Assembly (NCBI GenBank): GCA_951406725.2
Contig: OX597820.1
Location: 41,416,001-41,480,000 of the forward strand
DNA from: Octopus vulgaris
Taxonomy: Eukaryota
Length of the DNA: 64,000 bases
Direction: 5' to 3'
Each line of letters opens with the position of its first letter. Position 1 is the first letter of the stretch. The position numbers and the translations under genes are program-made. The notes under the pieces are model-generated. The model was given only the letters and a program-made list of their open reading frames with translations, made no database searches and was not told where the DNA came from. Positions 1 to 64,000 of the stretch are shown here, piece by piece.

Positions 1-398
1 AAATTTGCTTAAAAGAAATTTTTAAAATTTACCAAAAATATTAATAAAAATAAAATATATCTTTCGTTTCAAAGCGAAGTTTTACAAATATAAATCTGTA
101 TTAGACGACTATGTAAACATAAATATAAGGTGTGAAAATAAATTATTTACAGCACAATTGAAGAATGACATGGTGATTGAAAGTCCTAATTTTAGGATGA
201 GAAAATAACAAAAATAGAAAATAAATCGATTGTTTGTTTAATGTTAGCAAGGGAAGAATTATATCCTACATAAATTTCTATATTTTCAAATATCGAAATC
301 GAAGTGTGACTACATATTTGAATAGCGAGGTTGTTATTATTGCTTGTGTTATTTATTAAGTATGTTTTTATTTTCTGAGCAAAGGAAAATATAACGTG

Positions 399-431
<33 letters not shown>

Positions 432-442
432 GTATATTTACA

Positions 443-485
<43 letters not shown>

Positions 486-959
486 ACACACATATATACG
501 TATACGTGTATATGCATATATACATGTACGTAGATAATGATATGGATATACACATATATATGTTCATTTATATGTACAGGTCTTTAAAATGTTTATATAT
601 ATGTATAAATATATATACTTATATATGTGCATATATACAGACAGACACATACAAACACACACTATAGTGTATATATATATATTTATATATTATGTGTATG
701 TATCTGTATGTGTGTTTGCGTGTGAGTACGTACAAGGTTGCAAACTTACTAGAAATATATATCCCTACCTCATGTATTGATTAATATTTCTCTCTTTTGC
801 TAAATAATAACACACACGCATATATTTATGTATATACTTTAGGTTTCTTGTTTCCGATCTCCGGACGGACTGTACCATTTGACTGTTTAACGGTATATCA
901 TAAAAAGCGCTTATAACCTAAAGGAAATAAAATGTACAGTTTAAATGCTTGCCTTTATT

Positions 960-1390
960 TGAAAAATAGCGAGTTTCCGGTTAGGATATGGATCATAAGT
1001 TTATTTAAAAGGATATATAATATCAACAAAAAGTGATTGAATTACCTACTAATATCCCACCACACAATAAGAGTATACCAGATTTAGATGGGTTATCTGA
1101 GAATGAATTCAAGACTAGTTTCTACCAATATTTTCATTCATTCTTGAACCAGATAAAATATTTACAAACCTCTAGAAGTACAACTGGTTTTTAAAAGACA
1201 CAATCCAACATCATTTAAAATCCAATAGCCTAAACTTGAACATACTTTCCCATAACAATATGATAACTGCTTTTGTTGGGATTTATGTTGTCAATTATTA
1301 CTCCGTAAAACGTTATTCAATTTATTTCTAGACATTTACAGCTTAACCGACATTTAAGATTGTTGTAGACAAGCTTGAAAATACTTTAAA
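960..1390 (+). pseudogene. Degenerate Penelope-like retroelement, GIY-YIG endonuclease C-terminal relic
   Basis: ~1090-1143 translates GLSENEFKTSFYQYFHSF (cf. PLE 'YIGLTENxFKxRxxxHxxSF'); ~1361-1385 reads CCRQA*KY (cf. terminal 'CRHxxKY/F'); many stops and frameshifts. Confidence 0.5.
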
Positions 1391-1929
1391 ACTATGTATC
1401 CCCGAACGCATGACTTCAGAATTCTGAACATTAACAACTATATGGATCTTATCACTATGTTCTTTAAAAAAGTTGATTTATGGTTTTAAGGATGTTTCAA
1501 ATTTTTTGATAGTTTTCTTACACAATTAAAGTTTTTTTTCACACACCAATTTTTGTCTATATTTTCGCAAATATATAGGCGTATCTCATTCCTTTTTATA
1601 TTTTTCACATATATATCTACATTGTTTGGCATAACCTTATCTTATCTCCTGTAACTGCCATTTGAATTTTTTACACACATGCATTAGTAACATTTTATAT
1701 ATATTTTTATTTTATATTACTTATTATTTCTTGCATTTTCCCACGCACACGTTTTTCATAACATTTTATGTTTGTTCATATAAATATTTATGTCGTTTTT
1801 ATAACATCATCTCTCTTCTAACAGGTAACCCTTTCCCTATTTTTTGAAATGATGATTAAATTATCAATCAATAGGATCCTTCTGTTTCATTTTATCCATT
1901 CCGCACTTATTATGGTATTTAAACACATC

Positions 1930-1977
<48 letters not shown>

Positions 1978-2034
1978 GAGGAAGTTTATTCTTGCTAAGC
2001 TGATTCAATCTCATAATCTTCCTTTAGTATATCT

Positions 2035-2078
2035 CTGATAAATTAAGGAGGGTACGCTTAGCTTTTTATGAAACCGTC
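2035..2078 (+). ncRNA. Degenerate hammerhead-like motif downstream of the PLE relic
   Basis: CTGATAA...GAAACCGTC; core G8 mutated and helices weak; same strand as and downstream of the GIY-YIG relic. Confidence 0.3.
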
Positions 2079-2383
2079 GAATTACAATAGCTCAAGCTTT
2101 TGTGGATTTCTCATACTTTTATATCTCCTCAAATACATATGTACGACAAATATATCCACTACATTTACAATATGTGCCACAACGGAGAGCTCTTACTCAT
2201 TCGCTTGCATGGGTAGAAAAAAGAACCCAGTGTCCCTCAAATCATACCATTATGTCTTACTGAAAAAGGAACACGTTGAGCAGTCTTCTTCGATTCATAA
2301 AAAAATACGGGATAACCGATGCCGGAATTGAACTGAATACAGGTCTACTCAATTAAGTATAATCTGGATCTCATATCCACTTA

Positions 2384-2423
2384 TCACAACAACAACGACG
2401 ACGACGATCATCACCACCACCAC

Positions 2424-2454
<31 letters not shown>

Positions 2455-2568
2455 AAGAAGAAGAAGAAGAAGAAGAAGAAGAAGAAGAAGAAGAAGAAGA
2501 AGAACAACAACAACAGCAACAACAATAACAACAACAACAACAGCAACAACAATAACAACAACAACACC
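2384..2568. repeat. Compound trinucleotide microsatellite (ACA/ACG/CAC/AAG/AAC)n
   Basis: Directly visible. Confidence 0.95.
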
Positions 2569-3244
2569 ATCTTTTGTGCGTTCACTTTATTAGCTGGAAA
2601 TAGCTTTGAAATCCCCTTTAAATCACCCTTTAGTGTCTTAAATGTGGAGCCACTAGATGATATTGTCTCTGATGTAAAAATAAAATTAATAAAATAATTA
2701 AATAAATATAATAAATATAATAAAATAAGGGACAGGACGTTCATGGTTAGAACGTCTATGATCCTATGTCATGTCGGTTATAGTTAATCTGGCGTTAAAC
2801 ATTGTATCTTCTGATGTAATTTCATTAGATATGTTTATCATTTAATCATTTATAAAGTACTTTTCAACTTATTCTTAATTGTTTTCTTTGCTCTGTATTT
2901 CATTCTTCATTTTTGTTCTCTTTTCATTCCCTCAACTCTTTTTCTCCAAACCCATTTCTCTTCGTCTATCTTTTGGTTTTTCTCATTTTTAGTTGTCAAA
3001 CTCGCCTTCTTTCTACTCCATATTTCTTTATATTTTTCGTTTTTTTTTGTTTTCTTTTTGTTTTGTTTTTTTCACGGTTCATTTCTTTAACTCTCCTTCT
3101 TTCCCTCTTTGTCGATCTCTCTTCGTATTTCATAATTTTCTTAAGGTTACCATTCTCTTCCTCGGTTTCTAACTCACCTTTCTCGCATTGTCATCACCTT
3201 TCCATACTGCCGCCTCTTTCTTTTTGCCACGGTCCCTTTATCTA

Positions 3245-3314
<70 letters not shown>

Positions 3315-3599
3315 ACTGTCCATTACGCGCATTGTAATTACTGACACTATCGTCTCTCCTTCTTAGACTTCCCTGTTCCTCCTCTTTTTACTGCTACGCA
3401 TATTTCTAGCTCCCTTCATTTCTACTCTCTCTTTATAACTTCGTCTTTCTAACGTTGCCTTCTTATTTCCATCATGTATAAGTTTTACACTATTTCGTCT
3501 CTATTTTGCTTCTAATTTTTCTAGTCGCATTCTCCTTCGCTCATCTCTAGCCTCGCCACATTTAGTGTTCCTCTTTCTGTGAGTTTATGTTTTTACTAA

Positions 3600-3624
3600 G
3601 TTGTTTTCGGTTCTTCTTTCCTTC

Positions 3625-3663
<39 letters not shown>

Positions 3664-3786
3664 TCCTTTTCTTTCTTTCTTTCTTTCTTTCCGTCATTTC
3701 TGTGTGTTTGCTTGTTTGTTTGTTTCCTTCTTCCTTCCTTTCTCTATGGCCTTCTTTCATTCGTTTCTACCTTCTTTCTTTCTTTT

Positions 3787-3844
<58 letters not shown>

Positions 3845-4030
3845 CTTCTTCTTTATTTCTGTCTTTTTTCTTCCTTTCTATCTTCCTTTCTCTTCTTCCA
3901 TTCTTTATTTCTTTTCTTCTTTCTTTCTTACTTTCTTTCCTTTTTTCTTTCCTTCTTTCATTCTTCTTTTCCTTTTCTTCCTTTCTTTCATTCTTTCATT
4001 CATTCATTCTTGTTTTCATTTCCCGTTTTC
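3600..4030. repeat. Polypyrimidine (CTTT)n-type tract
   Basis: Directly visible; source of F/L/S-rich ORFs. Confidence 0.9.
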
Positions 4031-4195
4031 TTCTATCTTAACTATCACTTATTTTGTATACATTTTACTTAATACTTGTCTTCTATGTGTTTCCTTCTAT
4101 TCACTTACTAAATTATCTGTCTGACTCTCTGTCTGCGTCTCTGTCTGTCTCCCTACTTCTCTCGCTCTCTCTCTCTCTCTGTATATATATATATA

Positions 4196-4278
<83 letters not shown>

Positions 4279-4325
4279 AATTCGGTATGTGGTAAGGCAA
4301 TTCGTTGCTGAACCCTTATTGCTTA

Positions 4326-4368
<43 letters not shown>

Positions 4369-5161
4369 TACATATATATACTCATGCACTTCTATGATAC
4401 TGCCTGCTGTCAGCATTTCATTTTCATTCTTTTTCCTTCATAGCCTCTTTCAGTTATTCGTTTCCTTTCTCAGTTCCTTCTCTCGATGTCCTCTCTTTCT
4501 GCCTTCTTCTTTTCTGTTCCATTCTTTCACTCCTGTCTTATTTTGGTTCTGTTAGGCCTCACCTATATTAGTTTTATATGTTTTCATGCTTTCATTTTAA
4601 TTTTTGCCTTTTGCTGTTGATGCTGTTGTTATTGTTGTTAATGTTGTTAACGTTGTATGAGTATATGTAATTCTTTCTACTTTGAATCGGGAGGGGAAAA
4701 AAAAAAACGAAAAATGAAAAACGAGAAAAGAAAAAAAAGTCACTCCTAAAGTTAAAGAAAAAGTGAACTAAACAATAAGATCAATAAACTAGGAAAGCGA
4801 ACATCGTCCGAGAGTCCTGCTTTCTCTTCCATTCATCTTCTTTGCTAAAGTTAAACGTATTTCATTTCCTTGTCTGCAGGGTCATGTTAGTACGGAAAAA
4901 AGAAACAATAACAACAAGACGACGACAGCAGCAAAAGTAACAATTAAAAAAAAAAACAAACAGAAAGCAAACAAACAAATAATAATAATAATATGAAGGT
5001 TGTAGAAGAAAAAGACAATATATAAATAAACATTTTAAAAGTAAAAGAATATAAGAATAAGTAACCAAAAAAAAAAGAGAAGGTTTTAAAAAGAAATAAA
5101 TGCAGAAAATATACGAAAATGAAAGAAATACAGAGATACAAACTACAGGCAAAAGAAAGAG

Positions 5162-5162
<1 letters not shown>

Positions 5163-5210
<48 letters not shown>

Positions 5211-5640
5211 GTAATGAGAAGAAGAAGAAGAAGAAGAAGAAGAAGAAGAAGAATGGAGGAGAAGAAGAAAAAGAAGAAGAAAAAGAAGAAGAAGAAGAAG
5301 AAGAAGAAGAAGAAGAAGAAGAAGAAGAAGAAGAAGAAGAAGAAGAATGGAGGAGGAAGAACTGATGAAGATGCAGATGAGGGGGAAAGAAACTAAAAAG
5401 TAAAAATTGATTTGGTGATGATGAAGACGAAAAAGGAGAAGGAAAGATGAAGAATAAATAGAAAGAGAAGCTGAAGAAGCAGATAATGAGAAGAGAAAGT
5501 TAACAGCAAAAATTGATCGTGGTGGTGATGAGGATGATGATGATGAGAAAGAAGAAGGAGAAGGGGAGAAGGAGGAGGAGGAGAAGAAGAAGAAGGAGGG
5601 GGTAGAGGAAGAGGCAGAGGAAGAAAAGAAGAAGATTAAA
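5163..5640. repeat. (TAA)n-(GAA)n-(GAG)n purine-rich compound microsatellite
   Basis: Directly visible. Confidence 0.9.
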
Positions 5641-6223
5641 AAAAAACGTACACAATAAAGTAATACTGAAAGAGTAAAATGAAGAAAAAGATGAGAGAAT
5701 GTATGATGGGCTAAAACAACGGAAAGAAATAATGAATAGATAAAGGGGAAAAAATGGGGGGAAAAAAAAAGGAAGAGACAATAACGAAAACACACAAGCA
5801 GAGACGAGTGTGCGTGCGCTGGTGAGCTTGTAATGGCGTTTGCTGACAACCATGTTGTCTTCCAAGAAGTTCTTAAAGCGGAAACGAGGCCGTAGGAAAT
5901 TAGGAGACATGTCATTGGTTTCGAATCGTATCGAATTCAGTAATCAATATATTGATGGGATATAGTGATGAGTATTTGTTGGAATTATTTTTTTAAAAGA
6001 AAATATATATATATATATATTAAAATAAATAAAAATCAATTTTGAACGTAAAATATCGGCAAAATTTATCCATTCAGCCATATATGTATGATTCATCAAT
6101 GTCTGTTGTTGTTGTCGGTTGTTGTTGTTGTTGTTGTTGTTGGTGTTGTACACTACAAGTGAATACAAAGTTGTTTATATGATATCTATTTTCTGAATGC
6201 TTGAATGGAACATTTTTAAAAAA

Positions 6224-6638
<415 letters not shown>

Positions 6639-7354
6639 TAATGCAGATGTACTCTCACAAACACATATTCGGAAATATTGATGTTTGTCTAGTGAAGATG
6701 GCACAATGTGTTGACATATTTGTAATATTTTGTGAATGACAATTTGAGGTACGTTGATCTGAACTTAACATTTTTGAGTTCAAATCCTTTGAAGGTGATC
6801 AAGATTGAGTAGACTCACAGAGGCTTGATAAATAATTGATATCATCGAATGATATGTCTATATCCATCATTCTCTCCCATCCCGATTCAGGCGCGAGCGC
6901 CCGCGCGCGTGTGTGTGTGTGTGGGGGGGTGCACATGCTTTCTAATTCAACCACCTTATAATCATCCATGAATAATGGTGGCTCAATGGACCTATTCAAA
7001 TGGTCTATTGAAATAGTTTATTGTCATCACGTACTCAATTACACACGCACACACATACATGCACATGCACGCATACATTGCCACATGCTACATGCTACAT
7101 ACACACATATATATATATATGTGTATATATATGAGTGTGTGTACATATATGCGTGCTCACGCACACAGACATAAGCACAGACACACACACACATGCACAT
7201 AAGTATTTAGATGCGATATGGGAAAACTTTTTCTATACTTCTTATCTATTTTTCTATTCATATTTGCGTGAATATGTGTGTGTGTGAGAATGTGTGTGCA
7301 TGTGTGTGCATGTGTGTGCGTGTGTATGTGTTTACACGTGCTGCCGCATAAGCA

Positions 7355-7426
<72 letters not shown>

Positions 7427-7451
7427 TGTATGTATGTATGTATGTATGTAT

Positions 7452-7686
7452 GTGGAGGCGCGTGGCTTAGTGGTTAGGGTGTCAACATCATGATCGTAAG
7501 GTTGTGGTTTCGATTCCTGGACCAGGTGATGCGTTGTGTTCTTGAGCAAAACACTTCATTTCACGTTGCTCCAGTCTGGCAAAAATGAGTAACGCTGCGA
7601 TGGACTGGCGTCCCGTCCAGCTGGGGAACACATACATTGAAACCAGACCCCTGAGCCTGACTAGGCATTAAAAGGGCGCAAAAAAA
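7452..7686 (+). mobile_element. tRNA-derived SINE (family B)
   Basis: Pol III A-box-like GTGGCTTAGTGG and B-box-like GGTTTCGATTCC head; body with GCGATGGACTGGCGTCCCGTCCAG; A-rich tail; sits in (TATG)n. Confidence 0.75.
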
Positions 7687-8034
7687 TATATGTATGTATG
7701 TATGCATGTATGTATATGTGTGTGTGTGTGTGTGTGTCAAATCTTTAATCTTTATCTCCTATTAATTACAGTCATTGGACTGCAGCCACTTGACACTTAT
7801 TCTATCGCTCAACTGTGCTGAAACAGTATGTTACGAAGAACTAAACAAACCAGTGCCAGTTGACGAGGGATGCTTGGAACAAAGCCGAAGACACATATAC
7901 AATGAGCTTTCTTCTGTGCCTTTGTGGTTGGTTTGGGGTTATAGTAGTACACACTTATTCAAGTACCTAGGCACTTAAACTGAACGCATAGCTGTATGTT
8001 TCTGAAGCACCAGCAGCCACTCTGTAGATCTATA

Positions 8035-8170
8035 CATTAATTTCCGCTGAGGTCGACTTTACCTTTCATCTTTTCGGGGTCGAAATAATAAGTACCAGTT
8101 GAGCACTGGAGTCGATGTAATGCACTAGTCCCCTCCTCCGAATTTCCTGGTCTTGCGCCAAAATTTGGAA
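8035..8170 (+). mobile_element. SINE family E fragment
   Basis: TTCCGCTGAGGTCGACTTTACCTTTCATC...AAGTACCAGTTGAGCACTGG matches the copies at 18105, 39968 and 41436. Confidence 0.7.
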
Positions 8171-8231
8171 TCTATATATCTACATACTGACATACATGAA
8201 TACATAAGTCCTCACCCCCATATTTATAAAA

Positions 8232-8303
<72 letters not shown>

Positions 8304-8308
8304 GTCAG

Positions 8309-8442
<134 letters not shown>

Positions 8443-9578
8443 TGACATACATGCATACACAAGCCCTCACAAGTCCTTTATAAAAGCACATATATATATA
8501 TATGTGTGTGTGTGTGCGTGTGTGTATATCGATATGTATATGCGAATACATTGAGTTACCTGTGCGCATACATATGGATACATATAAACATATTAGCTAT
8601 AAGGAAAAGAATTTCGAAAAATAAAGCTGAAGAGAATGATAGAAGGAAGTGAGAAAGAAAATAGGTAAAGTAAGAAATATGTAGAAAATGATAGAATTGA
8701 ATGACTGAAGAACTAAGGAAAGAAAGAAGGAAGGAAGGAAGGAAGGGTGAGAATATAAACAGAAAAATTATGAACGAAAGAAAAGAAGGAAAGATAAAGT
8801 AAAAAAAAATGGAGAATATAAAGATTGGAACAAAGAAACAGAAAGAAAAAGAAAGAAGGAAAGTGAAAGAAACAAAGAAAGAAAGAAAGATATACGCTGA
8901 ATAGTAGAATCATTATCAGTTTGCTGAAGCCAGTATCTTCTTCACCTTCACCATCGACTAGCCATATATGGAGAGCTGCTAAATTGTTTAGCTTCCAGAA
9001 TGTTCTTCAATATTCGGAACCTATTTTCTTGAACTTTTGCCACCTCGATCGAGGTGATATGACACTGTTCATCTTTGAAATTATCCCTTGCATCATCTGC
9101 GTTCACAGTCCGCTATTCATTTCCCCCCATCCATCCCTTTTCCTACCTATCACCTGCCTCTTCACTTCCATACTGATTCAACGTTGCCATATTTTCCCTA
9201 CAAAGCGTAGTCCCCACTTTGGGGATTCAGGTCACGTGAGATAAAGAAAAAAAATCAAATAAATGCAAAAAAAAAAATGATACGTACACACCTCTCACAA
9301 GCATCGTAGTACATGAAATGTGTGTATGAGAGAAATAGACAGAAAGAGAGGGAGAGAGAGATAGGAGAGAGAGATAGGAGAGAGAGAAAAGAGAGAGATA
9401 GTGTATGTATGTGTGAGTGTGTATGTGTGTGTGTGTGGCTCTGCGTGCGTATGTATGTGTGGATATCAATGTGTACATACAAACGTACGGCCAATTTGCT
9501 CTAGCAGAAACATATATAGACAAACCTAAAAGCACAACTCAGTAAAATATACCTGAAAGTAAACACACAAAACACACA

Positions 9579-9699
<121 letters not shown>

Positions 9700-9942
9700 T
9701 CACATACTCATATAAACCAAAAGCACCTGACAAGATACGTACCAATTTAGCCAAACATCCATTCTACCTCACGGAAAAAAGAATAATACCAAAAAAAAAT
9801 GTAAGCGTTCAGTGCAATATGCAAATAAAATATATTTACATTTATTTGGAGTGTAATACGTAGAATTCAGTAGGTAAGTCTAATTCGTATAGTTAGATTG
9901 TTGATTTGCATTATACATACCACAATCGTATAATGAAGTAGA

Positions 9943-9943
9943 C

Positions 9944-10023
<80 letters not shown>

Positions 10024-10026
10024 TTG

Positions 10027-10115
<89 letters not shown>

Positions 10116-10138
10116 TTACCTGTCTGTCTATCTATCTC
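9943..10138. repeat. (TCTA)n microsatellite
   Basis: Directly visible. Confidence 0.95.
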
Positions 10139-10189
10139 TGTGTGTACGCACACGCGAGTGTATGTGTGTATGAGTATAACGTCTATCTT

Positions 10190-10577
10190 TAATTTTCTAC
10201 GAGTTTCAGTCATTAGACTGCGGCCATGCTGAGGCACTGCTTTGAAGAAATTGCTACGATCGAAATTGCTACGATGTCACACTGACGTGAACACACCAAA
10301 TTCAGTTATCCAGCGGTGGTGGGGAACAAACACAATGACACACACACGGACACACATACACATACATATATGTATAGATACATCTGTATTTGTGTGTGTG
10401 TGTGTGTGTGTGTATATACGAGAGGCTTCTTTCAGTTTCACTCTACCAATTTCACTTACAAGGCTTTGGTTGATCCGAGATTATAGTAGAAGACACCTGC
10501 CCAAGGTGCCACACAGTGGCACCGAATCCGGAACCATGTAGCCTGGAAGCAAATTTCTTACCCCACAGCCACGCCTA
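10190..10577 (-). mobile_element. tRNA-derived SINE (family D)
   Basis: Reverse-complement similar to 44784-45191 (head GGCGTGGCTGTG...CTTGGGCAGGTGTCTTCTACTATA, tail CAGCATGGCCGCAGTC...ACTGAAAC). Confidence 0.75.
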
Positions 10578-11103
10578 GGGCTACATATTTGTGCGTGTGT
10601 GCGTGTTGTGTGTGTGTGTGTCCATTTATGTGTATGTGTGTGTCCATTTAAGTGTGTGTGTGTATGAGCTTGTGGCTATTTTATTGCATGTGCAGAAGCG
10701 AGATGTCAATTCTAACCTAACGCCTTCACACTGAAAGTCGCGCACATGTATGTGTGTGTGGGGAGGTACATTTCTGCGCGCGACAATACTGAATAGGTAA
10801 GTAGAGGGGTAGGTAGGTAGGTAGATATGTAGGTAGGTAGGTAGGTAGATAGATAGATACATACTTACATGCAAACATACATGCATACATACATGCATAC
10901 ATACATACATACATACATACATACATACATACATACATACATACATACATACATACATACATACATACATACATACATACATGCATACATACATGCATAC
11001 ATACATACATACATACATATATATATACATACGTACATGCATTCATACATACATACATACATACATACATACATACATACATACATACATACATACATAC
11101 ATC

Positions 11104-11475
11104 GTGGCACTCCGTCGGTTACGACGACGTGGGTTCCAGTTTATCCGATCAGCGGAGCAGCCTGCTCGCGAAATTAACGTGCAAGTGACTGAGCGCTCAC
11201 AGACACGAGTACCCTTAACGTAGCTCTCGGGGAGATTCACTGTAACGCAGAATGTGACAAGGCTGGCTCTATAAGATACAGGTACAACAGAAGCAGGAAA
11301 AGTGTGTGAGAGAAAGTTGTGGTGAATCAATACTGCAAGGTTCACCAGCAACCCCTGCCGGAGCTCGTGGAGCTTTAGGTGTTTTCATTGAATAAACACT
11401 CAACACTGGGAATCGAAACCGATATCCTATGACTGCGTGTCCGCTGCCCTAACCAATAGGCCATTGCGACTCCAC
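11104..11475 (-). mobile_element. tRNA-derived SINE (family A)
   Basis: Reverse-complement similar to the full-length copy at 22354-22744. Confidence 0.8.
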
Positions 11476-11646
11476 ACATACACTTTTTTTTTGTTATGCA
11501 AACCTATATTTTTGTATGTGCCTGAGTTTTATATCTGGTTCATGTGGGGTTAGGAAGCTGTGCTGATGACGATCATTGAGGTAAAATTCGTACTCTTAGA
11601 TGCCTTGTCTCCACTGGCAACTTTAAATGAGATATTGCTATTGCTA

Positions 11647-11710
<64 letters not shown>

Positions 11711-12799
11711 TGTGTGCGTGTGTGTGCAGTGAAAGATTGGCAACAAATACGTCACGGACAAGCAAAACGATGTTCAGAACACACCAAATGATATTTTTAT
11801 AGGTTGCATCTTAATATAAATAATTCATAAGAAAAACAATGAATGCCAAGAAATATATCTTAGTTGTATTTCGGGACTTTAAAAGTCTTCTTTTCTCTTT
11901 TTTTTTTTAATGAAAGCTTTTTAAGACCACGTTTTGACGGCGAGAATTATTTAACACTTCCCATTCGTTAATACATTTACAGGAAAATTTTGTTTATTTA
12001 TTCATAAAAGAATGTTCAGTGTAAATGCATTTAAATTCATTAATTGGAAATTGCTGAGAGTTCAATTAAATCAAACCGTAGCATCTTAGTTTTTCAGACT
12101 CCCTGAGAAATGTATAAATGAGTAAACAAGAAAACACGAATTATTTGTATATAAACAAACCTACACTGCCATGCAAACATATAAATACAAGAGGATTCTT
12201 TCATGTGAAAAAATCAGGACCAGCATTCTAAAATTTGATACAGAAAAGGGATTGTAATTAATGAGTTTAGATATATGTAGACATCCCTCTAAAATGCAAT
12301 CATTTAGTGAAGCTATATTTAACAGCAAAGTATATAATTTCAGTAAGGTCAAAATGACTCAAATTTTCTGTTGATATTCCTCAGACCATTTGCTTGTAAC
12401 AAATTCAACATGAAACCTTAACATACGACTGGTAATCAAAACTGTACGTCTGGTATAGCTAACACATTTTCTAACCGGATATAATTATAGAGACAATACA
12501 TATAAATACTTTCTTTTAAGAAGAATCCCTCTAACTATGTAATGGGTGTACTTTGTAACTGTACAATATAGTATTGATGAACGCTACAATATATGAACTG
12601 AATTCAAATTGATCATCAACGACGATACGTTTTAAAGGAGTAAAGGACCCAGAGACAATGAAGTGGTAAGATATAAAAATACTAATGCGATGTAAAAAAA
12701 AAAAAAAAGCGTAGTAGGTTCTAATCTTAGTGGTGGTGGCAGATGCGGAGGCATCACCAGTGGTGTTGATAATGGTGAATGGTGAAACACATGCAGACA

Positions 12800-13047
12800 C
12801 GCTCGCACCAGTCTTTTCCTTTGTTCCTTTCCCTTTTTTTCTTTTTTTCTTTTCCTTTTTTTTTGTTCTTTTTTTCCCTTTTACGATCCCTTTTGATCGA
12901 AAACCTACGCCACCCTTTTTTGTGTTTTTTTTATTCTTTTGTTTTTTTTGTTTTTTGTTGTTGTTTTTTCATCCCCCCAAAAGAAAAGCTCTACCTTGTA
13001 ACTTGTCCCATCTGTGTGCAGCCCTGTGTGGCCAATAAAGAAACTTA
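12800..13047 (+). mobile_element. 3' end of a non-LTR retroelement (family F)
   Basis: CCCTTTTACGATCCCTTTTGATCGAAAA...CATCCCCCAAAAGAAAAGCTCTACCTTGTAACTTGTCCCATCTGTGTGCAGCCCTGTGTGGCCAATAAAGAAACTT, nearly identical to copies at 25489-25806 and 33110-33306; common 3' end after AATAAA. Confidence 0.7.
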
Positions 13048-13390
13048 AAGTAGATGAAAGAATGAGAGAATGAAATAAATAAAGATGTAGTGATGTTAAA
13101 CAGCCTTATACTTCTTAGGATACTTTAACTCATTTTCGATCTCTCCCATTTGTATTTTTCTCCGTTTACAATTACTAAGACCAATATTATCACCATTGAC
13201 TCACTCAGCACCACTACTATAACAAATAACGCCGCTGTCTCCGCCACCAGCACTACCATAACATGTACAATTTTCCTTCCTATTATTTGAGTTATTTCCC
13301 TTAGAGTTAAACATATTTCGTAATGGCAGGAACGCGAGCAATGATACATATTTATATACATGCATACGCTTGTCTATCTGTTATTGTTTC

Positions 13391-13437
<47 letters not shown>

Positions 13438-13460
13438 CTCTCTTTATCTATCTCTCTATT

Positions 13461-13491
<31 letters not shown>

Positions 13492-13524
13492 TTCACTCTC
13501 TCTCTCTCTCTCTCTCTCTGTATG

Positions 13525-13567
<43 letters not shown>

Positions 13568-14189
13568 TATACGTTATATATGTATGTGTATGAATATACA
13601 TATGTGTATATATATATATATGTGTGCGTGTGTGTGCGTGTGTGTGTGGTCAAGGTTTATACCTTTATGTTTGTATGCATAAAATTTCACATATTCAGAA
13701 TTTATCTTGCCACAGATGTTCACTCATAAACATGCGCTTGCATGCACGCACATATGCGGTACGCGCACATCCCAAACATATGTTTGCACACATACCCACA
13801 CATATATGCTGTGCAATATGCTGTCATACATGCATGTATATGGCGTCACACGCACAGATACAAAAACAAGCAAACACATACGCATACATATAACAGCAGC
13901 AAACATAAATGGAAACCTTTGTAAATAGGATGTTTTTATCTCCGATTGCAGCGACTGGATTTAGGCGGTAAGTCCTAGCACGTAACATTAATCCTTGATC
14001 CATATACGGATTAAGCGAGGGAGCATATGGATTCACTGATTAATTTAATCGACTCATAATCTCTGTCATATAGATTTCTTGTATGTTTGTTCAATTCCTA
14101 CACAAACACATATACCCATACACATACAGATTCGTTTAGATATACATTCACATACATACAAACATGCATTTGCACTTATCTACAAACAT

Positions 14190-14224
<35 letters not shown>

Positions 14225-15149
14225 ATGACTGAAGCGAGCAATGGGAAAAAGAGGGAGCATGAGAGAGTGAGTGTGTATGGAGGGACTAGAGATAGAAGAG
14301 GGACGGCAGATGGATAGAGAAAGGAGGGAAACATGATGAAATACGGATTAGTTGAAGAAACGTCAGTTAATGCATGAATAAAATCGTGTTCAAGTGGCGA
14401 CTCACTTTACAACGATATATGTACGCACACAGAAGCTTATACATACACATAATCACCCTCTCATAGAGAGAGAATGAGATAGAGAGAGAGAGAGGGGGGG
14501 AGAGAGAATGAAAGAAAGGAAGTGAGATTACATCTAAAAGCTGCTTCATCTATATTTATCTTTTGTGAATGTAGTCTTGATCAGGAGTTGATGCGTCAGA
14601 TGCCGTACAACATTCATTGGGTATTTCGCCTAAATTCAGCGCGTAGTCAGAGAGGGCCAAATCACTGGTCAGCTTCTCCTCCGCATTTCCAACTTATCCC
14701 TTCTCTTTTTTTTTTTATTACTAACAAAAGACTCTCTCACTGGCATACCCATCCTATGAGCAGGTGTCTGTGGCACTTTTGAAAAAAATTCTAATATCTG
14801 TGAGCATTCTGTTAATACAGATTGGGTAAGGAATCTTCTGCAGACGACATCGATTGGAAGTAACCATGTCTGTCATTCTTTCTTCATGCAGCTTTGCAAA
14901 AAGCTTGATCCCAATTTTCTTTCCTTGAGAACGCTCGATCTAGGTGAACTTCTCTGCTTCAAACCACAACATCCAATCCAGCCTCGGAATTTTCTGGATG
15001 ACCCACGTAACTGCAACAGTCCGTTAGATCTACCTCCATATCTCCTTTAGTGTATTGATTGTTGTCCTTGCCGTGGTTGACAGTTTTTCTCTCCTGTCAC
15101 GAATTTAATTGCTAGTATTGGTTCCCGTTATATTCGCGTTTCCTGAGAT

Positions 15150-15410
15150 TCACCTGCTCCAGGATGTTAGCAAGTAACGGGAACACATTGTCATGTAAAT
15201 ATCAATATTTTCATTGTGCACATACTGCTTCGTACTCTGACAAATATATGTATTAATCGTTTTCGTGAACGAATTTACGTCTACTTCATGGAGATCTTCA
15301 AATACTTTGACAAGACATCGAAGATCAATTGCACTTGGAACAAAGACGCTTTGCACTTTCTGGATCTAACACTAGATAGAGAGGATGATGATTTGGCAAT
15401 AAACAGAGGT
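15150..15410 (+). pseudogene. Degenerate Penelope-like reverse transcriptase fragment (C-terminal RT motifs)
   Basis: ORF 15216-15434 reads YFMEIFKYFDKTSKINCTWNKDALHFLDLTLDREDDDLAIN, matching the PLE RT pattern F..LN....KFT.......L.FLD+.+; catalytic YxDD not recognisable. Confidence 0.5.
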
Positions 15411-15549
15411 AACCAGTACCAAGCACTTATATAGCTTTCAATGCTAAAGTATGGTGTAAGCTCTTTGAGAGTTCCCTAAAACATGCATACGCATAAGCAA
15501 GTATATGTGCAGACGGACATGTTCATTTATGTGTACACACACGAGCGCG

Positions 15550-15588
<39 letters not shown>

Positions 15589-16073
15589 CACACATGTATA
15601 TATAAAAAGAGCATACATTGTATGCGCCAGATGCAAATTAGCCGGAATGATGTGTCCTTTTGTACAGGTGAGATTACAGAAAATCTTCTACAGGTGGTGG
15701 ACTGTTAAAATGTGTGTAACTTGGAAGAGATGTGGAAGTATGATAGTTGCGGGACATTGTAATGGCAAAGGTTGACAGGGGTTGTAAGTATTTACATGAG
15801 ACATAGCTGTATGTCAAATACCTTTAAATGTGTAATATTATGTGTCTATATTTTGATAAGGAAGTTCCGCATCATTGCTGGAAACTACACACACTCATTC
15901 ATACATACATACATACATACATACATACATACATACATACATACATACATACATACATAATACATACATACATACATACATACATACATACATGAATTTA
16001 TGTATGTATATATATATATATATAATATATATATAATATAATATATATATGAATACATACGTGCATACATACC

Positions 16074-16112
<39 letters not shown>

Positions 16113-17225
16113 ATGTGTATATACATATTCATACATACGTGCATACATACCTATATATATATATACACGTATGTGTATATACATATTCATACATACAAGC
16201 ATACATACATATATACATACATACATAAATATTGATAGGTACAGTGAGTGACAGAGTGACAAAAGAACAGAATTAGAGTGGGAGGAAGAACAATGATATG
16301 GAGAAATGAACTTTCCTCGGTATCCACAATAAAAGTGACAACCTCACCCTATGGAAATAAGTTGTTGCGAAGTTGGTGAGAGTTTCGATGTGAAATATTA
16401 AGGTACTTTATCTTTTGGCCTATCAACTCACTTGTCCTCTCAGTTTAAATCCCCTTCCATATGTTTCTGGGAAAGCATTTTGTTTTATTTTACATTCCTT
16501 TTAATCACTAATTTCTGAAAAACATTTAGCAGGGTACCTACAACAGCCTTACGCACAATTTACTGAGAGGTTTCTCTACAGTCCATTTCGAGCTAAAGCA
16601 TTGATTCTCACCTCCATTGATTCTAACGCGATAGTCAAGAATGAAAAATTTTTCTAATTTTGACATTTGTAGATTTTATTTTTTTATTTGTTTGTTTTTT
16701 TTTTCCTTTTGATATTGCTGGCTTTCTGGTGATATTCGATCTTGGAACCAAAATAATCTAAAGGCACCTTGTTTCCCCTCATTAACCCCTGGAACAATAT
16801 TTGCGAAGGAATGCCCTTGGAAATATGTATATTTGCGGGGATCAATTCTTTCTCAAACGTATTAGTTCGATAAAAAGAAATTACTTCCCCTGAAAACTGA
16901 AAAACAAGTTGGTAAACGCTGTTTAACGAATAATGTCCGTATCACGCCCATTAATATGATTATTGATTACTAGTATTGATTATCGATTTCTAACAAGGCC
17001 ACATATTATGCTATAGTCACTAATTGACTTGACTCTAGTAGTTCACTATTACCTTTTTTTTTTCACCGTTCATAGAAGGATGAAAAGTAACATCGACCTT
17101 AGAGAGATTTGATCTAAGAACATAGTTCTGAGAGCTAAACACGGCGAAGTGATTAAATTCATTACTCTACTTCTGATAATCATTACACATTTATTTCTAT
17201 AATAACAATAATCATCATCATCATC

Positions 17226-17311
<86 letters not shown>

Positions 17312-17327
17312 GATGATGATGATGATG

Positions 17328-17413
<86 letters not shown>

Positions 17414-17417
17414 ATAA

Positions 17418-17885
17418 ATGAGAGAGCAGAGCATGCCACCAAAGTGACACTGTGGTAAAATATACGAAATCCAGTATACCCATCATGACTACCCGTCTGA
17501 TAACGGTACACCAAGCACATGCATCACAACCATATGTGCGCGACATGGAGATTTCATATCAAGATAAAACAGCACACGACCTTGCCGATGGGGTCCAGTT
17601 ACATTTTTCCTTCAGGTCAAGTAGCCCATCCCACTCAAATGGTCTTTGAATAAGGGTTGTTTAAGGATATTGAATGAAACACCCATGTTTCCAAAGGTGA
17701 ATTATCCAAACCTCTAAGAATTCCTTTCAACACATGGCTATGATGTTCTTCCACTACTTCTGCAAGTTACCAGTGATGCACATATCGTCAGCCACCAAAG
17801 GACGGGCTCAACTGGTTACAGTCAAACAACTGACAAGCAAATCTGTGGCATTGAGCAGAGTATATGCTATAGCCCATCTTTTATA
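17418..17885 (-). mobile_element. Retroposon family G with (AAT)n tail, copy 1
   Basis: Reverse-complement similar to 48978-49424; the CTGCTCTCTC end abuts the (ATT)n array ending ~17412. Confidence 0.7.
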
Positions 17886-18021
17886 CTAAGAACAAAGCAA
17901 TGTACATGACATTTCTAAGCAGTTAAGACCAAAAGCCATGAGAGCCACTGCCTGGAACTGCATCAGCGCATTTGTCGTCGTTATCGTCATCATCATCATC
18001 GTCGTCGTCATGTTGTTGTTG

Positions 18022-18103
<82 letters not shown>

Positions 18104-18104
18104 C

Positions 18105-18320
18105 AAGGCTGCGAAATGGCAGAATTATTAGCACGCTGGGCAAAATGCTTAGTGACATTTCGTCCGTCCTTACTTTCTGAGTTCAAATTTCACTGTAGCC
18201 GACTTTGCCTTTCATTCTCTCGGGTTCGATAAATTAGGCACCAGTGAAACACTGGGGCTGGTGTAATCGGCTAGTCCCCTCCCTCACAATTTCAGGACTT
18301 GTGCCTATACTAGAAAGGAT
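18105..18320 (+). mobile_element. SINE family E
   Basis: GGCAGAATTATTAGCACGCTGGGCAAAATGCTTAG...TTCTGAGTTCAAATT...GACTTTGCCTTTCAT; same family as 39968-40203. Confidence 0.75.
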
Positions 18321-18327
18321 TCTTCTT

Positions 18328-18402
<75 letters not shown>

Positions 18403-18418
18403 GTTATTCTTCTTATTA

Positions 18419-18498
<80 letters not shown>

Positions 18499-18504
<6 letters not shown>

Positions 18505-18670
18505 TCCGCATCGTATTTGTTTTTTGTTTTTGTCCGCGGACAAGGTATCTCAGGAACCGCCCAATGGATTCGGATGAAACTTTCAGGGATGTTTGTCCTT
18601 GTGACTTGTATGAACCGATTAGATTTTATGATCGATCCAGTACAGGACAAAGATTCGGGATTATTTGTTA
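18499..18670 (+). mobile_element. Non-autonomous DNA element fragment (Crypton/Helentron-associated type)
   Basis: TTACCTCCGC start and TATCTCAGGAACC...TGGATTCGGATGAAACTTTCAGG motif resemble such elements; family assignment from memory. Confidence 0.35.
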
Positions 18671-18942
18671 TATTTACTTTACTTTATTTGAAGTATTATG
18701 ATCTTACGCTGACTTTCAAGTCTTCCTCTGATTATCTCCCTTAAAAGCACGCTCGTGGTTTCCACGTAAGTTATGGCAGCGTTGCTATTTCCAAAGTTTT
18801 ATTTTCGTTTCTCTATTTTTAATATCACGTGATCACGTGACCGACCAGACCATCAGATGTTGTTACACATCGCTGGTCACAATGCGATCGCATTGTTTTA
18901 GCCTTCGAATGACGCCACCCCGCTGGCTAAGCGAGCAGGCCA

Positions 18943-19006
<64 letters not shown>

Positions 19007-19328
19007 AGAGAACAACTTCGTATCGAAGTTTTGAAATAAATAGAAACATTAGAGTTTGGTATATTTTACAGTACCGAGATGAAGAAACAAAACAGAATAC
19101 GATAATTCAGAGGAAAATATAATAGAATAGAAACAGAAGAGAAGGCTAAGTGAGCTAGACAATACGACATGAATCATTGAAATATATAGGAAATCAAAAG
19201 CGCTGTTTCCTCCCCCCCCCCAAGCAAGTAGCGGTTAATTTAGCTACGGATTATTTAAATTACGAACAACCAGGTCAGTAGACAGTTTAAGCAGAGAGTA
19301 ATTTGATTACCAGTTAATCTAACACAAC

Positions 19329-19630
19329 TAGCGTTTCGGACACTCGACATTATAATCTGAAAGTTATTAGGACACTAGGCTATTAAGAAGTAACGGGTAA
19401 TTTGAACAGAAGGCAATTGGGACTCGAAGCAATTTTGGATTAGAGAACAATTTACATAATAGATACTTTGCTTTATAACAAGAACATATCATCAAAATCA
19501 GTGTCTTTCGTGCTGAGAACTTTAAGGCTGTTTTGTTTTCAAAATCCGTTATTCTTAACATCTATGACGACGTACAAAGTTATATTCTAAAGCTTATATA
19601 GTTTCAACAGCGATTGCTTAACAAATATAA
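19329..19630 (-). pseudogene. Degenerate Penelope-like GIY-YIG 3' relic
   Basis: Minus strand reads YISF-EYNFVRRH (frameshifted YIG..E..F..R), then FENKTALK...CYKAKYLLCKL; followed by CCGAAACGCTA hammerhead-like remnant. Confidence 0.35.
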
Positions 19631-19688
19631 GTAGAATTCTTGAACGTTTTCATGTTTTGTAAGCACAACCCATTTCCAAGTACACATA

Positions 19689-19738
<50 letters not shown>

Positions 19739-20385
19739 CTCTCTCTCTCTCTCTCTCTCTCCCCCTCTCTCTCTCATCCACACACACATATATATATGTA
19801 CATACATGCATATATTCATTCATACATATATACTTACACACATACATACGTATATATTTCATGTATATGTATGTGTCTCTATGTGTGTGTTGCTTAAATA
19901 TGTATAAATATATATATATATCCATATATATATACATGTATACATACATGCACACATGTACACCACACACGCACACAAACACACACATATTTAGTGACAT
20001 AAAATATTGACCTGTATATGATTACTTGATGATTTGGGTTAATAAACAATGATGTGTTGCATAAACCTATGGATGAGGCATATCTTAGACAGCTGTATGC
20101 GCGACGTTACGTCATAATAAACTATCCTAACAACACATTTTAGCGAAATTTTATAATCCATTCTTCCATGTTTATGCATATGAATATATATAAAGTTTTC
20201 ATCTATATATAAAGGGTATAATATTTATAGATATGAATATTATTTACTCTACTTTTCTTTAGTCTTAGCCTTCTCGTATGCAATCTTTGAACAGCTAGTT
20301 CTTATTCTATCTCTCTGAAAAAATATATATATGTATATACACATTTATTTACAAGGCGCTGACCCAGTCTGGACACAGTCTAACG

Positions 20386-20428
<43 letters not shown>

Positions 20429-20559
20429 CACATATATTTACATAAATACATACGCCATAAGCAATCACATCGTAGACATATAGACACACACACACAATTA
20501 CACACACACACACACATACACACACATGCACGCACAAATACACACGCATGTATAAATAC

Positions 20560-20712
20560 GAAGGGCTTCTTTTTATTTCTGCCAACCAAATCCGCTCACA
20601 AAGCTTTGGTTTACCCGGGTCTATAGAGGGAATACTCACCCAAGTTTCCCCACTGTGGGGCTGAAACTAAGACACCATGGTTGGAATGTAAGCTTCTTAC
20701 CACATGGCCATA
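20560..20712 (-). mobile_element. SINE family D, 5' half
   Basis: Similar to 44790-44945 in reverse complement. Confidence 0.65.
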
Positions 20713-21795
20713 GTGAAAGATAATTAGAGAAGAGAGATAAAGCAGGGGGGGGGTAACAATGAGACGCTCGGCTATCCACGAATTCTCAAGGTAAAGATGA
20801 AATAAATATGGAGGCTTTAATCTAGAATAGGGCTTTCTTTGAGGACTCGATTTTCCAGAATTGCTCCATCTACTACATGATGTTGTTAGCAAACAGCCAT
20901 AATGCTATTGCGAGAAAATGAAATTGTGAGCTAGTAAAGAAATTAGTATTAGCAAAATATATAAATGCTCAATATATGCATAAAAGTATATGCAAATTTC
21001 AGATGCAGGAAGCCTTTCATTCGAAATGGTACATATGAGCGAAAAAATATTTTAAAAATGAAACTACAAGAATCATGCGGTTACGCGAAATATAAAATGA
21101 AAGATAAATGAATTTTTCTGTTATATATTGAAAATACATACGAATTATTTAAATAGTGCAGCTATCGGTTTTTCCCTCGGGTTATAATTAATTTCATATA
21201 GACGGTATTCTATTTATTGGACACCAGACCAATAAATTGAAGTTTCTAATATTGCATCCTGTCGATAATTAAAAAGTATCGGTTTGACCTCAGTTTAAGG
21301 GTTTGTTTCTTCATAAAAAAAAGTGAATTTTTTTTCAAAAAACAACCGTATTTCTTAATGTCATTTAATTATGTAGGAGACATTAAAGCTACATAAATGA
21401 ATAGTGTTAGTTTAAAGAAATTATAGACAATTATAAACAAGCAATATATGAAATTATTTCTTCTTCTTTTTCTTCTTCTTCTTCTTCTCCTCCTCCTCCT
21501 CCTCCTCCCCCTTCTTCTTCTTCTTCTTCTTCTTCTTCTTCTTCTTCTTCTCCTTCTTCTCATAGACGTTGTAAACTGCGCCCTCATTTGTTATTTTTCC
21601 ATTTTTCCCTGTTATGACCACCCCCATCCATCAACCTTGTGGCAATAAAAGACATTATTATTGTTGTTATCATCCTCATTATTATTATCATTATTATTAT
21701 TATAATTATTATTATTGTTATTGTTATTATTATTATTATTGTTATCATCCTCATTATTATTATCATTATTATTATTATAATTATTATTATTGTTA

Positions 21796-21888
<93 letters not shown>

Positions 21889-22353
21889 GCCAGGGGAAAT
21901 TTGCACAATCGTTTGAGCGTCGGACAAATTGCTTTGTTGTACTTGTTCTGGCTATTTTGCGTTCTGATCTTAATACCTCTTCTCAAAATCGCTGGTTTTG
22001 GTACATCAATTACAAGCCATTGTTATTAATAATGATACGAATTTCAGTTCAAATTTCTCTGAGGTCAACCTTGCCTTTCATCCTTTTGAGGACAATAAAA
22101 TAAGCATCAGCCGAGCATTGGCTCGATGTAATCGACTATTCCCACCTTGCACACATAAATTTCAGGTCTTGCGCCAAATACATAGGAATACGCTAAGCAT
22201 GCGCCTTCAGATCGTGGAACGACACAGAAAGAATAATTGCTTTTGTTAGCCAGAATTTTCCAAGTTCTTGAAGCGGGGTTAATCAACTGCCCTCATTTTG
22301 TTAAATCTTGTTTTTGAATTTTCTTGACACATGCTTTTGTTACTCAATTTCAC

Positions 22354-22744
22354 CGTGGAGGCGCAATGGCCCAGTGGTTAGGGCAGCGGACTCGTGGTTG
22401 TAGGATCGCGGTTTCGATTCCCAGACCGGGCGTTGTGAGTGTTTATTGAGCGAAAACACCTAAAGCTCCACGAGGCTCCGGCAGGGATGGTGGTGATCCC
22501 TGCTGTACTCTTTCACCACAACTTTCTCTTACTTCCTGTTTCTGTTGTACCTGTATTTCAAAGGGCCGGCCTTGTCACTCTCTGTGTCACGCTGAATATC
22601 CCCGAGAACTACGTTAAGGGTACACGTGTCTGTGGAATGCTCAGCCACTTACACGTTAATTTCACGAGCAGGCTGTTCCGTTGATTCGGATCAACCGGAA
22701 CCCTCGTCGTCGTAACCGACGGAGTGCTTCTAAAAAAAAAAAAA
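22354..22744 (+). mobile_element. Full-length tRNA-derived SINE (family A) with poly(A) tail and 12-bp TSD
   Basis: A-box-like TGGCCCAGTGG, B-box-like GGTTTCGATTCC, poly(A) ~22732-22745, TSD ACTCAATTTCAC at 22342-22353 and 22745-22756. Confidence 0.9.
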
Positions 22745-22816
22745 ACTCAATTTCACACATATTTATGTAAACCTCTCATTTTAATGTATGTTGTCTTTTG
22801 TTCTGTCTCCCTTGCT

Positions 22817-23105
22817 GAGGGCGCATGACCAAGTGCTTAGGTTGTTGCACTCAGGATCGCAAGAACGTGGTTTGAATTCGGGGTCCGGGTTTGAGCCAGC
22901 AAAATATTTCATTTCATGCTGTTCTGCGATCACTTCAGTAACTGACGTGTAGTATCCATTTACTCGTTCAATCAACATTAATTTCATGGATGGAGTCAGC
23001 TAATGTACAGAACAAACATTCCATCACTATAAACAAATCATCTGTACAGCTGGTTCAGCAAAAATTTGCAGAAACGTCTTTCTAGAAATGAGAAAGACTA
23101 TCATC
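22817..23105 (+). mobile_element. tRNA-derived SINE (family C)
   Basis: tRNA-like head plus TTCTGCGATCACTTC...GCTAATGTAC...TCACTATAAACAAATCA body shared with 27722 and 47080 copies. Confidence 0.7.
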
Positions 23106-23700
23106 ATATACACCCCTCTCACATTCAAGCCCTTTTGGCTAATAAAGAAACAACACTTTTCATCGTTAACATCACCAAAACCATCACACCACCACTACCA
23201 CAACCCGAACAAAATGCTTAGAGGCATTTCTTCCAGTTTTACGTTCTGAGTTCAAATTCTGCCGTGGTCAGCTTTGATTTTCATATATATATATGATATA
23301 TATATATATATATTCAGCTGACTACTGAAGTAGGTCCCATATCTATCTATCCATCTACTAGTAGGGGGTGAGGCGATTAGTAGTGGTAATGTTACTAGTA
23401 GTGGTGGTGAAAATTCTAGAACTGCTTAGAAAGGAAACGAAAGTAAAGTTAAATGGTACTTCATATAAGCGTATGTCTTTCTGGAAGGACCTTGCAGTGG
23501 CACAGTTTAATGTCTCAAGAAGAATTGACAACAATGGTTCTACTCTGGTTCCAATGGCAATGCGAGATTTTACCTTGTTTATGTTTTCTCTTAAGACATT
23601 AGAATGGTATAAATGATAAAACTGATTTGGAGAATAAATTACAGCGGAGTGGGTTCACTGGGTGCTTATCTTCTAGCGTATGGCTATACTCTGTTAAATT

Positions 23701-24038
23701 TAGAGATGGTCAATTTTTTTTTTGCTGAATAAACAAGCGAACTATATATCCGTTCTTCACTCGTTTATTACTGTACTTATTTCATCTTATGTCCATTGTC
23801 TGGAAAAGTTTCGGCACATATCTGTAATGTCTTCGGCGACTCTTCTATCGACGTTTATCCTCCTAAACAGAACAGGTGCATACACATGGAAGGAAGAGTC
23901 GCTGAAGAGGTCACAAATGTGTGATTAAAGATTTTCAGACAATGGACATAAGATACAATAAGAACAATAATAAACGAGAGAAGAACGATTATATAATGCT
24001 TGTCTTTATTAAGCAAAAAAAGAATATGACCATCCCAT
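23701..24038. repeat. Imperfect inverted repeat, ~145-bp arms (23701-23846 / 23892-24038)
   Basis: GATGGTCA...CTCGTTTATTA...CTTATGTCCATTGTCTG...GCGACTCTTC mirrored by GAAGAGTCGC...CAGACAATGGACATAAG...TAATAAACGAG...TGACCATC. Confidence 0.85.
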
Positions 24039-24162
24039 AATATAACAATATATGTTTCAACATATGATTTCACATCAGGGATTTGCAAAACAAATTCATA
24101 AACGTTGATATATTCTGTTATTCTTTTGTTCGCTTCAGCTATGTCACTACGGTCTAGCTGTA

Positions 24163-24211
<49 letters not shown>

Positions 24212-24342
24212 GAAGGGTGAAATTAATTAATTTGGAATAATTATCAATAACACCAAATAGGTATGTGGTAAGGCAATTCGTTGCCAAACCCTTTATTGCT
24301 TATATATATATATATATATTCATACTACTGAAGTAGGTCCCA

Positions 24343-24438
<96 letters not shown>

Positions 24439-24599
24439 CAAGGGAAAGTCTTTTTCTCTATCTTCGTCTCTTATTTTTGAAAGTGTCTGTGTGTGCGCGT
24501 ACTTTTGTATATTTCTTTGTTCACGTGCATCTGTTATTGCATGCATGTATATGCAATGCAAAGCATTATACTCGAGCATGTGTGTGTGTGTCTATGTGC

Positions 24600-24640
<41 letters not shown>

Positions 24641-25413
24641 CATACATACATACATACATGCATACATACATACATGCATACATACAAACATACATACATA
24701 CATACATACATACATACAGTAAATAGATTTACGTTGTTTTCGGCAATGATCATTCCAGCTGTCTCTGAACATCTGAATTTCCCACTAATTGAGTCATCGT
24801 GTAAGTAGCTATCTATTCCACCGACACATGCACACTTAGTCCCCAGGCAGAATCAACTTTATACTGTACGTGACAAAGAGTCGTTTGAATAATAGATGCA
24901 TTCTAGCCAATGGGCCCCACCAAATGTTCCTACCTACCCAATTTCACCCACTAGTTTTATATTGGTATAACGCTATGGACAAACATACTTGTCTACGATC
25001 ACATGCAATGGAGTCGAACCCTAGATTTCTTGATTGCAAAACCACCCGACTCGGTTATTCAATCGATAGTAGAATCGTGAGTGAACTGCGTGTTTCTTAT
25101 TTAATTTCTTATTCAATTTTTTTTATCATGGTTATTGAGATATTTGTTCCTCATCTTTATGCTTTGCTATCAAATAACAGAGGGGCCAAATTCGGGTTTC
25201 ATCGTATTTCTGGGTTCGACATAAGATATGTATCAATGCCAATCAAGTACAGGGGTATAATTAATCGTCTTTGAAATAATGAGGTGGAGATTATCACGCA
25301 TCCGATGGACAACATCAGTAGCGAGTAAGAGGAGAGACACTGCAAGGCAGCCGCTATTTTCCATATAACCTTACCCACACCTACACCACAGACAATTAAA
25401 GTCAGCATCTATC

Positions 25414-25488
<75 letters not shown>

Positions 25489-25806
25489 GGTAACATATAA
25501 CAATATTGACCAAGGTTACCGTGGTCTTTTTCGTAGGCTTTTCTTCTCACGGATAAACCTTACTTGCTTTCCCCTTTACACCATACATCATAACACTGTG
25601 ATACACGATCCCTATTGATCGTATTTTTTTCCTCTTCCCTTTTTCTTCTTTTTTTTCCCTTTTACGATCCCTTTTGATCGAAAACATACGCCAACTTTTT
25701 TTTTGTTTCTTTTGTTTTTTCTTTTTTTTTCATCCCCCAAAAGAAAAGCTCTACCTTGTAACTTGACCCATCTGTGTGCAGCCCTGTGTGGCCAATAAAG
25801 AAACTT
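25489..25806 (+). mobile_element. Family F retroelement 3' end inserted in (TCTA)n
   Basis: Same 3' end as 12800-13047; (TCTA)n on both sides. Confidence 0.75.
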
Positions 25807-26488
25807 ATCTATCTATCTATCTATCTATCGTGTCAGCTAGCCATCCATAAGCTAGGGAAAAGGTACACTCAGCATGAGAAATATAACAGTTATATTTTAA
25901 TAGAATCGAGCAGTATATTAATAATTACTGCATATAACTGATTAGGTTCTTCACCATCGCTTTCTCACCCACTATTGCAATTGGAAATGTTGACGATTTT
26001 TCAGGCATGATGCCCGGCAGCTCATAAGCTTCTGTTATGCTAGAGATCCTGCGCCGAAACTGAAAATATTCCCTAGAATGCAGAGATGAAGAAGGGAAGC
26101 TTCACCGATGGGTCTATATCTAATGTCTTCTCTCGCATATTTATGCATACAATATTTTGCCTACATTATTTCTAACCTTGTGCCTGTACAGTTATATCTC
26201 ACTTTTGCCCCATAAAGAAATCAACATCACCACGAGTACAACAAACTACAACTGCAACTACAATTAATACTACTACTACTACTGCTCTTGTAGTAATAGT
26301 TTTATTTATTTATTTATATATAGCGTTATTAGATTAATCCGCAGGCTGGAATCAACATCCTGTGACTATAGGAAAATGAATCAATTTTTCGCTTGTCTCG
26401 AAGAAGTAGAATTTGATTTTTCTTCAAAACTATTAAACATTGGCCAATAGGAAAGGTAGCAGAAAACTAATAAGACGGAGAGGAAGTT

Positions 26489-26630
<142 letters not shown>

Positions 26631-27539
26631 AAGAAGTAGTAGTAGTAGTAGTTCAAGCTTCTACTAGCAGGAAATGAAGACGCAAGGAGTTAAAACTAAA
26701 AACGAAAATCATATGACGTTGATGGGGAGGATGGGGAATAAAGGAAGAGAAAAAGAAGAAGAAGAAGAAGAAGAAGAAGAAGAAGAAGAAGAAGAAGAAG
26801 AAGAAGAAGAAGAAGAGTGAGGGTAATGACGACGGTAATGAAAGCGACGTTTACAATAATGATGCTGACGATGATGATGATGATGATGGAGGGGATGGTG
26901 GTGGTTGAATATTTGTTGAAGCGAGAAGTCAGTTAAATTGATTGTTGGGTGTAGGTCGGTACGAGTCCAAAAACTATGGAGTAGTTTGACAGGCAAGTAA
27001 ACCTGTAGATTGCCTATATAGACAAATAGATAAGAGATTGTTTGGGAGATATTTGCAGGAATGTTCTTGTGTAGCTGAATATGTAGATTGACAGTTGAGA
27101 ATAGGAGAGAGCTGTTGATAAATGAATGATGGGTAGGAAAAAAAAAAAAGAATGTTATAGACTTGAAGAGAAGTGGATTCTTTAGAAATGTTGACGGTAA
27201 TATTCTGTAAGGAAGGCGGTTAAAATAAATCATATCTGGCTTGATAGTTTGCCAGATATATTGATGCATGTATATACTGACGATTATTTGACTGGCTGTT
27301 GGATTGTTTCATGATGCCAAAGCGTATTGCTTGTTGGCTAAGTCAAACTGATTCTCGCCCATCTGTCTTGTTGGCTGTTCGGTTATTTATTTATTATGAT
27401 AGATAGGTAAGAAAAAGGCAAACCTATACATGATAAATACGAGTAAAAAGATGTACAGAAGCAAACCTGTGTGACAAGGTGTGTGTTTCAAATATGTTTA
27501 CATCACATATCCATATCTATGTATGTTTAAGGTTATATT

Positions 27540-27583
<44 letters not shown>

Positions 27584-27721
27584 TATGTGTATGTCTGTGT
27601 GTAATATATTGAGATAAATACATCATATACATAAATATATATGTGTACATATATACATATATAATATACTTGCATATATATATATATACATACACACACA
27701 TATATATATGCGTACATATTT

Positions 27722-28013
27722 GAGAGCACATGGCCTAGAGGCTAGAGTGTTCCACTCACTTAGAGATTAGGGTGTTGCTGTAGCGATCGTGATTTCAATT
27801 CCCGGACCGAGTGGTACGTTGTGTTCTTGAGCAAAACACTTCATCTCGAGTTGTTCTGCGATCACTTCGACAGCTGCTGCGTCAACGTCGATTTGATGGA
27901 GTGAGTGAGCTAATGTGTGACACGAGCATTTGATCACTATAAGCAAATCATTTGTGCAGGTCGTTCGGCAAAAGCTGAATGCTCACACGTCATCTTCGAC
28001 GGGAGAATCCATC
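27722..28013 (+). mobile_element. tRNA-derived SINE (family C)
   Basis: Similar to 22817 and 47080 copies. Confidence 0.7.
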
Positions 28014-28941
28014 ACGCACACACACACACACATAATGATTATAGATTTTAGTCTGAACTTGAAGACGTCAAGAAATTACCGAAATGCAAGTTTTCTAGTG
28101 CTGTGGCTCACATTGAATATTCACCAAATATTGAGAGCTACGTTGAGTACTAATGTTTTTGGCTATCATACGTGTGGATAGGATAATCTTGCACCGTAAT
28201 GGTCAATCAGATTAACCTGCAAAATATCTGATTTCATGACCCACTTCGACCAATGAAAATCGCTGATCAAGTGTATTGCACGTTTTTTCCTTTCAACGCA
28301 TACTAACAGATCACGACTGTATCTTACGTGTTTGAAATTCTGAGTAATAATAAAATGAATCAATTACTGATTCTCAATAAATATAAACTACACACTTGTT
28401 TTGTTTGTAAACACGCACATACGCACAAACATAAACATACATACCTACCCATCCACAGACACATATACGCAAACACTTTAAAATATCTATTACAAAACCT
28501 CACTATGTATATTAAAAAAAAAAGAGAAAAAAAATTCTCTTCTTGAAATTATAACTTAGTACACTCAGTTTTTACTCGTAGAAAGATACTAGTAATTAAA
28601 TACCTTTATGATTTACCGACATTAATTATCTTTAGTGAATTTCAATCTCTTACACAGAGAATTCAGCCTTTAATTAATGTCTTACTACTTTATTAACTTA
28701 TTTACATTTCTTTATCAAAATGATTTTATTGTTCACGATTATGAATTACCTTTTCATACACCTTTTAGATTTGTCTTTCTTATTTATTCCCTACTCTTCT
28801 CATTAAAATCACCCCTTAAGCTGGTAGGATTATTACTGCGCCGGTCAAAATGCTGAATGGCATTTCCTCCGGTTTTACATTCCTAACACTGATCTCTAAA
28901 TATTACATTTTAAACACCTAGACAAATTTTAATTAAAATTA

Positions 28942-29120
28942 CCGTATTTTAACGTGTATAAGGAACCCTTTTTTGTCAAAAATTAAGCTAAAAAAATATG
29001 GGAGTTTCTTATACATGGATAATATTGTAATCCCTTACAAAACATTTTTCCCAAATTTTAAGCCTCCAAAAGTAGGGGGTTCCTTATACAGGAGGGTAAC
29101 TTAAACACGTTAAAATAAGG
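28942..29120. mobile_element. MITE, Tc1/mariner-pogo (Tigger-like) type
   Basis: TA|CCGTATTTTAACGTGTATAAG ... CTTAAACACGTTAAAATAAGG|TA: ~21-bp imperfect TIRs and TA target duplication. Confidence 0.8.
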
Positions 29121-29532
29121 TATATCTGAAATCTTTAGTTCGTTCTAGTAATATATTTTAAATCGCACATATAACTTTTCTAACTTTATAACCTAGATTT
29201 GAAACATTTTAGATGGTTCTATAAACATATAAATTAGACATTTCTGAAAATTCAGAACTTTTTTGAAAGCGTTTGTTAGTTACTTATTTGCTAATATATA
29301 TTTTTATAAATGTTTTTATCACACTTTACATAGATCGTACAGCCTCCGCCCCCGCCTTCTTGTCTATTTTCCCATTCTTAATTCAATTTTATACTAGTTC
29401 TTCCTTGTAATAAATCACTTGTAACTGTACCCTTTTTAACAAGAACTTAGAAAAACTGGAATTAGGAAACCCTAGCACACTTAGCTCTATTCAATAATTT
29501 CTCCTTTAGAATATATGCATATTATGTGTTTG

Positions 29533-29565
<33 letters not shown>

Positions 29566-29740
29566 GTGTTTTTCTTCTTTTGGGGATTAACTATGTATGT
29601 ATGTACGTTTGTATGCATGCATGTAGGTATGTGTATATATATATATATATATATACAAATACACACACATATGTATGTGTGTGTTTATGTGTATGTGAGC
29701 ATATGTCGGTGTGTATGTATGCATATATATATGAGGACAC

Positions 29741-29913
29741 CATGATAGATCGTTAGCTCCTACACGCATTTTTTTTTCTGTGTATCTTTCTGTCGAAGAG
29801 CGTAGGCTCGAAACGTAAAAGACTTTTTCTATTCCTGAGCGTTATACTAATACATTTGTTTGCTTGTACTCCACCTGCCTTCGTCTTTTGCTTATTTTCG
29901 TAAACTTTCCCTT
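29741..29913 (+). mobile_element. Short ORF-less element (family H, PLE pLTR-like) with hammerhead-like motif at 29785-29822
   Basis: Similar to 46600-46798 (-) and 43488-43673; followed by (TA)n. Confidence 0.6.
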
Positions 29914-29914
29914 T

Positions 29915-29982
<68 letters not shown>

Positions 29983-31376
29983 ATGAGTGATTTTGTGTGC
30001 AGCAAAATCCTTAGATGAATATATGAGCATTAACATGTATACAGAGTACTTGCTTTAAGATGTATTGTTGGTTATATGTTCTTTTTTTCTGTATTCAAAT
30101 TCGGGCCAAATTTAGTTTATCATTTCTAGAAATTTAATGTAGTAATTGGATTGTAACATTGCTGCTCTAGTCACTGAATAAATAATGGAAATAATTTATT
30201 AAAACCTATGTTAATAATGCCTGACTTTATTATGCAAGTATCTGAGTTAAAGATTTGAATCCCGAGGGTGACGATTTCCAGTGGTCATTAAGCAATTAAA
30301 AGACGCTTGCTGGTCTTATAGCAGCGAATACATGATAAGAGTTCTATTACCAGTAATGGTGAGGTGAATCTTACAAGAAGCACAATTTGAAAGGCAGTCT
30401 ATACGTCGCTAACAGAAACAAATATTCAATGAAGCAGTAAATGTTTTTAGAAAACATGCCAGAAATAGTAACAAAATGTTACTGATATCAAAGCCTCATT
30501 TATGAGCAATTCGTTACACGATCACTTGAACTGTTTCCAAATCTCCTTTGAATTACACCAGATCCTTCGAAGGAACCGCTAAGCGTTCATTTGAACTGCT
30601 ATAAATAGCAACCAAATCTCCTACAATCATATTCTAACTTCTTAAAATTGTAAGGCACGTTGCATAATATAGTCTTAGTCACCCACTAAAAAAAAACCGC
30701 TAAGAAGATCACGGTTATATTGCTGTTGGTAATCGGTTTGCTGGATCGACGTTGATATGGGGCACAAAACAGCAATAACTACAATAGCTATGTTTATTAC
30801 ATTAAGATATTTTTATCTTGGTAGCGTTGAAATAGCGTCTATTTGAAAATATATGGACTTCAATGAAGTTAAATAACTGCGAAGGTAATAAAAGTTAAAC
30901 AATACGAAACAAAACTAAAGAACAATAAACTAGAATCAAACAAAAATTGCAATCAAACAACAGAGGAGGGAAAAACACAAAAAAAAAGAAACAAAGTAAT
31001 GCAATAACTTTATAAACATCATTGAAAGCAAACAGTGCAATGCTTAATGATATAGCTATTACCTGACCACTCGGCTGGCAAATAATCTGACTACTTACTG
31101 TTTCACCTGCTGAGTTGACTTTATGTGCAACAGATGTAAGAAGGCTTTTCTTGTTACACAAATACAAGCACTCACAGACACGCACGCACACACACACACA
31201 CTCACATCCATATGCACACAAACACATACACGCTCACATAAACAGATGTATAAATGGTATGTCTGTTTCTATGTGCATGTGATAGAGTGTTTACTAACTT
31301 CTTGATAAATACGGCAACTAATTCCGGATTCAGCAGTGCATCATTATTATTATTAATATTATTGACATTATTATTA

Positions 31377-31435
<59 letters not shown>

Positions 31436-31436
31436 C

Positions 31437-32122
31437 TATGTTTGACTTTTGCTTTACATTTGCACAAGCTGGCTCCAAGTCTCACCCAGAGACCTCAAGA
31501 GACAACAAGTTGGAAGTTCGTGTTGGTGTTATGCCTAGGGTGCCATATATTTGGTTTTGCACTCAGTGTTGTATTAGTGAATGCCTAAAAAACCATACGA
31601 AAATTATGTTTGTTTTAAAACTTGAGATTACATAGAAAGTAATTTGCGTAGGATATGAGCAGTTACCATGAGCACTATCTTTTGAATTTCTGCCATTTTT
31701 GGGTTTCCTGGTATCTGAGTTAGGTAGAAATCAGCCCCTTTTGCTATCATTCCCAGGGCATCTATGACAACAAGTATTGTTTTAGTCTTCAGGTTCCACA
31801 TTTTGCTGATTTCTATTTCCAGATCTTTACATTTGCTCAGTTTCTGGTAGGTCTTGACATATACGTTTACGTTGATTGGGACAGTCATATCAATGAGGAG
31901 GCATGTCTTTTGTCTGAAGTCTTTTACTATGATGTCTGGCCTATTCGCATCTATCTTTCTGTCAGTTTGAATGGTGAAGTTCCAGAGGAGTGAGATGTCA
32001 TTTTCAAGCACTGGAGGTGGTTTGTGTTCCCACCAGTTTTTATCATGGGGCAAGTCCAGGCTTTTGCAAATTACCCAGTGAATATATTGTGCAGCTCTAT
32101 CATGCCTGTTGAGATACTCTGT
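31437..32122 (-). mobile_element. 5'-truncated R4/Dong-like non-LTR retrotransposon inserted in (TAA)n
   Basis: RLE-coding 3' end plus ~190-bp 3' UTR; (ATT)n arrays on both sides. Confidence 0.85.
31628..32119 (-). pseudogene. C-terminal restriction-like endonuclease domain of an R4/Dong-type ORF (truncated)
   Basis: Open frame EYLNRHDRAAQYIHW...LLWNFTIQTDRKIDANRPDIIV...CLLIDMTVP...KLSKCKDL...VVIDALG...IQKIVL...TAHILRK*: RHD, RPD..D..K and GALG-like motifs of RLE elements. Confidence 0.85.
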
Positions 32123-33039
32123 ATTATTATTATTATTATTGTGTGTTTTCCAGGGACCTTCAAGAAACGTGATTGGAAAGGATTACGGATTATTCTCAGG
32201 AAATGACAAGAAAGCTTATAACAGAGTGTAAGTACCTAAAAGCATCTAAGGCCCAGATGATAATTGAGCAGCTGAAGCATTATGTCTACAACTAAGAAAA
32301 ATGAATGCTTGCTCAGATGGTTTTCTACGTCATTCCCAGCAACTAAATTTCATCCTCAGAGCTTTCATTGATGCAGTGCTATACACCTATGGGCTGATGA
32401 CACCCATGTTACTGCACATCAGAATCAAACCAGAAGTTGCATAGCTGCAAATCGAACTTTATAACAACACAGACATGCCTGAGTCTATAATTTGATTAAG
32501 GCCACATGAGACAAAATTCCTCGGAGCAGAGATGCTGAGTCACAAATAGTATTTACAAGAGTTCTGCTTTTCATTCCAGGCTTTTATGGGTGTAGAAGCT
32601 CATAGATGTAGAGAACCATAAAGTATAAAAACAACCAACGCAGAATGCGACACCGTTACAAAGAGAGGTGGTAGATCTTCGCTAAGATATACATATTATT
32701 TAGCATGACTCCGCTAAATCATGGTAAATAACGTCCAATTTGGTCAGAATACAATAAAGCAGCGTTGTGGGTATCTCTATACGCAAACAGACGCCTGAGT
32801 GTTCGTGTTCACAAAAACATTTGTTATATTATACCACACTAATAGTTCGCATGTACTTGATTTTAATTACTTTTTACAAATACGTTGATTCTAACTTTCT
32901 TCTGTCTCTAATAGCATCAAGAGTGAAATAGAATTGTATATTGTATATATACTAGGGTGTTTAATGGGATGGTATAGATTGTAGGTTAGATAAGATCGAT
33001 GTACATTCGGGGTGTCCATCCATCAAATTACCTACCTGA

Positions 33040-33109
<70 letters not shown>

Positions 33110-33111
<2 letters not shown>

Positions 33112-33303
33112 TATTTTTTATTTTATTTTATTTTATTTTTTTTGTTCTTTTCTTCCCTTTTACGATCCCTCTTGATCGAAAACCCCTTTTCTTTTTTTTT
33201 CTGTTGTTTCTTTTGTTTTTTGTTTTTTTCATCCCCCAAAAGAAAAGCTCTACCTTGTAACTTGTCCCATCTGTGTGCATCCCTGTGTGACCAATAAATA
33301 AAC

Positions 33304-33306
<3 letters not shown>
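33110..33306 (+). mobile_element. Family F retroelement 3' end inserted in (TCTA)n
   Basis: Same 3' end as the other two copies; (TCTA)n on both sides. Confidence 0.75.
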
Positions 33307-33381
<75 letters not shown>

Positions 33382-33461
33382 GTCTATCTGTCTATCTGTC
33401 TGTCTGTCAGTCTGTCAGTCTCTCTGTCTGTCTTTCTGCTTTTCTGTCTGTTAGTCTATTA

Positions 33462-33496
<35 letters not shown>

Positions 33497-33978
33497 TCAC
33501 AAATACAAAAACAACGCGCGCGCTAGTGTCCATATACTTCGACACTGCGATCGTCATCGGAAACCACGGTATAAATGCGTCATCTGTTTCTAAACATGTA
33601 CAGAACACACTACGGGAGCCTAAGACAGTGCGTATTGCGAGCTATGTAACCACATGTAAACAGCAGCGCCATACTGCATCATTTATACCTGTACAAATAC
33701 ACACACATGCGTCTGTGTATATGTGTGTGTATGTATGAGTGAGTGTGTGTGTATGTGTATATATATTCGCATACGTATACATATAGCTATATACATATAT
33801 ACACACACACATATAACATATGTGCGTACAGGTGTGTGAATAGATATATGTATACGCATACGTATACATATATCTATATATACACACACTCATATATATA
33901 ACATATATGCATACAGGTGTGTGTGTGTGTATATATATATATATAAATATATACATATATATATATTATATATGTATG

Positions 33979-34022
<44 letters not shown>

Positions 34023-34170
34023 TGTATATACATATACACATATACATCAATTCCCTTGGCTTGAAATGTGTTTACTACATACGCATACTTATGGATGCAT
34101 ACATGATACTTGCATGCGTATATTTATCACGAACAATACGCACACACACACGCGCGCCCCTCCTCCTCCA

Positions 34171-34202
<32 letters not shown>

Positions 34203-34239
34203 ACACGCACACACACGTGAATACTGTCCGTACATCTAC

Positions 34240-34400
34240 CTATTTCATCTGTAGATCTCAAGCAGCCATCAATTGGTCTTGATAACTGTGGTTGAGTCAA
34301 CACTGTCCTCCACTCCAAATAATCTTTGTATTCTACATCCGGTCGAAACTTCGATGACAGCATGTTGGGAAGTTCGCACAGACCATATAATCTGTTCATC
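34240..34400 (-). CDS. Candidate internal coding exon of an unidentified host gene
   Basis: Minus strand CTCTAAC branch point, TTCAG acceptor, one open frame ([53 protein letters not shown]), G|GTAGAT donor; non-repetitive composition; no recognised homolog. Confidence 0.3.
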
Positions 34401-36028
34401 CTGAATTATAGGTTAGAGGTTCAGCAATAGGAAACCGCTTAAGTTTATGGAATATCCGGTTCACTCACGCCATTTCTCCCACTATTTCCCTCTTTGGAAT
34501 TCTTTCTACAAATTAAAGCTTTCTTCTACGAGTGAAAAATTTAGGTCTTCCTTCTGATATATATATATGTGTATGTATATATATATATATATATATACGC
34601 ATACACACACATATATATATGTTTGTGTGTGGAGGAGAGCAATTTCACTCTTTCTTCCCTTTTTCTTCTGGTCTCCTTATTTATATATTAAACTGTATTG
34701 TGTCTGTCAGTTTATATGAGCATAGACTGTTAATACCTATGTTTGTATCTGCTCCTTGTTAACTATCTCTCCATCCATCTATCCGTGTATGCACTCATGT
34801 GTATGTACGTATGTATTGTCTATCTATTCTATGTATGCATCTATCTATCTATCTATTTATCTATCTATCTATTATCCGTCTGTCTGTTTGTCTATCTGTC
34901 TGTCTCTCTGTCTATCTATATATCTATCTATCTATCTATCCATCCATTGTCTGTCTGTTTGTCTATCTGTGTGTCTGACTCTCTGTCTATCTATCTATCT
35001 ATCTATCTATCCATCCATCTATCTATTTCTCTATCAGTTTATCTATCTATCTATCTATCTATATCTATATCTATTTGTCTGTATGTCTGTCTGTTTTTTC
35101 TCTGTGTCTCCCTGTTTGTCTATCAATCTATCAATCACATTCTTTCATCCCTCTCTTACTAATCATAAGCGGCTTCATAGTTTCTTCACTTTGTTCTATC
35201 CACTTTCACTTTCACTTTCTGTCTTAAAGATTCGCCTTCCTCCAACTTTATCCTCTGTACACTCCTACACTACTTCCCATCCTTTATATCCTTCTCCGCT
35301 GTCACCCTTCACCTATTTTTGCCTTCTCCATTACTCTTCTCCCATTCTTCCATCATTACTTCGCATCCATCTTTTTTTCCTCTGCTTCTTTCTGTCTCTC
35401 TCTTTCTGTCTCTGTGTTTCCCACTCAGTCGCTCTGTCTGTCTCTCTTCCCTTCGCTCACTTTATCGCAGAAAGTCACTTTCATTCTCTTATATGCACAC
35501 CTCATTAGTTTCAGTATCCGTTAACAAAATATATAAAAGTGAGAGAATGAATGTCATGGGACAAAATAAACTTTATTAATGTCAAAGACGCGAAGAAGAT
35601 CGCCAGAAACGTGTATATCAGAGTTACTTTCCCTTGTTACTCGACAACTGCTGATATGAGAGTTAAAAGAAGTTGTATACTTGAGCATCTGTATGTGTGT
35701 GTGTCTGTTAATGCATACATATACATACATTCACACATATCATGTACGCATTGTTATATGCATATATGTACAAAAATACACACATACATACATCTACGTA
35801 TATTCATACATACGACACACACACATGCATATATATGTATATAGATATACATATATACATACATCCCAGCATATATATATATATATACGCACGCACTCTT
35901 ATTATATCTTTGTGGGGGATATGCGTGTGTAGATAACATTATATCAATACCTGTAGACACTCTCTCAGCAACGTAGCACAGGGCAATGGACACAAAAGCT
36001 CATACACATGGTATACTTTTATGCATGC

Positions 36029-36121
<93 letters not shown>

Positions 36122-36449
36122 ACGATCTATCTGTCTATCTTTCTATTTATCTGTCTATATATACGTATGCCTGTATATATGTCTGTGTATTATGAAAAAG
36201 TGACGTTTAAGCACACACTTTCTCCCATCGTATCTTGATTATATTTTTTCCTCATGTCAAATGAGGCATCAGTCAATTTGGTCTCGTTAGTTGGTCCTCT
36301 CAACCGATACTCTCAACCCCGCAGTCATGCCCTACACATCCTAACGCGTCCATCCACTCTCAGCGATCTCTTAAATATTATTATATCAGTGCGGCGCCCA
36401 TTGCTGTTCGTCATCTCCTACTCCTTTTTCTTCATTCTTCTGTTTCATC

Positions 36450-36735
36450 GACACGATGAGGAAGATGATGAAACTGATGATGGTAATGATGATGATGATG
36501 ATGATGATGATGATTGTGAAAATGATGACGATGATGATGTATGTATTCATGATCATCACACCAACCATCATCATCTTCCTTCTTGTCCTGCTCCTCAGCA
36601 TCATCATCTTCATCATCCTCATCGTCGTCGTTGTCGTTGACGTCACCGTTATCTTTACCGTCACCGACCTCACCATCACCACCATCACCCATATCATGAA
36701 CACCGCCACCACCACCACTACTATTGTCGTCGTCG

Positions 36736-36786
<51 letters not shown>

Positions 36787-37075
36787 CCACCACCACCACC
36801 ACCGCCGCCGCCACCACCACCACCACCACCACCACCACATCCACCACCACCACCACCACCACCACATCACTGTTGCCACAGCCAATACCAGCACCACCAT
36901 TACCACCAACAGCATCTTCATCAACCAACAACACCACACTATCACTAGCACCTGCACTACATCCACTACCAAGGCCACCAGCACTACCACCAGGACTACC
37001 ACAATAACAGCAACAATAGCTGTACCACTTTCACGACCACCATCATAACAGCCACAATCACCATCATCATAGCCA
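36450..37075. repeat. Compound (GAT/CAT/CAC)n trinucleotide low-complexity tract
   Basis: Directly visible. Confidence 0.9.
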
Positions 37076-37599
37076 CAATATACGCTTTTTTCTTCTTCTC
37101 ATTTTACATCTTTATAGTTCTCAACTTTCCTCATTTTCTTTTCTTCTTCTTCTTCTTCCAACAGTCTCACCTCCATTCCTTCCCTTCCTCTTTCACTTAG
37201 TCGTTGTTGTTGCAATGTCTTCTGTTTTCTGACAGCTCCTTGGAGACTCTGTTACTATCGTCAGAAACCACAGCGACCACTCAATCAATCAATTAGCCTC
37301 AGACACTGTTTCTTTACAGTGTACTTCGTAGCATATACACAGAAACACTAACCGAAAACTACTCGCGCATGCACACTCATCAACGCACAAACACACACAC
37401 ACACACACACTCACACACACACACTCACACACATACACATACACACACACACGCGCGCGCGCGCACAAACGCGGACACACGCACATAAACGCACACACAT
37501 TCTCTGTGTTTGTGTCTCTCTTCCTCTGCCTTTCCTCTCGAACTTTATCTCTTTCTTCCACTTGTTAAATCTCTTCTTTTTCATCTGAGTGTGTGTACC

Positions 37600-37752
37600 G
37601 ATGTATGTATGTATGTATGTATGTATGTATGTATGTATGTATGTATGTATGTATGTATGTATGTATGCATTTATGTATGTATGTATGTATGTATGTATGT
37701 ATGTATGTATGTATGTATGTATGTATGTATGTATATATGTATGTATGTATGC

Positions 37753-37783
<31 letters not shown>

Positions 37784-38047
37784 TGTATGTACGTATGTAT
37801 GTACGTATGTCTATCTGTATGTGTGTATGTACATACACGTATAGTTACATATACACATATGTATGTATATATGTATACATGTATATATGTATGTATGTAC
37901 ATACATACATACATACATACATGTATACATATATACATACATATATGTATATGTACGTATACATGTATACATATATACATACATATGTGTATATGTACGT
38001 ATATGTGTATGTATATGTATATATGTTTTCGCTTCATTTTCTAGATA

Positions 38048-38109
<62 letters not shown>

Positions 38110-38190
38110 GTACGTACATACATACATACATGTATACATATATACTTACATATGTGTATAGGTACGTACATGTGTATGTATTTGTATATA
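37600..38190. repeat. (TATG)n/(TA)n microsatellite block
   Basis: Directly visible. Confidence 0.95.
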
Positions 38191-39967
38191 TGTTCTCGTT
38201 TCATTTTCCAGATATCTCATTACAAATGAAAGAGCCAGTTTCTAATTCAGAACTTAGGATCTTTGATTGGGACCCGGACAGCATTAACAACATATTCATG
38301 TATATGTGCAATTACGCATGTATATATATGTATGTATACACTTACGTGCGTGTATATATGTGCAAGAAGCTTGTAAGAAATTGGATATCTTCACATTTTA
38401 ATACGTATATGAACATCTACTCTTGTGTGTAAGTCTTCATGTGTGTAAATGTTCTCACTAATATTTTAGTATATTTTCTAATATTTTTCATAGTTCCACT
38501 GATGGCTTATAGTTGCAATATCTTAATTAGTCATGTCCTTTTTAATTTGAGAAACACAGTTTCCTATTACTAGTGATGAGGCAAGGTAAGTGATAGTTAT
38601 GACCATAAACCTGATGTTACAGTCCGCTTGGATTATTTGTAGATTTCTTATAATTACGCCATATATATTTCCTTTTTTTCTTTATCTTCATACTAACGTC
38701 TGCTGCACAGTTTACTCAACAAATGTGCGCCCTTCTATTTCTCTGTTGCTCATCATCATGTCTGCTCTGTCAACCTACATTTTACAGAGTCTTCGAGAAG
38801 AACATTTCACATATATACTTTAAAAAAACGGATGAGTATGCCCTCCACACTACAGCAGATACTTATATGCAGAAACTTTCTTTCTAAGCATTACATTGCC
38901 ACAGTATTATTTCTCATTGACAGATGGTATTGTGATGACATTATCAGATAGTTGCGTGTGATATGGATTACATCTTCAGCACTAATTCTACAGACGTTGC
39001 ATTGGTTGTTACATCTAGGTTTGTATCTGTGCTGCTATCTCTATTGTGTATCATGCATTTCATTGTTTCCCTGCGCCTGCAATGCTAAAGTATGCCCTTC
39101 AAAGTAAGAGTTAGATATAACCTCTGTTGATCGAAGATGCCCTACTTCTCCCTGACACTTAAAAATTATCTTACAATATAATAATGCGTGACATTCAGTG
39201 GACAAACATATAACATTGCATTTGGTCTCCTGTTGCGTAAATTTTCTGGTTGTCTATTGCTGTTCATCAATCAGGCTATACTTTTCGAGGAATTTGGAAC
39301 TAAATTTGCTTTAGAAAGCCAATATAAAACAAAATGTAAATAAGAATGTAACGAGAGAAGTAAAAAGAAAACAATTCAACGCCGCTTAATGAAATGTGAC
39401 GAAGAGGTGGTTATCAGTCTCTGCAGATATATGGGACAGGAAGGTGTGGCTGCTACAGTTAGAAACAACTGTGACAACAACAAATCTCTTTGGGCAGCTT
39501 GAACCTGTTACTAAACGATGTGGTTAATCTATTGAGGATACACATTTTAATCCTTAAATTCCCAATAATCCGTTCAGTCACCAAAATAATCACCACGATA
39601 TCTAGGGAGTGACATTTCTCTGGAATGAAATACATCTATGGATTTCTTCAATATTGTTTTCGACATAGAATCTACCACAATTACTGCAAACTATTTAGTA
39701 CACTACGTAAGAACGTTAGGACACATCCCAAATTAGCTAGCATGCATATATCGTTGCCTTCTGTTGCACTTTTCCTAGATAGGAATTTACTAACGGGTAT
39801 CTTGTAGTATGCAAATTGTGCATTCAATCTCTCCTCATAGAATACTAGATGGATTGAGGCATTGAGCCTGTCTTTAACGTATGGTTGTTTTACGAATCAT
39901 ATACATTCTCCGCAAGTGTGACACTTCCTTGAAGGCATCCGGCCTGCTTCGCACTTACTGAATGATA

Positions 39968-40203
39968 TTTATTTCTTTACTACCCACAAGGGGCTAAACA
40001 CAGAGGGGACAAACAAGGACAGACAAATGGATTAAGTCGATTACATCAACCCCAGTGCGTAACTGGTACTTACTTTATCGACCCCGAAAGGATGAAAATG
40101 CAAAGTCGACCTCGGCGGAATTTGAACTCAGAACGTAACGACCGACGAAATACGGCTACGCATTTCGCCCGGCGTGCTAACGTTTCTGCCAGCTCGTCGC
40201 CTT
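39968..40203 (-). mobile_element. SINE family E, near-complete copy
   Basis: Minus strand GGCGACGAGCTGGCAGAAACGTTAGCACGCCGGGCG...TTCTGAGTTCAAATTCCGCCGAGGTCGAC...CCCCTTGTGGGTAGTAAAGAAATA. Confidence 0.8.
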
Positions 40204-40321
40204 GAATGATATTGTGTAACTGTTGCCTTTTCAGGTGTGTATCTTATATACGCAAAAGATATAGCCAGATATACAAAACACTTAGTGCGAGACAGGATAT
40301 AAAACATAAAAAGGATGCAAC

Positions 40322-40371
<50 letters not shown>

Positions 40372-40991
40372 GTATTTCTATGGATGTTCACTTTCATATT
40401 TTGAGTACAGTTTGTTTATATATGCTTGCATGTATGCATGTATGCGATTGTAAGTGTGTATGTGATTGTAAGTGTCTGTGCGTGTGTGTGTGTGTGCATC
40501 TGTGCGTGCTTGCGTGCATATGTATGTATGCGTGTGCATAATGTACGCATGCATTCATTTATAAATATTTATATGTATAATTTTTCGAAATTGCTAAATT
40601 TATAGCGCTGCTCAGTAAAATCGATTGTTAGATTGTGGAAAACACCATGAAAGAAAGTCTCACACTGATAATTTTGTATATATTACTTATATATAATGCG
40701 TATATGTTCATATACGTTTATACACATATATATATATATCTGTGCATAACACTTTTTTATGCCTGTATGTGTATGCATGTGTGCGTGTGTATGCGTCTGT
40801 GAGTAGATAATGAGTCAAATTTCTAAGATGTGTAACACACTCATTCATCATTTATCATTAAAATTCAATATGTGTTTCAGAATCTTGTTTCTGTTGAACT
40901 ACGTGTTTTTTTTAGTGCAAATGTGTCTGTTTGTATCTAAGATTGCATGTGTATATATGTGTGTGTATATGTGTGCGCGTGTATGTGTGTG

Positions 40992-41032
<41 letters not shown>

Positions 41033-41435
41033 GTGTATGTGTGTATCAATGTCTGTATGTAAGCATATGTGTACGTATATATATGTATACATACACACAC
41101 ACGCACATACACACACACACACACATATAAGGATGTACGTACGTATGTATATATGTAAGTAAGCAGGCGTATACGTATTTGTGTATGAAAAGAGTTTTTT
41201 TTATGTTTATCTATACTTATACGCTCGTGCATCAGTATGTGTACGTGGAGGTAGTGTGTGTGTGTGTGCGCGCGTGCACGTTTACTTAGGCTTCGATCTA
41301 TGGGAACTTGTGTGTAATGGAGTATATAGCGTTATGGACGACATTGAGACAGCTTTGGAGTTTAAGTATACATATAACTCACACGCATAAACACATAGAT
41401 ACATAATATATACAACTGTATTTATACATACGTAT

Positions 41436-42250
41436 TATTGGCTTCAAATTTTGGCACAAGGCCAGCAAAATCGGAGGTGTGGGGTAGTCACTAACATCGA
41501 CTCTAGTGCTCATTTGGTACTTACTTTAATCGACCCCGAAGGGAGTGAAAGGCAAAATCAACCTCGGCGGCATTTGAACTCAGAACGTAAGGTAGAAAGA
41601 AATACCACTAACCATTTTTCCCAGTACGGTAACGGTTCTTTTCTTCCCTTGGCACAAGCCCCGAAATTTTCGGGGAGCAGCCAGTCGATTGCATCGACCC
41701 CAGTACGCAACTGGTATTTAATTTATCGACCCGGAATGGATGAAAGGCAAAATCGACCTCGGCGGAATTTGAACTCAGAACATGAAGACAGACGAAATAC
41801 CTATTTCTTTACTACGCACAAGGGGCTAAACACAAAGAGGACAAACAAGGACAGACAAACGGATTAAGTCGATTAGATCGACCCCAGTGCGTAACTGGTA
41901 CTTATTTAATAGACCCCGAAAGGATGAAAGGCAAAGTCGACCTCAGCGGAATTTGAACTCAGAACGTAGCGGCAGACGAATTACCTATTTCTTTACTACC
42001 CGCAAGGGGCTAAACACAGAGGAGACAAACAAGGACAGACAAACGGATTAAGGTGATTACATCGACCCAGTGCGTAACTGGTACTTAATTTATTGACCCC
42101 GAAAGTATGAAAGGCAAAGTCGACCGCGGCGGAATTTGAACTCAGAACGTAACGGCAGACGAAATACGGCTACGTATTTCGTCCGGCGTGCTAACATTTC
42201 TGCCAGCTCGTCGCCTTAGCACGGTAACGATTCTGCCAGCTCGCCGCCTT
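41436..42250 (-). mobile_element. Head-to-tail cluster of four family E SINE bodies plus head fragments
   Basis: GAAAGGCAAA.TC.ACC.C.GCGG.ATTTGAACTCAGAAC recurs near 41547, 41742, 41926 and 42109. Confidence 0.8.
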
Positions 42251-43487
42251 TTCATGCATTTTTTTTTTAATGAAGCAACATATATACCAAGATGGCTGGA
42301 TCAAGTTGTTATTGAACAACGAATTTAGCTTCATAAATAGGGACTCTAGAGATGATCATGCTATCTGGGACAATTAAAATCTGTATGACCCTCTTAAGGT
42401 TAAATGGCTGCGAAATGTATGACGAAGTGTAAATATTCCCATTTTTTCGAAAACAATATTATTTATGACCTTCCTACTAAGCAGGTGGCCTGTCAGAATA
42501 CACGTTCTAATTCGGAAGAGTAAACATGTGTAACTACTTTCACTCCTTCATACTTACGAGGTCACTCGAATCAAAACAAAAAAGAAAGAAGAAGAAAAAA
42601 AACTGCCAATATTCGTTTATTTTTAAAGAAATTAACTACTTAAAATTTAACTGTTCTTGTCTCCTTCAGAATAGCTGTCTTTGCTGTCGATACACCATTC
42701 TCAACGTTTGTTTTGAAACGGATGTCATGGGGCGTTTGAGGGAGGCACATAGAAGGAAAAGACAAACAGATGCTAAAGCATAATAGTACACCTGCTCATA
42801 TATATATGCGTGTGTGTTTGTGTGTGTGTGTTTCTCTCTCTCGTGCACATACATATATATATACATACGTGTGTGTATCGGCGATAACATTATCTTGCTT
42901 GAAACAATAATTACTTTATAGCTGTATTTTCTGTCAATGATACCAAACACTCCGATCAATTGATTAACCCCTAACTCCAGATCGCTTTCATTCTAATTCC
43001 CTATCACCCATGATTTCCCTTGACTCATTCGGGTGAAGCGTGACTGATAAACACCCGTCTCCCAGCCACATTAATTATACATCTCCTACTATCACTCTAC
43101 TACTGATAGCATCCTACTTTTACACTCCTATATTAACTCCTTAACTAGCAGGTAAATAGTTATAAACAGCTAATTACAATATGCGGATGTTCAAAAGAAG
43201 CTTTGTAAACTAAGTATCCTCATGAATATGATAAACAATGCTCAATACGTATTGAAGACTAAGTATTTATTATAAATTCCATGCGCATATTTATAGAATA
43301 TCTGTGGATTCTTTCTTTATTAGTCTTAACAAGAAACTTATTGTAATAATAGTCAACTTTACTTGTACACGAATACACGATCATATGTGTGTGTATGGGA
43401 ACATATATGCATACATACATACATAAAAACATACACACTAACCCGCACATACACTTACGTATATATATATATATATATATATATATA

Positions 43488-43673
43488 CCGCGTGTGTACC
43501 GTTGGCGATTTTTTTCCTCCGTCTTCCCTTCTCTGGATCTTTTCCTTTGTTTCTGACGAAGAGCTCCGCTCGAAACGTTAAATCCCCCTTCTTCCCTTCC
43601 TTCCTGAGCGTCCAATAATGCTATATTTGTTCCACGTCCTCGCGTTGTTGTGTTTTCATGTTTGGATTAACTA
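43488..43673 (+). mobile_element. Short ORF-less element (family H-related) between (TA)n tracts, with hammerhead-like motif at 43549-43583
   Basis: GTTT CTGACGA A GAGC-TCC-GCTC GAAACGTT AAAT; (TA)n at both ends. Confidence 0.65.
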
Positions 43674-43681
43674 TAAATATA

Positions 43682-43742
<61 letters not shown>

Positions 43743-44689
43743 TGTGTGTATGCGTGCGCCTGTGTGTTCTTGTATATGAGGATCAGCACCTCTTTCAAAC
43801 ATATGCTAAAACATTAATAAAAGATATCCGCTAAATGTTTTGAAATTTATAGATCTTGTTTTCGTTTATATTTTCAACAACAAAACTGTAATACTACAGT
43901 TTTATAAAAAAATAAATAAACAAATAAAAGTATATGCTTGTTATTTTCAACATTCACTCACGTGATATATTTTAGGTTCCTGTGTTTGTCTTCGTTTTCC
44001 TAGTCTGAATGTATAGTGGTCTTTGTTTTCGGCTTGGCGTTGTCTGACATCAAACACTGCATGACCAGTTGACTTAAAAAGTCATTGGTGAGGCTATTAC
44101 TTTTATAACCCACAAATGTCACGATTTGCCATTTGCCTGTCTATTGAAGTCAGAATGTTTTTGAATCAGTACAGCCGCCACAATCTTCCTGTGCTTCGTT
44201 CTATAGCTTGGCGGAAAATATTGCTAATATTTTTTTTTCAATGCTTCTCTATCAAGAATTTTGTTGTGTATTTGTGAAAAATACATGTAAGATGCCCCAG
44301 TACTGAGATGCATTATTAGTTGCCTCATGAAACATCACACGTTTAACACAATGCAGGACATACATTATAATGTTATCTATCACATGGCATTTTTTTTCTG
44401 TACTTGTTTCAGTCATTTGACTGCGGCCATGCTGGAGCACCGCCTTTTAGAGTGGTGAAAGAGTACAGCAGGGATCACCTCCTCCTGCCGGAGCCTCGTG
44501 GAGCTTTTAGGTGTTTTCGCTCAATAAACACACACAACGCCCGGTCTGGGAATCGAAACCGCATGTGCAATCATATACTACATCAGATACCATTTGTTAC
44601 AACGACACATATTGAGATGCTTGTACCGTCTATTCTTATTCATATAGAGTTGCATGTGGGACGTACATTTATTGTTCTATATTTTTTAT

Positions 44690-45460
44690 TCTATTTCTTT
44701 CACTTGTTTCAGTCACATGACTGCAGTCATGCTGGGGCACCGCCTCGAAGGGACTTTTTTTTAAAGCCTGGTACTTATTCTATAGGCACAGCAATGGCTG
44801 TGTGGTAAGTAGCATGCTTACCAACCACTTGGCTCCGGGTTCAGTCCCACAGCGTGGTATCTTGGGCAAGTGTCTTCTACTATAGCCTCAAGCCGACCAA
44901 AGCTTTGTGAGTGGATTTAGTAGACGGAAACTCAAAGAAACCCGTTGTATATATATGTGTATGTGTGTGTGTGTGTGTATGTTTGTGTGTCTGTGTTTGT
45001 CCCCCTAGCATTGCTTGACAAACGATGCAGGTGTGTTTATGTCCCCGTCAGTTAGCGGTTCAGCAAAAGAGACCGATAGAATAAGTACTGGGCTTACAAA
45101 TAATAAATCCTAGGGTCGATTTGCTCGACTAAAGGCGGTGCTCCAGCATAGCTGCAGTCAAATGTCTGACAAGTAAAAGAGTAAAAGAGAGTATTCTATC
45201 ACATTCTTTTGCCGAAACGCTAATTTTCGGGGACGTAAACACACCAACACCAGTTGTCAAGCGGTGGGTGGGGAGACAAACATAGACATAAAGACACACT
45301 CAAACACTGATATACACATATATAGGTCGGGCTTCTTTCAACATCCGTCTACCAAATCCGAAGATATAGCGGAAGATACTTGTCTAAGGCGCCACGCAGT
45401 GGGACCGTACTGGGAACCATGCGATTGAGAAGCAAGCTTCTTACCACATAGCTACCCCTC
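44690..45460 (-). mobile_element. Older family D SINE interrupted by a younger + strand copy
   Basis: 44690-44783 and 45200-45460 join into one minus-strand copy at ...GTACTTATTCTAT|C...TTTTGCCGAA. Confidence 0.7.
44784..45191 (+). mobile_element. Full-length tRNA-derived SINE (family D) with 8-bp TSD
   Basis: Head TGGCTGTGTGGTAAG...GGGTTCAGTCCC, internal (TG)n, tail GTAAAAGAGTAAAAGA; TSD TATTCTAT at 44776-44783 and 45192-45199. Confidence 0.85.
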
Positions 45461-46487
45461 GTCTACATATGTTGGTGAAATTCTAACAAAAGATACAGTA
45501 CCATCGTTTTGAGATGCTTTAGTGGTAGTTTATCACCATAGTCTCCGATTAGTAATTAGCCAACATTATTTTCGTTGTCCTTGCCTGATGGTTTCTAAAT
45601 TTTTAACCAATAAGATCGACCGGAAAGGCCACTTCCTCATACCATAAACACTTTTAAAGAAAACAAACTAAAATAGCATTGTTTTCTCCCCTTGTCAATT
45701 ATTCACGTGATTAAACCTACTCCTTTTTTCTATTGGTTACTTCCCAAAGTACCCACTGTCTCATTGTCTCGGCAACAGCCCGTCTCAATTTTAGCTCTCT
45801 TCTTGGCGACAGCAGTTCCTCTCACTCACTCACTCACCAACTGTCTCTCCACCCCTGTCTCTCCATCCGTTTCCCCTCTCTCCTCTCTCGCTCCCTCTCT
45901 CTCTTATTTCCTTACCACGATATATATATTTTCTCTCTCCACCTAGCAGCAGCGTACATTCCAATTGTCTTTCACATTAAATGCGATTCTCACTTCCTCA
46001 AACATCACACCTTCCCATTCCTCTCACATCACCTTTTCTTTTATTATTATTTTCCATTCATCTATCTGCTCACACACCCCATATACACACATTTAATTTT
46101 ATATATTATGATATGACTAAATCTATTTTCTGATTAGATTTGATGCAATTTACATTCTATTTGATTATTTTTTTCACAAAATAATTTCATCAGATTTCTT
46201 TGGTTACTCATAGTTTAAAGAGCAGAGAGATGTGCGCGCGCACACACATACGCACATAGACACGTACACACGTACAGACACACACACATACACACATGCA
46301 CATGCACAAATGCACGCACCCACACACACACATAATAGGCACAGACATTGCTACTTGGTTAGCAAGTTCGGTTTGACATGAATTTTCTGTCGTGTTCTCG
46401 TGTTGACCAATGCCAGTATTGGAATTTGGGAGGACCCAGTATAGGAGCCCATGTATATGTGTGTGTACGTACACATACATATATGTT

Positions 46488-46535
<48 letters not shown>

Positions 46536-46599
46536 GGCGTGGCTCTGTGTGTATCTGTGTTTGTTCCCCCCCACACACACACAACAATCTCTTATAGAT

Positions 46600-46920
<321 letters not shown>

Positions 46921-47079
46921 CAAAATGGGACAAGAACGCAAAACATCCGGACAGCTAAGTGTTACAAAAGTGGGACAGCAAACTATCCAGATAGATGATA
47001 CAAAGAAAACAAGGACGGGTCATTCGAGGTTTTCTTTCCTCAGTCAAGCACCAGATTATCCTCGCAATTTCGGCTGATT

Positions 47080-47350
47080 AGGACGATGCATGACCTAGTC
47101 CATAGGGTGGTGCGATCGTTAGCTCGTGGTTTCAATTCCTGATAATGCGTTGTGTTCTTGAGCAATAACACATTATCTCACGTTACTCTGCGACCACTTC
47201 GGCCCCTGATGCGTGGTACATCGTGCCACTGTTCAGGCCACGTCGATTTGATGGGGTGGCGAGTGAGCTAATGTATGGTACATACAATTGATCCCTATAA
47301 GCAAATCACTTGAGCAGGTCGTTCGGCAAAAGCTGAACACTCATACGTCG
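47080..47350 (+). mobile_element. tRNA-derived SINE (family C)
   Basis: Similar to 22817 and 27722 copies. Confidence 0.7.
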
Positions 47351-48228
47351 TGTGTGTGTGTGAGTGCGTGTGCGTATTTGCGTTTGTGTATATAATGATT
47401 TAGTTTTACAAGATTGTATTTAAGAGAATACAAAAGAGAAAAAAAAGACATGTAGCTATTTTATAGGCAGCAGATAAATTATTATGTAACATTCTATCTT
47501 TTTTTATTCTCCATATTCTTCTTCTAATCACTTTGTCATGTCTCTTATTATTTGTCCTTCCATCTCGTGACTCAAAGATATTATATATATATGCTCTCTT
47601 TTACTCTTCTGACTTAAGCCTTTACTTTCTCTAAAAGGAAAAACAAACACTCTTTCTACTCACTTCTTGACTATTTAACAATTACTTTCGCTCTGCCTCT
47701 GTGCTTTTATAGATTTGTCTTCCTGCCTGCCTGTCTGTCTATTCGGTTTGTCTGATAATCTGTCCGCCTGATTGTCTGTCTATCTGTCTGTCCCTCTGTA
47801 CGTCTGTATGTCTGTCTGACCGCTGAAGTATTCTTGATATCGTTCCGTCAAGTCGATAAAGGAAAGCAGTCAATCAGGTGTACACGACAGTGTAATAAAA
47901 GCAATTACGGTAATAATTTGCAATGCTTTCATGCTTTCAAGAGCAGAACACTCGGAACATTTGTCAATATTTCCCAATTTTGTCTCACAATTATGATTAT
48001 TATTATTATTATTATTGTTGTTGTTGCTGTTGTTGTTTTTGCTGCTTCGCTACTACTTTTGTTGTTGTCGTTGTTGGCAGCGATGTTGGTGATGCTGGTG
48101 ATGAAATAGATGTTGATGCTGGTGTCGTTGCTGCTGTTAATGGTACTGATGATGTTGTTTTTGTTGCTGTTGTTGTCGATGATGATGCTGACGATAGAGA
48201 AGTCGGTGTTCATTATTATTATTACTAA

Positions 48229-48405
<177 letters not shown>

Positions 48406-48761
48406 CATTATTATTATTATTATTATTATTAATGTGTTTGTTACTGTTGTTGATGCTGACGGCAATGGTGATACCGATGTTAATGGTAATAGTTTTGTCG
48501 ATGTTGTTGTTGATGGTGCTATTAGCGTCTGCGGTTGTTGACGTGTTTTCGCTGTTTTTCGACAACAGTAACATTGACACGAGCAACAAGAATAATTATT
48601 GCTATAAACGTAATAAGTTTCATCATCATCATCATCATCATCATCATTACTATTGTTGTTGTTCTTGCTGTTGTTATTAATTATAAAAGTGATAATTTTG
48701 TTTCATTCTGTTGTTAATGTAGTTAATGCAAGAAACAACAGGACAAGAATAATAACTACTG

Positions 48762-48840
<79 letters not shown>

Positions 48841-48847
48841 CACTACC

Positions 48848-49424
<577 letters not shown>

Positions 49425-49436
49425 AATAATAATAAT

Positions 49437-50060
49437 AATTTTGGCACAAGGCTAGAAATTTCGGGTGCGGGATTAAGTCGATTAAATTGATCCCAGTACT
49501 CGACTGGTACCGACGCTGAAAGGATGCAATGCAAAGTCCACCTTGGCGGAATTTGAACTCAGAACCTAAAGACGGGTGTATAGCCGCTAAGCATTCTGCC
49601 CGGCATGCTAACGACTCTAATAATAATTCTTTGTACTGTAGGCACAAGACCTGAAATTTTCGAGGAGGGGGATACATCGACCCCAGTGCATGATTGGCAC
49701 TTAATTTATCGACCCCGAAAGGAGGAAAAGCAAAGTCGACCTCAGCGGAATTTGAATTCAGAACGTGAAAAACGTATGAAATGCCGTTAAGCAATTTTCC
49801 CGCCGTGCTAACAATTGAACCAGCTCGCCGCCTGAAATACTGTCAGTAGCAATAATGATAATAATCCTTTCTACTAAAGGCACATGGGGGAGGGGTCTTG
49901 TCGATTATATCGAACCCAGAGTTCAACTGATACGTATTTCACCGACCCCGAGAGGACGAAAGGCAAAGTCGACCTCGGCTTTGTTAGAACTCAGAACGTA
50001 AAGACGGACGAAATGCTGCTAACTATTTTGCCCAACGTGCTAACAATTCTGCCAGCTCAA
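49437..50060 (-). mobile_element. Tandem cluster of three family E SINEs
   Basis: GCAAAGTC.ACCT...GAA.TCAGAAC repeated near 49531, 49730 and 49963. Confidence 0.7.
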
Positions 50061-50269
50061 TAACAATTGCTTTTATTCGCTACAAGGATGTTCGTTGAGG
50101 GAGCGGGGTATAACATTCCTTGCTGAATCAAAATATCAGTTTAACACAGAATTTGTACACAATCATATACAACTTATGATTTCCAAACTTGTTCCAGAAA
50201 TGATAATCGAAGACGAAATGCAACTCAGCAATATATACATATCTTAGAATGAAAGCAGTGGAGGTAGGG

Positions 50270-50461
50270 AGAAACACTGACACACATACATAGATATGTA
50301 TGACGGGCTTTTTTCAGGTTCCGTCTACTAAATCCACTCATACGGCTTGGGTCGGCGTGAGGCTATATAGTAAAAGACACTTGCCTAAGTTGCCACGCAG
50401 TTGGGCTGAAACCGGAACAATGTCGTTGGGAAACAAGACCTTACCGCATGGCCACGCCTGC
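50270..50461 (-). mobile_element. SINE family D, 5' half
   Basis: Reverse-complement similar to 44790-44950. Confidence 0.7.
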
Positions 50462-50589
50462 TTTTATTTATTTATATATATATATATGTACACATATAGA
50501 CACACATATATACATACGTACATATATGTAATGATACTCACCCCCAAATACGAAAATGCAGTATATATATATATATAAAGACGTGTGTG

Positions 50590-50644
<55 letters not shown>

Positions 50645-50715
50645 GATATATATACATATGTATGTATATGTATATATATATATATGTATATATATATATG
50701 TATGTATATACATGT

Positions 50716-51254
50716 GTGAGGTAACTTTCAAGTGCTACTGGTAGCATGTAACCCAGTACAACCTGTTGCATGGTCGGGTCATCGGCGACTAAACCGGCAA
50801 CCTCACCAAGCTTGCTTGGTGAGGAGGGTGTTTATTGGTCACCCTGCGGGATGAAAAGCAAAACCCGTCAAAGGGCGGAGGAACTCTTGAGAGTCAACGG
50901 CCATCCAATAAATGTCTTAAGACTGTATCATGCGCGGGACATAGAAATAATCGGACTGAATACCCGATTGCGCGGTTAAACCATTGGGAGTGAAGGACTC
51001 CTAGCCTTTGTTAGGGCATCCTTCTAGGAGAAAGTAACTCAGGTAACTGGGATAACTCCGACATAAAACCTGCGGCTCAGTGGTTACCGATGATTTTGAC
51101 TTGTTCTTCTTTTCGGATTATGGCTGCTGTTGCTTAGTGAGTGGGTTTGATTCAGTGCACAGCCTTTCCTCACTTTAAAAAAATCTTCTTTCACAGGCAT
51201 TGCACGATAACAACATTGATTAGGCTTACTCGATAACAAGGAGGCAGCCACCAT
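50716..51254 (+). mobile_element. GC-richer ORF-less retroposon with RTE-clade-like 5' UTR motif
   Basis: TTAGGGCATCCTTCTAGGAGAAAGTAACTC resembles an RTE 5'-UTR motif (recalled); several hairpins; followed by (CATA)n. Confidence 0.5.
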
Positions 51255-52417
51255 ATACATGCATACATACATACATACATACATACATACATACATGCAC
51301 ATATAGAAATATACAATCATATGTGTATTTATGCTTACACACATGGATACATAGATATGATCCTACTCATTCGTATGTGCATGTGCCTGCCCGTGTACGT
51401 TTGCGTACGCGCGTGTGTAATGTGTGTGTGTGTTTGCTATATGTGTGATTTTGCGTGTTTGAACCGGGCATTAGAAGACAGATCGATTGAAATGATGTTG
51501 AGAACACAGAAACATAGAAAAACAAAAAGATATCGTAATCACATGGGAGTTTAAAACTAACCTGTCAATAACTCATCTCAAAAAGTTCGATATGTAATGT
51601 TCTACTTGCAATCACTGCTTTTATCCACATAACTATATACGTGAATAATCCGCCGTGAATAATCATGTCTTCAAAAATGTGTATACTCAACATAACAGGT
51701 TTAGTTACAAGAATATTTATTTTGTTTATTTTAAATGGTAACTGGTGAAAAATGGCATCGTTTGTCTTCTGTTTCTTACAGGACGCTACCTGCTCTACTG
51801 CGTTTGCTAAATAGGAAGTGACAAAGTGGTGTCCGTGACTTGTCTCAGAATCTCGCAAATTTCTTTATTCGGACAGCACCGAGTTGTTTGGAATAGTGGT
51901 GGAAGGGGCTACTGAATCGCTGTTTATATCGGTAGCCGATATTCAAGGGTGAAAAACACACCTACAAACATTCACAAAAACACGCATATAGAGACACACA
52001 CATATAATGTAGGTATGCATATGTGTATGTAAGTTATGTAAGCAGGTATGTCAACAGCTACGTCTGTATGCCTGTAAATATATGTGTGTGTATGTATATA
52101 TATATGTATGTATATATATATATATATATGTATATGTGTGAGTGTATGTATGTATGTATGTATGCATGTATATGTATATGACACACTTTAGCACAATTTT
52201 AACTTGAAGTGTTGGTAGAAGACACTTGTCCAGAGTGATGCGTCTCTGAACAGAAAGTCCTAAGTGCATAGAGATGCATGCATCTGTTGTTTAAATATTT
52301 TGATTTGTTTCCACCCTCCTCACTACGCCAAATACTTTCAATCGAAATATCTACTTACTCTGTACGTATATTCTTCGAATTCGATTTAGTCAATAGAACT
52401 TAACTGGTGCGGCTTCT

Positions 52418-52830
52418 TTTTAATTTTGACAATAGGCTAGCAGTTTTAACGAAGGATTATATCGACACCAATTCTTGACTGGTCCTTTATTCTATTGACC
52501 TCGAAAAGAATTAAAGATAAAGTTGATCGCCGCAGGATTTGATCGCAGGACGTAAGAAGACGGAAAAAATGCCGCTAAGCATTTTGCCTGTCCTGTTATT
52601 AATATAAAGATGTTTTAAGGCGACGAGCTGGCAAAATCATTAACACGTCGGGTAAAATGCTTACCGGTATTTCGTCCGTCTTTATGTTCTGAGCTCAAAT
52701 TCCGCCGAGGCCGACTTTGCCTTTCATCCTTCGGAGTCGGTAAAATATGTACGAATTGAGCTCTGGGATCGATCTAATCGACTTACCCCCTCCCTGAAAT
52801 CACTGGCCTTGTACCAAATTTGAAACCAAT
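52418..52830. mobile_element. Two family E SINEs in head-to-head orientation (52418-52595 -, 52617-52830 +)
   Basis: ATGCCGCTAAGCATTTTGCC followed ~25 bp later by GGCGACGAGCTGGCAAAATC...GTAAAATGCTTACCGGTATTTCG. Confidence 0.65.
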
Positions 52831-53798
52831 ATAATAACGTTTTCTCTTTTGTCCTTCATTAGTATTATTGTAAATTTTACTATTGTAGTCCTATTGAAGT
52901 CAGCTATGTCATGACCACCCTGTCTCCTCTGACATGGCATACACCGGAATACATTAGCAAATACGTCGTTTTTTCTTTTAGCGTTCCTACCTGAGAATGT
53001 AAGATATAGACTATGCGAGGCTTGTCGGATGACCGTGCTGAAAGTTCGGTCAACCACTTGTTTTGTTTTTGCCACCTGTTTTTAATGCCTCATTTACGGA
53101 AAAAGAGCAGCAGTCACGACTGAGCCTCATGCGTGAATGCTAGCAAGAAAGGAAGAAGTTTTCCTTAGACCTAATGCTAATTTTCCTTAGACATAATGCT
53201 AATTTTTGGAACAGCTTGGACACCATAATGCTACCCAGAGTCCATATCATTATGTTGAACTATGTGAAAGTTGGAAAAAGTTATAACGAATGTCTACCTG
53301 TCGATGAACTGGCTATGTGTATCTTGTTGCTAATGTTTTATTGGTTCTGGAAAAAAAAAACCCAGACAACCGAACAAAATCTCTTAACTATCAGTAGTCT
53401 GCTCCAGGTATCCAAGTACATAATAGAAGAGACCGTTACAAATAGCAGAGTAAATTGAATTATAGTGGTGCATTAGCATGCCACGACGAGTACCAATCGT
53501 CTTATGAGAAAAGTATGTGTTAAATTGATATTTTAATCCTGCGATGAAGTGATTTCGTAAATGCATAGCTCCTTGGAGGCTGTGATATGCGCCCGCACTT
53601 CTTATAAAACAAGCTTGATTATTCTGAAATCCAGTTACCAAAATGAAAATTCCGTGAAGTGAAATATTTTTAAAATTCAACCCAGTAGACAAGTCATACC
53701 ACTTCTTCCCTGACTTTTAAAAAAACTATTTCCATTGTGGATAAATTATATTCATTCAACCTCCTCTCATATACAGCCATATACACAGTCCTTCTCCC

Positions 53799-53829
<31 letters not shown>

Positions 53830-54108
53830 CTCTCTCTCTCTCTCTTTCTCTCTTTCTCTCTTTCTCTCTCTCAAATTATTAATCTACATTGCCCTTTGTG
53901 TCACCGATATTATACATCTTTATTAACTATGATCTCTTAAAAAAATTTATTTCTCTGTATTAATCTCACTAAATATCGCTGCACGAATTCCTAGAGAATA
54001 TTATATTAAGCTACAGACCCACTCCTTACAATACACGTACGCATACACACACACACACACACACAGACACACACACTCATACACACACAAACGTACACAA
54101 GCACACAC

Positions 54109-54144
<36 letters not shown>

Positions 54145-54941
54145 ATACACACACAAACGTACACAAGCACACACACACACACGCACACACACGCACATAC
54201 ACACACTCATACACACACACACACACTCATACACACACAAACGTACACAAGCACACACATACACACATACAGTTTTATGAAATACCCGATGGTGTTTCAC
54301 TAAAAAAAAGAAAAAGAAAAAAAAACAACATACGAACTAGAATGAATTACATCACGGCTGAAGACAGTCACGACCTTAATTTTCTTGAAAGAATCATGAA
54401 GATAAAAAACAGGAAGTAAAATAGATTAGTATATCGATGTTTTTTACAAAAACGAAAAGATAAAAAGAAAGAAGTATCGATTATGTTACGAGTTGCGAGA
54501 CGTTTTAAGAATGTAAGTTAATATAAATGTTGTTGCAGCTGATGCCTGTGTTGTTTTGTTGTCAATGTTCTTTATCCCTAGATCAGCCATAATGAAGTAA
54601 ACCTATGCTCAAAGTCGTTCCAACCATAACTACCCTGTATTTTATTCAGATACACTCTAACCCTAACCCTTACACCCTTACACCCTTACTTCTCTAACCC
54701 TATGTATAATATTTTCAAAGACGATGAAGGTGTGTAATACAGTACGAGGAGATTTGGTTGCTATTTCTAGTAGACTGAGTTGGCTGCATGAAGGCGTGAC
54801 GTTGATTCGTTTCTCAAAGAAAATGATCGTGAATGAACAAGAAAAAAAAAACATAAACGAGAAAACGAACAAAAACAAAACAAAAGATTTCACCCTCGAA
54901 ATCAAAACCGAGTCAAGAACTACACTTAGAGAACTGGCTAC

Positions 54942-54979
<38 letters not shown>

Positions 54980-55459
54980 ATTAATAATGCATAATGCGAT
55001 ATTGTGAAGCTTGTGACTTTCCTAAAGGCATTAAGGGCATGTGAGCATTCAAATAGCTATAACAAAGCATCAAAATACAGTCCTAAGAGTTACTGTCTGT
55101 TGGTAAGGTTTCTGTCAGTTTTAACTTGTATTTTATATAAATACGGCCGAAGTGAAGCAGATACATATACAAGTATTAGACTCTTTTCTAAATAAAACTA
55201 TATTTTTCTATTTGGCTGTTTCATTAAATGGAAAGGAAGTGTTGTAAGGATCCGTTGGCCACTTCAGTTAGTGGGTTACAACATGAAGTTTAGAGCGGAA
55301 GTCCTTCAGATTATGTCGTGCTAAACCTTGTGAATTAAGGTCAGGACAGAACACAGATATTTTCAGAACTTCTTTTATTTCAAATTCTCTCACTTATTAA
55401 TGGTTATTCCTCAACATCTGTCGCACATATATTTTTTCTTCCCTATTCTAATCTCATCC

Positions 55460-55539
<80 letters not shown>

Positions 55540-55592
55540 CCTACCTACCTACCTACCTACCTACCCACCTACCTACTTACCTACCTACCTAC

Positions 55593-55644
<52 letters not shown>

Positions 55645-56840
55645 ATATCTATCTATCTATCTATCTGCCTGTCTGTCTAACTATCTATCAATCTGCCTGT
55701 CTCTCTAACTATACGCCCGTCTGTCAGTTTGTCCGTCTGTCAGTTTGTCAGTCCTCTGTCTGTCTAGTTCTCTCTGTCTATCTCCGAATTTTTCACTCTG
55801 TCAATCTGTACATTTGTTTGAGTGACTAACTATATGTTTACCAATTTTTGATGAGTTTAATGTTTCAATTTTCAACATACATATTCTATTTAATTACGAT
55901 AGTTCTTTTTATTCTATTTCTCATTAACATTTCTCTCTCTCGATATTTCTCTTCGCTTTATGTTACAACTATTGTAGACGTAATCACAGTTACTTCCCTT
56001 CGGGCTCATCTCGATCGACCAATACCCCTCTGCACGTCTGTCATTCTTCCCTCCATAAGCTGTTCCAGTCTAGATCCGCCATCTTGTCAATTTACTTATC
56101 GTTTTTGTATCCACTTTTAATTTGAACGGTCCGCGCGAAACCACTCGACGCATTATTTGTTTTGCTTTTGTTTTTTTTTTCAACGATGTTTGTTTTCTTG
56201 TTTGTTTTGCTATGTTTGATATTTTACCTTATTTATTTCCTATGTATTTGTTACTGTTATATTCTTTTTTATTCCTTAAACTCTATCAAAACATAAACCA
56301 CTTTCTGTTTACACACGTTCAACCCGCTCTATTCCCATTTTTTTACTCACTTCTCGTCGAGAACTCAACTTCAATAACCATCACCTCTCTACCACACTAC
56401 ACCACGCCACACAAACCATCCCACCCCACACACCACATCACATCACATACAAAAATTATCTCCCTTTCCTCTTCCACTCTTCTCTTTTACTTTGTAATTT
56501 ATATTTTTTCGTTCACCTTTATTTTGTATTTTGTTTCTTTTAACTCGTTTAATATCTCCCACAACCACCCTACCTCCAGCATCAATTGCCTCCTCTAGAG
56601 ATGTTCCCCCATCTACCTAACTCTCCTTTTATTCCTCTATAGTGTGTGTGCACGAGACTTCACGCATGCATATACATATACATATATATATGTGTGTGTG
56701 TGTATGTATGTATATATATATATATTACATATACATATATGTGTGTGTATATATATGTGTGAGCATCTATGCATATATATATATATATATATATATATTA
56801 CATATATATATGTGTGTGTATATATATATGTGAGCATCTA

Positions 56841-56882
<42 letters not shown>

Positions 56883-57487
56883 CATGCATACATACATACA
56901 TATATACATACATACATACATATAAAAACATTCATATATGCATGTATACGCAAATATGTAGTTATATAGACGTATATGTGCCTATGTATATATATATATA
57001 TAATTATATGTATTTGTTAGTATGTGTGCACGTCTGTATATGCGTGTATTTATGTGTTTTAATGTCTGTGTGTGTCTGCTATATCCTGAGATTGAATTCA
57101 TTTAACACGTCAGACCGTTTGGTCTGCTATAAAATAAATGTCCTCTCATTCCGTTCGTCGCCTGCATCTTCACCAACACACTAACACAGTTAATACCCTA
57201 CCCACAACACACACTCACACACACATACACACACATCTGCGCGCGCACACACGTACACACGTACACACAGACACCCCCGTTACAGCCGTCACCACTCTAA
57301 TGTCGTTTATACACCCACAACCATCGACCGCCGCCGTTGCTGTCCGCTGGTGGTTCACGGGACCGTGACGTACTGCAGACTGCACACGCCTTTTGAAATA
57401 GAAGTTTTGCTTGAATATGTGCTTCATATTGAACAAACAATTGTGTACAACACAGCAATGCTTTGTGTGTATATGAGCGTGATTGTG

Positions 57488-57521
<34 letters not shown>

Positions 57522-58194
57522 TGCATGAAAGAGAGATCGAACACACGTGTATGTGTGCGCGTATGAGTGTGTTTGCGCATGTGGTGCGTACTCATACATG
57601 TTTTTACGTGCATGTGTATTAAGCATATGACTGTGTCAGTATATGTGTGCCCCAGTGCGACAATTTGTATTTTCTTTTCCTTTTTTTACGTATTTATAGT
57701 TTCGTATAGAAATTGGCTTCTCTGTATGTAATATATATATATATATACGTATACATGGATCGATATGTGTGTGTGTGCGTGAGTGCGTGTGCGTGAGTTC
57801 GTGTGCGTGAGTGCGTGCGTGTGTGTATGTGTGTGTGTGCCTCTGTGTGTGTGTGTGTGTTGTACATCAGTTGCATCTCACAGTGACTTTGGATATGCTG
57901 AGTGAATATGTGACCGTGTAACTTTACACACACATACACACATGCGCGCGCGCACACACACGCACATGTATGCGTCTCTCTGTGTATATACATATGTATA
58001 CATTTACGCATGTACATACACTTATACACATATACACAGACACAAGAGATGACAGCATTTTGGAGAATGCATTCTTATGTATATGCACGCATGTATGGGA
58101 ATTTTGGAATACATGTATGTATATATATATATATAATATATACATACATATATCGGTACATATACACCCATATGTATATATGTATCTACATGTG

Positions 58195-58367
<173 letters not shown>

Positions 58368-58656
58368 AGAGAGAGAGAGGGACGTATATGTTCATGTCTA
58401 TATATACATGCAAACACGCACACACACACACACATCTTCATTTATGTATTATATGCACACACAAGCAAACATACATAACGCGTGAGGTTGGATACACGAG
58501 TATGTGTGTATTCGTATGCGTATATAAAGCGTCTGAGATCATATACGTATGACTTTTATATAAACAGCTGTGCGCATCTGTGTGTCTATTGAAACACTCA
58601 TGGGAAGCACGTTAGTACGTGTGTGAATATCAATTACAATCTATGCATAATGTGTT

Positions 58657-58692
<36 letters not shown>

Positions 58693-58972
58693 AATTTGTG
58701 GAGCGTACAAACCTAATACTATAAATTTACGTATGTGCGTATAAGTAGGTATGTGCATACATGTACGCGCGTATGTACGTGTATGTGTGAAGAATTCTCT
58801 TTTTTTTTTTACTTCAATAATATGTGTGCTTATGTGGGTCCCATTAAATCTGTCCATTTTCACCATATGTAAATAAGTCTGTGAGCATGCGTGGATGAAA
58901 CGATCTACCTTTTATGCAAGGCATAATTCCAGTCGTTGTTGCCATCTTCGTTATTGTTGTTGTTCTTATTGC

Positions 58973-59017
<45 letters not shown>

Positions 59018-59561
59018 CATCATCATTATTATTGTTGTTGTTGTTGTTGTTGTATTTGTTGCGATTTGATGAGATTTGTTGCCGATGTTTCATCCCTGTC
59101 CCCCGTCTGTTTCTATAAATATTGCTGCTGTTCTTGTTAAGTTGCTGTTGTTGTTGTTGTTGTTGTTCGTATTATTGATTGCGTTGAACTTGACATCGAT
59201 TTTGTTAGCAATTTGGCTGTTGTAGTCAAAATAGGTAACTATTTTGCTCGTTGCTGCCGTGTTTGGTGTCTAAGGTCTTTATTGTTGTTTATGGTATTAT
59301 TGTTGTTGTTGCTGTTGTTGTGGTGGTTATTATGATTGGTACCTCACTCACCTCCTTTATAACCTATGTCAAAAATAAGTGACTATTTGTAAGCAACCAC
59401 TGCTTACGTTGTTGCCATTTTTGTTGTGTGAACGATATTGCTTTTGTTGTTGTTGTTTTTTACTCTTGCATACTGTTGCTTTCTTGTTGTTGTTGCTGTA
59501 GTTGTTGCTCTTGTGTTTATTGTTGTTGTTCTTGGGAATTTTCCCGTCGTGCCATTTGTAG

Positions 59562-59562
<1 letters not shown>

Positions 59563-59602
<40 letters not shown>

Positions 59603-59846
59603 TATTACTATTATTACTATTAATATTACTATTATTATTATTACTATTATTACTAATTTATTATTATTATTATTATTATTATAATAATTATTACTATTAT
59701 AATTATTATTATTATTACTATTATTATTATTACTATTATTATTATTACTATTATTATTATTACTATTATTATTATTATTATTATTATTACTATTATTATT
59801 ATTACTATTATAATTATTATTATTATTACTATTATTATCATTACTA

Positions 59847-59877
<31 letters not shown>

Positions 59878-60021
59878 TATTATCATTACTATTATTATTA
59901 TTACTATTATTATTATTACTATTATAATTACTATTATTATTATTATTACTATTATTATTATTATTATTAGTATTATTAGTATTATTATTAGTATTATTAT
60001 TATTACTACTACTACTACTAC

Positions 60022-60090
<69 letters not shown>

Positions 60091-60102
60091 TACTACTACT
60101 AC

Positions 60103-60169
<67 letters not shown>
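59563..60169. repeat. ~600-bp (ATT)n array with interspersed ACT/ATA/ATC variants
   Basis: Directly visible; source of the poly-N ORF 59369-60202. Confidence 0.95.
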
Positions 60170-60707
60170 TGGTATTGATTTTTCTTTTGGTTGTTCTTGC
60201 ATTCACTGTTAATAGAATTGGTCTTAATGTCGCATGTTGTTGATTTTGTTGTTGGTGTTACATTTTTGGGTTTGTTGCTGATACAACTGCTGCCGTTGTC
60301 ATTCTTACTACTCTTGTTTTTTCTTGTTACAGTAGCTATTGTTGTTGATTTTGTTATTGTTTTTACAATTGATGTTATTTCTGTTGGTGTTCCTTCTGTG
60401 GAAGTTGTAGTCTTTCTACTATTATTTTTGTTACTGTCAATGCTCTTGGCATCATTACAGATGTCAAAATAGGTGACTATTTCATCGGTTATATAGTCGT
60501 TGCTTATATTGTCATGGTTGCTGCTACTACCCTTGTACTACAACTTGTCTTTTTAAAGCCTATATCACAAAATATGTTTGCCTTTGGTTTTGCTATTGTT
60601 CTTATTGATAATGTGCCTCTTGTTTTTTTCTTTTATAACTCTCAAAGATTTTTAACATTTCTCAGTTTAGAGTTGATTTTGATGGAGGTGATCACATTTC
60701 TGCGGTA

Positions 60708-60925
60708 TTCCTTTCTAATATAGGCACAATGCCTGAAATTTAGAAGGGAAGCGGTTAGTAAATTACATCGACTATATTGCTTGACTGATACTTATTTTAT
60801 CGTTCCAGAACGGATGAAAGGCAAAATCGACCTCAGCCGAATTTGAACCTAGAAAGCAGAGACGAATAAAATGCCGCTAAGTATTTTGTCCAGCGTGCTA
60901 ACGATTCTGCCAGCTGAGCGCCTGA
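60708..60925 (-). mobile_element. SINE family E
   Basis: GATGAAAGGCAAAATCGACCTCAGCCGAATTTGAAC...GTGCTAACGATTCTGCCAGCT. Confidence 0.7.
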
Positions 60926-61868
60926 GACATATTTGCTAGATGGTAGTTCCAAATTTTGGTACAGACCAGTAATTTTACGGGTAAAGTAAATCGATTACAC
61001 CGACTATGAACACAAAGACACACATTCTGTAGCACACGCACTATCATGACAAGAAGCTGCAGCTACGGAAAAGCTTACTGATTACCATCTCATGTATGTA
61101 TGTATATGGAATAGATCTTTTAAGACTTTTAAGTCAAGATTACAGGAAGGTTTTAAATAATCTGTCCTATATACACATAATCTTGATTAATCTTTAAGTC
61201 AAATCTTTTCAGAAATTCGCTGAAAAGCTCTAATAGGAGCGTAAAGTAATACTTATTGTCACCACACCGATAAAGATACTGTGTTCCATAGATACTGTGT
61301 TCCATAATTAATTTTCCTAGCCAGCGCCATCTGGATTGATTTTCTGCAACCGTTATGTCGCACTTGATGACGTTTCTTCTGCTGATTCTGGAAAAGTCCT
61401 TATAAACTCCGAATATATGCATAAATACATGCACATCCCCGCACAAATTTACTCACACAGACCTGTACGTATACACAACATGCAAACACACACACACACA
61501 TGTATATATAGATGTATTGATACTTGATTTTATTTAGGTCATATATACAAAGAACACCAGCCTTATATCAAGATGAAGAATCACTCAATAATACTTGGAG
61601 GCGTGCCGCTTTTATATGTGTTTAGAAGAAAGAGAACGACACTGGCTTCGATGTTTCGGATTACTAACCGTCATCAGACAGTATGTATGTATGTATGTAT
61701 GTATGTATGTATGTACGTATGTATGTCATAATTCAGTTTTATTTCAAGATTTCTTGCCAATAGAGAAAGAGCCAGTTCCTAACCTAGATCCAAGGCTCCT
61801 TCATTGGAATTTCAACATCAGCAGCAAGGTATTTTTGTATGTTTGTATGTATACGTGCAGATTAGTAT

Positions 61869-61907
<39 letters not shown>

Positions 61908-62577
61908 CGTCTTCTCGTGAATATAGTAGCCTTTGTCAACAGTAAGTTTTTACATTTATATATAATTTCTGCGACTTCACATGCACTTCTCTGCCTATTT
62001 TCTTTCTTTCTCTCTATCCCTTTATAATCCTCTATGTTTCTTTTTCTCCCCCTCCTTTCTTACTTTCCTTCTCTCTTCCTTTCTTTCCCTTCTCCTCTCT
62101 CTTGTCCCCCTTCCCCTCTTCCTGTTGATTACACGTGACTACAAGCCATATCCCCGTCTCTGTCTTTTTTGGACGAGATGGCCAGTCAGCTGGACGTAAT
62201 TTCTCTCGCTGCTCGATATTTTTTTCTCTTCTATTTATTCTATATTCTTTCAAAATTTCTCCCAGGCGTTACCCATTACTATTCGTATTGTCCTAACAGC
62301 CTTTAATGTCTGTCTTCATCGATTGTTTATTCTGTACGTCCACTCTGGTGTCGTTTGTTCGTTAGAAATAAATGTTATATTTTAAAATTTTCTGAATGAA
62401 GTTTTCCTTGTTTTATCGTTGAAAGCTCGAAACATGTAGTAATAAACAGTCGACAACTGAGGAGGAGTTAGACTTCCTTTAGTATTTCGTCTTTACTTAT
62501 CACTGTGTACTTACCACTCGTTGGTGATATCCTACACTTAATGTGTATTTTCAATTATATACATCTTTTTGTTTTTT

Positions 62578-62906
62578 GTGGCACTCTGTCAGTTACGGCA
62601 ATGAGTGTCCCAGTTGATCCGATCAATGGAACAGCCTATTCGTGATATTAACGTGCAAGCGGCTGAGCACTCCGCAGACACGTGTACCAATAACGTAGTT
62701 ACACATGACACAAAGTTCTCAACAGAAACAGGAAAAAAAAAGTGAGAGAAAGTTGTAGTGAAAGGGAACTACAGCAGGGTTCGCCACCCACCCTGCTGGA
62801 AACTCGTGGAGCTTTAGGTGTTTTTGCTTAATAAACACTCACAACGCCCAGTCTGGGAATCGAAACCGCGATCCTACAACCGAACTACTGGGCCATTGCA
62901 TCTTCA
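62578..62906 (-). mobile_element. tRNA-derived SINE (family A)
   Basis: Reverse-complement similar to 22354-22744. Confidence 0.75.
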
Positions 62907-63060
62907 ATATATATATATTAATAGTTATTGCCAAGCTAACTTGGCAGACAAGAAAAATAGGACGAATGCTGCTGTTGATTAGCTCCAAGAAGCCATCGCC
63001 TCTAGCTAGCTATGTGACACGCAAACCTCGAACAGGAGAGGTCATCAGCTTCCTCTTACT

Positions 63061-63124
63061 GGTTCAGACAACCACAGACTAGTTTCAGGGTATTTGCCCT
63101 TTATCAATGTGGAGTAGTCGAACC
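63061..63124 (-). ncRNA. Minimal type-I hammerhead ribozyme candidate (U3-A8 core variant)
   Basis: Minus strand CCACA TTGATAA AGGG-CAAATA-CCCT GAA A-CTAG-T C TGTGG: helix I 5 bp, helix II 4 bp, helix III 1 bp with palindromic CUAG loop, GUC cleavage triplet. Confidence 0.7.
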
Positions 63125-63140
63125 CATATATATATATATA

Positions 63141-64000
63141 CTGGGAACGATGGGTAAATTTTCGCATTTTATATTTTTTATTTAGTGCTATTTGTTTTTC
63201 TTTTTGTCGACTACAGAGTAGAGTAGGATCAGTTGGGCACCGTTCATGAGAAAAATAGCACCATAACGTAATTTACTCTGCCAAAAATTTGGAAACGACA
63301 TGCTGTACTGCTTAACATTGGCGTCAGAAGCTCCAATACGAACATTTTAGTTTGAAGACAGTGCAGAGGATTCGGAAGGAGCTCGATGAATCTAATGAGG
63401 ATTACGAAAGTACGGCAGTTCGAAAATCTCACTCTGATCGTTCTGATAAGAAAAGAACTCCTGAATTTGTTGGTGAGATCCAGGCCATGATTCACAAAGA
63501 TCCCCACCCGCCCACTCACCCACCAAGTCAGTCATGTCCATTGCCAGGGACATGGGAGTGTTTGAGTTTCTTATCAGGGAGGTATTACATGAAGACATTA
63601 GGTATTCCTCATATAAGATTTCTATTAGGTATTCCTCATATAAGATTTCTATCTCAAGCCATCAAGGACAAGAGGTAAGACCGTGCTACGAAGTTTTTGA
63701 ACAAACATAAATATCCCTACCAAACGAACATGCTTTGGTCTCTCTCAGGTGAGAAAATTTTCTGCCAGGATCAGATGGCAAACATACACAACAACCATTG
63801 CCTTGCCGTGTACCCAAAACGTGTACCGAGAGTGGTAAAACCAAATATCCAGTCAACATCATGGTGCTTGGAGTGATCATCAGTGATGACGACGTTTTGC
63901 CTCCATTCATCTTCCCACACAGCCTCAGACACAATACGGAGGCCTATAAAAAGTGCCTGGAGGAGGTAGTGCTGTCCTGGGTCAAGATGGTGGCTGCTGG
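63141..64000 (+). mobile_element. Tc1/mariner-superfamily DNA transposon (maT/DD37D-like), degraded, running off the window
   Basis: Starts after TA; frameshifted transposase TVQRIRKEL...IARDMGV...LWSLSGEKIFCQDQ (degenerate FSDEK)...IMVLGVIISDDDVLPPFIFP...NTEAYKKCLEEVVLSWV. Confidence 0.8.

Follow-up and report, generated by a model that had tools for sequence, protein, structure and literature searches.

A 64,000-nucleotide stretch of the Octopus vulgaris genome (hereinafter, the window) contains a type-I hammerhead ribozyme motif in which the core pair between positions 3 and 8 is U-A, and which resides within a high-copy repeat, here truncated at its 5' side, whose probable identity is the 3' terminus of a Penelope-like element (PLE), a retrotransposon, lodged in (TA)n. 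The motif, with its extended helix I, spans positions 63061..63124 on the minus strand and was delineated from its sequence, its predicted fold and a descriptor search accompanied by shuffles; judged by these sequence features, it is a real type-I hammerhead ribozyme sequence. The core boxes UUGAUAA, GAAA and GUC are all present, with a Watson-Crick 3-8 pair. The 5' core box UUGAUAA occupies 63101..63107 (U3 at 63107, A8 at 63102 and A9 at 63101) and is followed by helix II (63087..63100), in which four base pairs between 63100-63097 and 63090-63087 enclose the loop CAAAUA, the same loop as in the Schistosoma hammerhead. The segment 63077..63086 comprises the GAAA box (G12 to A15.1, 63086-63083), loop III CUAG (63082-63079), U16.1 (63078) and C17 (63077), the last of which completes the cleavage triplet GUC, so that the predicted cut falls between 63077 and 63076 of the minus strand. 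Helix I is formed by a 5' strand (63112-63108) that, together with the UAC bulge of an internal loop, makes up 63108..63116, and by a 3' strand (63076-63072) that, together with the first U of the internal loop, makes up 63070..63076. The helix ends meet in helix I, which is the type-I topology.

In the predicted fold, pair probabilities are 0.72-1.0 for helix I, helix II and the lower stems, and the stability of the motif corresponds to z = -2.85, with 1 of 200 shuffles equally stable. The z-score weakens with added flanking sequence (-1.46 for 81 nt and -1.70 for the 207-nt insert described below), and the monomer also has a fold of equal energy in which the core pairs with the cleavage triplet. 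The minus-strand reading of 63124-63061 and the helices set out in the original prediction thus agree with both the sequence and the fold. Folding also yielded a short hairpin near the 3' end of the element (62930..62945, minus strand).

The descriptor admitted C3-G8 or U3-A8 cores and, in its strict form, required at least five base pairs in helix I and at least four Watson-Crick pairs in helix II. It matched the window twice, and the strict form was matched by the motif at 63061-63124 alone; 300 block-wise dinucleotide shuffles of the window gave no strict matches, and the relaxed form gave 0.17 matches per shuffled window. A pattern for a U3-A8 hammerhead resembling Schistosoma Sm-alpha was found in none of 100 window shuffles, although this pattern was devised post hoc and so is no independent test. 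The Rfam models detect no hammerhead at the locus, either at the gathering threshold over the window, which for the hammerhead clan CL00010 is not reached there, or even at E<=10 over three stretches, in line with the earlier expectation that strict searches would miss the motif. The blank Rfam result and the rate of chance matches to the relaxed descriptor are what one would cite in favor of a chance look-alike, or of a decayed canonical hammerhead whose positions 3 and 8 had changed independently. The absence of strict matches from the shuffles and the predominance of U3 and A8 among family members in all four sequencing runs considered below make this reading extremely unlikely, and the family contig data already largely refute it.

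Several other candidates were examined and set aside. A weak match to the HH9 model at 61220-61255 was dropped as it has no intact core. A second CUGAUGA on the minus strand, at 63049-63043, is not followed by GAAA, and family copies differ at its positions 63045 and 63047. Searches of viral contigs with a loose U3-A8 pattern gave 120 loci, two of them with weak helices in another register, and the Sm-alpha-like U3-A8 pattern gave one viral and 15 prokaryote loci, none of which has both helices, as expected by chance. A second hammerhead-like motif in the window, detected with the relaxed descriptor only, lies on the plus strand at 43539-43596, within 43488-43685, and has a canonical C3-G8 core that starts at 43553. 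It fits the published minimal PLE consensus, with an extra A after A9, a G10.1-C11.1 pair and a 2-nt palindromic loop, and sits in another stub of ~200 bp between (TA)n runs; it has no sequence kinship to the motif at 63061-63124.

The family of the repeat was examined in contigs of four public runs from four studies (X1, X2, X5 and X14, under the organism labels A, A, B and D), which were aligned to 62860-63200 at a likeness of at least 80%; three of the runs, under labels A, B and D, are of the DNA type. The insert is a copy of a high-copy repeat that occurs under all three organism labels: in the DNA-type runs, the summed contig depth over the core is ~500- to 4,000-fold that of single-locus contigs, a ratio that is not a copy number, the single-locus depths being rough. 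Among the best 40 of 50 variant rows in the four runs, none has another letter at 63107 or 63102; the weakest of these 40 is at ~8%, and the remaining rows are probably at 4-8%. Depth at 63100-63111 is 74-84% of that in the preceding bin, where clipping of most copies at a C3-G8 core would leave ~17%. Because no variant is listed at either position and depth is maintained across the core, U3-A8 is the norm among family copies that are at least 80% alike. The claim that the two core changes jointly preserve the 3-8 pair as U-A is thereby borne out, and the proposed comparison, between a U3/A8 consensus and a CUGAUGA family with random decay, comes out in favor of the former. In the hammerhead reaction, it is the 2'-OH of position 8 rather than its base that takes part in the chemistry; hence any 3-8 pair can work. 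Run X1, which we guess to be RNA, includes two contigs identical to the locus (62991-63105 and 63080-63200), which are evidence of neither transcription nor cleavage.

The insert that carries the motif (62919-63125, 207 bp) sits between two (TA)n runs. The run at 62907..62918 marks the 3' junction and is the likely insertion target, as other family copies also pass into (TA)n here; the run at 63126..63139 marks the 5', or truncation, junction, from which point on the family carries different sequence. The insert has stops in all six frames and TA runs on both sides, as had been stated for an ORF-less insert between (TA)n tracts. The accompanying notion of a self-contained element of ~200 bp does not hold: the family sequence continues beyond 63126 with other sequence, and therefore the copy at 62916..63126 on the minus strand is a 5'-truncated stub, likely of the 3' end (pLTR/3' UTR) of a PLE. 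Compared with the family, this copy is without ~17 nt at 63028 and has seven clear private substitutions (3.4%), none of them in the 34-nt core. Self-BLAST with filtering revealed no second copy of the insert in the window, which extends just 875 bp upstream of it on the minus strand.

The window is AT-rich, with 88 (TA)n runs, and its repeats appear to be of a kind known from octopuses. No tRNA genes were found in it and no recognizable gene, Pfam searches with 148 of 192 filtered ORFs giving sub-threshold matches only. Immediately to the left of the insert, at 62600-62906, lies a repeat of ~300 bp with further copies at 22396-22705, 44452-44562 and 11133-11429 (68-84% identity), which is SINE-like, with tRNA-like A and B boxes discernible by eye on the minus strand. 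To the right, 63141-64000 on the plus strand is likely a decayed Tc1/mariner element that begins at the TA run; the Atlas score of 0.88 to DDE transposases is a lead only, and Pfam and the homologue search were blank. A very long trinucleotide array of the (AAT)n type at 59369-60200 yields spurious poly-N/I/Y reading frames. A single contig under label D skips 62903-63125 and weakly hints at an empty site; one of its sides comprises 21 letters, most of them TA.

The earlier label "minimal" is contradicted by the extended helix I and by two Sm-alpha-like features, namely loop II CAAAUA and the internal loop, which places UAC ahead of helix I and U behind it. The so-called min-HHRs are described as having a short helix I, a poorly defined loop 1, an extra base after A9 and a G10.1-C11.1 pair; the helix I of the octopus motif is extended, and the helix II feature is ambiguous, given that the A and U that flank helix II could be unpaired extras since position 11.1 varies. 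According to Cervera and De la Pena (2014, PMC4209133), canonical type-I hammerheads combine a helix I of 6 bp and a helix II of 4 bp with loop contacts that are conserved; that of Schistosoma is described with the loop 2 CAAAUA and the internal loop UCCA:GUAC, the last C of which docks into loop 2 (PMC2632901). Among the best 40 of 50 variant rows, none falls at the corresponding octopus positions 63070, 63091-63096 and 63114-63116, and the neighbors 63067-63069, 63071 and 63073 do vary in the family. The pair 1.6/2.6 is U.U in the copy at 63061-63124, whose helix I thus consists of five base pairs plus U.U; other members have U-A or U.G instead, and helix I reaches six base pairs in much of the family: the sixth pair is restored in ~65%, 45%, 17% and 100% of the depth in X2, X1, X5 and X14, respectively, and under label B the pair-restoring 1.6 change reaches just 17%. 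Position 1.4 changes in 5-83%, with no partner change at 63111 among the variants listed that would compensate for it. In helix II, position 11.1 varies in 3-22%, which breaks an A-U pair with no partner change listed, and position 11.4 varies in 0-8%, which keeps a wobble. By eye, the family sequence beyond 63126 can pair with 63028-63035, 63040-63044 and 63055-63062 in three nested registers; in full copies, helix I would therefore be far longer, forming a long rod, the upstream arm of which has been lost from the present copy.

Many family contigs share a 3' end at 62907-62916, ~190 nt from the hammerhead core, and then pass into (TA)n; some extend beyond this point, as a tail or a further unit would. 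Among the 15 joints listed of 32, five are strand inversions, each represented by one contig per run. The fixed 3' end, the (TA)n target, the 5' truncation and the inverted joints together lead us to interpret the repeat as the 3' end of a PLE, as descriptions of these elements include truncation, tails, copies in inverted orientation and insertion into (TA)n. In the Hydra clade, 26 of 27 PLEs are listed with (TA)n targets, and the hammerheads lie close to the 3' end (PMC8557442). The Penelope-like context that was originally proposed is accordingly likely as far as these traits go; no RT or GIY-YIG gene was reached in the stub or in the Pfam searches with 148 of 192 filtered ORFs of the window. 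No matches to the element were found in two metagenome scans (0 and 0) or in prokaryote genomes (0). Two observations from the published accounts tell against a PLE: an Sm-alpha-like architecture is commoner in retrozymes than in PLEs in print, and CUGA is the core in each of the 34 hammerheads tabulated for PLEs of Hydra and Chlamys.

The first of these observations bears on another scenario, in which the family is a non-autonomous non-LTR retrozyme that self-cleaves, circularizes and is moved by the Penelope machinery, the present copy being a dispersed partial monomer. The type-I architecture of 6+4 bp with Sm-alpha loops is described as the retrozyme type, the sequence beyond 63126 suggests by eye a long rod, the insert has no ORF, and dispersed monomers are reported to be common in retrozyme families, which have themselves been derived from PLE ends in a 2026 preprint (bioRxiv 10.64898/2026.07.22.740005). 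Tandem units of 150-400 bp, each with a hammerhead, are typical of retrozymes; the window holds a single copy. Against this scenario, a go-back joint is just one of the 15 joints listed of 32, found in one contig in each of two runs with TA between. Furthermore, the contigs listed (390-1,508 nt) hold the 3' part, and at most three per run fit two places, although contigs this short could hide arrays; and the fixed 3' end that passes into (TA)n and the strand inversions are described as PLE hallmarks. On balance, a retrozyme seems a possible but rather unlikely identity for the family. A further candidate is a SINE-like non-autonomous element of the Sm-alpha type that is moved by a LINE or a PLE and has a promoter of its own ahead of the hammerhead. 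In favor of it, the loop is identical to that of Sm-alpha, and such elements have been described in Schistosoma. The present copy comes without a promoter-bearing head, and the adjacent SINE-like repeat, located downstream on the same strand, is a separate family, so we consider this origin quite unlikely. The 3' part of the repeat is overrepresented among the contigs: depth at 62968-63015 exceeds that at 63088-63111 ~3-fold under label A, 4-fold under label B and 50-fold under label D, and the excess under label D could reflect either truncation or a more divergent ribozyme subfamily.

How a PLE-borne hammerhead of this kind might work is suggested by folding of two copies together. In the monomer, the probability of the A15.1-U16.1 pair is ~2e-5, that is, helix III cannot close. 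The minimum of the two-copy cofold is a double hammerhead (-43.0 vs -37.6 kcal/mol), in which the self-complementary ACUAGU forms a 6-bp intermolecular helix III with a probability of 0.69-0.82, so that the dimer claim of the original prediction is plausible as a predicted fold only. The gain in energy alone is unspecific, given that an equal gain (at least 5.0) is reached by 3 of 16 loop permutations that are not palindromic. Moreover, loop III is CUUG, through a change at window position 63080, in 36-50% of the depth under labels A and B and in 0% under label D; because of these CUUG copies, the strict palindrome is not universal, and a strict dimer rule is weakened. Cleavage as dimers, at low rates and with possible help from proteins, has been described for PLE hammerheads, and in the case of one PLE, cleavage depended on the protein, and insertion in vitro went ahead without cleavage. 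From the dimer fold and this described behavior, the ribozyme may be thought to process the tandem precursor RNA of the source element. Two hammerheads in such an RNA would pair via ACUAGU into a 6-bp helix III, loop II would contact the UAC/U internal loop in the manner of Sm-alpha, and cleavage would follow C17 (63077). Reverse transcription primed in TA-rich DNA would then start near the fixed 3' end and often stop early, leaving stubs. Under this model, full tandem elements would likely self-cleave as a dimer.

The lone copy at 63061-63124 is likely an inert passenger, considering that no partner is in view, that the upstream arm is lost, that U.U stands beside the predicted tertiary contact and that an intact core is expected by chance. 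The opposite possibility, that the host has retained this copy as a functional ribozyme within an intron or a long transcript, could draw on the observation that the 34-nt core is free of the seven clear private substitutions, and on the extended helix I, which would allow some monomer activity, as described for coral and mussel retrozymes. At a drift of 3.4%, an untouched 34-nt core has P = 0.32, and therefore its survival needs no host selection. Together with the U.U at 1.6/2.6, the missing arm, the single copy in the window and the weak empty-site hint from the label D contig that skips 62903-63125, this renders a host function very unlikely.

The novelty that the original prediction implied for the U3-A8 pair is superseded by the literature, as such pairs were reported in nature in 2011 (PMC3088659), with the same covariation as here and with activity in vitro stated from earlier work (Perreault et al. 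2011), and ~1,300 U3-A8 motifs in Penelope elements of Schistosoma followed in 2014 (PMC4209133). The Cercyon PLE hammerheads of Schistosoma, as described in the latter paper, are likewise type I, with U3-A8, a UUGAUAA box and a palindromic loop III, and occur mostly as single truncated copies; the octopus motif differs in its 4-bp helix II with CAAAUA and in a helix I that extends past the UAC/U loop. With Schistosoma Sm-alpha and the non-LTR retrozymes, as described (PMC2632901, PMC7229834), it shares loop II CAAAUA, a UAC 5' strand and a U 3' strand in the internal loop, the 6+4 bp helices (in much of the family) and a short palindromic helix III. By contrast, the octopus core is U3-A8, its 10.1-11.1 pair is a variable A-U rather than G-C, the internal loops differ in size, and a tandem array is not seen here. 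With the Hydra-clade PLEs (Craig et al. 2021, PMC8557442), the octopus element shares the (TA)n target, frequent truncation and a non-coding sense-strand hammerhead ~100-400 nt from the 3' end; the cores listed for that clade are all CUGA, with a helix III of 3-4 bp, the octopus stub has no ORF, and two short motifs of the octopus element are absent from the text of the supplement to that paper. Further literature cited for these comparisons comprises PMC6765202, PMC11167929, PMC6155905, PMC8967140 and PMC13282606. Our literature searches brought up no paper on this family, on U3-A8 combined with Sm-alpha-type loops or on the CUAG/CUUG split, the work of Lunse et al. on PLE hammerhead variants and some supplements lying outside these searches and possibly describing them.

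In a more speculative vein, it is conceivable, if doubtful, that this abundant animal family, spread over several species, has fixed U3-A8 within a fully tertiary-stabilized hammerhead of the Sm-alpha type that caps a long rod, that it has split into a CUAG subfamily that cleaves as a dimer and a CUUG subfamily that possibly cleaves as a monomer, and that it perhaps gives rise to circular RNAs. If true, this split would serve as a natural experiment that bears on the reason for dimer gating of ribozymes in mobile elements. In itself, the finding is of modest significance, adding one further abundant family to the known U3-A8 hammerheads. Given that both Rfam and CUGANGA searches miss this entire high-copy family, the ribozyme counts in such genomes are apparently too low.
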